Virus record (IMG/VR): IMGVR_UViG_3300017784_007549
Span: 32,001-96,000 of that record
Strand: one strand, 5' to 3'
Length of the DNA: 64,000 nt
Source: a virus
Both the position numbers and the translations under genes were made by a program. Below the pieces are notes generated by a model. It ran no database searches. It was given only the letters and a program-made list of their open reading frames with translations, and was not told where the DNA came from. Shown one piece after another: positions 1-64,000 of this stretch (position 1 is its first letter; each line of letters opens with the position of its first letter).

Positions 1-1
1 C

Positions 2-1818
2 GGCTATTCAGCTTCTTATATAAATCTTGGTAGTACAGGTTCAACTTTAGATATCAAAATTAATAATTTAAGTGGTAACTTAACTGCTAATTATGCTACG
101 ATTATTAATTTAGCTTCGACTGGAAATACTTTAGATACCAAGATAAATTCTTTAAGTGGTTCGAGCGCATCTGCAATTAACCTAGCAAATACTGGATCAA
201 CTCTTGATAGTAAAATTAATTCACTAAGTGGTTCAAGCGCATCCATATCAAATCTTTTTACAACTGGTTCAACATTAGATTCTAAAATAAATGCTTTAAG
301 CGGATATTCAGCATCCGCTGTTAATCTTGCAAGCACAGGTTCAAATCTATATACATTAATAACAAATTTCTCTGGAAATCTTGACACAGATTTTGCATCT
401 CAAGCAGAACTTAATTCTTTAAGTGGTTACGTTAATTCACAAGACACATCAATTTCAAATAATTTAACTTCAACAGGTTCAACTCTTGATAGTAAAATAA
501 ATAGTCTTAGCGGTTATTCTGCTTCAGCAGTTAATTTAACTTCTACTGGAATTACATTAATTAATAATTTATTTAATACAGGTTCTAATTTAAATACAAA
601 GATTGATAATTTGAGTGGTTATGTTAATACTCAAGATGCATCTATATCTAATAATTTAAATACTACAGGAAGTACATTAGATTTAAAAATCAATTCACTC
701 AGTGGTTGGTCTGCATCAGCCGCTAATCTCGCTTCTACTGGATCTAATTTAACTAATAGTATTATTTCTTTAAGTGGTTTGTTCACAGGATTTACTGGAG
801 CTTTAGATGCTATATTTGCAACTGATCTTCAATTATATAACACTGGTAGCACTTTAGATAACAAGATAAATTCACTTAGCGGCAGTTCAGTTTTACTTTA
901 TGGAGATCAAAGCATTGGTGGAGTTAAAACTTTTAGAGATAATGTTTATATTAATAATCTTTTTGTTACTGGAACAGAAACGATTGTTAGTACTAATAAT
1001 TTTAATGTTCAGAGTCCTTATATTCTATTGAATCTTACTGGTGGAGCAGTTGATGGTGGAATTTTCTTTGTTACTGGAGCAGGATTAACTGGAATAAACA
1101 ATAGTGGTCCAATTATTGGTTTTGATCATAGTAATAAATTTAAATTTGGAGTTAGTACCAGAAATAGTGACCTTTCAACTTTACCTGATATAGCATCAGT
1201 TCAAGATATTACTACTTATAGCGGTTTTGTTGATGGCACGTACTCAACCATAATAAATCTTGCTTCAACTGGAAGCACACTATCTACAAATCTAGCTAGT
1301 ACAGGTTCAACTCTCCAAACAAATATAAATAACTTAAGTAATACCTATGCTACCATCACAAATCTCGCTTCTACTGGAAGCACGTTAGTTACTAATCTTG
1401 CAAGTACTGGATCTACTCTTGATACAAAAATAAATACCTTAAGTGGATATGTTACTGGAACGAACTCAACATTTACCACGAATCTAGCTTCTACTGGTTC
1501 TACTTTAAATACAAGAATCAACAATCTCAGTGGCTATATAAATTCTTCAGCGAGTAATATTGTTTTTACAACTGGCAATCAAACTATCTCTGGAGTCAAA
1601 AGTTTTGCTCAAGATACAGTATTTGGCGACTCGGCACAAGGCGACTTTTTAGTTATTTCTGGTAATCAATTTACAATTTATGGAAGCGGTAATTTTACTA
1701 GTGGGCTTTTTGTTAATGGAAGTCCAGTACTTACTGGATCTTCAACTTTGTATGCAACAACAGTTAACCTTGCAAGCACAGGTTCGACTCTTGATACAAA
1801 AATTAATAATTTAAGTGG
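2..1818 (+). repeat. Imperfect coding tandem repeats (~60 bp / ~20 aa; NLASTGSTLDxKINSLSG) in three blocks
   Basis: Recurrent actggttcaact/aaaattaat...ttaagtgg units at ~2-880, ~1250-1550 and ~1760-1818. Confidence 0.9.
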
Positions 1819-2371
1819 AGTTTCAGTTTTAAGATTTGGTGATCAAACAATATCTGGAATTAAAACTTTCATAGGAAACCATAATATTAGTGGCAATTTA
1901 AATGTAACAGGAAATTCAAGTATAAGAGGCTCTCTTGATGTTACGGGGTTAGTTGTTTCTGGATTAGGCACGCCTTTTATTTTAAAGTCTCCTAATAATC
2001 AAAATTCAGTATTTTTTGAACCTACTCAAAATGGAAATGCTGGAGCTTTATTTTCTAATTATGTTTATTCTTCTAATATAGGTAGTCGAGGAGATGATAA
2101 TTTTGATTTTTATTATGGTGGAGGAGGAACAAGAAGTGTTAGATTTATAGGTGGTGGAGCAACAAATAGAGTTTTATTAGATTCAAATGGCAACTTTGGT
2201 ATTGGCAGTGGTATATCTTCTGTGCCGAGTAGATTTTATGTTAGTGGAGATAGCATATTACAAGGAAATTTAACAGTTAGCGGGAATGTTAATATTAGTG
2301 GTAATTATGATATTTACTCCCAAATAGAGAACTCAAAAAAATTAGCAATAGCATATGCTATAGCCCTATAA
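2..2371 (+). CDS. Long tail fibre/adhesin-like protein, 5'-truncated by the window (frame open from base 2; the 611 start is internal)
   Basis: Same frame as ORF 611..2371 reads GYSASYINLGSTGSTLDIKINNLSG from base 2; repeated NLASTGSTLDxKINxLSG units, three GxQ[ST]IxG[VI]K[TS]F neck motifs, C-terminal AIAYAIAL. Confidence 0.8.
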   Translation, partial: GYSASYINLGSTGSTLDIKINNLSGNLTANYATIINLASTGNTLDTKINSLSGSSASAINLANTGSTLDSKINSLSGSSASISNLFTTGSTLDSKINALSGYSASAVNLASTGSNLYTLITNFSGNLDTDFASQAELNSLSGYVNSQDTSISNNLTSTGSTLDSKINSLSGYSASAVNLTSTGITLINNLFNTGSNLNTKIDNLSGYVNTQDASISNNLNTTGSTLDLKINSLSGWSASAANLASTGSNLTNSIISLSGLFTGFTGALDAIFATDLQLYNTGSTLDNKINSLSGSSVLLYGDQSIGGVKTFRDNVYINNLFVTGTETIVSTNNFNVQSPYILLNLTGGAVDGGIFFVTGAGLTGINNSGPIIGFDHSNKFKFGVSTRNSDLSTLPDIASVQDITTYSGFVDGTYSTIINLASTGSTLSTNLASTGSTLQTNINNLSNTYATITNLASTGSTLVTNLASTGSTLDTKINTLSGYVTGTNSTFTTNLASTGSTLNTRINNLSGYINSSASNIVFTTGNQTISGVKSFAQDTVFGDSAQGDFLVISGNQFTIYGSGNFTSGLFVNGSPVLTGSSTLYATTVNLASTGSTLDTKINNLSGVSVLRFGDQTISGIKTFIGNHNISGNLNVTGNSSIRGSLDVTGLVVSGLGTPFILKSPNNQNSVFFEPTQNGNAGALFSNYVYSSNIGSRGDDNFDFYYGGGGTRSVRFIGGGATNRVLLDSNGNFGIGSGISSVPSRFYVSGDSILQGNLTVSGNVNISGNYDIYSQIENSKKLAIAYAIAL

Positions 2372-2379
2372 TATAAAAG

Positions 2380-2385
2380 GTGTAA
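2380..2385 (+). promoter_or_regulatory. GTGTAA putative phage late-promoter element
   Basis: Intergenic, 15 nt before ATG 2401; same hexamer in most + strand gaps. Confidence 0.65.
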
Positions 2386-2400
2386 TCTATTTAAATATAT

Positions 2401-3264
2401 ATGAAAAAACTAATACCATCAGGATATCAATTTTTAGCAAGTAGCAGAATCGTTAATTTTCCACCATCTCTTTATGGACCTCAAAATCCAGTAGCCCTTG
2501 AAAACCTATTATTGATTACCAATGTAAGCAAAGGACAAATAATATACAATTTTGCAGATTCAACAACTACTGGAGCAGTTAATTCAACTAGCGGATTTTT
2601 ATTGGGTTTTAATACAACCTCAATGGCTAATACTGATAGGTTACAAATATTTTATGATGTGCCAAGTGAAGAGTATGATTTTGCTAGTGGATATTTGACT
2701 GGATATATAACTGGATCTGGAACTAGCACAGGATTATTTTCACCACCAGTTCCAGCTGAATTTTTAGGAGTTGGAGGACGAGCAGTTGATGTAGCTTCTG
2801 GATTTTTCCCTCAATATGGCAGAGGTGCAAATGCAATATTAAATATTGATTCTCAAGGTGGTGGAGCACTAACTCTTCAAGCAGATCTTGATAAAGATAT
2901 TGATAGTGTCACAGCATTTCCTGCGGTTGGTGGTTACGCTAGTAATTATTCTATTCAAACTGGTGTTGGATCAATACTCAGCGGCAATAATAGTAGACTT
3001 GGTTGGGGTATTACTAATTATGGCACAGGAAATATTTATCTTAAATTTGGCGCAGGAGCAACAGTAACAACTGGCGTTAGTTTTGGGGTAACTGGTGCTA
3101 TTATAACTGGCAGTAGTTTTAATTTAATATTAAAAGGTGGAAATACTGAATTTGATAATAATGGCGGAAGCTTTATTGATTTTACCCCAAAGTATAATGG
3201 CCCAGTTAGCGTTGCTCAATATCCTAATGTTAATATTAAATATATTTCTTGGGAACTAGTTTAA
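2401..3264 (+). CDS. Virion structural protein (tail-fibre associated)
   Basis: 287-aa G/S/T-rich ORF following the fibre; C-terminal part resembles ORF 7326..7643. Confidence 0.6.
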   Translation: MKKLIPSGYQFLASSRIVNFPPSLYGPQNPVALENLLLITNVSKGQIIYNFADSTTTGAVNSTSGFLLGFNTTSMANTDRLQIFYDVPSEEYDFASGYLTGYITGSGTSTGLFSPPVPAEFLGVGGRAVDVASGFFPQYGRGANAILNIDSQGGGALTLQADLDKDIDSVTAFPAVGGYASNYSIQTGVGSILSGNNSRLGWGITNYGTGNIYLKFGAGATVTTGVSFGVTGAIITGSSFNLILKGGNTEFDNNGGSFIDFTPKYNGPVSVAQYPNVNIKYISWELV

Positions 3265-4088
3265 TGTATAAAAGATACTATGATATTGATGTTGATGCAA
3301 AAGCTTACGCAAACAGAATCGTAAAAGCTGGCGGAAGAATTCCGCCTGATATAGGTAGTGTTAGTGATTTCATTAGAAAGTTAAAACAAAACAATTTGTG
3401 GAATTCCCTTTCTGAAGCTTGGTTTTTTAGAAGCGTTCATAATATTGGATCTGGAACTATTGTATATCCTTTAAAAGATATTAATAATATTGGTACAATA
3501 GTGAATGGTCCAACTTGGAGTCAAGCTGGAATAATATTTGACGGATTAGATGATTATATCATTTGCAATTCTAATCAAAATTGGAAAAAATTAGTTGCTC
3601 AAAAAAATATAAGTGTTTTTGCTATAGGGACTTGTCCAACTAGTGGAGGTCGTGGAAATTTTATTACAGCATCTATCGCTTCTCCATTATATAGATTTAT
3701 TTGGTTAAATCCAAGAACAAGTTTTGGTGGGGAGTTTTGGTACGGATCTGGAACAGATGGATCTTATTCAATTGGCAGCGATAATACAAACACAGGTTTT
3801 AATATGTGGAATAGCACTGGTGGAGTAGGAAAAAGAACGATTGGCTATAGAAATGCTACGTCAATAGCTAGTAACGGAGCAGCATCAGCAGGAGATACAA
3901 GTCAAGGATACGAACAAATGCCTGATAATACTGTATCAAGTAATTTAACGTTTGGAAGAAGTGCGGGAGGCCTCCAAGGCACTTTTTCTCATTGTTTTAT
4001 TTTTAATGATTATCTTTCAGCAACAGATGTAACCACAGTTTACAATATAGCTAAAAGCACAATATCAAGAGGTTTAAATTTACCATGA
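3264..4088 (+). CDS. Paralog 1 of 5: putative receptor-binding protein with LamG/ConA-like beta-rich core
   Basis: Start revised to ATG 3264 (TAATG overlap); NGPTW...GIIFDGLDDY and terminal GLNLP. Confidence 0.65.
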   Translation: MYKRYYDIDVDAKAYANRIVKAGGRIPPDIGSVSDFIRKLKQNNLWNSLSEAWFFRSVHNIGSGTIVYPLKDINNIGTIVNGPTWSQAGIIFDGLDDYIICNSNQNWKKLVAQKNISVFAIGTCPTSGGRGNFITASIASPLYRFIWLNPRTSFGGEFWYGSGTDGSYSIGSDNTNTGFNMWNSTGGVGKRTIGYRNATSIASNGAASAGDTSQGYEQMPDNTVSSNLTFGRSAGGLQGTFSHCFIFNDYLSATDVTTVYNIAKSTISRGLNLP

Positions 4089-4885
4089 GATTTTACGATC
4101 TTGATATTGATGTTAAAAATTATGCAAAGCGCATAGTTGACGCTGGATATAAATGTCCAGCTGATATTAATAGTGTTGGTGATTTTGTAAAAGGATTAAA
4201 GATTTTAAATTTATGGGAAGAAATTATATTTTGGCCATTTAGATCATCTCAAAATGCTGGAAGTGGCACAAAGGCTTATAATTTAGGAACAATGGGAATA
4301 TATGATGGCACTTTAACCAATGGTCCAATTTGGCAAGCAAATGGAATATTTTTAGCAGATGCTACAACTCAACATATTGCTACCAATTATATTCCAGCAA
4401 TAAATGAAGATGCAAATATATTTTCTGTTGTAGAATGTAATGGTGGTGGCGCACAATTTAATGTTATCTGTTCAACAAGAAATGCAGGTCCGAATGGAGG
4501 TTTTACTTTTGCTCAAAGATGGAACTTAGGAGATAATTTTGTTGGTGTTTCATGGGTTTCAAGTGGAACATGGACAGAAAATACTCAAACAGGTTTTTCT
4601 AATGGGTCTTTTCATTCTGCAAATCTAAGATTGACTTACAATACATCACCAAAAACAAAATCAATTAGCGTCGATGGAAACTCTGAAGCTTCTCCAATAA
4701 GTGATTCTTCTTCAACTTCATTGATAGGTGCTCCATTGGTGATTGGAGGCGAAACAATATCTAGTTCAAGGGCTTTATCGGGACAAATTGCATTTTTAGC
4801 ATACTTTAGAAGAAGGAACATTAATACAAATATTCTTCATAATCTCTATAAATCCACTCTTGGTAAAGGGCTTGGTTTACCATGA
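4085..4885 (+). CDS. Paralog 2 of 5: putative receptor-binding protein
   Basis: Shared N-terminus (YDLDIDVKNYAKRI...NAGSG) and C-terminus (YKSTLGKGLGLP); ATGA overlap. Confidence 0.65.
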   Translation: MRFYDLDIDVKNYAKRIVDAGYKCPADINSVGDFVKGLKILNLWEEIIFWPFRSSQNAGSGTKAYNLGTMGIYDGTLTNGPIWQANGIFLADATTQHIATNYIPAINEDANIFSVVECNGGGAQFNVICSTRNAGPNGGFTFAQRWNLGDNFVGVSWVSSGTWTENTQTGFSNGSFHSANLRLTYNTSPKTKSISVDGNSEASPISDSSSTSLIGAPLVIGGETISSSRALSGQIAFLAYFRRRNINTNILHNLYKSTLGKGLGLP

Positions 4886-5682
4886 AATATTATAAACTAG
4901 ACAGAGACACAAAAGCCTATCTTAAAAGAATGGCCGTTGATGGAATTAAAACTCCAGCTGATATTTATTCTGTTAATGATTTTATTGTTGGATTAAAGGA
5001 TTTAAATTTACAAGACTTTACTGAAGCTTATTTTTACTCTAATTTACATAATGCTGGATCTGGAACAGTTTATAGTTTTAGAAATAATTTAAACAATGGA
5101 ACTATTGCTGGCACTCACAACAGAAGAACAGACGGAATAGAACTAACCAATGGATCAAGTAGCGTTATAAACACAAACTTTTTAATGCCTTTTGCGCCAT
5201 GTACTTTTATATGTATATTTAGATCTCCTGCGCAAGTTAATGTAATAGCTCCTACGGTTTTTTATACAGCAGGGGCTAGTACTAATGGAAATCAATTTGC
5301 TATATTGAGCACTAGTTTATCAGATAGTAGATTGAGTTATGTCGCCTACGGAAAAAATTGGACAGGTACTATTTCCGCTAATCAAACAGCAGCTAATGCT
5401 AAAAATTTAAGATTTAATTTTGCATCTTTTGTGATGCCAGATAAAAGAGGTCCGTTAAGATATGCTTTTAATAATGCTTTTCTTACAGGAAGTTCATATG
5501 CTACAGTAGATGATGGTTTTAATACAACTAGAGCGTTTTATAGAATAAAAGGTAATGAGTCGCCAAGTAGTCCAATTCTTCATTCTGCTCTTTTTTTTGA
5601 TAGAAACCTTTCTGATGCAGAAGTTACAAGTATTTATAATTTAATTAAAGTTACTAGCGGAAAGATGTTAAACATACCATGA
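4882..5682 (+). CDS. Paralog 3 of 5: putative receptor-binding protein
   Basis: Shared termini (TPADIYSVNDFIVGLKDL...HNAGSG; GKMLNIP); ATGA overlap. Confidence 0.65.
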   Translation: MKYYKLDRDTKAYLKRMAVDGIKTPADIYSVNDFIVGLKDLNLQDFTEAYFYSNLHNAGSGTVYSFRNNLNNGTIAGTHNRRTDGIELTNGSSSVINTNFLMPFAPCTFICIFRSPAQVNVIAPTVFYTAGASTNGNQFAILSTSLSDSRLSYVAYGKNWTGTISANQTAANAKNLRFNFASFVMPDKRGPLRYAFNNAFLTGSSYATVDDGFNTTRAFYRIKGNESPSSPILHSALFFDRNLSDAEVTSIYNLIKVTSGKMLNIP

Positions 5683-6521
5683 GATTTTATCAACTAGACA
5701 ACGATACAAAAAAATACATAAAGCGCCTTAATTATAACGGCATTAAAACTCCAACTGATATAACTTCGGTAGATCAATTTATTAGAGGATTAAAAGATCT
5801 TGGAATATATGGCAATATGATAGAAGCTTGGTTTTTTAGAAAAAATCATAACGCAGGAAGTGGTAATATTGTTTATGCTTTTAGAGATAGTTTTAATAAT
5901 GGTACAATCAATAATATTTCAACTGCAAGTTGGAATGACAGAGGATTAGTATGCACAGCAAACGCCACAACTTCTCTTTCTAATTATGTATCTTGTAATC
6001 TAAGATCCAATTTACTTGAAACATGTAGTCTATTTTCTATATTCATGAGCACTCCTGCTGGTATGGAAAATTTTACAAGTGGTTATCCTTATGTTAGTAG
6101 TCTAAGTGTTAATAGTTATCCTAATAATAGTATTTCAATTCTTGGAATAAGTAATAGTGGAACTAGTTGGGGTGTGGAATCAAAAAGCAGCTTCACAAGC
6201 AATATTTCAGGCAATACTCTTTTTAAAATAGTAAAAGGATCTTTTACCTCTTCTACAATATTAGCAGAAAGCAGAAATTCTTCTTCAACTCTTACGTCAG
6301 CTTCTACATCTAATACTAGCACTCCAAGAACAGTATCTTATGATCGTATTATATTTGGTGGTAGATGGAGTTCTGGATCTATTCAATCAAACAATGGATC
6401 TTTTGGAGTAAGTTTTCAAGGCACTCATATTTTTCATTGTTTTTTTAATATTAATGTTGATTTTACAAGTTTTGAAAGTTTATTTAAAAGTACAATTGGT
6501 AAAGGAATAGCTCTACCATGA
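5679..6521 (+). CDS. Paralog 4 of 5: putative receptor-binding protein
   Basis: Shared termini (EAWFFRKNHNAGSG; KSTIGKGIALP); ATGA overlap. Confidence 0.65.
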   Translation: MRFYQLDNDTKKYIKRLNYNGIKTPTDITSVDQFIRGLKDLGIYGNMIEAWFFRKNHNAGSGNIVYAFRDSFNNGTINNISTASWNDRGLVCTANATTSLSNYVSCNLRSNLLETCSLFSIFMSTPAGMENFTSGYPYVSSLSVNSYPNNSISILGISNSGTSWGVESKSSFTSNISGNTLFKIVKGSFTSSTILAESRNSSSTLTSASTSNTSTPRTVSYDRIIFGGRWSSGSIQSNNGSFGVSFQGTHIFHCFFNINVDFTSFESLFKSTIGKGIALP

Positions 6522-7300
6522 TAACTAATAGAACATATGGAATGGATGCTGATGTTATAACTTATAACGCAAGAATAGTAGCTGGCGGCAACCAAAGTCT
6601 AAGCATGCAAAGCTTAAGACAATTAAATCAATTTGTAATTTCAATTAAAAAAATGAAACTTTGGCATAATATGGTATGCTGGCCATTAAGAGCCAATCAA
6701 AACGCTGGAACTGGAACTACTGCGTACAGTTTGGGTGGGTTGGGGACTTACAATGGGACGCTAACAAATGGCCCAACTTGGGAGACCAATGGAGTTTTTT
6801 TTAATCGTCTAGCAGCTACACATATATCTGCAACTCGACCAATTGGGACTGCGGCATCCTCGGCTTACTCAATTTTTAGTGTTCACGTTAATTTTGTGGA
6901 AGATTCAGAATATCGAGCATTATGGATTGGCAGGGATGCAAGCAACGACAGAATGTTTTTTCGCACAATAGGTGACGCATTTTCGGCGAGTAACAACGGG
7001 CCGGCCGCACCTTCAGGTGTTGATGGTAATCATAGCACAGTTTTGGTGTCGGGAGCGGGCGATACACCAAAGAATATTTTAGCCTACAAGGACGGGGCTA
7101 TTTCTGGAACTGTAAGCGGAAATGTAACTGGAACAAATACTATCTATCTTATTGGTGGAGACGGTACTCTTAGCACACGCTCTTTTGGTTTTCCAATCGC
7201 ATTTAATGGTGCATTTAATCTTGCTCTTTCCGCGGTTGACGTTTTGCAAATTCACACCCTCTATAAAACTACCCTTGGCCAAGATTTAGGTTTACCATAA
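6518..7300 (+). CDS. Paralog 5 of 5: putative receptor-binding protein
   Basis: Shared termini (WPLRANQNAGTG...GTLTNGPTW; YKTTLGQDLGLP); ATGA overlap. Confidence 0.65.
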   Translation: MITNRTYGMDADVITYNARIVAGGNQSLSMQSLRQLNQFVISIKKMKLWHNMVCWPLRANQNAGTGTTAYSLGGLGTYNGTLTNGPTWETNGVFFNRLAATHISATRPIGTAASSAYSIFSVHVNFVEDSEYRALWIGRDASNDRMFFRTIGDAFSASNNGPAAPSGVDGNHSTVLVSGAGDTPKNILAYKDGAISGTVSGNVTGTNTIYLIGGDGTLSTRSFGFPIAFNGAFNLALSAVDVLQIHTLYKTTLGQDLGLP

Positions 7301-7307
7301 TAAAAAA

Positions 7308-7313
7308 GTGTAA
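7308..7313 (+). promoter_or_regulatory. GTGTAA putative late-promoter element
   Basis: Intergenic, 12 nt before ATG 7326, no Shine-Dalgarno. Confidence 0.65.
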
Positions 7314-7325
7314 TAAAAAATATAT

Positions 7326-7643
7326 ATGATATCAAACAATCCAGTCTCCACAGTTATCGCTAATACATTTGGTCTTCAAGGATCAACAGTAATATCTAGT
7401 AATTTTAGTGGACTTTCTCCTGCTACTCTTGTTTCAGGTCTATTAAATAGAGAAGTTTTAACAGTATTTAATGAAGGCGCTGGAAATTTGCATATTTCAG
7501 CTGGAGGAACATGTACCACAGGGATTTATCAAGTGCGCTTATCTGCAGGAGATTACTGGGAATGTCCAGAGAATCAAACTACTCTTATTCATACAGCCGT
7601 ATTTGCAACAACTGGTACTGCTAGGGTAACTCAAGTCAACTAG
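7326..7643 (+). CDS. Small virion protein
   Basis: 105 aa; R..LTVFNEGAGNLHI motif shared with the C-terminal part of 2401..3264. Confidence 0.55.
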   Translation: MISNNPVSTVIANTFGLQGSTVISSNFSGLSPATLVSGLLNREVLTVFNEGAGNLHISAGGTCTTGIYQVRLSAGDYWECPENQTTLIHTAVFATTGTARVTQVN

Positions 7644-7652
7644 GAGTAAATA

Positions 7653-8330
7653 ATGCCTCTTACAAAAGCTACACTTTCAGTTCCTCCTCTTAATGCATCA
7701 ACAACATTTAGAAGATTCGCTGCGGTTTCTGGAGTTACAACACAACTTATTTATTATTATACATTATTCGCGCCACCAGCTTCAAATTCTGGTTTAATTA
7801 TGCCAAACTGGATAAGTACAGAAATCGGGGGAACTTGGACTGGTAATATTAGTATAGATGTGCTCATGACTGCTTCGGCTGGAGCTGGAGCTACAGTAAA
7901 AATGAGAGGCAACCAAGGGGTAACCACAACTGGCGGAGGAATTACCGCTAGTAATGGTCCTTATTTTATAGCTTGGTCTGGTGGAATAACGCTAGCCCAA
8001 GACGATGTAATTGTCGGCAATGTTACTGGGGCGAGTGGGAAAGTTTTCAAAAGTGGCGCTGGTCTTACTGATACTTGGCTATACGATTTATCTGGAAACT
8101 TATTCTCGACAGCAGATACTAATTTTACAGTAAATGGGGTTTCTTCTGGAGCAGCTATTACTAATACTGCCTTTGGCGCAAGTCCAGCGGTAGGAATTTA
8201 TTTTACACCAGCTCCAGCTAATCTTGCTGACAAGAACGCTGGTTTTTATTCGCCATTTATTTTCAATAAAGGTAGAACAATGGACGCAACCTCAATTGTT
8301 CAATTCTCCTATTCTGGATTTGCAGTTTAA
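7653..8330 (+). CDS. Putative virion protein
   Basis: 225-aa G/A/T-rich ORF with AGGAG SD, no recognisable motif. Confidence 0.5.
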   Translation: MPLTKATLSVPPLNASTTFRRFAAVSGVTTQLIYYYTLFAPPASNSGLIMPNWISTEIGGTWTGNISIDVLMTASAGAGATVKMRGNQGVTTTGGGITASNGPYFIAWSGGITLAQDDVIVGNVTGASGKVFKSGAGLTDTWLYDLSGNLFSTADTNFTVNGVSSGAAITNTAFGASPAVGIYFTPAPANLADKNAGFYSPFIFNKGRTMDATSIVQFSYSGFAV

Positions 8331-8429
8331 TTGAGTTAATATTTTAATAATTATATATTTATTCTAACACAGTTACTCTTATTTTCTACTATTATTGGTT
8401 AATATATTTTTTAATTTAATATTTATATA

Positions 8430-8435
8430 GTGTAA
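8430..8435 (+). promoter_or_regulatory. GTGTAA putative late-promoter element
   Basis: End of a 115-bp AT-rich gap, 10 nt before ATG 8446. Confidence 0.65.
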
Positions 8436-8445
8436 TATCTATTAT

Positions 8446-9087
8446 ATGACCAATAAAATTGTAGATATATCAGATGAAATTTATCGCGAATTAGGCGAGC
8501 CAAGTGATATTAGCATCCCTAGCATAGCTTTTTGGCTAAGAACGAATTTGGGCAAATTAAACATTTTAATTAATAAAAGATACACCATAAATACTCTAGA
8601 CCTAGAAGTAGATGCTATCAGTCCAGAAACATTCACAATAATAGAAAAATCAATCCTTAAGAAAATGTATAATATACATTATTATGATAGACAGATTATT
8701 AAATTAATAGGAAAATCTAGTGCTTTAAATTTAATCAATCAAGATACTTCTTCTAGTGGAGAAAACGCTACAACTGGGTCAGCTAACTCTGATAGTCTAG
8801 AAATTTCAGAAAATGGATTCTCATATAAGAAAACTAATAGCGAAAGCACAAGTCAAATTTATAAAAGAGCAACAGATGCTATTAAAGCAAATACTCAATT
8901 TGTAAGGCAGTTAGGTTTAAATTTTGTTGAACTTAAAAAGCAAGAAGTTTCAGAATTAAAAATGTTAACTCAAAGTTATAATTTAAATGAAGTTAGTCCA
9001 TTGCAAATTGCTGGAGACGATACTATTGTAGCTAATGATAGACCTTATACTTATAATTCATTTGTAAGAAATATAGAAAATTTATAA
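8446..9087 (+). CDS. Putative head-tail adaptor/neck protein
   Basis: Size, helical character and position at the start of the neck-tube block (synteny inference). Confidence 0.45.
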   Translation: MTNKIVDISDEIYRELGEPSDISIPSIAFWLRTNLGKLNILINKRYTINTLDLEVDAISPETFTIIEKSILKKMYNIHYYDRQIIKLIGKSSALNLINQDTSSSGENATTGSANSDSLEISENGFSYKKTNSESTSQIYKRATDAIKANTQFVRQLGLNFVELKKQEVSELKMLTQSYNLNEVSPLQIAGDDTIVANDRPYTYNSFVRNIENL

Positions 9088-9091
9088 AACT

Positions 9092-9535
9092 ATGGCATCT
9101 TTAATAAGTGCAGCAGAAATTAATAATTATCATAACGCCATAAATGATCATTTTGACACATTTAAAAGACAAATTACAGTTCATAAAGAACCCATAAAAA
9201 ATATAACTCAAAAGACTACAAATCAATTGCTAGGTTATCAAGAAGATTCTAATATTGTAGATTATACATATATTCCTCGTAATGAATCTTTTGATGCCAT
9301 TATAAGTTACGATGTTAAAGCAGAAAATTTACTGTTAGATAACGAATTGAAATTAAAATTTCCAAATCAATTAGTAGAAATAAAAGTTAAACAATTAGCA
9401 AGAGACTATATCAATAATGATGCAACAGAAAAAATAACATTTGATAATAAAAATTTTAATCTTGTAAGCTCAGATGTTATCAAAAATTATCAAGGACTTG
9501 TGTATTACGCATTTTATTTAAAGGAAACAAGATAA
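9092..9535 (+). CDS. Putative head-closure protein
   Basis: 147 aa, beta-rich C-terminus (KITFDNKNFNLV); synteny. Confidence 0.45.
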   Translation: MASLISAAEINNYHNAINDHFDTFKRQITVHKEPIKNITQKTTNQLLGYQEDSNIVDYTYIPRNESFDAIISYDVKAENLLLDNELKLKFPNQLVEIKVKQLARDYINNDATEKITFDNKNFNLVSSDVIKNYQGLVYYAFYLKETR

Positions 9536-10092
9536 TGGGCAAAGTAAATTTTAATGTTAAAAATGCCATAGAAGAAATTGAAGCATTTCAAGAAAAAGTA
9601 GAAGAAGTTGCCTATGAAAAATATCAAGATGGCAAAGAAAAGTTTTTAGATGATTTTGAAAATCATCCAGTCACTCAAGAAATAGAAGCTGGAGGAGGGG
9701 CATCAAATTCTTCAAATACTTTAAATGGAGTTGGCAATTTATTTAGTTATATTGGTTTTTATCAAAATCAAAATCCAATATCAGATCTTAAAAAAATATT
9801 AAATGAAAATTTTAGTTTCAAAAAAAAGGGTAAAAATGTATTTGTAATAAAATACCCAGATTTAGAAAAAATTAAATCTCAAACTCCTATGCCTTGGGAA
9901 GGCGGAAGAAGCTGGGTTATTGGAATAGAAAGAGGTATATCTGGTTTTGGATATTATTTGTATAAAAAATTCAACGAAGGCAGATCAAAAGAAGGTATTC
10001 AAACTCAAAATAAAGTTAGAAGCTCTTCTTTTAAAAAAGTAAGATATATGTCAGAAATTATAAACAATTTTGTAAAGAATATAAATAAATGA
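9535..10092 (+). CDS. Putative neck/tail-completion protein
   Basis: 185 aa, basic C-terminus; synteny. Confidence 0.4.
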   Translation: MGKVNFNVKNAIEEIEAFQEKVEEVAYEKYQDGKEKFLDDFENHPVTQEIEAGGGASNSSNTLNGVGNLFSYIGFYQNQNPISDLKKILNENFSFKKKGKNVFVIKYPDLEKIKSQTPMPWEGGRSWVIGIERGISGFGYYLYKKFNEGRSKEGIQTQNKVRSSSFKKVRYMSEIINNFVKNINK

Positions 10093-10928
10093 AAGCGCAA
10101 TTAGATAATGTTTTAATGTCTAGTATGATAATGTGGATGGATAATACTATACTTAAAAGAGGCGAAGCTTTTCAAAATTACAATAGTCAATTTTATCCTA
10201 TTACAAATATTTATAATGGATTTTATAGTTATGGATTACCATTTAAACAAGTAGTTAATGATAGCTCTATTAGTGGTGCTAATTTATTATCTGGAGTTTA
10301 TGTTAATAATTCATTTATTACAATTGGCCAAAGTGGATTAACTGGGATTAGTCCTTATCAAGGTCAAGCATATTTTACTGAAAGTCAAGCTGGCAAAACA
10401 ATTAGTGGTACTTATGCTGTAAAAGATTTTAATATATATTTAACAAATCAATCAGAAGAAGAACTATTATTTGAAACAGAATATAGGACTAAACCAAAAA
10501 CTACTCAAAATCCAACAGGACTAGCTATTGAAGCTATAACTTATCCTTGCATATTCCTTAAAAATAACGGCGGTACTAATGAACCATTTGCCTTTGGAGG
10601 CCAAGATCAGACTATGATGGAAGTTAGGGCTGTAGTTTTAGCTGATAATATGTTTAATTTAGATGCTGTTTGTAGTCTGTTAAAAGATACAGCTAGAAAA
10701 TATGTACCATTAATTAATAATAGCCCATTTAATACTTTTGGAGCATTAAATAGCGGATATTATAACTATAATAGTTTAACAGCAGGAATTGATGTATCTA
10801 ATGACGCTTTTTATATCACAGAAGTTAATATTAGCAAAATATTTGCTAATTTAAATACAAAAAATACCCAAGTATTTCCAGCCTTTGTAGACTTTACTTT
10901 AAGTAATATACGCTATCCAAGGTGTTAA
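10089..10928 (+). CDS. Putative tail terminator protein
   Basis: YPCIFL...PFAFGG pattern; immediately upstream of the tail tube gene. Confidence 0.5.
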   Translation: MKAQLDNVLMSSMIMWMDNTILKRGEAFQNYNSQFYPITNIYNGFYSYGLPFKQVVNDSSISGANLLSGVYVNNSFITIGQSGLTGISPYQGQAYFTESQAGKTISGTYAVKDFNIYLTNQSEEELLFETEYRTKPKTTQNPTGLAIEAITYPCIFLKNNGGTNEPFAFGGQDQTMMEVRAVVLADNMFNLDAVCSLLKDTARKYVPLINNSPFNTFGALNSGYYNYNSLTAGIDVSNDAFYITEVNISKIFANLNTKNTQVFPAFVDFTLSNIRYPRC

Positions 10929-10994
10929 AAACAACTTCTCTTGATATGAGATTAACTGTAATAAAAGACAAGACTTCAAAGGAGAAATAAAAAT

Positions 10995-12077
10995 ATGCCA
11001 AGAAAAAGAGTAATTTATCAAAGTGAAGCGCTTTTCGTAGGAGCTACAGGAGCCGCAACACCAACACAACTTCACAGAGTTCAAAACGCAAATTATGGTT
11101 TCGATATCACAAGAACAGACGTTAATCAATACGGACAATTAGCCGCAATTGATCGCGTTATCGTTGAACAACCAACAGTAAGTTTAGATTTTAGTTATTA
11201 TGCTAGTTCTGGTCAGAATGAACAAGCTTTGGGTTTCTTTTTAGGAACTACAAAAGGTGCTTTGGCTGATATCCTTTCTGGTGGAAGAGATATTAATAAT
11301 TATTATATTTATGTTTCTCCAGAAGGCTCAGATGCAAATATTGATACAAGTGCAACAGGCTTAAATGGATCTCAAGGTCGAGTAATTGGTATTGGTAATG
11401 GTGGTTTAACATCTTATTCAATCGAAGCTGCAGTTGGAGGTTTCCCAACTGTATCAGTTGCCGCCGAAGGATTGAATATGAAATTCTATGGAGCAACAAC
11501 AGGTTTTACACCTGATGTAAACCCTACTGATGGTTCTGCAAATAGCGCAAGCACATTCGCAATTCCATTGCCGAACACAGGAGTTGGATACACTGCACTT
11601 CGCCCCGGAGATATCTTGTTAAATATTTCTGGTCTTGGCGTAAATGCAAGTGATTTAAAAATTCAAAACTTCTCACTATCAACTGATATTGGTCGTGATT
11701 CAATTCAAAAATTGGGAAGCAAGTTTGCTTTCTCAAGAGAAATTACATTCCCAGTTGTAGTCTCAGCTAGTGTAGAAGCTATTATCGGTGATATCGGTGG
11801 AACTGATAATATTGGTAATGCTTTAACAGACCTTAGTTGTAACGACGGAAGTAGCTACAATCTAACATTTAACCTTGGTGCTCCAAGTAATAATTGTGAT
11901 ACTAGCTATACTCCATATGCATTACAATATACCTTAAAAGGTGCTAAATTAGATTCACAATCATTTAGCTCTGCAATCGGTGATAATAAATCCGTAACAT
12001 TGGGTTTCAGTGCTCAAATCGGTGGACCTAGTGATCTAAATAAAGGATTATTTATTGCTAATAACTTGGCAAGTTAA
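10995..12077 (+). CDS. Major tail tube protein
   Basis: 360 aa; LHRVQNANYGFDITRTDVNQYG tube-like pattern; strong AAAGGAGA SD; followed by an intrinsic terminator; upstream of chaperones and TMP. Confidence 0.7.
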   Translation: MPRKRVIYQSEALFVGATGAATPTQLHRVQNANYGFDITRTDVNQYGQLAAIDRVIVEQPTVSLDFSYYASSGQNEQALGFFLGTTKGALADILSGGRDINNYYIYVSPEGSDANIDTSATGLNGSQGRVIGIGNGGLTSYSIEAAVGGFPTVSVAAEGLNMKFYGATTGFTPDVNPTDGSANSASTFAIPLPNTGVGYTALRPGDILLNISGLGVNASDLKIQNFSLSTDIGRDSIQKLGSKFAFSREITFPVVVSASVEAIIGDIGGTDNIGNALTDLSCNDGSSYNLTFNLGAPSNNCDTSYTPYALQYTLKGAKLDSQSFSSAIGDNKSVTLGFSAQIGGPSDLNKGLFIANNLAS

Positions 12078-12105
12078 TATCTTAAAATAAAATTTAAATA
12101 TTACT

Positions 12106-12130
12106 AAGACCCCGCGAAAGCGGGGTTTTT
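12106..12130 (+). terminator. Rho-independent terminator
   Basis: aagaccccgc-GAAA-gcggggttttt hairpin with GNRA loop and U-tract after the tube gene. Confidence 0.9.
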
Positions 12131-12131
12131 A

Positions 12132-12137
12132 GTGTAA
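12132..12137 (+). promoter_or_regulatory. GTGTAA putative late-promoter element
   Basis: Directly after the terminator, where transcription must restart. Confidence 0.65.
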
Positions 12138-12172
12138 AGATAGATAAGGCACAAGGAAAAGATTAAAGGCTT

Positions 12173-12460
12173 ATGGAAACAGATCCTAAACTTAAGGAAT
12201 TTCTATTATTTCAAGTACATAGAAATATTACCTCTCTTTATAAGAGATATCTTAATTTAATAGAAGATATCCAAGAAGAGCATATTAATATGCTTAATAA
12301 ATTGAATAGTAAAATAGACCAAGAGACATTAAAAAATGTTGATTATTTTGATGATAATAAGTATAATTATTTAAGGAAAAAAATATTAGATTTAGGAAAT
12401 GAAACATCAAGAGATATAATCAAAAATTTTGAACTTTTAAGTATAGAAATAAAAAAATGA
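12173..12460 (+). CDS. Hypothetical protein
   Basis: 95-aa ORF in operon context. Confidence 0.7.
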   Translation: METDPKLKEFLLFQVHRNITSLYKRYLNLIEDIQEEHINMLNKLNSKIDQETLKNVDYFDDNKYNYLRKKILDLGNETSRDIIKNFELLSIEIKK

Positions 12461-12714
12461 AAACTAAATTAGTATTTAATTATCCTATTGAGGAAACTTT
12501 ATCAGCCGTATTGTCTATGCAAACTATACAAAGGACTCTTGAGAAAGAGTTTAAGATTAAATATTTTAATTTTGAATCTTTTATCAAAAGCAAGTCGTTG
12601 CAATATATAAAGACTTGGGATTTAGAAAAGCAAAATAAATTTATTAGGACAATTGGTGGAGTTAAGAACTTTAATAAAACTAAAGACTTTTTGAAATCTA
12701 AGAGTTTGCTATAA
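12457..12714 (+). CDS. Hypothetical protein
   Basis: 85-aa ORF, ATGA overlap. Confidence 0.65.
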   Translation: MKTKLVFNYPIEETLSAVLSMQTIQRTLEKEFKIKYFNFESFIKSKSLQYIKTWDLEKQNKFIRTIGGVKNFNKTKDFLKSKSLL

Positions 12715-12723
12715 GGAGAAAAA

Positions 12724-13512
12724 ATGAAATGGCTACATGAATTTGCAGTAAATGACGAAAAAGAAGTCGAACAAATTGAAAGTTCAATTGACGTTCAAGG
12801 TAATGAAGTCAAGACCACCAAAAAAGTTAAAAAAATTGTTCAACTTAAATTTAAGATACGAAAACCAACAAGAAAATTATTCGATGAAGCAGAGTTATTT
12901 TATGGTATCAAATTATCAGAAGGAATTAAAGCTGGTCTATTGACAAAAGCTCTTCTTGCTAAAAGATATCAAAATGATGGTGGAGCTATGAGTGAACCAG
13001 AAAAAGACAAGTATACTCAACTTTATGTTGACCTTTATTCTAAAGAAGCAGAGTTCCAAAAAGTATCACTTAATTTAGAGAATGTTTCCCCAGAAGATAA
13101 AGCCTCAAAGGTCGCTAGTTTATTGGGTGAACTTATTGAAATCCGTAATCAACTACAAACTTTAGAATTCTCTCAAATAGCATTATTTGATCAAACCGCA
13201 GAGAATAGAGCAAGAAATCAATGCATTATGTGGTGGGTTTTGAATCTTGGTTACATTGAAGATCAAGAAATAAATGATTTTTCTCCAGTGTTTAAGGGCA
13301 AAACATTTGAAGAAAAACTTGATCATTATGATTCTTTAGAAGAGTCTGGTGGTTTATTTTGGAATGAAGTATTTAAAAAATTAGCTTATTTTATAAGTTT
13401 CTGGTATATGGGTAAAATATCTTCTCAAGAAGACTTTCTTAAAGCAGAGCAATTTTATATACCAACTCAAAAAGAACTAGAAGAAGACGCAAAAGTAAGT
13501 GACGCTAAATAA
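12724..13512 (+). CDS. Putative tail assembly chaperone
   Basis: Acidic helical protein between tube and TMP; AAGGAG SD. Confidence 0.55.
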   Translation: MKWLHEFAVNDEKEVEQIESSIDVQGNEVKTTKKVKKIVQLKFKIRKPTRKLFDEAELFYGIKLSEGIKAGLLTKALLAKRYQNDGGAMSEPEKDKYTQLYVDLYSKEAEFQKVSLNLENVSPEDKASKVASLLGELIEIRNQLQTLEFSQIALFDQTAENRARNQCIMWWVLNLGYIEDQEINDFSPVFKGKTFEEKLDHYDSLEESGGLFWNEVFKKLAYFISFWYMGKISSQEDFLKAEQFYIPTQKELEEDAKVSDAK

Positions 13513-14500
13513 TGAATATAGATTTTTAAGAAAATTATATAAAGATATTCTTTTAGGATATTCTTATGTAGCTTCTGAAAAAATTTATATCAAACATCCA
13601 TATGAAGTGGATCTTGGATCAATAGAAGATCTTTACATTCAACATTTTAATGAAGCTAAAATTCGTGGGCTTGCAGACGAAAAAGATAAAATAAAAGAAT
13701 TATGCGAAGCTGAATTGTGGACTGAAGAAAAAGAAAAAAAGATAGTTTCGAATAAAAAAGAAATTTCCAACTTAAGAGATACAATTAGAAAACTTTTCAT
13801 TAAAAGTCAAGTTAATTCAGTAAATAATAAAATTAAAAGCATAGAACAAGAATGCCAAACTATAGAAAAAGAAAGAGAAGAACTTATTGGTATAACAGCT
13901 GAAAAATACGCTAATAAAAGATCAAATGAAATGATTATCTATAGATCAATATTTAAAGATGAAAATTTAAAAGAAAATCTATTCACAGAAGAAACTTTTG
14001 ATGAGCTTGATAGTAATGAACTTAAAAAATATATCATGATATATAACACAATCACAGAATACTTTAACCAAAAGAACATTAAGAAAATAGCTGCATTACC
14101 ATTCTTTTTAAATACAATATTCTTAACAGAAGATAATATATATACGTTCTATGGTAAACCTATAGTAAGTTTGTCTACATTTCAATTAGATTTATTTTCT
14201 AATGCTAGAATTTATAAAAATATATTATCAAAAGGTGTTGCTCCGCTTGAAGAATACTATCAGAATCTTGATGATCTTATTAATTGGTATGAACTTAATA
14301 AGAACATAGGTAGTGCTTCAGAAGTTAAGCATAGAACTAAAAATACAGATGGCGCAACCTACATTGGCGCTTCTAGAGACGAAATTAAGACAATTAATCA
14401 ATTTGATAGTAAAGATGAAATAGTAGATATATCAAAAGAAGCAGAAAAACAAGGTGGTGAACTTAGCATGCAAGATATAATAAAATTACATGGATTATAA
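13499..14500 (+). CDS. Putative tail assembly chaperone, apparent paralog of the upstream gene
   Basis: Directly before TMP; shares TAExxA...F..[KE]TF[ED]E pattern. Confidence 0.55.
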   Translation: MTLNNEYRFLRKLYKDILLGYSYVASEKIYIKHPYEVDLGSIEDLYIQHFNEAKIRGLADEKDKIKELCEAELWTEEKEKKIVSNKKEISNLRDTIRKLFIKSQVNSVNNKIKSIEQECQTIEKEREELIGITAEKYANKRSNEMIIYRSIFKDENLKENLFTEETFDELDSNELKKYIMIYNTITEYFNQKNIKKIAALPFFLNTIFLTEDNIYTFYGKPIVSLSTFQLDLFSNARIYKNILSKGVAPLEEYYQNLDDLINWYELNKNIGSASEVKHRTKNTDGATYIGASRDEIKTINQFDSKDEIVDISKEAEKQGGELSMQDIIKLHGL

Positions 14501-14529
14501 CTATAATAACTATAATAATTAAAAATATC

Positions 14530-14535
14530 GTGTAA
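14530..14535 (+). promoter_or_regulatory. GTGTAA putative late-promoter element
   Basis: 12 nt before the TMP ATG; preceded by a 9-bp tandem duplication ATAACTATA (14497-14514). Confidence 0.65.
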
Positions 14536-14547
14536 TATTATTATAGT

Positions 14548-17500
14548 ATGGCACAAGGGAATAATCAATTACAGGTTAATGTAGTAGCTAATGTAAGGGC
14601 CGCTCAAGCTGCCATTAATAAATTAGCGGCTAAACCAGTTAATTTGACCATTAATCCTAAAGGATTTAGTCAGCCTTTAGGAAAAATACAAGGGCAATTA
14701 GGTGAATTTGAAAAATCGTTAGAAGCGTCTAACGCTCGTGTTATTGCGTTCGGAGCCTCTGCTAGCGCCATTTACGCTGTTCAAAAAGCCTTTTCAGAGA
14801 GCGTTAAGTCTGCTATTGAAGTAGAAAAAGCTCTGAAAGATATTAACGTTATATTAAATTTAACAGATCAAAGCTTGGGTCAGTTTGGAACAAGTCTTTT
14901 TGATATTGCTAAAAATACAGGTAATACATTTTCAGCAGTTGCCATAGCCGCTACAGAATTATCTCGTCAAGGTTTAGGAGTTAATGAAACTTTAAAAAGA
15001 ACTCAAGATGCTCTTATATTAACTCGTCTTTCTGGATTAGGTGCGGCTGAATCTGTAGAAGCAATTACAGCTACTCTTAATGGTTTCCAAAAAGCAGCTT
15101 TATCATCTACAGATGTTATCAATAAATTAGCCGCAGTTGATGCCAATTTTGCTGTTAGCTCTGGTGATTTAGCTGAAGCTATTAAAAGAGTTGGTAGTAG
15201 CGCAGAAGATGCAGGAGTTAGCTTTGATGAACTTCTTGCTATTGTAACTTCTGCTCAACAAATTACTGCGCGAGGTGGTTCAGTTATTGGTAATAGCTTT
15301 AAAACAATTTTTACAAGACTACAAAGACCAAAAGTTTTAGAAGATTTACAACAATTAGGAATTGAAACTCAAACTGCAGAAGGCAACACAAAGCCTTTAA
15401 TCCAAATTTTAAGTGATCTCGCAAAAACATTTGATGTTTTGAACGATAGTCAAAGAGCAGCTATTGCAGAACAAGTCGGTGGTGTTTTCCAAATTAATAT
15501 TTTAAAAGCTGCGTTAGGAGATTTAAACAAAGAATATTCGGTTTTTTCTAATGCTTTGAAAACTTCTACTGGTGCAACTGACGAAGCTATAAGAAGAAAT
15601 GAAGCTTTAAATACAACTCTTGCATCATTAATAAATAAAACTCTAGCTAATTTAACTGCAGCTGGGGCAAAAATTGGTGAATTAAGTCTTGCTCCAGCCT
15701 TAAAAAAAGTTTTTGGTGGATTGAATACTGTATTAGAAAGTTTTGGAAGTGGCGATAGTGAAGATTTTGGTTCTAAAATTGGAGAAGGTTTACTTAAAGG
15801 CATAGGAAACTTTTTAAGTGGTCCGGGTATTATTATTGCAACAAAAGCTTTATTTAGTATTTTTGAAAGATTAACTGTATTCTCAGCAGATGCAGTTAAA
15901 ACTCTTTTAGGGTTAAATGTGCAAGCAACTCAGCAAGCTCAAATTCAACAACAAATAAATACTTTATTAAGTCAAAATCCATCAATTATAGCTCAAATTG
16001 TCAGTGGACAAACTACCTTACAAGATATACAAGATAATATTTTGAATACAATTAAAGCTCAAACTCTTGCGATGGAACAACAAGTAACCTTATCAAAAGC
16101 TTTAGCTACATCATTAAGTGCAGCTGGAGTTTCTATTGGTGCTTCTGGAGCAACTAAAGGGAGATTGCAAGCTAAAGCTGGTGGATACATGCCAAATGCA
16201 TTCAAGCAAGAAGAAGCTAGTGCCATGAATTTGGGCGCAGTAAACCCAAAAGCTCAATTTTCAAAAGGTACAATTGGTGGCAAAAAATTTATTAAAAATA
16301 ATAAAGAAATTGAAATTCCTAATTTTGGTAAAAATGGAGATTCAGCAGTTATTCCAATGTATGGATCAGTTGGTGATAAAAGACAAAAAGAACTTTATGA
16401 TAAATTAAAGTTTTTGGGATTTGTGCCAAATTTTGCGCAATTAGAAGATATTGAATTAAAAGGATATCAAAAGAAGGTTGGTGTTTTATTAGGAACTGGC
16501 GGATCTGGTCTTGTAGATTATACAGAACCTGCTTCACAAATTCCTGCACTTAAAGGACAACCTGAATTCAAAGGTAAAAGAATTGTACTTAAAGGTATTC
16601 CTACAAAAGGAGCTTTTCCATTACCAGAAGAAGGAATACAAGGAGCAGAAAAACAATTTGATTCAGTTTTATCCCCATTACTTCGTGATGGTTTGCAAAG
16701 TTTTTCTGAAGCAGTTGGTAAAACAATTCTTGGCAGAAATCCGCAACAAAAACCTAAAGGTGGAGATGTTTATTCTGCATTACAACAAGGAACAAAAGGT
16801 GATATATTTGAATCTGCTGTTCGAGGCGCATTAACAGAAGGGAATTTAGCTGGAGGAGCTGGTCAAGGAGCATTTGACTTTAATCCAAAATCTCCCGCTC
16901 AAAAAGCATTAGTAGATTTTTTTGGTATGGGATTAGGGCCAGATGCTAGAATTGAAAGTAAAATTGGCGCGCAAGCAGCAGAAAATATTCCATCTAAAGT
17001 TATTAGAACATTTACAAACGCATACGCAAATTTAGGAATTACAAAAGAAACAGGAAAAAGAAGTAGCAAAAAACCCGGATTTGGAGCAAAACCTGCCAGA
17101 TTTCAAAATGTATCTGATGGTTTTATTCCTAATTTTTCTAGTGTCAAAGATGCAATGGAAACGGAAAAAAAGATGGGTGGAAGTCCTGCGCTTGATTTCC
17201 AAGAAGGAGTTGGATTATACGTTAGAGATAGAAACACTCAATCTAATTTCTCTGCAGTTAAAAGAGATCATCCAGAAGGTATTAATCAAGCAATAGAAAA
17301 TTCTAGAAAAGCACAAGAAAATCTTGCTAGAGGATTTATCCCTAATTTTGCTTCAACTGCAAGTAGCAATATTGCGAGTAATTCTTCAAATGCTGGAATG
17401 GACGTTCTAAAAAAAGTTTTTTCTGATAAAGAATTACCAAAAGGAATACAAAAATTTAAACAAAATATATTTTTAACTTCATTTGCTTTTTCAACTTTGC

Positions 17501-19824
17501 AAGGGTTAGTAGAATCTTTTAATAAAGATGGAAAAAGTGCATTTGGAAATATTCTTTCTGGCGTATCGCAAGGAGCGTCAACATTTACTTCTCTTGCTGG
17601 AGTTATCCCCGGCCAAGTAGGTTTAATTGTTGGAGCAGTAGCTGGCTTAACTCAAGCTATAGATTCTGTAGCTACAAGCTTTTTAAATGCAGATATTGAA
17701 GAAATAATAAAACAAAGCGCGCAAACTAGTGAAGATTTCAGTAAATTAAGTGATGCAAGTCAAAAATATGCCGTAGCTTTTCAAAAATTACAAGAGATAT
17801 ATAAAAGTAATTCTTCTTATAAAGAAGTTGATAAAGCTGAAAGAGACTTATACGAATCTTTACAAAATATTCCACAAGAATTTAGAAACTTATTTGCTTC
17901 GGCAAGAACTTTAACAGAAGTCCAAGATTTAATATCAAAATCACTTTCAGAAAAAGGAAAAGAAAAAGAAGGCGGAGAATTGGCAAAATTTTTAGGACAA
18001 TCAGTTATTCAAAATAGAGGATCTCCAGTTGGAAGACTTTTAAATTTCGGATCAGCTGGTGGGGCTGAAAAAAATGCAATTTATAGTGGTAAAAAAGGAA
18101 TGAGTTTAGCTACGGAAACCGCGGGACAAATTACGAATAAATTAAGTAGTAAATTTTTAGATGATTTTGAAAATGGATTAATAGATACAACTCAAAGTGG
18201 TTATAATTTTATTAAAATGTTAAAACAATATGGAATTGACGCTCAATCAGCTAGTATATTAACAGGTATATTAGACGACAGTTTACAGGATGGCGAAGGA
18301 ACTACAAAATTATTAGCAAATGCATTATATGAAGAATCTGCAGCGAGAGTACAAGCTATAAAAAAATATAAACAAGGACAAAAAACTAGAGAAGAAGCTC
18401 AGGCAATTGAAGCAGAAGAAGTGAAAATAAAAAGACGTTTAACTGCAGAAACAGAAAATGCTGCGGCTATTTCAGAAATGTATTCAAATGCTCTTCATAG
18501 AACAGCATTACAAGAAAAGAAATTAATTGATATTAGAAGATCGTCTCAATCAGAAATTATTGCTGAAGCTTCTAGATCCAGATTACAAACTGCACAACCG
18601 TTCCTTAGTGAAACAAGTATGGCAAGAGGTCAATATCAAAACGAAGCATTCCAAAGAAAATCTAATTTTCAAACAAAGCAATCGGATATTATGTCTTCTG
18701 CTATTGAACAAATTAGTACTAATTTATCTGAATCTATACAAGGAGAAATAAATAAATTAAGAAGTGAAAATGCACCAAATTCTAAAATTCAAAAATTACA
18801 AAAAAGAAAAGGCGAAATAGCCAATATAGTTCGTCAAGGAGAAAGTCCAGCGCAGATAAGCCAAGCTTTAGAACAATTAGGTCAAGAATTAGCTTTAGAT
18901 GATCAAGCTATTTTAGCTCAAAAAGCAAATGAAATCCTAGCGAACATACAAAATGATCAGCAAAATGCTTTAGTTGAATATCAAAAAGGAAATAATATAG
19001 CACAAGAACAGTTAAGAAATCAATTAATACAAATTCAAGATCAACAAAGATTAAAAGTTGCAGGTGGCGTACAAGGATTTTTAGATCCAAATTCATTCCA
19101 AACTACTTTTGATAATTTTACAAAAAATTTAAATCTATATCGCGAAGAAGGATCAAGATCAGTAATTGCAAGAGGAAGAGGAGCCGCTGGATTACTTTCA
19201 AATACTTTAGATTTTGCAGGAGGAGGATTGCCAATAGGAACTGGTGGAGAATTAGAAGCTTTAAGATCAGAAGCTATTCTTGGAAGAACAGTAGACATAA
19301 GAAATCAATCAAGAGCACTTGGCGCAGATGCTCCGATAGGATTAAGACCAGTATTTAGAGATATCTCTGCAAATGCTAGCGAAATTGCAGCTAAACAAAT
19401 CGACAATTTAATTAAAGATCAAAACATTGGAGATAACGTAGATAAAATAGCCACAACATTACAACAAATTCAAACATCATTAACTCCAAATCTTGGTCCG
19501 ACTAATAATGCAACTCAAAGCTTTGTAAATCAAAGAAATTCAGCTGCAACTAATGTAGCCTCTGCACTACAACCTCTAAAAGGTTCTGTAGATTTAAATA
19601 TACCAAATAATCTTTTAGCTTTGAACGTAAATGGTAAAATATCAGTAGAAGGAGGAAACGTAGAAGTAACATTATCTCCAGATTCTGATCTTACAGCATT
19701 AGTTACTCCAATTATTAATAATTTCATGAATACAGCTAAACAAGATATTAAAAATGAATTTAATAATAGAATATTAAAACTCAGAGAAGAGGCAGGACTA
19801 AGGAGGGAAGCAACAGCAGTATAA
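14548..19824 (+). CDS. Tape measure protein (TP901-family N-terminal domain) with internal inserted modules
   Basis: 1758 aa, A/Q/L-rich helical; TP901-like ELSRQG...GNSFKTIFTRL...AEQVGGVFQ; hydrophobic segment; GF[IV]PNF repeats. Confidence 0.9.
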   Translation: MAQGNNQLQVNVVANVRAAQAAINKLAAKPVNLTINPKGFSQPLGKIQGQLGEFEKSLEASNARVIAFGASASAIYAVQKAFSESVKSAIEVEKALKDINVILNLTDQSLGQFGTSLFDIAKNTGNTFSAVAIAATELSRQGLGVNETLKRTQDALILTRLSGLGAAESVEAITATLNGFQKAALSSTDVINKLAAVDANFAVSSGDLAEAIKRVGSSAEDAGVSFDELLAIVTSAQQITARGGSVIGNSFKTIFTRLQRPKVLEDLQQLGIETQTAEGNTKPLIQILSDLAKTFDVLNDSQRAAIAEQVGGVFQINILKAALGDLNKEYSVFSNALKTSTGATDEAIRRNEALNTTLASLINKTLANLTAAGAKIGELSLAPALKKVFGGLNTVLESFGSGDSEDFGSKIGEGLLKGIGNFLSGPGIIIATKALFSIFERLTVFSADAVKTLLGLNVQATQQAQIQQQINTLLSQNPSIIAQIVSGQTTLQDIQDNILNTIKAQTLAMEQQVTLSKALATSLSAAGVSIGASGATKGRLQAKAGGYMPNAFKQEEASAMNLGAVNPKAQFSKGTIGGKKFIKNNKEIEIPNFGKNGDSAVIPMYGSVGDKRQKELYDKLKFLGFVPNFAQLEDIELKGYQKKVGVLLGTGGSGLVDYTEPASQIPALKGQPEFKGKRIVLKGIPTKGAFPLPEEGIQGAEKQFDSVLSPLLRDGLQSFSEAVGKTILGRNPQQKPKGGDVYSALQQGTKGDIFESAVRGALTEGNLAGGAGQGAFDFNPKSPAQKALVDFFGMGLGPDARIESKIGAQAAENIPSKVIRTFTNAYANLGITKETGKRSSKKPGFGAKPARFQNVSDGFIPNFSSVKDAMETEKKMGGSPALDFQEGVGLYVRDRNTQSNFSAVKRDHPEGINQAIENSRKAQENLARGFIPNFASTASSNIASNSSNAGMDVLKKVFSDKELPKGIQKFKQNIFLTSFAFSTLQGLVESFNKDGKSAFGNILSGVSQGASTFTSLAGVIPGQVGLIVGAVAGLTQAIDSVATSFLNADIEEIIKQSAQTSEDFSKLSDASQKYAVAFQKLQEIYKSNSSYKEVDKAERDLYESLQNIPQEFRNLFASARTLTEVQDLISKSLSEKGKEKEGGELAKFLGQSVIQNRGSPVGRLLNFGSAGGAEKNAIYSGKKGMSLATETAGQITNKLSSKFLDDFENGLIDTTQSGYNFIKMLKQYGIDAQSASILTGILDDSLQDGEGTTKLLANALYEESAARVQAIKKYKQGQKTREEAQAIEAEEVKIKRRLTAETENAAAISEMYSNALHRTALQEKKLIDIRRSSQSEIIAEASRSRLQTAQPFLSETSMARGQYQNEAFQRKSNFQTKQSDIMSSAIEQISTNLSESIQGEINKLRSENAPNSKIQKLQKRKGEIANIVRQGESPAQISQALEQLGQELALDDQAILAQKANEILANIQNDQQNALVEYQKGNNIAQEQLRNQLIQIQDQQRLKVAGGVQGFLDPNSFQTTFDNFTKNLNLYREEGSRSVIARGRGAAGLLSNTLDFAGGGLPIGTGGELEALRSEAILGRTVDIRNQSRALGADAPIGLRPVFRDISANASEIAAKQIDNLIKDQNIGDNVDKIATTLQQIQTSLTPNLGPTNNATQSFVNQRNSAATNVASALQPLKGSVDLNIPNNLLALNVNGKISVEGGNVEVTLSPDSDLTALVTPIINNFMNTAKQDIKNEFNNRILKLREEAGLRREATAV

Positions 19825-19855
19825 AATAAACAAGGGATAAGGAATATAAAGGAAT

Positions 19856-21499
19856 ATGGCATATAATTTTACAGACGCAACACTTCTTGGTTACCAAGTA
19901 AATAAAAATTACTTGGGCGAAGGCGTTTTTGCGCTTAGTACAATAAAAAACATTTCTATAGAGGGCATTCTTGATAATAGATTAACCAATTCAGATTCAG
20001 AAGGTGTTAAAGAAAATTTTCAAAAGATATCAGGATTTTTAACTGGTATTGTAAATGCGTATGATGCAGTTATCGTAAATGGTTATAATTTAGGAACAGG
20101 CAAAGTTAACAACTTATCTTTTCCAGACCAAAACCCAATAAGGCTTGGATCATATAAATATGATATAGAAATTGTTGAAAATTCAGACTTTTCTAATATA
20201 CAAACTGGAGATATTTATGGAACTTTTCTTTCTGGAGTAAATGATAAAATTTTAGCATTAGATGAAACTTTAAATTTTGATAATACCGCAAATGGAGACT
20301 ATTCATATAACCACGATCTTAATATTCAATACTATGATACTGGATCTGATTTATTTACTAAATCTAAAAATTTCGCTAATTCTGTTTATAATGATTCTTT
20401 GAAGTTAGGTTTGATTGGTCCATTTTCTGGATTTTATGATGTATTAAAAACAAAGAAAAACTATTTTTCTGAAACGTACGATTTAATAAGTAAACGATGT
20501 GGATTCTCCAAGAAAATTTTAATTAATAAAAATTACAATAATAACTATACAACCACTTTAAATCATACTATTACTTTGGACGCTAATGGAAAAATTTCAG
20601 TAACAGAACAAGGAGTAATTAAAGGTTTAGACAATACCTTAAACTATACAGCAGATAATTATTTTAATACAGAACTAGCAAATTCATATAATAGATGCCA
20701 AGACGTATTTAATGTTTATGTTGAAAAATATGGATTAGGAGCAAAAGATTCATTATTTAATCAACCATTTAATCTTGGAAAAACTTCTGATTGGTTTAAT
20801 AATTCTTTAGAATATAGCGTTAGTTATGTTAATGATCCAGCTTTTGAAGGAAACGTAATCAATACTTACAATATAACAATAAACAAAGACGTACAAGAGA
20901 TTGGAGTTTATACTGAACAAGGCGAAATAATTCAAGTTGGACAAGTCGGAGATATTACAGGACTTAATTTAATTAAAACAAAATATCAAGCCGCAAAAAC
21001 TAGAGCATCTACAAATTATCCAACTTATAAATTAAGAAATAGTTCATTTAGCGCCGGTACCTTAAATTCAAATTCTACTTCAACCTATAACAATAATTTC
21101 TCTTATTCAATAGAAAAAACAAATGATAATTCTATCTTAGAAGGTGATCCTTATTATAAAAGTTTATCTATGAAAATAGATGATCAAAACCCAACTAATA
21201 TGTATAAAGAATATATCATTGCAAATAAAAATCCAAAAAATGTATTATTCTTATTTGGCAATCAAGTAGAAATTGGCAATAGATCCGTTAATATAAATGG
21301 CACTCTTGTAAGATCAACTAATAACTCTTGGAGTACGCCAATAACTTTTCCATTAGCTGATCTTAAAAGCAAAAGTATATCTGGCGCATTAAATCTTATA
21401 TCAAATGATGCTTATATTGATAATATAAACTATAGTTATGATTCAGATAATAATTTTTCATTTAATCTATCAATCAAATATTTAGATAAGGTGGTATAA
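19856..21499 (+). CDS. Tail-tip/distal tail protein
   Basis: First gene after TMP, beta-rich; apparent paralog of the next gene. Confidence 0.55.
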   Translation: MAYNFTDATLLGYQVNKNYLGEGVFALSTIKNISIEGILDNRLTNSDSEGVKENFQKISGFLTGIVNAYDAVIVNGYNLGTGKVNNLSFPDQNPIRLGSYKYDIEIVENSDFSNIQTGDIYGTFLSGVNDKILALDETLNFDNTANGDYSYNHDLNIQYYDTGSDLFTKSKNFANSVYNDSLKLGLIGPFSGFYDVLKTKKNYFSETYDLISKRCGFSKKILINKNYNNNYTTTLNHTITLDANGKISVTEQGVIKGLDNTLNYTADNYFNTELANSYNRCQDVFNVYVEKYGLGAKDSLFNQPFNLGKTSDWFNNSLEYSVSYVNDPAFEGNVINTYNITINKDVQEIGVYTEQGEIIQVGQVGDITGLNLIKTKYQAAKTRASTNYPTYKLRNSSFSAGTLNSNSTSTYNNNFSYSIEKTNDNSILEGDPYYKSLSMKIDDQNPTNMYKEYIIANKNPKNVLFLFGNQVEIGNRSVNINGTLVRSTNNSWSTPITFPLADLKSKSISGALNLISNDAYIDNINYSYDSDNNFSFNLSIKYLDKVV

Positions 21500-21500
21500 A

Positions 21501-23117
21501 ATGGCTGATACAATTATAAAATATAATAATAAAACAATACCATTTCCAACGCCACTAGTTACGTTAGAAAGAGAAAATCTTTACTATAATCAATACTGGG
21601 GAAATTCTGATAAAATTGTTTTAAATGGACAAATTAGTGGCACAAAAAATTGTTCTCCATTTGCTTCAATAACGAGTGGTCAAACTGGACTGTTAGGCAT
21701 ATTTAATCAAAATTTTGGAACTTTTGAAATATATGAAGATGCACAAAAAATTTATGAAAATAGTGGCATCATAGTAAGATCTATAAATTTTAATGAATCT
21801 ACTTATGCAGGATTAATAGATTATACAATAGAATTAAATTCAACTAGACCTAGTGGCGATATTATTGATCCAAGTAATGAATATAGTTTTACTGAAAATG
21901 AAAATAAAACAGTATCTTTATCTCATAATGTTTCCGCTAAAGGAATCAACACAAATTTAAATCCAAGCAAATCTAATGCAATAAATAATGCTATATCTTT
22001 TGTTAGATCTAATACTGGGCTAGCAAATGTTCCAACTACTAAATTTATATCTGGAGCAAGCAATAAATTTTATTTACAGAATTTTTCTGAATCAATAGAT
22101 AGATTGAATAATGTCTATTCTGTTCAAGAAACCTATCTTAGCAATCTTTTAAATACAGGATCATCTGGTAGTTTAACTTATACTTCCGATATAACATCTG
22201 GCGCAGATTCTAATATAGTTCAAATCAATTTACGTGGACAATATAAAGGCCAAAAGAACGGTAATATAAATGATTTAAGAAATAGTTTAAATGTAACTGG
22301 ACTATTATCTGGAATCTATTCTGGTTATTATAATCCAACCCCAATTCAGTATAATGTAACAGAAAATACTGGCGAAAATTTAATTAATTTTGATTATTCT
22401 TTTGATAATTTAAACCTTCCTAATCCATACTTTAAATATGATGCAAATATATCTAGAGATGAAATTCAACAACTTTACAATATTCAAGTAAGAGGAGATA
22501 TTATAGCAAGAGGCAATAGGGCTTATAGATATTTCTTATCAACGGGAAATTTAATCAATTTAACTGGTCAATTATTAAGTGTCGCTAGTGGTATTTTAAC
22601 TGGATTTAAAGACTTTAATAGTGATGCAGTGCCTTCTAATTTGAGATTATTAAATGTAAGTATTGATCAAAATCCTAATAACGGCACAGTTTCAGCAAAT
22701 GCATCGTATGATGATAGATTTATGCCTACTGGTAATTTTGTTGATGCTACTTATAATGTGTCAGTAGAAGCGCCTCATTGGTATATGAATAATCAACCAA
22801 CTTGCAATATTAAGGGTTATCACATAATAAATGATTTTGATATTACGACTTTACCTAAATTAAATATTAATACTACATTTAAAGCTAAAGATATCAAAGG
22901 AACAAGCACTGAATCTGGTTTAAAGCAGTTAGCCTCAACTCTTACAAATAATCTTGTTCCAACTAATTATAATTATAATACTCAATTAAAAGCTACTGAA
23001 TCGTATAATAAAAAATATAATAATATGACCTCATTAAGCGAAATATCTTATAAATTAGACAAAATAGATATTTCTAATGAAAATTCTTTACTACCAAAAT
23101 TCAATACTATAACTTAA
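21501..23117 (+). CDS. Tail-tip/distal tail protein
   Basis: Position; FSE.xD and SH[ND] blocks shared with the upstream gene. Confidence 0.55.
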   Translation: MADTIIKYNNKTIPFPTPLVTLERENLYYNQYWGNSDKIVLNGQISGTKNCSPFASITSGQTGLLGIFNQNFGTFEIYEDAQKIYENSGIIVRSINFNESTYAGLIDYTIELNSTRPSGDIIDPSNEYSFTENENKTVSLSHNVSAKGINTNLNPSKSNAINNAISFVRSNTGLANVPTTKFISGASNKFYLQNFSESIDRLNNVYSVQETYLSNLLNTGSSGSLTYTSDITSGADSNIVQINLRGQYKGQKNGNINDLRNSLNVTGLLSGIYSGYYNPTPIQYNVTENTGENLINFDYSFDNLNLPNPYFKYDANISRDEIQQLYNIQVRGDIIARGNRAYRYFLSTGNLINLTGQLLSVASGILTGFKDFNSDAVPSNLRLLNVSIDQNPNNGTVSANASYDDRFMPTGNFVDATYNVSVEAPHWYMNNQPTCNIKGYHIINDFDITTLPKLNINTTFKAKDIKGTSTESGLKQLASTLTNNLVPTNYNYNTQLKATESYNKKYNNMTSLSEISYKLDKIDISNENSLLPKFNTIT

Positions 23118-23118
23118 T

Positions 23119-24927
23119 ATGAAATTAGAATTTATAACAGGATATTTAAGCGATAACCAAAGAAATACAGGTTCATTAGAAATTTATTATGATTTTAGTG
23201 GAATATCTGGTTTTTTCGTTCCTAATAGGTTATATGGAAATCAAACTCAATTTAATAAAATAGGGGGTGGATTTACTGCCAATAGTGAGTATCATCCCGG
23301 AATTTTCGTATCATGTTACCAACAAAGTGGGTTTACTGGCTCTGGAATTTTCGAAGGAACAAATAACCTCAAAGTACTAAATCAACTGAGTGGAAATAAT
23401 TTGAGTTTGTTTTATAATTTTGGTGCATTAAATTGTAATAAAAATTTTTCAATAGGACCAAAACAAATAAATATACCAACTGGTCAAATTCAAGTTTTAA
23501 GTTATATTGAATCTGCTAGTTCGAACAATAATCCTTTTGAAATGATCTTGGGTTTAAATGACGCTTATAAATTAACATTAGAATTTTCTGGCAAAATTAA
23601 TAATAGTTCTGTTGAAAATTATAAGTTAACAAACGTCAGCGAATTATCTTTTCAAAATGTTGGAACCCTAAGATTAAATGATAAAAATGTAGAGTTCACA
23701 TATTTTGATATAATTGAAGATGAGATTTATAATAAAATTTTAAATTTAACTGGATCATATTTTAATCAAGATAAAAATATTTATATAGGGAATATACCTA
23801 CTGGAAAATATAGAAATGGATATACTGGATTTATTGGAATTGTAGATGATTTTGTTGCATTTGATGAATATTTTGATGCTAATTTTTGCGCAGGGCTTTC
23901 AAGACTCTTTGTGAAAACTGGAAATAGAGTTGAAACATTAAATTTAACTGGAGTTAAATATAATATAATACAAAGTGGTTTTTTAAATCCAACTGGCATC
24001 TTAGGAACAGGAATTACTGGATATCAAATTGTAGCTTCTAATGAAATTATAAATTCTAGTTGTGGAGATAATTGCATTGTTTATGTTAAATCTGGAATAA
24101 CAGGATTAATTACTGGAGAAAAAATAGAATATCGTGTTGTTGGACAAGAAGAATATACAACAATACAAAAACAAATAAAATACAATTTATATGATCAAGA
24201 TTATGCTGCAAGATTTACAAAAGATTATATAGTATTCACGCCTCAATTAGATAGTAAAGATGTATTTAATATTCAATTATATAAAGATGTTGATACTAAA
24301 GTAGAAGTACCAGATTACGCTATTTTAAGTAAAAATTATTTAACACAAGATACTTTGACGGATAGAAATCTATTAATATTTTTCAATGGAGTAAATATTT
24401 CTTCTGGTAGTTATCAAATAATTGGAAGTGATACAAGATTTATTATAAATAATTATGATAAAGACTCTAAAGATTTTGTATCTTATAGTTTATCTAGTTT
24501 TTCAGATATAGAAAATTATCTTTTTAATTTTGATGATAATGATCCTGCGGTTGGAAATTACATTCTTATAACTAATCTAAATAATAAAAAATATGATGTA
24601 TTCTTAAATGGTCAAAAATTAGTATCTGGACTTAATTATATAAATTCTGGAATAAATAATTCTTTATATTTGAATAAAAATTTACCAGATGGGACATTAT
24701 ATATTACTCAAGACAATTTTGATTATGAAGTAACTGGTTCAAATTTAAAATTATATCATTCTACCGAAAATTATAATAATGAAAGAATTTGGCTAAATGG
24801 CATTTTCCAAAACAAAAATGAAAATTACTTATTAACTTCTTGTATTAATGCTATGCTTCAAGCCACTGGTGATATTGAAGCTAAAGATGAAAGTATATTC
24901 AATAATGAATACTATAGATTTATTTAA
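23119..24927 (+). CDS. Tail protein with ConA/LamG-like region
   Basis: IYIGN...FIGIVDDFVAF LamG-like pattern; repeated [VI]FxNG motifs. Confidence 0.55.
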   Translation: MKLEFITGYLSDNQRNTGSLEIYYDFSGISGFFVPNRLYGNQTQFNKIGGGFTANSEYHPGIFVSCYQQSGFTGSGIFEGTNNLKVLNQLSGNNLSLFYNFGALNCNKNFSIGPKQINIPTGQIQVLSYIESASSNNNPFEMILGLNDAYKLTLEFSGKINNSSVENYKLTNVSELSFQNVGTLRLNDKNVEFTYFDIIEDEIYNKILNLTGSYFNQDKNIYIGNIPTGKYRNGYTGFIGIVDDFVAFDEYFDANFCAGLSRLFVKTGNRVETLNLTGVKYNIIQSGFLNPTGILGTGITGYQIVASNEIINSSCGDNCIVYVKSGITGLITGEKIEYRVVGQEEYTTIQKQIKYNLYDQDYAARFTKDYIVFTPQLDSKDVFNIQLYKDVDTKVEVPDYAILSKNYLTQDTLTDRNLLIFFNGVNISSGSYQIIGSDTRFIINNYDKDSKDFVSYSLSSFSDIENYLFNFDDNDPAVGNYILITNLNNKKYDVFLNGQKLVSGLNYINSGINNSLYLNKNLPDGTLYITQDNFDYEVTGSNLKLYHSTENYNNERIWLNGIFQNKNENYLLTSCINAMLQATGDIEAKDESIFNNEYYRFI

Positions 24928-24929
24928 TA

Positions 24930-24935
24930 GTGTAA
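24930..24935 (+). promoter_or_regulatory. GTGTAA putative late-promoter element
   Basis: Intergenic; GTGTAAAtATAGATA nearly identical to GTGTAAAgATAGATA at 12132. Confidence 0.65.
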
Positions 24936-24963
24936 ATATAGATAGGTATAAGGAGCAAGGTTC

Positions 24964-27264
24964 ATGCCAATAAGATCTATTGAAAAGATTAAGATAGGTA
25001 ATTACCCAGATGGTAAGTTCGCAAATGGATATATATACTCTGCTCAAATTAGTCAAGGATATAGCGAAAACTCTAATAAATTAACAATTGATATCGTTTA
25101 TGAACAAAATGCAAATATCGTATTACCTGATAAAAATTTAACTACTTCTTATAGAGTCCAATTTGGAGATATTGTTTTTCCTCAAATGTATTTTATTGCT
25201 CATTCTAAAAGCGTAGGGGTAAATGAAGAAACAATTACTTGTACTTTTTCGGATAATTCAGTTTTACTTGATAGATATTTTGTTGGACTTACAAATAGAC
25301 ATTATAGAATTGGAGAAAATAATGGGGCATTTAATGTAAGTGTAATTTGTGCTAATTGTGATAATACAATAGGAATAAGAAATGGAAATGTTTTTAGAGC
25401 CGTAGCAAGTTCTCCTAATCTTTTAGTAAATAATCTTTTAGTTGTTGGCGATGAAGAGTTTGTTGATCAAGCTTGTGATGTGCCAGATGTTAAATATAAC
25501 TTTACAAGCCTTCTTGCTACGATGGCAAAAATACCTAATTTTTCTTTTAAAAATTTTACGGATATAAATCCAAATTATAGAACTTCTTATACAGGAACTC
25601 TCAGGGAAGTTTTATCTAATTGGTGCTCTGATTTTGGTTTTAGTTTTTATTGGGATTTTATAAGTAATAGTTTAATTTGTATCGATCTTAGAGATCCAAT
25701 AGATTTAACTCCTGTTTCAAATTTTATAACAGAAAATTTTAATCAAGCAAATTCAATCTCAAATTTACCTGTATCAAATTATTCTGAGCAAGAAAGTTTA
25801 GAGGGTACATACCAACAAGATAATATTGATTTTGTTTTAAAACCTTCTAGGACGAAAGAAAGACAATTTGTAGATTTTTTTCCAATAACATACAATTGTT
25901 TAACTGTAGAAAATGCCTTTTCAAATGATTATTTTAATTATGGAAGTGCTTTTAGAATTGGTTGTGTTTTAGCAAAATATAATCAACAAGCAAGAACCTT
26001 GTATCATTTACAAGGTAATAGATATGGGCTTGTTGGTTTTAATTTAGTATACAATGGTATAGAAACTTATGTTTTGCAAAATGTTTTAAAAAACATAAAT
26101 GAATTTTATTATTCTGGTGGTCCAACGAGAATAATATTAGGAATTTATAATCAAAGTGTCGATCTAGCAAATGGAGATCGAGAGGCTGCGATTGCTAGTA
26201 ATTTTATAGGAAAATATTATTATAATGCAAACTATGTAAAATGGAAAGACTTATATTGCGATAATAATGCTAGACTAACCTTATCAACAACAGTTGTGCC
26301 AGATCCAGACTGTACTAGTCCTCTTCCTTGGAAAGAATATGGCGGAACATATGTTCCTCCCGGAGTAGGAGTTAATTGTTTACACACTAGAGGAGGGGCT
26401 GCTTACTCAGAAAGTAATGTTGAGGGTTTTAATATGGATAATATAGGACCAATATTTACTAATATTGAAGGAGAATTGGCTGACCAAGTATACAATGCTC
26501 TTTTAACTATAAATCGATTTGACCCAAAACCAGATAGATATAGAGGTTTAACAATTATTGCTTATAAACCTTTATTATCAGTAAGTTCTACTAATAATAA
26601 TTATAATTCTGCAGAAGAAGGTTTTATACCAGCTCAATATGAATCTAATCAGATTTTTGGATGTTCAACTGTTTGCGAAAAAGATGCTGGATCTGAAATT
26701 TGCAGTAGAGTTTGCACAAGACTATCTACTCCAAATTATGGTTTAGTTAGTAAACTATCTGGTGGAATATTCGTAACGAATTTATTTAATAATTCAAATA
26801 TGAGTATAGTTTTTCCATCTGAACAAAGTTATTTAGGTTATATAAAAGCCGAAGGAACTCTATATTATACAGAAAAGGGAATTAAGGCGATGAATCTTAC
26901 TAGTAATACTAATTTTAAAGTAGATCCAAATGCGATGGCTTATTCAATTAATCTAAATGATATAACCACAGAAGAACCATCTGTAGGAACTTTAAATATT
27001 AAAACAATTGATCAAAATAGTAATGAACTAAGTATTGTGCAGAAAAATTCTAGAAAGAATATTTCTTTAAAAATAATTGGAATGAATTATGGTAATCTCA
27101 ATAGTTATCTTAATCCTCAATCTGGTTTGACTAGTTTGAATGTTTATTTAAATGATAATGGCGTATTTACAGATTTAAATTTTGAAAATAGACCTGCTCA
27201 AAAATCAAAAGCTGAAGTAGTTATGCAAAAGATTGGGCCACAAAAAATAAGGGTTATAAAATAA
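24964..27264 (+). CDS. Baseplate hub/tail-tip protein, cysteine-rich
   Basis: TLREVLSNWCSDFGFSFYWD hub-like pattern; CxxC and multiple Cys. Confidence 0.6.
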   Translation: MPIRSIEKIKIGNYPDGKFANGYIYSAQISQGYSENSNKLTIDIVYEQNANIVLPDKNLTTSYRVQFGDIVFPQMYFIAHSKSVGVNEETITCTFSDNSVLLDRYFVGLTNRHYRIGENNGAFNVSVICANCDNTIGIRNGNVFRAVASSPNLLVNNLLVVGDEEFVDQACDVPDVKYNFTSLLATMAKIPNFSFKNFTDINPNYRTSYTGTLREVLSNWCSDFGFSFYWDFISNSLICIDLRDPIDLTPVSNFITENFNQANSISNLPVSNYSEQESLEGTYQQDNIDFVLKPSRTKERQFVDFFPITYNCLTVENAFSNDYFNYGSAFRIGCVLAKYNQQARTLYHLQGNRYGLVGFNLVYNGIETYVLQNVLKNINEFYYSGGPTRIILGIYNQSVDLANGDREAAIASNFIGKYYYNANYVKWKDLYCDNNARLTLSTTVVPDPDCTSPLPWKEYGGTYVPPGVGVNCLHTRGGAAYSESNVEGFNMDNIGPIFTNIEGELADQVYNALLTINRFDPKPDRYRGLTIIAYKPLLSVSSTNNNYNSAEEGFIPAQYESNQIFGCSTVCEKDAGSEICSRVCTRLSTPNYGLVSKLSGGIFVTNLFNNSNMSIVFPSEQSYLGYIKAEGTLYYTEKGIKAMNLTSNTNFKVDPNAMAYSINLNDITTEEPSVGTLNIKTIDQNSNELSIVQKNSRKNISLKIIGMNYGNLNSYLNPQSGLTSLNVYLNDNGVFTDLNFENRPAQKSKAEVVMQKIGPQKIRVIK

Positions 27265-27265
27265 T

Positions 27266-30049
27266 ATGATTTTTAGTGGAAATAATTATTTATCATTAAG
27301 TTACCAAACTGGTTTATCTTTTAATGTAGATGTAGCAGTAGATAATTTAAATGGTAATTGTAACTTAGGTTTTAGTGGACAAAATAAAAATTTAAATTTT
27401 AAATTTGATCAGGGCAAAATTTTTGATCCAGAAAATAGACTAGTTTATTTTTACGAAGCAAATGAAAATATTAATATATCTGGAGATATTTCTCCCAATA
27501 AATATTCCTATTATATAAATAATGATCCTATTTGTTTGAATGGAAATAAAACTTCTTATACGATAAGTGGATATTATGTTAATACATCAAATTGTAGCGC
27601 TGATTCAAAAGTGATAATTCAAGGAGCAAGGCCAACCTATAGTTTAAATTTAAGTCCAATTTTTTATATAACTGGAATAAATTATCTTACTGGATCTATA
27701 AATAATGGTAATAATTTAAATTTTCAAATATATAGTGGTTCTGTTTCAATTCCAGAAGGCTTTACTATTCAAAATATATCAAATTTTGTAACCAACACGG
27801 GTTATTTTCAAATTAACCACTATCCAATTACTAGTGGTCAGTTAGAAGACGAAAGACTATATGAAGTACAATTAAATCTTTTTACAAATTTTGGAGAAGT
27901 TACTGAGAATTTTACAACGACAGGTTCTTATTCAGGTTATGTTAATGTTAATTTGGATGTGTCCAATATATCAGATTTTTTTACAAGAACTGGAATTCAA
28001 ACTGGCCTTGGAAACTTTAAAGATAATAATTTTTCTACAACTTTTAGTATTATAAGTGGAAGTTTAAGGTCTGCTCCAACAGAATTAAATAAATATCTAC
28101 ATGTAAAATTAGAATATAGTGGTGGAAATACTGGTAATTTTAATTATAATATTTTTGCAACTGGATATAGAAATGATACTATAACTGGATTTATAAGTGG
28201 TACAGGATTTTTATCTAAACGAATTAGTTTTGCTGGAACTGGATATGATGATATTTCTGGCATTTCTAGAACAGGATTTATAACTGGAGTAATAGGGAAT
28301 TCATTTGCTATTAACGGGTCAACTAATCAAAATGTTAATATAATATATTCTGGTTATATAAATGATTATCTTGTTACTACAGCTTCTAGAATAACGATAA
28401 GTGGTGCAGCAATAAATGGAGAATTAAATTACTATAGCTATTTATATATAAATGAGTATAATGATACAGTCAATATCAGTGGAAATGATTTAAGAACTGG
28501 TGATTTTTTTGGATCTTCTGTTGCAGGAACTTTAGGCCAATTAGTTATAATTGGTAGTCCGGGGTCTGATCTTAATACATATAGAGATGCAGGTAGTATA
28601 TACATTTTCACTGGTTCAAATACAGGGCTTTCTCAAGTAGCTAAAATAACTGGAGATAATTTACGTACTGGAGATGGATTTGGCTCAAGTTTAGCCGCAA
28701 GTACTAATGGAAATATTATTTACGTTGGAGCAACTGGTAAAAAAATCAACGGAATAAATTCAGTTACTGGTGGGGCAGTTTTTATATTTACTGGAAATTA
28801 TTTGATAAATTCATGGGTACAAGATATGATGCTAACTGGAAGTGACGCAAGCGGAATAGATTTATTTGGATATTCAGTAGCCAATAATATAACAAATAAT
28901 ATTTTAAGCGTAGGTGCGCCAAATAAAAAAATAGGAAACTCTTCTTCTGCTGGTGCTGCTTACCTTTTTACTGGAAACGGAATAGATTTTTGGTCACAAT
29001 GGTCTGGAAAAATCACTGGTCAAGATACGGCTGCTGGAGATAGTTTTGGTTTTTCAACAAAAATTTCTGATAATGGACAGAATATCTTCGTAGGTGCACC
29101 AAATGATACTCTAGGATCATATACAAATGCTGGAGCAGTTTATATTTTTACTGGCAATGCAATAGATTTTTGGGCCCAATCATTAAAAATAACAGGATCA
29201 AGATTAAATACTAATCATGGATTTGGACATTCAATATCTATAAATTCGAACGGAAGAATTATTGCTATAGGCGCAACTGGAAGCAATTTAGCTTCAGGAA
29301 ATGTTTATGTATTCACTGGAAATGGTACAAATTTGTGGAGAGAAAGTCAAATATTAACTGGAAGTGATTTAAATTCTAATGCTCAATTTGGGTATTCAAT
29401 TAAAATGAATCCAGATGCGACGAAACTTTTAGTTGGCGCAGTTAATAGAACTGTGGGAGGAAGTACATCGGCGGGAAGTATTTATGTATTTACTGGTCAA
29501 AATGGTTTTTGGATTCAAGATAGATTAATCACAGGAAATTTAATTCAAAATAATAAAAAATTAGGATATTCATTAGATTTCTTTAATAATGAATCTTCGA
29601 TAATTGCTGGAATACCGCTTTATGATAACAATACTTATGCAGACTGTGGATTAGTAAAAAGATTCGATTACTTACAACTTTCTGGTTTTATAGAAAAAAT
29701 TATAGCCACAGGAAATATATCTTCAACTAATTCCTATTTAGCTACTGGAAATATTACTGGAAATTCATATAAAAGAATTTTTACAGAAGCATTTAATTTA
29801 CTTACTGGTTTTTATATAAGCGGCAATCCAACTGGATTGGTAGATTTTTCAGCTAATAATTATATACAAAATGGATATTATGTGAGAAGTGGAATAATAA
29901 ATACTGGAATTAATAATATTTTTATTCAAGTTAAAACTAAAAATTATCCTGATATTAATGTATTGACGGGAAAATTAACTATTAGTGGTTATACTTTAGA
30001 TAATAAAAGTAATAACATTGATATACAATATATAACAGGAGCAAGGTAA
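27266..30049 (+). CDS. Tail adhesin with seven FG-GAP (integrin alpha-like) repeats
   Basis: Seven FG.S...[VI]GA[PT]...G.[VI]Y.FTG units at ~28480-29665. Confidence 0.8.
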   Translation: MIFSGNNYLSLSYQTGLSFNVDVAVDNLNGNCNLGFSGQNKNLNFKFDQGKIFDPENRLVYFYEANENINISGDISPNKYSYYINNDPICLNGNKTSYTISGYYVNTSNCSADSKVIIQGARPTYSLNLSPIFYITGINYLTGSINNGNNLNFQIYSGSVSIPEGFTIQNISNFVTNTGYFQINHYPITSGQLEDERLYEVQLNLFTNFGEVTENFTTTGSYSGYVNVNLDVSNISDFFTRTGIQTGLGNFKDNNFSTTFSIISGSLRSAPTELNKYLHVKLEYSGGNTGNFNYNIFATGYRNDTITGFISGTGFLSKRISFAGTGYDDISGISRTGFITGVIGNSFAINGSTNQNVNIIYSGYINDYLVTTASRITISGAAINGELNYYSYLYINEYNDTVNISGNDLRTGDFFGSSVAGTLGQLVIIGSPGSDLNTYRDAGSIYIFTGSNTGLSQVAKITGDNLRTGDGFGSSLAASTNGNIIYVGATGKKINGINSVTGGAVFIFTGNYLINSWVQDMMLTGSDASGIDLFGYSVANNITNNILSVGAPNKKIGNSSSAGAAYLFTGNGIDFWSQWSGKITGQDTAAGDSFGFSTKISDNGQNIFVGAPNDTLGSYTNAGAVYIFTGNAIDFWAQSLKITGSRLNTNHGFGHSISINSNGRIIAIGATGSNLASGNVYVFTGNGTNLWRESQILTGSDLNSNAQFGYSIKMNPDATKLLVGAVNRTVGGSTSAGSIYVFTGQNGFWIQDRLITGNLIQNNKKLGYSLDFFNNESSIIAGIPLYDNNTYADCGLVKRFDYLQLSGFIEKIIATGNISSTNSYLATGNITGNSYKRIFTEAFNLLTGFYISGNPTGLVDFSANNYIQNGYYVRSGIINTGINNIFIQVKTKNYPDINVLTGKLTISGYTLDNKSNNIDIQYITGAR

Positions 30050-30055
30050 TAATTT

Positions 30056-30661
30056 ATGGCAATGAAATTCATGCAGGACTATGGCAATAATCTTCCAGAT
30101 TGGGCTTATTACTATGTAGACAATTTCGACTTTGGGCATTTAGAATTTGGTGGAAACTATAGCGTAGAAAAATTTGTAGATTTTCTAGTCCAAACTAGTA
30201 TTACTCCATATGTACAATTATATTTATATCAAAATGGTTTGATCGTTCAGCCTCAAGATGGTAGTGAATTTAGTTTTCATTTATTATATTCAATTGACTA
30301 TGTAAATCTAAATATAGGAAGAGATGTTTCTCATATTGCGAATATATATTCCGACGGTTTATCTAGTAGATTTATGGCTGCTAACACAGATTTAACATTT
30401 GTTTCATCTTTATCGTCTTCTCTTTATAATGCTGGTCTGGACATTTATACTCGAAATTATGGAATTTTTGCTGAAGCTAATTTAAACGAAGCTTATATAG
30501 GAGTTCAAAAAGGTAATGGTGAAGCTCTTATATATTTAGATACAGTTAATATACCATCAACTGCTGGTAATAAAGAAATAGTTATTAGAGAAATAGAAGT
30601 CTGCTCTGATGGGGTAAAAAAGAAAATGCTTATTTTAGCTAGTCAACCTTATAGCTTCTAA
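30056..30661 (+). CDS. Hypothetical protein, last gene of the virion module
   Basis: 201-aa ORF. Confidence 0.65.
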   Translation: MAMKFMQDYGNNLPDWAYYYVDNFDFGHLEFGGNYSVEKFVDFLVQTSITPYVQLYLYQNGLIVQPQDGSEFSFHLLYSIDYVNLNIGRDVSHIANIYSDGLSSRFMAANTDLTFVSSLSSSLYNAGLDIYTRNYGIFAEANLNEAYIGVQKGNGEALIYLDTVNIPSTAGNKEIVIREIEVCSDGVKKKMLILASQPYSF

Positions 30662-30843
30662 AGTTTTTTTAAAGTTTTTGGATTAAAAATTTCTAAAATT
30701 CTATTAAACTCTGGAACTTCCAGTCCTTTTAATTCTGCTCTGCTTAGAAATTTGAATATTAAATCCAAATCTTTTTTAGAAATAATTAATTCAAATTTAT
30801 CTGACGGAAGTATATTGTTTATATTAAATTGCTCTTGGTTCAT
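30658..30843 (-). CDS. Small hypothetical protein
   Basis: 61 aa, ATGA overlap with the upstream gene. Confidence 0.55.
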   Translation of the reverse strand: MNQEQFNINNILPSDKFELIISKKDLDLIFKFLSRAELKGLEVPEFNRILEIFNPKTLKKL

Positions 30844-31640
30844 GTTTTTTTGATCCTTTCAATTAATTCAAATATTTTGCTCTTAGGAATATCTAAGATA
30901 CTATTTAAATTTTCAGCATTTTCAAATTTTTCTTTAATTAATTTTTTCTTTAATTGATCAAAGTTAATATTCTTATCTTTCATTATTTTTTCAAGAACCG
31001 CTTGAGGAGAAGTTGGGTTATCATTAATGCTTGATGCTTGATCTAATAATTTTACATCTCCAAGCTCTTCTTGAGATACAATATTAATTTTCAAGAAGTT
31101 TCTTACACATCTAACGAAAGCTCGATTTTCAGCAATAGCAGCTAAAAAGAATCTAGCGAAACTCTTTGTGTTATTTACTGTAGCATCGGCAAGAGATTCA
31201 AAGACAATCTCCTTACCGCCAGTTTCATAATTTGGCAACCAAGTAATCTTACAGCTTGTTGCAAAATAACTTTCAGAAGCTGCTACAACTTTATATTCAA
31301 CACTTGTATATCCACGAATTTGGGCAAGCTCTTTGATTCCGCCTAAGAGAATAAGTAAATCTTTATCTTGGAGTTTTGAAACATCTGTTTCTTGAGTCTT
31401 TTGTCTATTTGGCACTAGATGCTCAGTCTTTACCATTTTGCGCCAATTAATTGTTCCGTCATCATTAAATACATAATTAAGGCTCTTGTCTTCAATAAGA
31501 CCATATTGGTTTCTTGTTATTAAATTGGGAGGAACTACTTGAGGAGTTCCTGTTTTCTGTTCTGAAAGGACAATAGCTTCAAACAATTCCGAACTACCAA
31601 TTGAGATTGTATTTTCTTCTGATTTTATTTTAGGACTCAT
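30840..31640 (-). CDS. Putative ssDNA-annealing protein (Rad52/Sak-like)
   Basis: GGIKELAQ...AIAENRAFVRCVR resembles the A-E-[TN]-R-A helix of phage annealases; own sigma70 promoter. Confidence 0.5.
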   Translation of the reverse strand: MSPKIKSEENTISIGSSELFEAIVLSEQKTGTPQVVPPNLITRNQYGLIEDKSLNYVFNDDGTINWRKMVKTEHLVPNRQKTQETDVSKLQDKDLLILLGGIKELAQIRGYTSVEYKVVAASESYFATSCKITWLPNYETGGKEIVFESLADATVNNTKSFARFFLAAIAENRAFVRCVRNFLKINIVSQEELGDVKLLDQASSINDNPTSPQAVLEKIMKDKNINFDQLKKKLIKEKFENAENLNSILDIPKSKIFELIERIKKT

Positions 31641-31646
31641 ATAAAG

Positions 31647-31675
31647 ATGATACCACTTATTATATCATTGGTCAA
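31647..31675 (-). promoter_or_regulatory. sigma70-type promoter, leaderless
   Basis: TTGACC-17 bp-TATCAT-6 nt-ATG(31640). Confidence 0.8.
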
Positions 31676-32804
31676 GGTTAAAAATATAAAGATTATTTAA
31701 TTCTTTGCTTAATTCTGAATCGTTAAGGTATTTATTAGACATATCTTTTGTTTGCCATTGATATTTGCTATTGAATTGACCTTCGGAAGATATTAAGATT
31801 CGCGAAGATTTAAAGTATGTATTATTACTTATTTCAATTTTATCAGTTGGGTCATCTCGTTTTACAATAAGACCATAATCCATATAATGCAATTTAAATT
31901 GATTTAACTCTTCTTCCGAGAGATAAGATATAAAAGCCGCATTAATAGTATTTATTTTTAATGTCTTTGCAAAAGATGCATCATTATCTTTTTCAACAAT
32001 ATAAATTAATTGTGGAATATTTTGCTTGTATTTTTTGAGAAGTTCTTCGTTGATAGGTTTATTAGTAAATATAATACATTTCTTTTGCTGTAAGAATAAC
32101 TCTAATACTTGCTCATTAAATGTATAATCCATTCTAATAATAAGGGTATCTATTCCAATTTGGGCTGGATTTATGGGTTTATCTGGAATTATTTCTAGCG
32201 TTTTATTGACATATTCATTTCCAATATAAACAGTATTAGGAAGATTACCATATGGAATATTAAGTAGTTTAAGAATACCTTCTGCAATAGCTTCTGGTTT
32301 AATATTGTTAATACTTTTTGGAGTTTCATTAACAGAATATTGAGGCTTCTTATTTATTTCAGGATTTAAAAGAACCATATCTTCTGGTTTAGTCCAATAC
32401 GGTTTAACATTATTAATATTATTATTAGAATACAATGCAACAATTTTCTTACCATATCCAGAAGCGATATGTGCAGCAAAACTATCTGCACCAACATGCA
32501 TTATACCGTTTTTAATAATATATGCTGATTGAGGAATATTTGTTTGACCACATAAGTTTAAAGTGTTATTAATAGCTTTATCATCTTTTGCGCCAATATG
32601 AACTAATGTGATATTATTTTGTTGCAAATAAGGAAAAATTATCGCTACTACTTCATCCCAATAATCATAATTTTTTGATTGATATTTGCTAAAAGGTTGA
32701 AATGATATATACTTTTCAACATTGATTGGAAAGAAAGTATCATAGATATAAGGTTTATCTATCTTAACTCCGCAAGCAGTGGCATATCTTTCAATTAAAT
32801 GCAT
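31665..32804 (-). CDS. GT-B glycosyltransferase (GT9-like)
   Basis: HVGADSFAAHIA...ALYS GT9-type motif; SKNYDYW. Confidence 0.75.
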   Translation of the reverse strand: MHLIERYATACGVKIDKPYIYDTFFPINVEKYISFQPFSKYQSKNYDYWDEVVAIIFPYLQQNNITLVHIGAKDDKAINNTLNLCGQTNIPQSAYIIKNGIMHVGADSFAAHIASGYGKKIVALYSNNNINNVKPYWTKPEDMVLLNPEINKKPQYSVNETPKSINNIKPEAIAEGILKLLNIPYGNLPNTVYIGNEYVNKTLEIIPDKPINPAQIGIDTLIIRMDYTFNEQVLELFLQQKKCIIFTNKPINEELLKKYKQNIPQLIYIVEKDNDASFAKTLKINTINAAFISYLSEEELNQFKLHYMDYGLIVKRDDPTDKIEISNNTYFKSSRILISSEGQFNSKYQWQTKDMSNKYLNDSELSKELNNLYIFNLDQ

Positions 32805-34723
32805 ACATCTTCCTTTATATTAAATTGTATATTAGTTTTACCATTATGTAAATAGTCTAAAAATCTTTGTGTTCCAGCATGAGGCAAGAAGGCTACTTCA
32901 AAATAACCATTATGGTCTCCTGCTCCCTCAAGCCAAAGTAGTTGATCCATTTGAGGAATATATTCTAGAAGTTTATAAATATGAGGATTTCCTTGTAGCA
33001 TTTGGAAGTATTCTGGCTTAACAGCAACATAAAGATTATAGTCTGGATATTGTTTTTTGATATTTTTGAATAAAGAAGTTGAGATATAAATATCTCCAAT
33101 ACTTTCTGGCATAACATATAACACCCTTTTGCCTTTGTCATCTTTACCCAGAAAGTCTTCAAATTCAATTTTTTTGTTCTTTTGATTTTCTTGAGAAGCT
33201 ACTTGCCTAAAATAGTTTTCAACATCTTGACGCTTTGCCCCTTTTGAAATTTCTTGCATCCAATATTTATGACCATCATCATTATCATTAACATCTTTCA
33301 TTTTTAAAATGTTATGATACATATAAGTCAGCCATTCATTATCTTTTTCAATATTTGGAACTTGATGAAATGCATCTTTTTCTTCTTCTTTAAGAGAAAA
33401 ATCGTAATCTGTAAATTCTGAGCTATCAATAAATTCCTCTATTCTTTTTCCTACAGTTTCTACTGAGAAGTTCTCGATAGTCCATCCGCGAGCTTTCCTA
33501 CCCATTTCTCTTCTTTTTTGAATGGGCATATTATAGACTTTATTTATTTGTTTAGCTATTGAATTTGGTTTCGTAGAAGCTTTAATAAATTCTGTGCCAT
33601 GCTCTCTATATTCAGTCCACTCAAGATCAAATGAACCCGCACCCTCTTGACACATTTCTTCTCCACAAGAATAATTAGTAACAAGAGTAATCAATTCAGT
33701 AAGTTTCGCTTCTTGGATCGGAATCTCTTGCCCACCACTAGTAAATGGATGGCAATAAACATCCATAAGATTATATACTTCATTTAATTGTTGCTCTGTT
33801 ACTCCAATTCCAACATTTGTTGTAACTTGGCTTTTTTCGCTTCCACAAAATTTACAATTCACATCTTGACCATGAAAGGGTTTGATTTCATAATTACCGC
33901 AGTTTTTGCAAATATATGTTGTAAGAATTTCTCTTGGGTCAATTCCAAATTCTGTTGCGAGCTTGTGAATGTTCCATCCTTCGCCCCAATGAGTATGAAA
34001 TAACAAGAATGTATTTTTAATTTGAGGATTGCTTCGTTTCCATAAAGCATATCCTTCTAATAGGTTAGGAACGCTTTTTCTTAATTGATTTCTGAATACA
34101 AAACCAACAATAAATGCATCTAATGGAATTTCATATTTACTTCTTAAGTCTCGTCTTTGAGATTCTTCTAGTCTATAAAAATTAGCAGTTTCAACTGCTC
34201 CATGAACCGTTTCGACTTGGTTATGCCCAAGATTATGCAAAGCTTTTGTTGCGAAATCACTCCAAATCCAATAATTTTTAATTTTTGGAGCTTTTTCAAC
34301 TGCACTAGGAAGAATAGGTAGAGAGTCCAAAGTCGTCCATAAGGCACAAGAAATTTTATTAAACCACTTTTTATCAATAGCAAAATCAATGCCCCAAATA
34401 TCTTGAACTGCAATATAAGAATCTGGCTTTTCTTCTTGAATAACCCTATCAAGATAATGTGCGCCATAACTAGCTAATCTTGCTACATTTGGGTCTTTAT
34501 TAAGCTGTTCGATTTCTTGAGCATTATCTGGAAGCGAACCAACTGATTTCCAAGGAGTTTTTTTTAACTCTGGATTTGAATATTGCATTCCGCAGCAATA
34601 ATGAACAATATCATATTTACCCGTTTTATAAAGATAAGTCAATAAAGCTTTTGCTGCTCTGCCAAACCCAGTTTTGGCTAGAGAGAAATCAGATTGATAA
34701 ACTATTTTCTTTTTGCGAGACAC
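32795..34723 (-). CDS. GT4-like glycosyltransferase with Zn-ribbon insertion and GT9-like C-terminal domain (probable GTG start 34723)
   Basis: TGFGR, FRNQLRKS, YNLMD...GGQEIPIQEA; CKNC...CKFC; C-terminal SIGDIY. Confidence 0.8.
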   Translation of the reverse strand: MSRKKKIVYQSDFSLAKTGFGRAAKALLTYLYKTGKYDIVHYCCGMQYSNPELKKTPWKSVGSLPDNAQEIEQLNKDPNVARLASYGAHYLDRVIQEEKPDSYIAVQDIWGIDFAIDKKWFNKISCALWTTLDSLPILPSAVEKAPKIKNYWIWSDFATKALHNLGHNQVETVHGAVETANFYRLEESQRRDLRSKYEIPLDAFIVGFVFRNQLRKSVPNLLEGYALWKRSNPQIKNTFLLFHTHWGEGWNIHKLATEFGIDPREILTTYICKNCGNYEIKPFHGQDVNCKFCGSEKSQVTTNVGIGVTEQQLNEVYNLMDVYCHPFTSGGQEIPIQEAKLTELITLVTNYSCGEEMCQEGAGSFDLEWTEYREHGTEFIKASTKPNSIAKQINKVYNMPIQKRREMGRKARGWTIENFSVETVGKRIEEFIDSSEFTDYDFSLKEEEKDAFHQVPNIEKDNEWLTYMYHNILKMKDVNDNDDGHKYWMQEISKGAKRQDVENYFRQVASQENQKNKKIEFEDFLGKDDKGKRVLYVMPESIGDIYISTSLFKNIKKQYPDYNLYVAVKPEYFQMLQGNPHIYKLLEYIPQMDQLLWLEGAGDHNGYFEVAFLPHAGTQRFLDYLHNGKTNIQFNIKEDVCI

Positions 34724-34725
34724 AA

Positions 34726-35268
34726 TTACCAAAGTTCGCCATCTTCTTCGGCGCTAGATTTAGTTGGTTCTTCGTTAGATTTTGAATTTTTAAACTTTTT
34801 AATAGCTTCGATTTCTTGGGTCTTGAATACTGATTGTAGTGCATGAATCAAGAACTCTCTTAAAAGCCTAGCTTCATTAAAATAAAAACCAATTAAATAT
34901 GATTGTTTATTTTCAATATTTTGTTTGTCTTCTTTATTAACGCTATATGAATAACCGACTTGTTTTTCGTCTCTAATATAGGGTGAAAATTTAATCTTAG
35001 TAATTTGTTTTTCTGAAGTATGATACGCTGAGAACTCAGCATTTCTTTCAATAGCATCTAGAATACCAGCAGCTTCTGTTAATGAAAATTTTACTTTAAC
35101 ACTTTTATTTGGATTATTTTGATTTTCTGAAAATGAACCAATTTTCTTAATTTCATTCCAAGAAGATTGCTTAATTAATGAGCCCCAAATTGAAGCATCT
35201 TTTGGATTAACGGTGAAACTGCAAGCAGTTCCATTATTTTTACTATTAGGTTTGTAGAATGATATCAT
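34726..35268 (-). CDS. Putative single-stranded DNA-binding protein, Whirly/PC4-like
   Basis: FYK...KFSLTE...AYH...GYSYSV...EARLL pattern; acidic tail ending in an aromatic residue (EEDGELW); adjacent to DnaE. Confidence 0.5.
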   Translation of the reverse strand: MISFYKPNSKNNGTACSFTVNPKDASIWGSLIKQSSWNEIKKIGSFSENQNNPNKSVKVKFSLTEAAGILDAIERNAEFSAYHTSEKQITKIKFSPYIRDEKQVGYSYSVNKEDKQNIENKQSYLIGFYFNEARLLREFLIHALQSVFKTQEIEAIKKFKNSKSNEEPTKSSAEEDGELW

Positions 35269-35274
35269 TTAAAT

Positions 35275-35303
35275 ATATTATCTTGAATATAAAGTAATGT
35301 CAA
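35275..35303 (-). promoter_or_regulatory. sigma70-type promoter, leaderless
   Basis: TTGACA-17 bp-TAATAT-6 nt-ATG(35268). Confidence 0.8.
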
Positions 35304-37894
35304 TTATTTTTATCAATTTTTTTCAAATCATTTAATTTCATATATATCTCATGATCTTGTACGGCTACTAAATCACCAAATATACAATCATCTTTTTTGG
35401 AACCTTTAACTATCACGATATTTCCTTCTTCGAAATCCCTATTGTTTAGTAATTTGTTTGTCTCAATATTATCATTGAATATTAATACGCTAATTCCGCT
35501 TGTTTCATCTGATATCTTTAATCGAAGATATCTTGTCTTTTTTGCATTTTTAGATACACCAGAGAACACTTCTTCTATTTGGCCGACTAAAGCTATTTTA
35601 GCATTTACTGGTTCATCTAATACATCAGATATATGCTTAAGATTTTCTCTTTTTTCAGCAAAGATATCTTTTAGGTTTTTGTTATAAGTATATCCTAAAA
35701 GTTTCTTTTCGTAATACCAATTCGCAAAGCTTTCGCTTTTGTTGTTTTGTTCATATATGCTTAAGTATGGTGCATATTTTTGTTTGATAGTATCTAATCT
35801 ATTATCTTTTATGACTACTTTGTTTTTCTCATCAGTAAATTTATTAAGGTGTTTAATGATTTTAATTAGGTCATAATCAAATTTATTTGCAAATGATATA
35901 GCATATTTTTTTTCCTTAGAGGTTAGCATATTCCATAACTGAACCTCTAATACTATTTTACTTCTTGATTGATTGAATCCACTTAGTGCACCAGCTTGAA
36001 TTAAGGCAGATAATGCTCCAATATTTAATCCAGCTTCTTCTGCGGCTTCAAATATTTCAAATTTATTAGAGTATTTATTTCTAAAGCTATTTAATTTTTC
36101 TATCGACTTATCGCTAATACCTTTGATTGATAATAAACCGAATCTAATATCCTTATCCTCAATTGAGAAATCCATTTCTGATTTAATAATATGAGGAGGA
36201 AGGAGTTTGATCCCGAAGTTATGCATTTCTTTTTGAATCTTAGATATTTCCCCAATTGGATCTGGTTCATTCCTACTCATTTTTAATAATGATAAAAAGA
36301 ATTGTTGAGGATAATTAAACTTAAGATAAATTGTAATTGCTGCTAATCCAGCATAAGCTATCGAATGTGACTTATTGAAACTATAATTTGCAGAATCTTC
36401 TAGAATCTTCCAAAGAATTTCGCTAACTTCTTTTGGAATTTTATTTTGTTTACATTTTTGCTCAATCTTTTGTTTCCAAGCCTTGATCTCTTCAGTTTTC
36501 TTTTTACCTACAATTCTTCTTAAAATTTCTGCCTCATCTAAAGTAAAGCCAATCTTATTAGCCATTTTCATTAATTGTTCTTGGTATAAAGCTACTCCCC
36601 CAGTTTCTTTTAAAATTTCATCAAAAAATGGATGAATACTTTCTGATTGTTGATAATTTGTATGAGCTGCATATTTATCTACGAATTGAAGTGCTCCGGG
36701 TCTAGCTAAAGCAAGAACTCCACTGAGTTCTTCTAGATTTTTTGGTTTAACTTTTTGACACACTCTAAAATTAGTTTCTGCTTCGATTTGGAATAAGCCA
36801 TGTGGTGATTTTAAGTCTTGTAAATTTCTATAAATAGATTCATGGTTTAAGTCTATATCTTCTATTTTTATATTAATACTCTTGCATACGTTATCTACTA
36901 CTGAAACACTTCTTAAACCAAGAATATCTAATTTGATGTTGAAAACGCTTGCCCAGTTCATATCGAAACTAGAAACTACTTCTTTGTCTGAAGAAAATTC
37001 TGTTGGGCATATAGTTTCTAGATCGTAATAAGAAAGCAATACGCCAGAAGGATGAACTCCTTTATTCTTAATCAAATCTCTTAATTTAAGGGCTATTTTA
37101 TATGCTTCTTTATTTTTGTCACACCACTCTTTAAATTGCTCGACTTCTTGATAAGCTTCTGAAATGTCCTTAACTTGACCATAAGTTTTAGGAATTAACG
37201 AAGATATCATGGTCATTTCTTGCTCTGGTTTTTCAGCTACGATTTTACCGCACTCTTTGATAAGCAGTTTTCCACTTAAGCTATTAAAGGTTAATATCTT
37301 ACTAGTTTTGCCTTTGAATTTATTTTCTAAATATTGAAGCACTTTTTGACGATTATAATAACAAATATCTAAATCTACGTCACACATCAAACTACCATCT
37401 AGATACGTTACCCCATCAATAACCTGCTTTTTAGCGCGAATCTTAGATATAAATCTTTCGAAATAGAGGTCATATTTAACTGGATCAATTCTGGTAACAC
37501 CCACCAAGTATAATATTAAAGACCCAGCCGCTGAACCTCTACCTAGACCTATTGGAATATCGCTAGTTTTGCAAAAATGAATAACGTCCCATACCAATAA
37601 TATATAATCAATAAAGCCTAATTCTTTTAAGGTATCTAACTCATGCTTTGCTCTATCAATATATTTCTTATAGTTTTTATCGGTTTTATTGATATTTAAA
37701 GTTTTAAATCCGTTTAAAGCTAAACCTCTTAAGAAGTCATAATTTGATGAATCTTCACTAATGCCTAAGCGTCTTTTAGAAGCTAAATCAATTTCAAATT
37801 CAGGCAATCTAACTCCGTGAATATCTAGTTCTGTATTTTCGAATTGATCAGAAAAATCTTTAATATCACAGTAATTATCAGTCTTCATTTTCAT
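35300..37894 (-). CDS. dnaE: DNA polymerase III alpha (family C) core lacking the PHP domain; start 37894 or 37888
   Basis: GRGSAAGS, DVDLD, HPSG, KLDILGL, YQEQLM, FNKSHS, IRFGL motifs and C-terminal OB-like domain. Confidence 0.95.
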   Translation of the reverse strand: MKMKTDNYCDIKDFSDQFENTELDIHGVRLPEFEIDLASKRRLGISEDSSNYDFLRGLALNGFKTLNINKTDKNYKKYIDRAKHELDTLKELGFIDYILLVWDVIHFCKTSDIPIGLGRGSAAGSLILYLVGVTRIDPVKYDLYFERFISKIRAKKQVIDGVTYLDGSLMCDVDLDICYYNRQKVLQYLENKFKGKTSKILTFNSLSGKLLIKECGKIVAEKPEQEMTMISSLIPKTYGQVKDISEAYQEVEQFKEWCDKNKEAYKIALKLRDLIKNKGVHPSGVLLSYYDLETICPTEFSSDKEVVSSFDMNWASVFNIKLDILGLRSVSVVDNVCKSINIKIEDIDLNHESIYRNLQDLKSPHGLFQIEAETNFRVCQKVKPKNLEELSGVLALARPGALQFVDKYAAHTNYQQSESIHPFFDEILKETGGVALYQEQLMKMANKIGFTLDEAEILRRIVGKKKTEEIKAWKQKIEQKCKQNKIPKEVSEILWKILEDSANYSFNKSHSIAYAGLAAITIYLKFNYPQQFFLSLLKMSRNEPDPIGEISKIQKEMHNFGIKLLPPHIIKSEMDFSIEDKDIRFGLLSIKGISDKSIEKLNSFRNKYSNKFEIFEAAEEAGLNIGALSALIQAGALSGFNQSRSKIVLEVQLWNMLTSKEKKYAISFANKFDYDLIKIIKHLNKFTDEKNKVVIKDNRLDTIKQKYAPYLSIYEQNNKSESFANWYYEKKLLGYTYNKNLKDIFAEKRENLKHISDVLDEPVNAKIALVGQIEEVFSGVSKNAKKTRYLRLKISDETSGISVLIFNDNIETNKLLNNRDFEEGNIVIVKGSKKDDCIFGDLVAVQDHEIYMKLNDLKKIDKNN

Positions 37895-38105
37895 CTTCCT
37901 CTTGCTCTTTTTCAATTTTATCTATTTCTTGATTAAAAATCTCTAGTCCTCTTGATAAGATTTTCATAGAAACTCTATCTTTCAAGCTATAAAATACATC
38001 GGCTTTACCTTGCTTCTTCCCTTTGTCTATAGTTATAAGAAGATACTCTATACCATAATCTTCTAACTTCTGTATAGTATCATAAACGTTATCTAATGAG
38101 CCCAT
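37878..38105 (-). CDS. Small acidic hypothetical protein within the polymerase cluster
   Basis: 75-aa ORF filling the gap between the exonuclease and dnaE. Confidence 0.65.
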   Translation of the reverse strand: MGSLDNVYDTIQKLEDYGIEYLLITIDKGKKQGKADVFYSLKDRVSMKILSRGLEIFNQEIDKIEKEQEEDENED

Positions 38106-38106
38106 T

Positions 38107-38745
38107 TTATACCTCTATCTGCCATTTTAATTTATTCCATACTTTCAAATTTAAATCAAGATCATTTATTGCATCGTGAAGACTTTCGTAATCATGCTCT
38201 ATGCCGTTCTCTTTACCTAGAAAAGCTAAAGAACTTTTTATGTTTTTCTTTCTTGTGTTAAGAATTTTATATTGATATTCAAGTAAATCATCTTTAGGAG
38301 TATAAATAGAATTATACTTAATGCCTCTTGCTACGGCATTAGTATCTATGATTTTATTCATTAATCTTTTCCAATTTGATCCCATAGTTTTATAATATTC
38401 TTTTATAAGATAAATGTCAAATCCTAAAATATTATGTCCAATTATATAATCTGCATTATCGAGCCAATCTTTTATAGTAGGAAATACTTCTTTTGGATCA
38501 AAGCCTTCTTTCTGAACTTTTCTATGATCGTATCTTGTAATCCTCGCAGCATCTTCACTTATCTTCAAATCTGTATCCCATTTTAAATAGAAATTTTTCT
38601 GATCTATTTTCTTGTCTCCTTTAACTTTTATCATTGCTATCTGCCAAGGAATATTGTGGCAAAAATTAAGACAAAGATTAAAAGTCTCGCAATCTATAAA
38701 GACTATAGTCTTATCTTTATCGTATCTTAAAAGATGTTCGTCCAT
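38107..38745 (-). CDS. DEDDh 3'-5' exonuclease (DnaQ/epsilon-like)
   Basis: FIDCET, GHNILGFD, HDAIND. Confidence 0.9.
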   Translation of the reverse strand: MDEHLLRYDKDKTIVFIDCETFNLCLNFCHNIPWQIAMIKVKGDKKIDQKNFYLKWDTDLKISEDAARITRYDHRKVQKEGFDPKEVFPTIKDWLDNADYIIGHNILGFDIYLIKEYYKTMGSNWKRLMNKIIDTNAVARGIKYNSIYTPKDDLLEYQYKILNTRKKNIKSSLAFLGKENGIEHDYESLHDAINDLDLNLKVWNKLKWQIEV

Positions 38746-39491
38746 TAGTTCCTTTTATTAATGCTTTCAAAACAAAATTCATTACTTGACATATGATCTA
38801 AATTAGGTTTATTCAAAACGCTTCTATTATTAATGCATCTAAAAGTTAGGTAAGCTTTAAAATCTTCTGCTAAATTATAAAAAATACTTTGTGCTTTATA
38901 TATTTTAAGACCATTCTTTTCTGCAAAAGATAAAGCTTTTTGTTTTACTAGTGAATCAAATGGTAGACCATTATCTTCTATGAAGAATATTGGTTTTGTG
39001 AAATCAAACTGAGGAATACAAAGGCTATTTTTGAGGGTATTATTAAATATAAAAGAATCATAAAAGGGTATACATAGAATTAAATCATCAATCCAATTTT
39101 TAGAAATTGTTTCGTAATCTAATCTTGGTTCATAATAAAAGCCTTCTTTTGCTGCAATACTATAAAGCTTTGTTAATAGCTGGTATCCTTCTTTATTTTT
39201 AAAGAATAAAATAATCTTTGAAGATTTGGTCTTTGACTCTTCAGATTTATCGCTCATTGATTCGGTGACAGATATTCTTAATCCATAATTTAATTTGATA
39301 TTATTTTTACGACAATTAGAATAAGCTTCAAGAAATGAAGACATATTATCTTCTACTAGATAAAGTTCTTTCATTTTGTTTTCTTTGCAAATTTGGATAA
39401 TAGAGTCTGGATAGTCGTCTTTTTTATCTTTGTCTTCAAGGGTCAAAATAGATCTGCCCAAAGAATAATGAGATTTAAATAGCGGTATCAT
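38745..39491 (-). CDS. Stand-alone PHP domain of DnaE
   Basis: KSHYSLGRS, KLNYGLR, KNKEGYQLLTKLYS, FYYEPRLD match the DnaE N-terminal PHP domain. Confidence 0.85.
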   Translation of the reverse strand: MIPLFKSHYSLGRSILTLEDKDKKDDYPDSIIQICKENKMKELYLVEDNMSSFLEAYSNCRKNNIKLNYGLRISVTESMSDKSEESKTKSSKIILFFKNKEGYQLLTKLYSIAAKEGFYYEPRLDYETISKNWIDDLILCIPFYDSFIFNNTLKNSLCIPQFDFTKPIFFIEDNGLPFDSLVKQKALSFAEKNGLKIYKAQSIFYNLAEDFKAYLTFRCINNRSVLNKPNLDHMSSNEFCFESINKRN

Positions 39492-39498
39492 TTATACT

Positions 39499-39527
39499 AA
39501 GTTAGCAGTAATTTTATAAAAAATCAA
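39499..39527 (-). promoter_or_regulatory. sigma70-type promoter, leaderless
   Basis: TTGATT-17 bp-TAACTT-7 nt-ATG(39491). Confidence 0.65.
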
Positions 39528-40474
39528 TCTAAAAAGCTATCTTTCTTTGAGTTCTCTTGTTTATTATTGAATTTTGGGCATCCTTCATATTTTCTTGTTT
39601 CTATTTTAAATCCATCAATATTTTTGAAATCATTGTTTAGACTGGTTTCTATTACTTCTCCGCTTTGATTTATTTTAACATAATAATCATAAGGAGCTTT
39701 ATACGGGCAAACCCAAGATCCTATACCGCACATCCATTTATTCTTTTGACTATCTACTGCGAAATTTGCTTTCGCGCTATTTTCATCAAAATTATTTATA
39801 TATTCATTAATATGCTCTAGATAATATTCAAAACCTTTTATCTGTTCGTCATTAAATGAAAGTTCTTGAGTGGGCTTTTTAGGAAATCTAAGAAAAAGAA
39901 ATTTAATTATAGGCTTTAATTTGGGCCAAAGTTTTTTACTAGCTAGACTATACATCATCGCTTGGATATTAGCTTCTAGCTCATCTCCTCTGAATTTATA
40001 TTTAGAGCTCTTGTAGTCGATTATATGCATTTCTTTTTTGATTTTAATGGGTTTATCCATGAACCCACGAATATGATATTTAGGATCATCATTTTGAATA
40101 TTAAAGGCATATTCTGGTTTTACTATCTTCCCATTTCCTCCAAAAAAGTCTTCTTTAAGGCCGACTAGTATCATTTGATCTAATAATTCGTAATGAGATT
40201 CAGCAAGACCGACTTTTGATGATAATTTTTTAACTAATTTAGATATACCTTTACTACTATTGATTGAGCTATTTTTAATGATAATATCATAATGTCTTTT
40301 ATGTCTTTCTTTTAATAGTAATTCAAAAACTGTATGACAAATCGTTCCTCTCAAAGCTCCTTCATTCTGAGTTTGAGGAATTTTATCATGATAATTATTC
40401 CAATAAACCCAAGAGCAGGTTTCAAGAGTCTTAATCCTAGAGGCTGATAGAACTTTTAAAGAGCTTTTTTCCAT
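39524..40474 (-). CDS. PD-(D/E)XK exonuclease, Cas4/AddB/RecB-like
   Basis: LSASRIKTLETC, GTICH, GFMD...IIDYKS, QAMMY; C-terminal Cys residues. Confidence 0.85.
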   Translation of the reverse strand: MEKSSLKVLSASRIKTLETCSWVYWNNYHDKIPQTQNEGALRGTICHTVFELLLKERHKRHYDIIIKNSSINSSKGISKLVKKLSSKVGLAESHYELLDQMILVGLKEDFFGGNGKIVKPEYAFNIQNDDPKYHIRGFMDKPIKIKKEMHIIDYKSSKYKFRGDELEANIQAMMYSLASKKLWPKLKPIIKFLFLRFPKKPTQELSFNDEQIKGFEYYLEHINEYINNFDENSAKANFAVDSQKNKWMCGIGSWVCPYKAPYDYYVKINQSGEVIETSLNNDFKNIDGFKIETRKYEGCPKFNNKQENSKKDSFLD

Positions 40475-41361
40475 TGAAGTATTTCCTCGTTTGTCATCTC
40501 TCCGAAATCTTTTTTGATAGGTAAGGCAATTTTAAGTTGTCGTTGATCAAAATATCTTTTAAGTCTAGAATGGATTTTATCTGCGCCAATGTTTCCTGCC
40601 ATATTTTTATTTGAATCATTATTTAAGCTGATGTATATTTTTTTAATATCTAACTTGAGCATTTGATTTAATATGGGTAGACTAAGACTAGTACCAAAAG
40701 TAACTAAAACATTTTTAATACCACTTTGCCATAAATTCAACATATCTCCTACGCTCTCTACCAGAATAATTTCTCTTTGTTCTTGCAGTATAGAATGATT
40801 TAAAAATAATGGATATAAAAAGTCACTCTTTTCTCCAAGGTGTTTCCATTTTATCTTAGATATATTTGTAACATCTCTACCAGAGAATCCTATGATATTA
40901 TTTTTTAAATTGAAAATAGGAAAAACATATCTATTCTTCATTTTACCAGCGTGGGCTACACCACCTTTAAATTGAGATATAGTCTCTTGGGTTATATTTC
41001 TATTGATCCAGTAATCGTGCCGATTCTCTAACCTATCTAAAATGTTTATATCAAAACTTTTTGCAGATTTAATTAAAGGTTTTTCTACATCTGAAGCAAT
41101 TTGAGATATGAAATTTTTATTTTTAAGCCATTGTTTGGCTTCATCAACGTCATCTAATTTTAAAGTTAATTTAACTAATGAATTTAAATCGCCACTTATG
41201 TTTTGTTTAAAGTCAAACCAGTTACCACTATTTTTTTCTATTTTTAATACTGTATCGTTATCACTATCTCTATATAAAGGTCTTGCACGATATTCTTTAC
41301 CATGGTCTTTCAATTTATATCCTAAATCCGTAAGGACTTGAAAGACGTTTAATTCTTCCAT
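40456..41361 (-). CDS. dnaG: DnaG-like primase (TOPRIM)
   Basis: RYVFPI...IIGFSGR, LVESVGDML, NNDS...AG. Confidence 0.8.
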   Translation of the reverse strand: MEELNVFQVLTDLGYKLKDHGKEYRARPLYRDSDNDTVLKIEKNSGNWFDFKQNISGDLNSLVKLTLKLDDVDEAKQWLKNKNFISQIASDVEKPLIKSAKSFDINILDRLENRHDYWINRNITQETISQFKGGVAHAGKMKNRYVFPIFNLKNNIIGFSGRDVTNISKIKWKHLGEKSDFLYPLFLNHSILQEQREIILVESVGDMLNLWQSGIKNVLVTFGTSLSLPILNQMLKLDIKKIYISLNNDSNKNMAGNIGADKIHSRLKRYFDQRQLKIALPIKKDFGEMTNEEILQWKKAL

Positions 41362-42005
41362 TCTAATGCCTCTGCGATTACTGGAAAGTTATTTATGAAT
41401 GTTTTTTTACATTCATCAGCAATCAATCTGTGTTCTTTTTGAGTATTTTCTTGAGTTCTTAACTCAATGTAGTGAATCCAACTTCTTAAAGACCCTTTCA
41501 TATACATTGTAGTTTGCGTTGTCAAAGGCAAAACCATTCTCGCAACTTCTTTAGCTATGCCATTATCAACCATTGTTCGATAACAATAGTCGGATAAAGA
41601 AAGAGTTTCTGCCAATAGTCTATTTAAATTATTAAGCTCTGGATGATTTTTAGGCAAAAGATCTTCTCCAACTTGCCGATTCTTACTACCTTGAAGTCTT
41701 AATTCTACGTCTTCGTAATCGGTGGCTTCGCTATATCTTTGTGAAAATTCTTGGAAACTAAATGATCTATGTCTTAAAATTTGAGCAGCAATTCCACGGC
41801 TAGTTTTAATTTCAACGCACATATCAACAAGCTCGAATGGACTCCAATGCTTATGTTTAATTAAAAATTTTAATAGTTTTGGAGCGCTTTCAAGATTCAT
41901 TTGATTAGACGGATTGCTAACTCTAGCACAAAATGCAACTAGATCTTCTGCATTTTTAATTCCTTTAATTTCTGGTTTTGTTACTGATACTAAACTCACG
42001 TTCAT
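41349..42005 (-). CDS. thyX: Flavin-dependent thymidylate synthase
   Basis: HWSPFE, QILRHRSFSFQEFSQRY (RHRx7S), EVARMVLP. Confidence 0.97.
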   Translation of the reverse strand: MNVSLVSVTKPEIKGIKNAEDLVAFCARVSNPSNQMNLESAPKLLKFLIKHKHWSPFELVDMCVEIKTSRGIAAQILRHRSFSFQEFSQRYSEATDYEDVELRLQGSKNRQVGEDLLPKNHPELNNLNRLLAETLSLSDYCYRTMVDNGIAKEVARMVLPLTTQTTMYMKGSLRSWIHYIELRTQENTQKEHRLIADECKKTFINNFPVIAEALEWKN

Positions 42006-43486
42006 AGTATTTCTCCATCATTTTGATTAGAGTCATTAAGTTCGTAACGCTCTCTTTGAGAAGCGGATACATCATTCAAAGATCCACGCTCTTCAATATT
42101 AAAATTTTCTACTTGATAGTTTAAATAATTCTGCGCCCATGTTTCTTTACCCGTACAATCTAATCTTCTAACTAGATCTTGGTGACCCGCAGCATCTTTA
42201 CCTTGAAATCTAGTTTTTGTTGGTATTAATTTATGCGTTCCAAATGCTTGTCCATCTAGAGCAAGTTCATCTAAAGTTTTTCTTCTAAAGATCGCTACAA
42301 AGGAAGCAAACCATTGAAGTCTGTCTGATAAAGAGATTACTGAGCTATCGTCAACTACCTCTGTGCCTTTTCTATTAAAGCTTTCTCCAGTTCTATTTAA
42401 TTGCATTGCAGTAATAACTGGACATTGAATTTCTTCTGATATTCTTTTAAGTTTATCAATTTTATCTCCAATAGCTTGATGCTCTGCCCAATTTTGACCA
42501 ACCTTTTCTCCAGTTAATTTTATATAATCGTAAGCTATCATAGCTTGATTTCCTCTGCCAACTTTTGAAAGATACCATCTGCGGATAATAGAACAAATTT
42601 GATCTATGTTTTTGTTACCGACATGATAATGAAAATATTCATACTTCTTTACTTTACTCCAAGCTTCTCTTACCTTCTTTGTCATTTCTTCATTTTTACG
42701 CCAGTTACCAGTTTCAAGATACCAAACTGGTACTCCACTCAAAGATGCAACCATTCTTAATTGAATATCTACGGTTTGCATTTCGGTGTCGAGAATCAAA
42801 GTCTTTGTTTTATTCTTTGGGTTAATGGCAGTCTTAAAACAAATATCATTAAGCCAAGTTGATTTTCCTTGGCCGGGTCTGCTAGCAATAGCATAAATAT
42901 TACCATTTTTTAAACCGCCGTACATTCTATTAAATTCTGAATATGGTGTGATAAGTCCAGTTTCATCTTTAGGAGAATTTCCTCTTTCTTCAATAAGGTC
43001 TTCTACTCCTTCAAAAATATTAATTGGTATGTCGTTTTCAGAATAAGATGATATTTTTTTATTGTATATACCATCTATCTTACCAATGATCTCGTCTAGT
43101 GAATCTTCTGCATTTTTAGTAACATATTCTTTAAGATTGTCTGCTGTTTGACAAAGCTCTCTTCTTACTCTAAATTTAATTAACTCCTTGCACGCTGCCA
43201 TTGTTGCTTGTTCTGTGATCTGAGAAAAAGTTAAATTATCTATATAATCAAAAATATTAATTTCATCTTTAAAAGATATGCCCAAGTTCTTTATCTTTTC
43301 AGCTAATAAGACTTTATCTACGTTTTCCCCTTTATATTTAATATTCTTAAATACTGAATAAATAGTAGAATGAACATCATTAAAGAAGTCATTTTCAGAT
43401 AAAAAAACATCAATATCCGCAAACAGATCTTGATATTTTAATAAACCACTAAGAACATGCCGTTCTACTTGTAAGGAGTAAATCAT
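42002..43486 (-). CDS. dnaB: Replicative helicase
   Basis: Walker A ASRPGQGKST, LDTEM, YDYI, QLNR. Confidence 0.93.
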   Translation of the reverse strand: MIYSLQVERHVLSGLLKYQDLFADIDVFLSENDFFNDVHSTIYSVFKNIKYKGENVDKVLLAEKIKNLGISFKDEINIFDYIDNLTFSQITEQATMAACKELIKFRVRRELCQTADNLKEYVTKNAEDSLDEIIGKIDGIYNKKISSYSENDIPINIFEGVEDLIEERGNSPKDETGLITPYSEFNRMYGGLKNGNIYAIASRPGQGKSTWLNDICFKTAINPKNKTKTLILDTEMQTVDIQLRMVASLSGVPVWYLETGNWRKNEEMTKKVREAWSKVKKYEYFHYHVGNKNIDQICSIIRRWYLSKVGRGNQAMIAYDYIKLTGEKVGQNWAEHQAIGDKIDKLKRISEEIQCPVITAMQLNRTGESFNRKGTEVVDDSSVISLSDRLQWFASFVAIFRRKTLDELALDGQAFGTHKLIPTKTRFQGKDAAGHQDLVRRLDCTGKETWAQNYLNYQVENFNIEERGSLNDVSASQRERYELNDSNQNDGEIL

Positions 43487-43495
43487 TCAATATAC

Positions 43496-43524
43496 ATGAT
43501 ACCAAACTAAAAATTAAAAGTCAA
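43496..43524 (-). promoter_or_regulatory. sigma70-type promoter, near-leaderless
   Basis: TTGACT-17 bp-TATCAT-9 nt-ATG(43486). Confidence 0.8.
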
Positions 43525-43527
43525 GTT

Positions 43528-43800
43528 TTAACTATCCTCATCATCTTCTTCGTCATTTTGCTTTTCGTTATTTCTATTAATTAAATCTGTGGTAGCTTCA
43601 AAATTCAATTGATCAACGCTTTGGCCCCATGTATTTAAATAATATAAAAGGGCCATAGCATTTATTTGATTATCAAATTTTGTATATACTTGTGGTTCAC
43701 CTTTTGCAGAGAAATTAAATAAAATATATCCACCATAACTGCACTCGTCAATCTGTTTTAATAAAGATTCTGGAAAATTGAATTTCTTCTTATTAGTCAC
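43528..43800 (-). CDS. Small hypothetical protein with acidic tail
   Basis: 90 aa, GTG start, preceded by GTGTAA. Confidence 0.65.
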   Translation of the reverse strand: MTNKKKFNFPESLLKQIDECSYGGYILFNFSAKGEPQVYTKFDNQINAMALLYYLNTWGQSVDQLNFEATTDLINRNNEKQNDEEDDEDS

Positions 43801-43809
43801 TATAAACTT

Positions 43810-43815
43810 TTACAC
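43810..43815 (-). promoter_or_regulatory. GTGTAA element on the minus strand
   Basis: Fills the 15-bp gap, 9 nt before GTG 43800. Confidence 0.5.
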
Positions 43816-44235
43816 TTAAATAATAAGCACTCCACACTTTTCTTCTATATATTGTGGTGATAAATTTTTAAGGTCATCTTCATAAACCTCTATAAACTTA
43901 AACCCATTTGTTTCTATCCATTTTTCTTTTTTAACATCCCTTTTGATGCTCTCAAGATATTTTAATCTTGAATTATCATGAAAGAACTTATTAAATGATT
44001 CATGCTGGGCTCCTTGTATCTCCACGGCTATCTTTTTTGTTGCATTTAATAAATCTATCTTAAGCATGCTTCCATAAACAGGGAACTCTTCATAAACTAT
44101 GTGATTTTTCCAATAAGGATAAAAGAATGTTTTAAATTTATATTGGAGCTTACTTCTACTTTTGGCTTCCCAATTAATTAAGTATTTTCTAACATTCTTG
44201 TTAACGAGTTTGCCGTTAACATTTAAAAGCCTCAT
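43816..44235 (-). CDS. Vsr/DUF559-like endonuclease
   Basis: EEFP...IDL...IAVEIQGAQH...RD..K..W. Confidence 0.75.
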   Translation of the reverse strand: MRLLNVNGKLVNKNVRKYLINWEAKSRSKLQYKFKTFFYPYWKNHIVYEEFPVYGSMLKIDLLNATKKIAVEIQGAQHESFNKFFHDNSRLKYLESIKRDVKKEKWIETNGFKFIEVYEDDLKNLSPQYIEEKCGVLII

Positions 44236-45377
44236 AGAGCTAGAGTGTTAATGAATTTATTATAAAAATAATCTACAATTGGTTTATTTTCTTCTAAATA
44301 AGATCTTAGATTATCAATGCCTTGATGTTGTTTCTTTAAATCTAAATTACTATTTTTAAGTTCTTCAATAATCTCATCTGAGAAAGTAACCCATGCACCT
44401 TTCGCAGTTGCAAATTCCCAAGAAAGAATTTGATCAATAATTTCATATTCTTTCCATACCGAAGAACCGTCTTTTCTTCCATATTTAATTGGATATTGAA
44501 CTTTTGAATTGGTAGTTTCATTAGTAGATTTTTTAATAGTAATTTTAACATTATGACCAATAATTTTATTTTTAATTTGATCGTATCTTTCATTCGGTTT
44601 CTCAAGAATAAGATCTTTGCCAAACTTTGGTTCAAATTCAAGTATCCAATTAGCAAAATGTAAAAGCGCATTTCCACCCGTTGCAGTAGTTTGGCGGATA
44701 TCTTTATTGGCAGCATATGGATCAAGTTTAATATCAGAACGAACTTGACTTATGAATATGGCCATATGACCACGTTTAGAAAGAGCTAAAGATATTCTTT
44801 TCATAAGCATCGAAGATATAACGGCTCCTCCTGCTACCTTGGTCGCTTCTGTCATACTTTTCAAGCTATCGCCTTTAGTCATTAATCCGTCTACAGAATC
44901 TAGCATAAACATATATCTTTTATCTTCGTCATTATTTTGAATAAGATCTTTCATAAGCTCAGAAACTGTTTCAAAAATATTGCATTCAAAAACGAAACAT
45001 GTACCATCTTCCCACTCTTCAGCAGAAGTTACAAACTTTATTCCAGATCTCTCTTTGATCTCTTTGCTTAATCTTCCTTCCGCTTTAAATAAGAGCGCTT
45101 TAGAGTCCTTTACCGTTTTAAGAAAATTCTTCATTACTTCTAAAGCTTCTGAAGTTTTCCCACCTTCGTTCATCCCTATAAATCTGTGAAGTCCGGGACA
45201 AAGACCACCACTAGTTGCTATATCTAAATTTAAACTACCAGTAGATACTTTATAGTAAACCTCTTCTTCATAATTATAATGATCGTCTTTATTTTCTTTT
45301 AAAAATGAAGATAATCTACTCTTCGCGCTAGGCCCAGTATCTTGTACTGGTTCTTGTTCTTTAGGTTTTCTTCCCAT
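44232..45377 (-). CDS. recA: RecA/UvsX-like recombinase
   Basis: STGSLNLD, Walker A GMNEGGKT, LDSVDGL, ISQVR, TGGNAL. Confidence 0.88.
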   Translation of the reverse strand: MGRKPKEQEPVQDTGPSAKSRLSSFLKENKDDHYNYEEEVYYKVSTGSLNLDIATSGGLCPGLHRFIGMNEGGKTSEALEVMKNFLKTVKDSKALLFKAEGRLSKEIKERSGIKFVTSAEEWEDGTCFVFECNIFETVSELMKDLIQNNDEDKRYMFMLDSVDGLMTKGDSLKSMTEATKVAGGAVISSMLMKRISLALSKRGHMAIFISQVRSDIKLDPYAANKDIRQTTATGGNALLHFANWILEFEPKFGKDLILEKPNERYDQIKNKIIGHNVKITIKKSTNETTNSKVQYPIKYGRKDGSSVWKEYEIIDQILSWEFATAKGAWVTFSDEIIEELKNSNLDLKKQHQGIDNLRSYLEENKPIVDYFYNKFINTLAL

Positions 45378-45702
45378 AGTTTATAAATTCTAACAGGCTT
45401 TTAGGTTTTTTGCAAACTTTTTTATCTTCCCCAATTTTTATTTCTTCTATTTCGAATTTAATTGGTTCATTTAATTCTAGGCTATCTTTCATTTTTTCCA
45501 TAACTATAAATTTCTTACCATCTTCTGTCAAAAAGAATGCTAAACTAGGTAAATTAGCGGGCTTGAGTCCATTCCAAAATGAATAACCTTTATAGGTTTT
45601 GATTAATTTTTGAGCAATTTTAATTTCTCTTGGCCAATCTATTTTTTGATTAATGTATTTTTTAATTATAAATTGACAGAGTTTATGGTTATTCGATTTC
45701 AA
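45361..45702 (-). CDS. Hypothetical protein (start revised to TTG 45702)
   Basis: A perfect sigma70 promoter lies inside the longer ORF call, with its -10 element 6 nt before this in-frame TTG. Confidence 0.6.
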   Translation of the reverse strand: MKSNNHKLCQFIIKKYINQKIDWPREIKIAQKLIKTYKGYSFWNGLKPANLPSLAFFLTEDGKKFIVMEKMKDSLELNEPIKFEIEEIKIGEDKKVCKKPKSLLEFINYGKKT

Positions 45703-45708
45703 TAAATT

Positions 45709-45737
45709 ATTATAAAATAATTTTATATAAATGTCAA
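45709..45737 (-). promoter_or_regulatory. Consensus sigma70 promoter, leaderless
   Basis: TTGACA-17 bp-TATAAT-6 nt-TTG. Confidence 0.88.
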
Positions 45738-46711
45738 TGTATTTGTTTTTGTATCCATTCAAAAGTTTTTTTAATTCCCTTAATTAATGGATAACATGGT
45801 TCCCAATTTAATTTTTCTTTAATTAATTTATTATCAGATTTTCTTCCTCTAACACCTAACGGACCATGAATATTTTTTATATCCAACGCCTTGCCACTTA
45901 ATTCAATAATCATCTTGGCAAAATCATTAATCGAAATCATTTCTTCAGATCCTATGTTAACTGGTCCCTCGAAATTAGATCTCATTAATTTTAATGTACC
46001 TTCTACGCATTCATCTATATATAAAAATGATCTAGTTTGTTTTCCATCTCCCCAAATTTCTATCTCTTCTTTATTTTTGGCTTCTATAACTTTTCTACAA
46101 AGTGCTGCTGGAGATTTTTCTTTTCCTCCTTTATATGTTCCTTCTGGTCCAAAAACATTGTGATATCTAGCTACATGAACATCTAGGTTATAATTTCTTT
46201 TATATGCAAAATATAATCTTTCACTAAAAAGTTTTTCCCAACCATATTCACTATCTGGTGCTGCTGGATAGGCAGATTCTTCTGAGCATTTTGGGTTATT
46301 TGGATCTAATTGATTATATTCTGGATAAATACAAGCAGAAGAAATATAAAAAATTCTTTTTACTTTTTTCTTGACTGCTTCATTTAATATATTTAAATTT
46401 ATCAGCGCAGAGTTATGCATAACATTCGCATCATTTTCTCCTGTAAAAATATATCCTGCTCCTCCCATATCAGCGGCCAATTGATATAATTCATCAATGT
46501 CTTCTAATATAACAGATTTTACAAAATTGGGGCAAGTCAAATCTCCAATGGTAAATTCATCAGCTGTGCTTTTTGAAAATTGGGGATATTTTAAATCAAC
46601 GCCTTTAACCCAAAAATTTTCTTTTTTTAATCTATTTACTATATGTGAACCTATAAAACCTCCAGCCCCACAAACTATTGCTCGTTTTTTACTTTGCATT
46701 TTTAATATCAT
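45734..46711 (-). CDS. GDP-mannose 3,5-epimerase-like SDR (start may be 46699)
   Basis: GAGGFIG, LAADMGGAGYI, SSACIYP, YGWEK, EKSPAALCRK. Confidence 0.88.
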   Translation of the reverse strand: MILKMQSKKRAIVCGAGGFIGSHIVNRLKKENFWVKGVDLKYPQFSKSTADEFTIGDLTCPNFVKSVILEDIDELYQLAADMGGAGYIFTGENDANVMHNSALINLNILNEAVKKKVKRIFYISSACIYPEYNQLDPNNPKCSEESAYPAAPDSEYGWEKLFSERLYFAYKRNYNLDVHVARYHNVFGPEGTYKGGKEKSPAALCRKVIEAKNKEEIEIWGDGKQTRSFLYIDECVEGTLKLMRSNFEGPVNIGSEEMISINDFAKMIIELSGKALDIKNIHGPLGVRGRKSDNKLIKEKLNWEPCYPLIKGIKKTFEWIQKQIH

Positions 46712-47831
46712 TCTCCATCATTTTTTTAATTAAATTTTCAAATGTATTTTTTGGTTTCCATCCAAGCTCTTCTCTAGCTCTTGTTGAGTCACCTAAAAGC
46801 AATTCAACTTCTGCTGGTCTATAAAATTTTGGATTAATTTGAACTAATGTATCATTTTTTTCAGATACATATATTGAATGTTCGTTTTCCCCAAACCATT
46901 TTGCTTTAATTCCTACAATATTAAATGCTTTTTCTACAAACTCTTTGATTGTATGCGTTTCATTTGAAGAGAATACATACTCTTGAGGTGTACCATTATA
47001 ATTTTTACTATAAAAATCTTGATTTAACATCATCCATATTCCTTCAACAAAATCTTCTGCATCGCTCCAATCCCTCTTCGCTTCTACATTTCCTAATTCT
47101 AATGGTATAAATTTTTCATTATTCTGAATTGATTTATAAATTCTTGCTACATTCTTAGTGATTTTTCTGGTTACGAATTCTTCTCCTCTTCTTACTCCTT
47201 CATGATTAAATAACCATCCTTGGATTGCATATAAATTATAAGAATCTCTATAAACTTTAATAAGTTGTCTTGAGGCAGCTTTACTTGCCCCATATGGGCT
47301 TCTTGGTCTTAATGGATGCTTTTCGTCTTGAGGAGTATAAACTACATTACCAAATTCCTCACTTGAGCCAGCTTGATATAAACGACAAGAAGGTTTATAA
47401 AGTCTAATGGCCTCTAAAATATCCAAAACAGAAGTAGAATTTGTAGCCCAAGTTTGTCTTGCGAAATCCCAACTACTCGCTACAAAACTTTGTGCAGCGA
47501 AATTAATAAAATAATCTGGTTGTATTTTCTCTACGGTTCTAGCTATTGCATGAGAGTCAGTTAAATCAAAATTAATTAAATAAAATCTATCAGATTTAAC
47601 ATGTTTAATATTTTCGTGATTATAAACGCTTAATCTTCTAACTCCACCAAAAATAAGATAATCTGTATTCTTGAGTAAAAAGTCAACCATATGGCTACCA
47701 TCTTGACCAGTAACACCAGTAATCACTACAGTTTTTCTTGCATTAATTAATTTACTTGCATCCTCAATATTTAAAATATTTGCTGTATCTATTTTTTTGC
47801 CATAATAAGTTTCTTGAAAATTTTTGCTCAT
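46689..47831 (-). CDS. gmd: GDP-mannose 4,6-dehydratase
   Basis: ITGVTGQDGS, AAQSFV, SSEEFG, PRSPYGASK, LFNHE, EFVTRKIT. Confidence 0.95.
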   Translation of the reverse strand: MSKNFQETYYGKKIDTANILNIEDASKLINARKTVVITGVTGQDGSHMVDFLLKNTDYLIFGGVRRLSVYNHENIKHVKSDRFYLINFDLTDSHAIARTVEKIQPDYFINFAAQSFVASSWDFARQTWATNSTSVLDILEAIRLYKPSCRLYQAGSSEEFGNVVYTPQDEKHPLRPRSPYGASKAASRQLIKVYRDSYNLYAIQGWLFNHEGVRRGEEFVTRKITKNVARIYKSIQNNEKFIPLELGNVEAKRDWSDAEDFVEGIWMMLNQDFYSKNYNGTPQEYVFSSNETHTIKEFVEKAFNIVGIKAKWFGENEHSIYVSEKNDTLVQINPKFYRPAEVELLLGDSTRAREELGWKPKNTFENLIKKMMENDIKNAK

Positions 47832-47838
47832 AATATGT

Positions 47839-47865
47839 ATTATACTTTATTTTTATAAAATTCAA
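47839..47865 (-). promoter_or_regulatory. Possible leaderless promoter for gmd
   Basis: TATAAT 7 nt before ATG 47831; TTGAAT at a short 15-bp spacing. Confidence 0.5.
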
Positions 47866-48814
47866 CAGTTTGTTTTAATCCTTGGTTAAAAGAAGTTTTA
47901 GGGTACCAATTTAATTCTTTGTTTATTTTAGTGTTATCTATGGCATATCTGAAGTCGTGTCCTTTACGATCTTCTACAAAAGATATATAATCTTGAGGAT
48001 TAACATTTAATACTATACAGATATCATTAATGATATTTAGATTTGTTTTTTCGCAATTTCCACCAATATTATAAGTTTCTCCAATCTTGCCACTGTTCAA
48101 TACAAGCCATACCGCTTCGCAATGATCCTCAACAAAAATCCAATCTCTTATATTCTTTCCATTACCATAAACAGGTATTTTTTTATTCTTCAATATAGAG
48201 TTGATTACAACTGGTATAAATTTTTCATCATGTTGATTTGGGCCATAATTATTTGAGCAATTTGAAATTGTAACTAAAGTTTTAAAAGTATTATAATAAG
48301 CTCTTACCAACATATCACTAGAAGCTTTTGAAGCAGAATAGGGTGAATTTGGTGCGTAAGCAGTAGCTTCTGTGAACTTACCCTCCTCGCCCAAACTACC
48401 ATAAACTTCATCTGTAGATATGTGATGAAATCTAATTTCTGGAAAATCTCTAATAATTTCTAAAATATTAAACGTACCTAATATATTAGATTCAATAAAT
48501 CGTCTTGGGTCAGATATTGAATTATCAACATGAGACTCTGCTGCAAAGTGAACTATATGAGTTATATTATTTTCTTTTATTATTTTTTTAAATTTTTCTT
48601 TTTCTTGAGGAAAATTTAATGCTTCTAACCAAGAATCATAAAATTTATATTTTAAATGGTTTTCAAAAACTTGAACATTGTTTTTATTGGCTGCAGAATG
48701 TTGTTTGCTAAATGTATCTACATTGACTATAGTATTTATTTCTTTTTTATTAATTATATATTTAATAAAATTAGAACCAATAAAACCTAATCCACCTGTA
48801 ACTAAAATATTCAT
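47840..48814 (-). CDS. rfbB: dTDP-glucose 4,6-dehydratase (start revised to ATG 48814)
   Basis: MNILVTGGLGFIGS, FAAESHVD, STDEVYG, YSASK, NNYGP; ATGA overlap. Confidence 0.95.
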   Translation of the reverse strand: MNILVTGGLGFIGSNFIKYIINKKEINTIVNVDTFSKQHSAANKNNVQVFENHLKYKFYDSWLEALNFPQEKEKFKKIIKENNITHIVHFAAESHVDNSISDPRRFIESNILGTFNILEIIRDFPEIRFHHISTDEVYGSLGEEGKFTEATAYAPNSPYSASKASSDMLVRAYYNTFKTLVTISNCSNNYGPNQHDEKFIPVVINSILKNKKIPVYGNGKNIRDWIFVEDHCEAVWLVLNSGKIGETYNIGGNCEKTNLNIINDICIVLNVNPQDYISFVEDRKGHDFRYAIDNTKINKELNWYPKTSFNQGLKQTVEFYKNKV

Positions 48815-49557
48815 GGTAATAAAATTGTTTGTTTGTTTACTTCTTGCCAATCCGCAAATGGAGACATAAAATGAGTATTCAAATGAGTAGAATAACCGGG
48901 CATAAAACTTAAAACAATTCTATTGTATGGTTCTTGAGTTAAAATTCCAAACCTTGTGTTATCTGCTTTTCCAGAAGTATGAATCTCATAATCTTTATCA
49001 AAAAGTTGTTTGCTCAAAATAAAAGAACCACAAGTGTTAGGAACAGTTCTTAAGTATCTATATGGAGTATAGTAAATTTGAGATTTTAAATCATGATACA
49101 TTCCCCATTCTGTATTCTTTCTTTCTGGATTATTTCTTGTATATTTATCTGGATGATCATATAAAGATATATAAGAATTATTAATATTATAATTTGGGTT
49201 TGTTTGATATAGAAATTCAACTGCTTCAATCCAAGGCAAGTGAAGGTAATCTTGTTCTAGGACATAAATTATTTCATTATCCTTGATAGGTTGATTTTTA
49301 ATATATTCAAACGTCATTGTATTTGACTTGAAATCTGTACCACCGTTAATTTGATGAATATTAAATTGATATTTATTTTGATATTTTAATATGAAACTAT
49401 TTTCAATAGGACCATCAAAAATTACAGTTAATTTAGTTTTTTCAGGTTTTAATGTATCTAAGAAATTTTTAAAACATTTCTCTAAAGAGAAATAGTGAGG
49501 TCTAAATTTATTTTCAGATTCTGGGTAACTTGTGGCGCGATAAAAGATATTTATCAT
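48811..49557 (-). CDS. Putative GT-A glycosyltransferase
   Basis: IYVLEQDYLH (DXD-like), SLYDHPDKY. Confidence 0.55.
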   Translation of the reverse strand: MINIFYRATSYPESENKFRPHYFSLEKCFKNFLDTLKPEKTKLTVIFDGPIENSFILKYQNKYQFNIHQINGGTDFKSNTMTFEYIKNQPIKDNEIIYVLEQDYLHLPWIEAVEFLYQTNPNYNINNSYISLYDHPDKYTRNNPERKNTEWGMYHDLKSQIYYTPYRYLRTVPNTCGSFILSKQLFDKDYEIHTSGKADNTRFGILTQEPYNRIVLSFMPGYSTHLNTHFMSPFADWQEVNKQTILLP

Positions 49558-50156
49558 AAGTTATTATAAACAAATTTAGCTGGATTTCCAAACCAAACTT
49601 GACCATCTGGAACATTTTTAGTAACAACACTCCCAGCTCCAATTACGCAATTTTTACCAATTTTAATTTTGGGTAAAATAATTGAGCCAGCACCAATAAA
49701 TGTATAATCTCCAATTTCTGCCTTACCTAGAATGCATGATTGCGGTGCAATCTCACAAAATTTACCTATCTTTACGTCATGAAAAATTTTTGATCCTATA
49801 TTTAATAAAGATCCTTGACAAATTTTAACGCAAGGCTCGATAAAGACATCTTGCAGTATAATAATATTATCTTCAATTATTGTGTCTTGACTTAGTTGAG
49901 AGTTAATAAAATTAATTGGTTTTAAGTTGTATTTAGATAATGTATTTGTCATATTTTCTCTGCTTCTTGTGCCAGAGATAGCTAAAATGAAATGGGTAAA
50001 ATCAGTATTGATTTTATTTGTTGTTTTAAAATTTTTAAAAAATTCATCAAATATACAATCATCTTGATATATTGAATAATCATATTTAATATTGTGATTA
50101 TTTAATATTTGTTTGCATAAGCCTCCTGCCCCAAAAATAAGTATTTTATTTTTCAC
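49554..50156 (-). CDS. Sugar N/O-acetyltransferase (NeuD/PglD-like)
   Basis: IFGAGG, HDVKIG, hexapeptide repeats, GNPAK. Confidence 0.9.
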   Translation of the reverse strand: MKNKILIFGAGGLCKQILNNHNIKYDYSIYQDDCIFDEFFKNFKTTNKINTDFTHFILAISGTRSRENMTNTLSKYNLKPINFINSQLSQDTIIEDNIIILQDVFIEPCVKICQGSLLNIGSKIFHDVKIGKFCEIAPQSCILGKAEIGDYTFIGAGSIILPKIKIGKNCVIGAGSVVTKNVPDGQVWFGNPAKFVYNNL

Positions 50157-50782
50157 TTCTTATATATTTCAAATTTAGATAAGTCTGGATATGGTAATTC
50201 TAAATCTTCATTGTTCTTGGGCGTTCCGTCTGTGTTGTAAAATTGATTCATTAATAGCAATCCTCTTGCAGCTAACTCTGGCATCATATAAAAATTCCAC
50301 CCAAGCATATCAAAATTATCGTCATGATAAGAGCATTCTCTTCGGCCACTATATCTTGCTCTTTTAAACCAAAGATACGCATTATAATCATCGGTCAAAA
50401 TTGCTCCACCTTTACTAAGTTTAAAATGTTTATATGGACCAGTAAATGAAATGCACATATGACTATTAGGAATATACATATTAGATGTAAATCTAAGTGC
50501 ACTATCCCAAACTTTTGTAGGTTTTAATTGATAAGCGCCTTTTATTTTAATACCTTCTACTGCTTCAAAATTTATTTTTCCGCCAGCGTGAATAATTTCA
50601 CACGGTACAGAAGGATATGTTCTACTAGGAATAGTTATAGTTCGTCCATCTATCTTTTCGTACATTAAAGCAAGGAATAGAGCGTTGCTAGCGTTATCTA
50701 CAGTAATTACATGAGGTGCGCCAGTATATTTACTTAAAGCTTGTTCGAAATCTTCTGTTATTTTATATATTCCATTAGCCAT
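50153..50782 (-). CDS. Short DegT/DnrJ-family PLP aminotransferase
   Basis: FEQAL, NASNALFLAL, DSA, SFTGPYKHFKLSKGG, GWNFYM. Confidence 0.8.
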   Translation of the reverse strand: MANGIYKITEDFEQALSKYTGAPHVITVDNASNALFLALMYEKIDGRTITIPSRTYPSVPCEIIHAGGKINFEAVEGIKIKGAYQLKPTKVWDSALRFTSNMYIPNSHMCISFTGPYKHFKLSKGGAILTDDYNAYLWFKRARYSGRRECSYHDDNFDMLGWNFYMMPELAARGLLLMNQFYNTDGTPKNNEDLELPYPDLSKFEIYKK

Positions 50783-50784
50783 TT

Positions 50785-51603
50785 TTAATCACACAGTATA
50801 TTCAATGTGTCCTCTAAAGAGTACTTAGGTTTAAATCCTAAAGATTGTAATTTAGACGTATCCATCCAAAAATTTTTAGTTTGAACTTGTTGATGAAATT
50901 TAGGGGTTTGTATTATTTTAATGGTACTTTTTGAATTTAATTTATTTTTACAATAATCAATGATATCAATTAATTTAGTGCTTTTGTTATCACCAATATT
51001 ATAAATTTGATTATCTTGTCCTTTTTGGATGACCAGATTAATCGCCATGCAAACATCTTCTACGTTTAGATAATTTCTATAATTATCTCCTTCATAAATA
51101 TTGATTTCTTCATGTTTTTTCAATTTATCTATTAAAAACTCTAAAGCATTTTTCTTTGCTGTAGCCTTTTGATCTCCACCAATAACATTACAGAGTCTCA
51201 ATATTTTATATTTAATGTTATTTGTTTGGCAATAAGATTCTGTTAATTGTTCTTGAGTATATTTAGTTATAGAGTAAAAACCTTTTGGATTACAATGATC
51301 TGTTTCTTTATTAATTTCGCAATTATTTTTTCCATAAACGAACCAACTTGATATAAGATTAAAATTATAACTTGAATCCATGTTTTTAAATAATTTTGTT
51401 AGTAGCATCAAATTAGTATCTACATCCATAGATGGATCTGAAAAGACATTATAATTCGAGTTTGTCGCTCTAAAATAAACAATATCTTTATTTTGGGCAT
51501 TTATTGAATCTCTGTTTTCTAGATATGAATCTTGTTTGTATAAATTAATCCATTTGCTTCCAATAAAACCTGTCCCGCCGAAAACGCTTATTTTATTGTT
51601 CAT
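50785..51603 (-). CDS. NAD-dependent epimerase/reductase
   Basis: GGTGFIG, SSWFVYG, YSITK. Confidence 0.85.
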   Translation of the reverse strand: MNNKISVFGGTGFIGSKWINLYKQDSYLENRDSINAQNKDIVYFRATNSNYNVFSDPSMDVDTNLMLLTKLFKNMDSSYNFNLISSWFVYGKNNCEINKETDHCNPKGFYSITKYTQEQLTESYCQTNNIKYKILRLCNVIGGDQKATAKKNALEFLIDKLKKHEEINIYEGDNYRNYLNVEDVCMAINLVIQKGQDNQIYNIGDNKSTKLIDIIDYCKNKLNSKSTIKIIQTPKFHQQVQTKNFWMDTSKLQSLGFKPKYSLEDTLNILCD

Positions 51604-52903
51604 ATTTAATTAAAACACTCTCGATATAAGATATATTTTCCTCAGAAATAGTTGGCGCGCATCCAACAAAGAACACTAGGTCAAGGACTTTATTAGATTC
51701 TGGGTATAGTTTATAGTTATCTAAATGTTTATAGCCATTATGCATTAACAAATTTCCAGCAAAATAGTTTCTAGTTTGTATACCGTTTGATTCAAGATAG
51801 GAAACTAATTTTTGTTTTTGTTCTTTATTATCACAAATCAATGGTACTCCAAAAGGAGTCCATTCTGTTTGTTCTAGAATATTAATCGATCTAATATTTT
51901 TGATATTCTGAATGAATAAATTTGAAATCTTTTGACAATTTTTATTTCTAGTTTCGCAAATAAAATCTAATTTTTTAAGTTGTTCTAGACCAATTGCTCC
52001 TTGTAAATCTAAAGGTTTTAAATTGTAACCAATTCTATTAAATACATACTTATGATCTATAATAATTTCTGGAAAGTCTTTTAACCAATTAGAAAATCTC
52101 TTACCGCAAGAACCATTCGCTAATAAATTGCAAGTTCCAACGCAATAACAATCGCGACCCCAAGTAGCATAACTTCGAGCCAATTGAACTATCTCTTCGT
52201 TATTCGAAGAAACCATTCCTCCTTCTAAGGTGGTAATTTCATGAGCAGGATAAAATGAGCAAGATGAAACTTCTGCATATTCATTTAAATATTTACCGTC
52301 CCATTTCGATCCTAAGGAGTCACAATTATCTAAAAGTAATTTTATATTATTAGATTGTACAATATCAAGTAATTTGTCCATGTCTGGTGGATTACCTAAA
52401 ACTGGCGATAAAAACGTCGCTACCGTTTTACTTGTTATTTTTTCTTCTATTTTATTGATATCGTAATTTAAAGTATTCCATTCAATATCAACAAATACTG
52501 GCTTTAGCCCATTTTGTATAATAGCAGAAACAGTGGTTGGAAATCCTACAGCAGATACAATAATTTCATCTCCATCTTTCCATTTGTAATATTCCTTACA
52601 AGCCGCAATTATTAATAGATTCGCAGAAGAACCAGAATTAGTAAAAAATGAATACTTTTGATTTATTTTTTTACTAAATTCCTTTTCAAATTTAGCGCAC
52701 ACCTCGCCGCTTGAACTCCATTTACCAAAAAGTAATGTTTCTATTGCAGCGCAAATTTCATTATTATCAAAATATGCTCCAGAATAGTATACTTTATTTT
52801 TTAATTCTGGATTTAAATTATGAGCAAATTTAGGTAAAAAACCATACTTTTCTACCATTTGACTTATAAAATATTTAATGTCTTCTTTATATGAATTTTC
52901 CAT
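51593..52903 (-). CDS. rfbH: NDP-4-keto-6-deoxyhexose 3-dehydrase (RfbH/DdhC E1-like)
   Basis: NSGSSANL, DNCDSLG, SFYPAH (His at the Schiff-base Lys position), WGRDCYC...CGKRF, GYNLK. Confidence 0.9.
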   Translation of the reverse strand: MENSYKEDIKYFISQMVEKYGFLPKFAHNLNPELKNKVYYSGAYFDNNEICAAIETLLFGKWSSSGEVCAKFEKEFSKKINQKYSFFTNSGSSANLLIIAACKEYYKWKDGDEIIVSAVGFPTTVSAIIQNGLKPVFVDIEWNTLNYDINKIEEKITSKTVATFLSPVLGNPPDMDKLLDIVQSNNIKLLLDNCDSLGSKWDGKYLNEYAEVSSCSFYPAHEITTLEGGMVSSNNEEIVQLARSYATWGRDCYCVGTCNLLANGSCGKRFSNWLKDFPEIIIDHKYVFNRIGYNLKPLDLQGAIGLEQLKKLDFICETRNKNCQKISNLFIQNIKNIRSINILEQTEWTPFGVPLICDNKEQKQKLVSYLESNGIQTRNYFAGNLLMHNGYKHLDNYKLYPESNKVLDLVFFVGCAPTISEENISYIESVLIKYEQ

Positions 52904-53576
52904 TTAATACCTCTTTGCATTTTTCGACAAATAATTCCGTACTTCTTGGATCGCCTTGTTGGCTCACATGATACATTAAATCTGGACCATATGTATTTCC
53001 TAGTCCATATCTGCATCCATTATCAAGATCAGTATTTTTTACAATAGAACTAGAAGGATAGCATCCGGCGATGAAGTATCCTTTTTGTTTAGCTAAATAT
53101 GTAATTTCTTCTGCGGTATCTGATCTTTCGATTTTATCATCACACGTTGGTCTACCTAATTCATTATAAAGTTTTGTAGGAAACCATATAAATGCTTGAC
53201 TAACGTAAGGGTGGGGAATCATCCCGTTCGGTCCGTTTTTATGATTGCTTTGCCAGATTTGACCAGCAATTGTGATTTTATTTTTTACAAAATTATACAT
53301 AATATCTATGCATTCTTTTTTAAGAATAATTGCGTCATGGTCGCAAAACCAATAATAATCTGGCTTTATTGAATCAATTGTTGAAGATATAATCTGATCC
53401 ATGCATGATCCGTGAGATACGTGTGGGAACGGACCAGTTAAATAATTAAAAGGTATATTAAAATGATCTACCATAACTTTTTTATGATAAAGCGTTACCT
53501 CCTTATTTCTATTTTCGCCAAATAGAACTATAGGTAAAATAGTCTCATTGTTTATGTGAAGTAAATTAAAGTCCAT
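52887..53576 (-). CDS. Putative glycosyltransferase
   Basis: WFCDHDAI DXD motif within the island. Confidence 0.5.
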   Translation of the reverse strand: MDFNLLHINNETILPIVLFGENRNKEVTLYHKKVMVDHFNIPFNYLTGPFPHVSHGSCMDQIISSTIDSIKPDYYWFCDHDAIILKKECIDIMYNFVKNKITIAGQIWQSNHKNGPNGMIPHPYVSQAFIWFPTKLYNELGRPTCDDKIERSDTAEEITYLAKQKGYFIAGCYPSSSIVKNTDLDNGCRYGLGNTYGPDLMYHVSQQGDPRSTELFVEKCKEVLNGKFI

Positions 53577-54405
53577 TTAAATAATAATCTCTATATTGTT
53601 GATATTCGTTTATTTTCTTTGGATAATGAAACCCAAAGCTTAATTTATTATTATACTCATTTAATGTAATTGGGTCAAGTGAAAATTTCATACATTGAGC
53701 TATACTGCCTACGCCACCTTCAAGCCCATTAATTAAATGACTATAAAATAAATCCTCTGGAACTCTAGTACCTTGTGTGCCTGCTTCTCTTAATATAGAT
53801 TCGCTATATATTTGACTTACTTTTTCGCAAGCACTTCTAGATCTAAAGCTGAATCCACCATTTCCGCAGTTAATTTTTGGGTATCCTGAATCCTTCCAAA
53901 TATTATTTTCATATATTTCTATGCTTGGCGTATGACACCAACTAGACCCAACATATTTTAATTTATTATCTAACACGAAATTCTCCCAACCATTTTTAAT
54001 TAAAAATCCATCTGGATGAAAGAAAAGTAAATTTTCGAATCCTTTAGGAAGATATTCCCAAATCTCTTTAAACATAAATTTAGAATATTTATCGTGGCTA
54101 TCTTGGATTGGTATTTGGATATGTTCTATTCTAGCATTTTTATATCTAGAATCATTATTTAATAAATTATTAGAATTTGGGCTAAAAACAAAAATAGGAT
54201 AATTATATTCAGAAAATATTTTGAAACTATGAATTACCGCAAAGTCTTCTATAGCATTTATATCTCTATCTCTGCCTTCAAAATATATGCCACAAAAATC
54301 ATTAGATGGTTGTTTAAGCCCAATCTCTTGGGTTAAAGTATCATAGCATATTTTACCAAGTAGCTCGAAATCTTCTTGGCTTCGATTTTTCGATATAAAA
54401 ATCAT
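53566..54405 (-). CDS. DUF5672-like putative glycosyltransferase
   Basis: HPDGFL, YVGSSW, GNGGFSFRS, PEDLFY, FGFH. Confidence 0.75.
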   Translation of the reverse strand: MIFISKNRSQEDFELLGKICYDTLTQEIGLKQPSNDFCGIYFEGRDRDINAIEDFAVIHSFKIFSEYNYPIFVFSPNSNNLLNNDSRYKNARIEHIQIPIQDSHDKYSKFMFKEIWEYLPKGFENLLFFHPDGFLIKNGWENFVLDNKLKYVGSSWCHTPSIEIYENNIWKDSGYPKINCGNGGFSFRSRSACEKVSQIYSESILREAGTQGTRVPEDLFYSHLINGLEGGVGSIAQCMKFSLDPITLNEYNNKLSFGFHYPKKINEYQQYRDYYLNGL

Positions 54406-55208
54406 TTAACTAATGATGGATAATTGTTTTCTTTTTCTTTAGGGATTAAAAGTAAATCTTGAACCCAGTAGTTCGGTAATTTATCAAACGTTTTTAATGT
54501 ATAATAATCAACACCAAAATAATTTTTACTTGCTAAAAATTGTAATAAGTCTTGTTCAGTTGTTGGAAACCATTCGATATGCACGATTGGTCTGAATTGA
54601 TCAATATATTTTTGCATGAAAAATAATATAGGAACATCAAATCCTTCTGTATCTAATTTAACAAAATTTAAATTTTTTAAATTTAAAGTATCTAGGAATT
54701 TCTCTAATTGAATCGTTCTGACAAATCTCTTAAGAGGGTATGTGCCAACATGATCTGTTTTATATCTCGATCCGCCAACATCATCTTGATAATTAAATTG
54801 ATCAACTCCATCCTGATTGGACACTGCGTAATTATAATTTTCTATATTTAAAAAATTATTTAAAGCTGTATTGATTTGAAGCCTATGCCATGCTGGGCCA
54901 CATTCAAAATTAATGCATCTTCCATTTTTACCAGCTACCAAAGCTAATGGTAATGAGGTGTCTCCATCATACGCCCCAACATCTATTACTTCTGATCCAT
55001 CTGGAATAAATTCTGCAATTTTTGTTACAAATTCAGAAAAATTTTTCATATACGGCGCATTTTCAATTTGCTCCAAAGAAAGGTGTGGGGCCCGATGTAA
55101 ATATTTTATTTGATAATTTGAATCTTTAAATTGTAAACTAAATTCTTCAATATAATTCACATCTTGAACTTGATCTATTTTTGTTATTTTTGTATTGTAT
55201 TTATTCAT
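54402..55208 (-). CDS. FkbM-family methyltransferase
   Basis: IDVGAYDG, KLDTEGFD. Confidence 0.9.
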   Translation of the reverse strand: MNKYNTKITKIDQVQDVNYIEEFSLQFKDSNYQIKYLHRAPHLSLEQIENAPYMKNFSEFVTKIAEFIPDGSEVIDVGAYDGDTSLPLALVAGKNGRCINFECGPAWHRLQINTALNNFLNIENYNYAVSNQDGVDQFNYQDDVGGSRYKTDHVGTYPLKRFVRTIQLEKFLDTLNLKNLNFVKLDTEGFDVPILFFMQKYIDQFRPIVHIEWFPTTEQDLLQFLASKNYFGVDYYTLKTFDKLPNYWVQDLLLIPKEKENNYPSLVK

Positions 55209-55212
55209 AATT

Positions 55213-56025
55213 TTATATAAGTTTATTTATTGAATCCTTTATCAGCTCAAAATTAATATCTTGAATATTGTAATTCTCTAAATATATTGCGTTTGGGTTT
55301 CTTGGGGCCCTATTTATTATAGGAGCATAAACTGGATAAGACAAACAAGAATAAAGAGCTAAAACTTTAGCTTTGTAACCAGAAGTAATCCAATTCATTC
55401 CAGTATCTGTCGTTAATAAAAACTTACAAGAAAGGGCGATTTTAATATCATCAAAAATACTTCCTCCAATTGGTTCGTATGTAGTGTTTAATCTTGGATG
55501 ATCCTTTAAGCCAAGTTGAATAGTTTTTAAACCTAAAGAATGTATATAATCGATTATTTTATTTGCAAAATCTTTTGGTATATCTCTAATCGCTCCAACG
55601 CTAGAAAAACATGTTAAAGCTACGCAGTCTTTATATTTCTCATCTAATTCGAACCATCTATTAAAAGATATTTGTAGATTTTTAGGGGGAATAAGATCAT
55701 GCATCATGCAAACTGCTTCTGTGTGATGATACTGAATGTACCAATTATCATATTTATGTTTGGGCATTGGGTTAAATACTTTGTCGAACTTTTTGTCTAA
55801 AAGGTATTGTTTATCATTTTCACTAGGCCAATTATCGTAATTTTGCCAAATTTTAATATCATCGATTAATTCATTTTTTTCAAAAATTGGTGCAATTGAT
55901 TGGTATTTTTTATTAATTCCAAATGTTAAATGAGAATCTGGATAAGTTTCTTTGAAAGCTCTGCAAGCTATCATATTCATAGCTAAATCCCCAATTTGGC
56001 CTTGATTAAATCCTATAGCTTTCAT
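55213..56025 (-). CDS. GT9-like glycosyltransferase
   Basis: GQIGDL, TTDTGMNW. Confidence 0.75.
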   Translation of the reverse strand: MKAIGFNQGQIGDLAMNMIACRAFKETYPDSHLTFGINKKYQSIAPIFEKNELIDDIKIWQNYDNWPSENDKQYLLDKKFDKVFNPMPKHKYDNWYIQYHHTEAVCMMHDLIPPKNLQISFNRWFELDEKYKDCVALTCFSSVGAIRDIPKDFANKIIDYIHSLGLKTIQLGLKDHPRLNTTYEPIGGSIFDDIKIALSCKFLLTTDTGMNWITSGYKAKVLALYSCLSYPVYAPIINRAPRNPNAIYLENYNIQDINFELIKDSINKLI

Positions 56026-56790
56026 TTAATTTTCGTAATATATAGTAGGTAATTCTTGCTTTATTTTCGAATAAAAGTCTTTATCAAAATCTAGCTTATT
56101 TTCATCATAGTTCCATTTATAACCACAGTATCCGAAATGCTTTATTTGATATTCATATTTATCTTTACCATTTTCATGTAGCCAAGTCATATGTTTAATA
56201 TGAGCAATATCTTTGGGTATTTCTAGTTTACTTAAATCTTTATAATTAAATTTATTATTATTTGCATCTTTATATAAAATATCATTGTCCCAATAAAAAG
56301 AATCAATACTTAAATCATTAAATTTTGTTTTAAATATCCTAGATGGACAAAACCCATCTATCCATTGTTTACCATCAAATATATAATTTTTAAAATTAAT
56401 CGTATACCAAAAGTAATTATTATTTAATGTTACGAAATTTATTATATTTTGTATGTCTTGTATCGTGTAAAATTCATCTCCATCAACAAGCCAAATTAAA
56501 TCACATTCTTTAATTTTAAGATATTGCAAGCAAAGATCTCTGGCGGCGTGTTCTTTTATGTATAGGGGATTTGTAAAAACATAATCTATTTTTTTATTTT
56601 TATAAAATTCTATTAAAGCTTCTGTTGTTCCGTCACCGTCTTTATTGATTTCATAATATTCAAAAAATGGTAATGATACAGCGCAGATTTCATTTATAAT
56701 TCCTTGTTCTTTAGCTTGTATGAATGAATTTAAACTTTGATTTAAATATTTTAAACAATTAAAGGCGCAATAAATTATTCCTATTTTCAT
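56026..56790 (-). CDS. GT2-like glycosyltransferase
   Basis: DGT, ARD, WLVDGDEFY. Confidence 0.8.
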   Translation of the reverse strand: MKIGIIYCAFNCLKYLNQSLNSFIQAKEQGIINEICAVSLPFFEYYEINKDGDGTTEALIEFYKNKKIDYVFTNPLYIKEHAARDLCLQYLKIKECDLIWLVDGDEFYTIQDIQNIINFVTLNNNYFWYTINFKNYIFDGKQWIDGFCPSRIFKTKFNDLSIDSFYWDNDILYKDANNNKFNYKDLSKLEIPKDIAHIKHMTWLHENGKDKYEYQIKHFGYCGYKWNYDENKLDFDKDFYSKIKQELPTIYYEN

Positions 56791-56793
56791 AAA

Positions 56794-57750
56794 TTAATCA
56801 TCTTTTATATTGAATTGTTTATTGTATTTTAATATCGTTCCTAAGTAATTTTTTGGAAATCCAGATCCACCAGCAAGATAGTCTTTGAAGGAAAATGTAT
56901 ATCTAAGTTGGCTTCCGTCTGGTTGATAATTAACTACATCTTTCATAAAATCTTGGCCTAAAACTTCTATTTGAAATAATTCGCTTAATCTAAATTCAAG
57001 TTCTACCATGTCTACGAAATATTCTTCTGGAACCACTTCTTTATTTTTGATTTTAGTCATGTACTTAACCATATCATCTAAATTAGATATATCTAAGTTT
57101 AGTTTATATTTGCAATATATTTGGAATTTTCTTCTAAGTGTTTCATGGTGATTTACAATTTCTTGTCCATATTTACCATAAACTAATTGGATATCATTAC
57201 CTAAATAATAACAAAGATAATATTTTGATCCGTTTATTGATCCAAAATACTTTGGTGTGTCTTTCCTTTTATTAATAATATATTTATCTTTATCATCCAT
57301 TGTAATGATTCGGCCACTTATATTATTTAAACCCCAATGAACTGCGCCGTGAAACTCCATGTATGGATTATATTTAAAAATATATGGTCTTTGATCCCAG
57401 TAAAGTGCGCCTATTTCATTTTGTTCAAAATCATTTAATATACTTGGTAACTCTGAAATAAATTCATCGGTCATTGATTCTGGTGAGTCTAAATAAACGC
57501 AATATTGTCCATTTTTAATTCCACCATAAAAAAGAAGATGGTTCATTAAAAATCCATGATTAGGAGTCCAATTCTGAGTTATAACTCTACCATTACCTTT
57601 ATTTGCTTCTAATAACTCTATTGTTCCATCATTACTAGGCAAATTAACAAGAGATACAATTCCGTCAAAAGTAGGATAAATATTCCTTATCATTAAAGAG
57701 ATATGTTGCTTGCGCTCTTGAGTCATTGTGAGCAAAATAGGTTTTAACAT
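56794..57750 (-). CDS. GT2-like glycosyltransferase
   Basis: SNDGTIELL, YLDSPE, GAVHW. Confidence 0.65.
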   Translation of the reverse strand: MLKPILLTMTQERKQHISLMIRNIYPTFDGIVSLVNLPSNDGTIELLEANKGNGRVITQNWTPNHGFLMNHLLFYGGIKNGQYCVYLDSPESMTDEFISELPSILNDFEQNEIGALYWDQRPYIFKYNPYMEFHGAVHWGLNNISGRIITMDDKDKYIINKRKDTPKYFGSINGSKYYLCYYLGNDIQLVYGKYGQEIVNHHETLRRKFQIYCKYKLNLDISNLDDMVKYMTKIKNKEVVPEEYFVDMVELEFRLSELFQIEVLGQDFMKDVVNYQPDGSQLRYTFSFKDYLAGGSGFPKNYLGTILKYNKQFNIKDD

Positions 57751-57757
57751 ATATTGT

Positions 57758-57786
57758 ATTATATATGTTATTTATATGCTATGCAA
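57758..57786 (-). promoter_or_regulatory. sigma70-type promoter, leaderless
   Basis: TTGCAT-17 bp-TATAAT-7 nt-ATG(57750). Confidence 0.75.
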
Positions 57787-57789
57787 TAT

Positions 57790-58668
57790 TTATTTTAAAC
57801 TATTAAAAGCTTCTACAATATTTTGTGCAATTTTTGATTTATCAAAAAAACTAATATAGTCTTTGGCATGATTTCTTGTAATATCTAAGTAGTATTTATA
57901 ATTATATTCAATCTCCAAAACTTTTCCTGCGATAGAATAAGCATTTGGATCGCATGTTAATTTAAAATCCCAAAATTCTAGGGCTGTTTCATTATCATTA
58001 GATAGTATAGGTATACAATTACATATAGATGCTTCTATTGGTGGTAAACCTATGCCTTCTACAAAACTTGGAAATATAATATATTTAGACCTATTGTATA
58101 ATTCGTTTAAAGTAGAGTCATCTACGATTCCCTTATATATTCCAAAAGATGGGTTATCTGGTCCTACTGTAGTTAATTTATTTGGATCGAATTTTGTAAG
58201 ATTAAAAAAATCTTTTATTAATGAAAATCTTTTATTAGGGTCATTGGCGCGACCAACATATAAAAATGGTATATCTTTTTTGGAGTTAAGATTGCTTACT
58301 TGTTTAATAGCATCATAAATGACATAGCTATCTAAACCTAAATAACTCTTAATGTTATTTTTAACTGTTTGACTATTGCTTAGAATCGAATCTGCCCTAA
58401 GAAGCTTTTCTTTAGTTTTGTTTAAATCAAAAAATTGAGTATTAAATAAATGAATTGGCAAATCTAAAACTTTTTGAAAATATTTAGTGTTAGGATATTT
58501 TTGTTTAAATTCATAAGCTTTATCTATTTCTGTAAAATCATGAGAATATATAAAATCTGGATTTTCTTCAACAATTTGATGTCCTAAAGAAATTAAAGAT
58601 TCTTCTATTCTTGAGATTTGATCAAGGTTCTGACTTCTCCATCCAAATGTTTTAATTCTTAAAGACAT
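57790..58668 (-). CDS. GT4 glycosyltransferase
   Basis: LYVGR...NK, PSFVEGIGLPPIEA (Ex7E). Confidence 0.9.
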   Translation of the reverse strand: MSLRIKTFGWRSQNLDQISRIEESLISLGHQIVEENPDFIYSHDFTEIDKAYEFKQKYPNTKYFQKVLDLPIHLFNTQFFDLNKTKEKLLRADSILSNSQTVKNNIKSYLGLDSYVIYDAIKQVSNLNSKKDIPFLYVGRANDPNKRFSLIKDFFNLTKFDPNKLTTVGPDNPSFGIYKGIVDDSTLNELYNRSKYIIFPSFVEGIGLPPIEASICNCIPILSNDNETALEFWDFKLTCDPNAYSIAGKVLEIEYNYKYYLDITRNHAKDYISFFDKSKIAQNIVEAFNSLK

Positions 58669-59019
58669 TTATTTATTATAACCTATTTTTATTTCTGTTA
58701 TTTCTGCGTTAAAAAACACTTTTTGTAAATTTACTTTACTTGTATATCTTTCGTAATTAGCAGAATCTACTTGTTTGGCTAGTCCATTATCTTTTTGAGC
58801 TTTATCCACCAAATCAAAAACTTTTTTATTTGTTATAATTAAGTTTTGATATTGTTTACTTTTTAATATAGTATTTATTTTCTCTGAACCAATTTGAGTC
58901 TCTATCTCGTTGTATAACTTTATATAATTATCATTTTTTTTATTTAAAAATGAATTTTTAACTTCTAAAATAGCGAGCATATCAAAAGCATAACCATAAT
59001 CTACAGAAATTTTTAACAT
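58669..59019 (-). CDS. Small helical protein (DUF6165-like); start revised to 59019
   Basis: ISVDYG...D.L.IL..K and N.ER...K pattern; GGAGA SD. Confidence 0.55.
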   Translation of the reverse strand: MLKISVDYGYAFDMLAILEVKNSFLNKKNDNYIKLYNEIETQIGSEKINTILKSKQYQNLIITNKKVFDLVDKAQKDNGLAKQVDSANYERYTSKVNLQKVFFNAEITEIKIGYNK

Positions 59020-59020
59020 T

Positions 59021-59710
59021 TTATTCTCCAAAAAATGGGTCTTTACCATTTCTGCCTTCATGATGTCTTCCATCTGAAATTCCGAGATGAATAAATTCTA
59101 TATTTGTTTTTACTAATCTTGGGTGATTTTCTGGATCTGGTCTAGGACACCATAATTTAAGAAAATCAATATCCACTTCGCTAGCTGAATTACTATCTTT
59201 ATATAAATTATTTATTCCATGATATCTTGCTATATCACTATTTAAGTTTACACATTGAAAAAATCCACATCCAGTTCCATCTATTGACTCGAAAGATTCT
59301 TTATCCTTAATTCCATTGATAAAATCATTATAATCGTTATATGTTGGTATAAATATTCTATAAGATCCATAAAATTTATTTATATCTGCGGTGTTAACAT
59401 CTAATAATTCTCTAAAATTATTTGGCATGATAATGTCTGAATCTAAAAATACAACCCAGTCCTTGAATTTTAAATTATGTATAGCAAAATTTATAGCCCC
59501 GCCTTTATTAAATTTAGCATTATTTTTATAAAAATCTGGATATATTAAACAATTGACATCATGCTTTTTGCACAAATCTTGAGTTTTATTATCGTCTAAA
59601 GATGTAACGATGATAATATTATCAAAGTGTTTATTATTTAAAGGTAATGTAATCTCTAAAAAATCTGAATAATTTTTACAAACAATAATTAATTCTATTT
59701 TTTTGTTCAT
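59021..59710 (-). CDS. GT2-like glycosyltransferase
   Basis: FNKGGAIN, FLDSDI, GFFQ. Confidence 0.8.
   Translation of the reverse strand: MNKKIELIIVCKNYSDFLEITLPLNNKHFDNIIIVTSLDDNKTQDLCKKHDVNCLIYPDFYKNNAKFNKGGAINFAIHNLKFKDWVVFLDSDIIMPNNFRELLDVNTADINKFYGSYRIFIPTYNDYNDFINGIKDKESFESIDGTGCGFFQCVNLNSDIARYHGINNLYKDSNSASEVDIDFLKLWCPRPDPENHPRLVKTNIEFIHLGISDGRHHEGRNGKDPFFGE

Positions 59711-64000: not shown

Follow-up and report, generated by a model that had tools for sequence, protein, structure and literature searches.

Tape measure proteins (TMPs) are known to have a small number of built-in activities; those of phages T5 and lambda are cut during tail maturation, and both leave the tail at infection. 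In polymorphic toxins such as CdiA and Rhs, a short conserved peptide (VENN in CdiA, PxxxxDPxGL in Rhs) borders a hypervariable domain and marks the point of recombination. In phage T5, cleavage after R1127 detaches an enzymatic C-terminal piece from the TMP, pb2, and this piece stays in the tail; the maturation products are pb2* and pb2C (Linares et al. 2023, PMC10038345), the latter 92 amino acids (aa) long (PMC12617516). The TMP of mycobacteriophage TM4 has an enzyme motif, motif 3, embedded in it (Piuri and Hatfull 2006, PMC1796659), and Thermus phage P23-45 has a virion RNA polymerase fused to its TMP (Chaban et al. 2024, PMC10770324).

The TMP described here is like CdiA and Rhs in that a border peptide is the exchange point and a conserved delivery part is set against a variable domain. 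It differs in that the variable domain is internal, with the peptide on either side of it, that its variants form one family with one conserved site, and that the carrier is a virion protein, with no immunity gene expected. With T5 pb2 it would share a functional piece, distinct from the ruler, that is parted from the ruler at a defined site; however, pb2 has one such site, with Arg at P1, whereas here there are 3-11 internal sites with Asn-Phe, at which cleavage is hypothetical. The likeness to TM4 and P23-45 lies in functional domains inside the tail ruler that would act when infection starts. The domains of those two phages have recognizable homologues, no repeated fencing peptide, and no described allele-like exchange, whereas the central module here, c1, has no outside homologue. 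In this family of uncultured freshwater and marine phages, one seven-residue peptide fences each inserted TMP module.

Identity and architecture of the tape measure protein

The window, that is, the whole stretch of viral DNA analyzed, comprises 64,000 nucleotides (positions 32,001 to 96,000 of IMG/VR record IMGVR_UViG_3300017784_007549). On its profile matches, the open reading frame (ORF) at 14548-19824 on the + strand is a TP901-type TMP: PF10145 (PhageMin_Tail) matched with an E value of 1e-31 and 110.8 bits, against a curated cut-off of 33.2, and 12 PHROG tape-measure families matched as well. It is the largest ORF in the window and is surrounded by large + strand ORFs; no PHROG family matched the neighbouring genes, and hardly any Pfam family did. 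Compared with cultured phages, the whole TMP matched through its N-terminal core alone (26-29%), and tblastn with the 390-aa middle region found zero relatives in 50,697 cultured-phage records. Because matches in genome collections were exclusively MAG bins, and these of unrelated phyla, we make no host call.

Module clustering, alignment, and structure prediction together indicate that the middle of the TMP is a conserved three-module insert (c2, c1, and c0) jointed by GF[IV]PNF[AS] (Table 1). The order c2/c0, c1, c0 holds in most of 120 proteins, and the c1 HMM matches 177 of 251. c0, which is paralogous to c2, is more conserved than any other module in the family and is the best-matched stretch of the query in many matches. 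For c2, AF2 predicts a helix, beta-strands, and a second helix (pLDDT 77-84). Modelled whole, aa 540-940 gave a pLDDT of 69, with the motifs located in linkers of pLDDT below 50 between folded modules; this model had no Foldseek or VIA matches. The first-pass annotation had described the ~390 aa as non-helical, a description that we would amend, as AF2 gives mixed alpha/beta modules and low-confidence linkers. The extra modules of some relatives matched no known family, and the only recognizable enzyme domain in the family is a PF01832 glucosaminidase, which sits a long way downstream and has no flanking motifs. The three-module insert is flanked by the two hydrophobic segments of the TMP.

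Table 1. Features of the TMP gene, in window coordinates
Feature	Position	Strand	Residues	Basis or remark
TMP gene	14548..19824	+	1758 aa	ORF translation, PF10145, PHROG
PhageMin_Tail (PF10145) core	14908..15483	+	aa 121-312	
Hydrophobic segment 1, 5' of insert	15808..15885	+	aa 421-446	Kyte-Doolittle scan
Degenerate junction peptide GGYMPNA	16180..16200	+	aa 545-551	
Short module c2	16201..16416	+	aa 552-623	Module clustering, alignment with c0, AF2
Partial motif EIEIPNFG inside c2	16306-16329	+	aa 587-594	
Junction peptide GFVPNFA	16417..16437	+	aa 624-630	Left breakpoint of cassette exchange
Large module c1	16438..17118	+	aa 631-857	105-member cluster, HMM, AF2, mosaicism
Conserved core of c1	16798..16998	+	G751, F754, E755, D777, F792, E803-x-K805, K817	
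Junction peptide GFIPNFS	17119..17139	+	aa 858-864	Right breakpoint of cassette exchange
Short module c0	17140..17331	+	aa 865-928	170-member cluster, consensus
Junction peptide GFIPNFA	17332..17352	+	aa 929-935	Breakpoint in comparison with P0006
Hydrophobic Gly-rich segment 2, 3' of insert	17575..17679	+	aa 1010-1044	Kyte-Doolittle scan

Conservation of the junction peptide

All of the motif coordinates in the first-pass annotation were verified on the translated ORF (16180, 16315, 16417, 17119, and 17332 for the putative brackets; 16798 for GDIFE, 16873 for FDF, and 16954 for ESK). Of the five sites proposed there as brackets, those at aa 624, 858, and 929 are canonical and that at aa 545 is degenerate, but EIEIPNFG is no boundary, its IPNF (aa 590, nucleotide 16315) falling in a predicted beta-strand inside c2. 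The degenerate first site reads GGYMPS in close relatives and takes the canonical forms GFVPNL or GFIPNF in more distant homologues; since its Asn is lost in the close relatives, this residue is dispensable in some copies.

GF[IV]PNF[AS] is present in over 200 clusters of TMPs from uncultured freshwater and marine phages, at 2-11 copies per protein, and the 499 instances in 120 homologues give the consensus [KA][AS]xGF[IV]PNF[AS]. When the whole 109-kb record (~72% complete) was scanned in six frames, the hexapeptide was confined to the TMP gene. This confinement, along with the number of instances among homologues, argues that the motif is not due to chance. Synonymous codons vary at all seven motif positions (286 instances), so selection acts on the peptide. 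From these patterns, we regard GF[IV]PNF[AS] as a family-wide junction peptide that is conserved as a peptide and not as DNA.

Three other accounts of the motif were rejected. A DNA-level repeat was ruled out because synonymous sites vary freely, and a general protease site of virion proteins was set aside because the motif is absent from the other genes of the 109-kb record (~72% complete). The cassette begins with Ala/Ser-x after the motif and ends with Pro-Asn-Phe, and the region is devoid of Cys; an intein was ruled out, as there are no nucleophiles and no splicing blocks, and the Pfam scan returned no intein families.

Exchange of modules at the junctions

In the relatives P0009-P0022, identity to the query is 93-98% over the N-terminal 545 aa, 88-93% over c2, and 74-82% over c0, but 11-27% over c1. 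Identity to these near-identical TMPs collapses directly past LGFVPNFA and recovers at GFIPNF. For the more distant TMPs P0006, P0007, and P0025, the N-terminal part is 42-70% identical to the query but c1, which is of the query's type, 59-79%. The breaks map exactly on the motifs in protein and also in DNA, where the relatives compared are ~70-80% identical, and c0 and c2 have been exchanged as well. The suggestion that the motif is a recombination boundary is thus borne out at both levels, and the content between motifs varies among homologous TMPs.

The same pattern extends across the family. Among pairs with backbones at least 85% identical, c1 identity was below 35% in 469 of 745, although some entries were counted both as protein clusters and as loci. 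When mapped on a tree built from 168 TMP backbones, c1 types switch 100 times, compared with a minimum possible of 76 and ~135 for shuffled labels, and three c1 types occur within the tight clade of the query itself. As judged from these alignments, related phages exchanged whole modules precisely at GF[IV]PNF[AS], and c1 types are common to different backbones. Hypermutation of c1 in situ, in place of exchange, was ruled out, as distant backbones share c1 types and the types differ in length.

Features of polymorphic delivery proteins are found here, namely, a demarcation peptide, a sharp drop in identity, and variable domains common to several backbones. Variable domains of unrelated fold are not the pattern here: a single HMM matches nearly all sequences at the c1 position, and these retain a single conserved site. 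The idea that the TMP delivers swappable effectors holds insofar as c1 is swapped, but what is swapped are divergent alleles within a single orphan domain family and not an assortment of effectors. c1 behaves as a fast-evolving, horizontally traded allele bearing an invariant enzyme-like site.

Conserved site and predicted fold of c1

Column counts for c1 were made over 105 sequences and over 64 diverse sequences. Mean column identity in the latter set is 15%, and a small site is kept despite this extreme variability, comprising an acidic residue in a helix, a second acidic residue, an acidic-x-Lys in a strand, and a further Lys. Among the 64 sequences, G751 and K805 are present in all (64/64 each) and F754 in 63; position 755 is Glu in 56 and Asp in 8, position 777 is Asp in 63 and Glu in 1, position 803 is Asp in 50 and Glu in 14, and position 817 is Lys in 59 and Gln in 5. 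The order Glu, Asp, (D/E)-x-K also holds in the 105 sequences. The GDIFE, FDF, and ESK strings singled out earlier contain these conserved residues. The set looks like a catalytic or ligand-binding site, and c1 as a whole is basic, with a net charge of +7.

AF2 modelled c1 with a pLDDT of 84.6 (87-94 across the conserved site), as four N-terminal strands followed by a helix carrying the Glu, a loop carrying the Asp, a second helix, a strand carrying ExK, and a final helix. Foldseek searches with this model against PDB and BFVD gave zero matches at E <= 0.001, and re-examination of the Foldseek list revealed nothing relevant. The best VIA-align match among 48,161 chains had a Z of 4.6 and an rmsd of 2.6 over 48 residues and covered one long helix only. 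A Pfam scan of the 64 c1 members at E <= 10 returned no PD-(D/E)XK family, and any family appeared in at most 1 of the 64. HMMs for Mrr_cat (PF04471) and Hjc (PF01870) found nothing in the genome, PDB sequence and profile searches with c1 gave nothing relevant (the profile search gave a spurious lectin alone), and an ESM Atlas look-up gave no usable match. In hhalign, Mrr_cat was the sole family compared profile to profile; with a 31-sequence alignment, the probability was 0.1-0.2% and E was 0.3-0.4. A search for stand-alone c1 by profile (5.8 billion proteins, 117-581 aa) gave 11 unannotated proteins, most from contigs shorter than 3 kb, and additionally one 542-aa ORF on a 163-kb contig. By these searches, c1 is an orphan domain known from these TMPs alone.

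The first-pass annotation had read c1 as a PD-(D/E)XK-like module. The likeness to that superfamily, as represented by Mrr_cat and Hjc, is the order of a Glu in a helix, an Asp, and a (D/E)-x-K in a strand; in this respect the reading stands. However, c1 has no detectable profile or fold similarity to the superfamily, its predicted topology is noncanonical, and the Foldseek check found no restriction-endonuclease-like fold, although the core might be a permuted one.

Possible function of the insert

The best explanation overall, and one that we consider reasonably probable, is that the TMP carries an insert of exchangeable modules that is released at host entry, with its junctions cleaved in the manner of T5 pb2. 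The modules would travel as beads on a string within the tail and, by analogy with the lambda and T5 TMPs, would exit it together with the TMP at infection. c1 might then meet a variable host component, such that new alleles would be favoured and recombination would spread them. The conserved joints may be the only positions where swaps leave a working protein, and their 21-nucleotide coding islands could provide microhomology for the swaps. Under this explanation, c1 is a new orphan domain likely placed at the phage-host interface in DNA entry, where TMP-sensing defences act. Counting against it, each TMP trimer would hold three folded domains of 27 kDa, too big for a normal tail-tube lumen.

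Alternatively, it is possible, although we hold this only tentatively, that c1 is a nonenzymatic domain for host contact or specificity, which might, for instance, bind an inner-membrane DNA-entry protein or be exposed to a TMP-binding defence, and that the junction peptides serve uncleaved, as flexible joints or as strands that dock the tube or an assembly chaperone. Hypervariability in a recombining cassette is the pattern of receptor-binding and immune-exposed domains, no enzyme fold was found for c1, and the insert sits between the two hydrophobic segments. In lambda-like TMPs, moreover, certain regions set which inner-membrane complex is used, and the defence nuclease SNIPE binds these regions (bioRxiv 10.1101/2025.11.03.685801). 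Yet a strictly invariant acidic, acidic, acidic-x-Lys, and Lys set amid such low mean column identity would more typically point to catalysis or metal binding than to a variable binding surface.

We consider it unlikely that c1 is a PD-(D/E)XK nuclease that is excised at the flanking motifs, injected with the DNA as a swappable effector, and directed against host or competitor DNA. In order and spacing, the invariant residues do match motifs I-III and a later Lys, the Glu lies in a helix as G-x-x-F-E, as in Mrr_cat and Hjc, and, under a greedy setting, hhalign placed the FE, D, and xK of c1 opposite the corresponding residues of Mrr_cat. Extreme divergence that keeps just the catalytic residues is typical of restriction nucleases, and the domain is net basic. 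Against this, the hhalign scores are very low, the Pfam, Mrr_cat/Hjc, and PDB searches all lend no support, and a confident model found no Foldseek match and, in VIA-align, nothing beyond one helix. In the predicted topology, moreover, the Glu helix leads to the Asp with no intervening strand, and a helix separates the Asp from the (D/E)xK strand.

More unlikely still is a role for c1 as a cell-envelope hydrolase with an undescribed fold, one that would act on peptidoglycan or polysaccharide through two carboxylates and be the functional counterpart of the muralytic motifs of other TMPs. The acidic residues are indeed invariant, and muralytic domains are the common TMP-embedded enzymes, as in TM4 motif 3 (PMC1796659) and T5 pb2 (PMC10038345). 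But c1 resembles no lysozyme-like or other hydrolase fold or family, and members that possess the PF01832 glucosaminidase still keep c1, which is thus not simply the muralytic domain of the family.

We also find it very doubtful that the TMP is a virion polyprotein, cut at every joint by a protease or by Asn-driven self-cleavage, that injects a traded polymorphic metal-dependent nuclease. The nuclease fold would then be undescribed or a permuted PD-(D/E)XK-like one, with alleles traded in the style of CdiA/Rhs; if true, this would be a phage counterpart of the polymorphic toxin systems, carried inside the tail. Scarcely credible is a selfish in-frame homing-type nuclease that cuts other c1 alleles in co-infection and is copied by gene conversion from the flanks: the replaced tracts do stop at the nearest conserved sequence on both sides and the residue set is nuclease-like, but the fold and profile searches gave no evidence of a nuclease, c1 occupies the same position in nearly all members and no empty sites were seen, and c0 and c2 are exchanged too.

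Returning to the preferred explanation, exchangeable modules released at host entry, we see the junction peptide as most likely a flexible joint and, by analogy, a candidate site for maturation cleavage as in T5 pb2, at which cutting would release the modules. The peptide is a candidate consensus for TMP processing, and it may also serve as a natural design rule for in-frame module swaps in a tail protein. The pb2 cut site, SFVPR/AEGG (slash at the cut), holds the sole [FY][IV]P in 1220 translated codons (1219 aa plus stop) and has F-[IV]-P-x-(x)-A in common with the junction peptide, a likeness of four residues. Against the analogy, the Asn of the first site is lost in close relatives, and homology between the short modules and the C-terminal piece of pb2 was rejected, as matches of the short-module HMMs to pb2 were not above those of shuffled controls. 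In 19 of 194 long family members, the last motif lies 54-126 aa from the C terminus, and a last motif ~100 aa from the C terminus in some members resembles the layout of the 92-aa pb2C.

Modular architecture of the tape measure protein

The tape measure protein (TMP) of this 109-kb IMG/VR record (~30% G+C) carries a PhageMin_Tail core (PF10145; aa 121-312, 110.8 bits) and matched twelve PHROG tape-measure families. Among cultured phages, similarity was limited to this N-terminal core, at 26-29% identity, and the motif-bearing stretch matched none of 50,697 phage records. Every motif that the first-pass annotation had reported in the TMP was found in place, and the feature, a series of peptides of the form GF[IV]PNF[AS] (the junction peptide), is real. 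The hexapeptide GF[IV]PNF did not occur elsewhere in the 109-kb record.

Features of the TMP, and residue counts at conserved positions of module c1
Feature	Residues (aa)	Window (nt)	Strand	Remark
TMP gene	1758 in all	14548-19824	+	ORF and translation
Hydrophobic segment 1	421-446	15808-15885	+	in TMP
Hydrophobic segment 2	1010-1044	17575-17679	+	in TMP
GGYMPNA	545		+	degenerate copy of junction peptide
EIEIPNFG	587		+	within predicted strand of first short module
GFVPNFA	624		+	canonical junction peptide
GFIPNFS	858		+	canonical junction peptide
GFIPNFA	929		+	canonical junction peptide
G751	751			64 G (n = 64)
F754	754			63 F (n = 64)
E755	755			56 E, 8 D (n = 64)
D777	777			63 D, 1 E (n = 64)
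F792	792			62 F (n = 64)
Position 803	803			50 D, 14 E (n = 64)
K805	805			64 K (n = 64)
K817	817			59 K, 5 Q (n = 64)

A word-indexed search retrieved 270 TMPs, and HMMER, run exhaustively over 1.84 billion representatives, retrieved 239 clusters. The family consists entirely of long TMP-like proteins and protein fragments, sampled from freshwater-lake or marine metagenomes, and each member has 2-11 motif copies. Matches in genome collections were MAG bins of unrelated phyla, so no host was assigned. The consensus over 499 instances is [KA][AS]xGF[IV]PNF[AS], and a literature search did not find the motif in any phage context. All seven motif positions vary in synonymous codons (286 DNA instances), with a median of 17 of 21 bases common to any two copies; selection on the motif acts on the peptide, not on the DNA. 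The linkers holding the peptide had pLDDT values below 50 in an AF2 model.

When proteins were cut at the motifs and the pieces clustered, three main module families emerged: c0 (71-72 aa, 170 copies), its 78-aa paralogue c2, and the larger c1 (220-330 aa, 105 copies). The common order is an N-terminal ruler of about 545 aa, c2 or c0, c1, c0, and a C-terminal ruler. Some relatives have additional modules of 111-460 aa, none of which matched a Pfam family, or a duplicated c1. The only recognizable enzyme domain in the family, a PF01832 glucosaminidase near aa 2100-2280, lacks flanking motifs. In one relative (P0070) the c2-c1 unit is repeated, and another (L139:3205-5325) has two c1 modules, so the array can grow by duplication at the joints. 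Polymorphic toxins have demarcation motifs, to which the junction peptide may be likened by analogy.

A 542-aa ORF on a 163-kb contig (P0256) begins mid-TMP, spans a short module and c1, and has its stop codon directly behind a junction peptide (GFVPNFL-stop). This could reflect a natural division of the TMP gene at a joint between modules, a frameshift, or an assembly break.

Cassette exchange at the junction peptide

Exchange at the motif is the firmest result of this analysis. Related TMPs P0009-P0022 share 93-98% identity with the query over the first 545 aa, 88-93% in c2, 74-82% in c0, and 77-88% at the C terminus, and just 11-27% in c1. For P0006, P0007, and P0025, backbone identity is 42-70% and c1 identity 59-79%. 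In pairwise alignments, identity is lost directly after LGFVPNFA and regained at GFIPNF; in P0006 it begins at the second motif and stops at the last. DNA identity to three relatives was 66-84% (mostly 70-83%) before c1 and 71-93% after it, dropping to 36-68% over nt 16468-17097. Across pairs with backbone identity of at least 85%, c1 fell below 35% in 469 of 745. Mapped onto a backbone tree built for 168 TMPs, c1 type underwent 100 changes (minimum possible, 76; shuffled labels, about 135); the clade to which the query belongs (distance ≤0.064) includes three types of c1. The proposal that the motif is both a module boundary and a recombination boundary is borne out, as identity breaks at the flanking motifs and c1 types move between backbones; the insert at the c1 position between GF[IV]PNF motifs likewise proved variable in content among near-identical backbones.

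In situ hypermutation of c1 was rejected, because c1 types are of unequal length and individual types are found again on distant backbones.

A second variable zone lies directly past the last junction peptide (window 17352-18450, aa 934-1300), where TMPs that are 93-98% identical in their N-terminal part are just 45-83% identical. No motif fences it.

Identity of the c1 module

Conservation in c1 was counted over 64 diverse sequences with a mean column identity of 15%. The GDIFE, FDF, and ESK elements of the first-pass annotation coincide exactly with residues kept in c1, and the residue pattern resembles motifs I-III of PD-(D/E)XK enzymes. None of the independent tests confirmed that resemblance. 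A Pfam scan of the TMP and the 64 c1 members (E up to 10) returned no PD-(D/E)XK family, Mrr_cat and Hjc HMMs had no match in the genome, phmmer and profile searches of PDB sequences gave nothing relevant, and comparison with a 31-sequence Mrr_cat alignment by hhalign reached a probability of 0.1-0.2%. The 64 aligned sequences yielded a confident AF2 model (pLDDT 84.6, pTM 0.75; pLDDT 87-94 over the conserved site) that runs through four strands, a long helix, the Glu helix, the Asp loop, a helix, the (D/E)xK strand, and helices bearing K817. Foldseek found no match to it, restriction endonuclease-like or other, in PDB or BFVD, and the best VIA-align hit among 48,161 chains (Z 4.6; rmsd 2.6 over 48 residues) covered the long helix only. 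We found no c1 homologues outside these TMPs; on these comparisons, c1 is an orphan domain whose conserved site looks enzyme-like. That it is a nuclease is possible, albeit unlikely. The earlier interpretation as a whole is partly supported: the boundary and the exchange hold, and the PD-(D/E)XK fold, the processing, and the delivery are hypothetical.

Entry factors of the inner membrane are contacted by TMPs, to which defense proteins such as SNIPE in turn bind (bioRxiv 10.1101/2025.11.03.685801). A domain exposed at such contacts would come under diversifying selection, which, acting on c1, would be compatible both with an enzyme whose surface varies and with a domain that only binds. Relatives in kind include the mycobacteriophage TMPs with embedded muralytic motifs (PMC1796659), the TMP-fused RNA polymerase of P23-45 (PMC10770324), and the cleaved TMPs of T5 and lambda.

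Possible cleavage at the junction peptide

TMP cleavage has been demonstrated solely for T5 and lambda, and its catalyst is not known (PMC12617516). The T5 protein pb2 offers the best clue to what the junction peptide might do at the protein level: a cut after R1127 detaches its muralytic C-terminal piece, which stays in the tail (PMC10038345). The sequence at the cut, SFVPR↓AEGG, contains the sole [FY][IV]P in the 1220 translated codons of pb2 (1219 aa plus stop). The C-terminal piece, pb2C, is 92 aa long (PMC12617516), close to the 54-126 aa between the last motif and the C terminus in 19 of 194 long family members (e.g., P0045, P0051, and P0063). The likeness of the cut site to the junction peptide is short, and short-module HMMs had no match to pb2 above shuffles; we therefore only infer that the junction peptide may serve as a cleavage site in the query TMP. 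Near its own C terminus the query lacks a canonical motif and has only a loosely matching NIPNN (nt 19600-19614), 72 aa before the terminus.

Other features of the locus

The two hydrophobic segments are the only strongly hydrophobic ones in the TMP, and the three-module insert lies between them. Were both to insert into the host membrane, the three modules would be left as a loop on one side of it. No family was found for the ORFs adjoining the TMP gene. Some 12 kb upstream, at the left end of the window and ahead of five paralogous genes of 260-280 aa, a 586-aa ORF (611-2371, + strand) has a short match at aa 318-333 to BppL_N, the lower baseplate protein N-terminal domain (PF18338, E = 1.9e-8).
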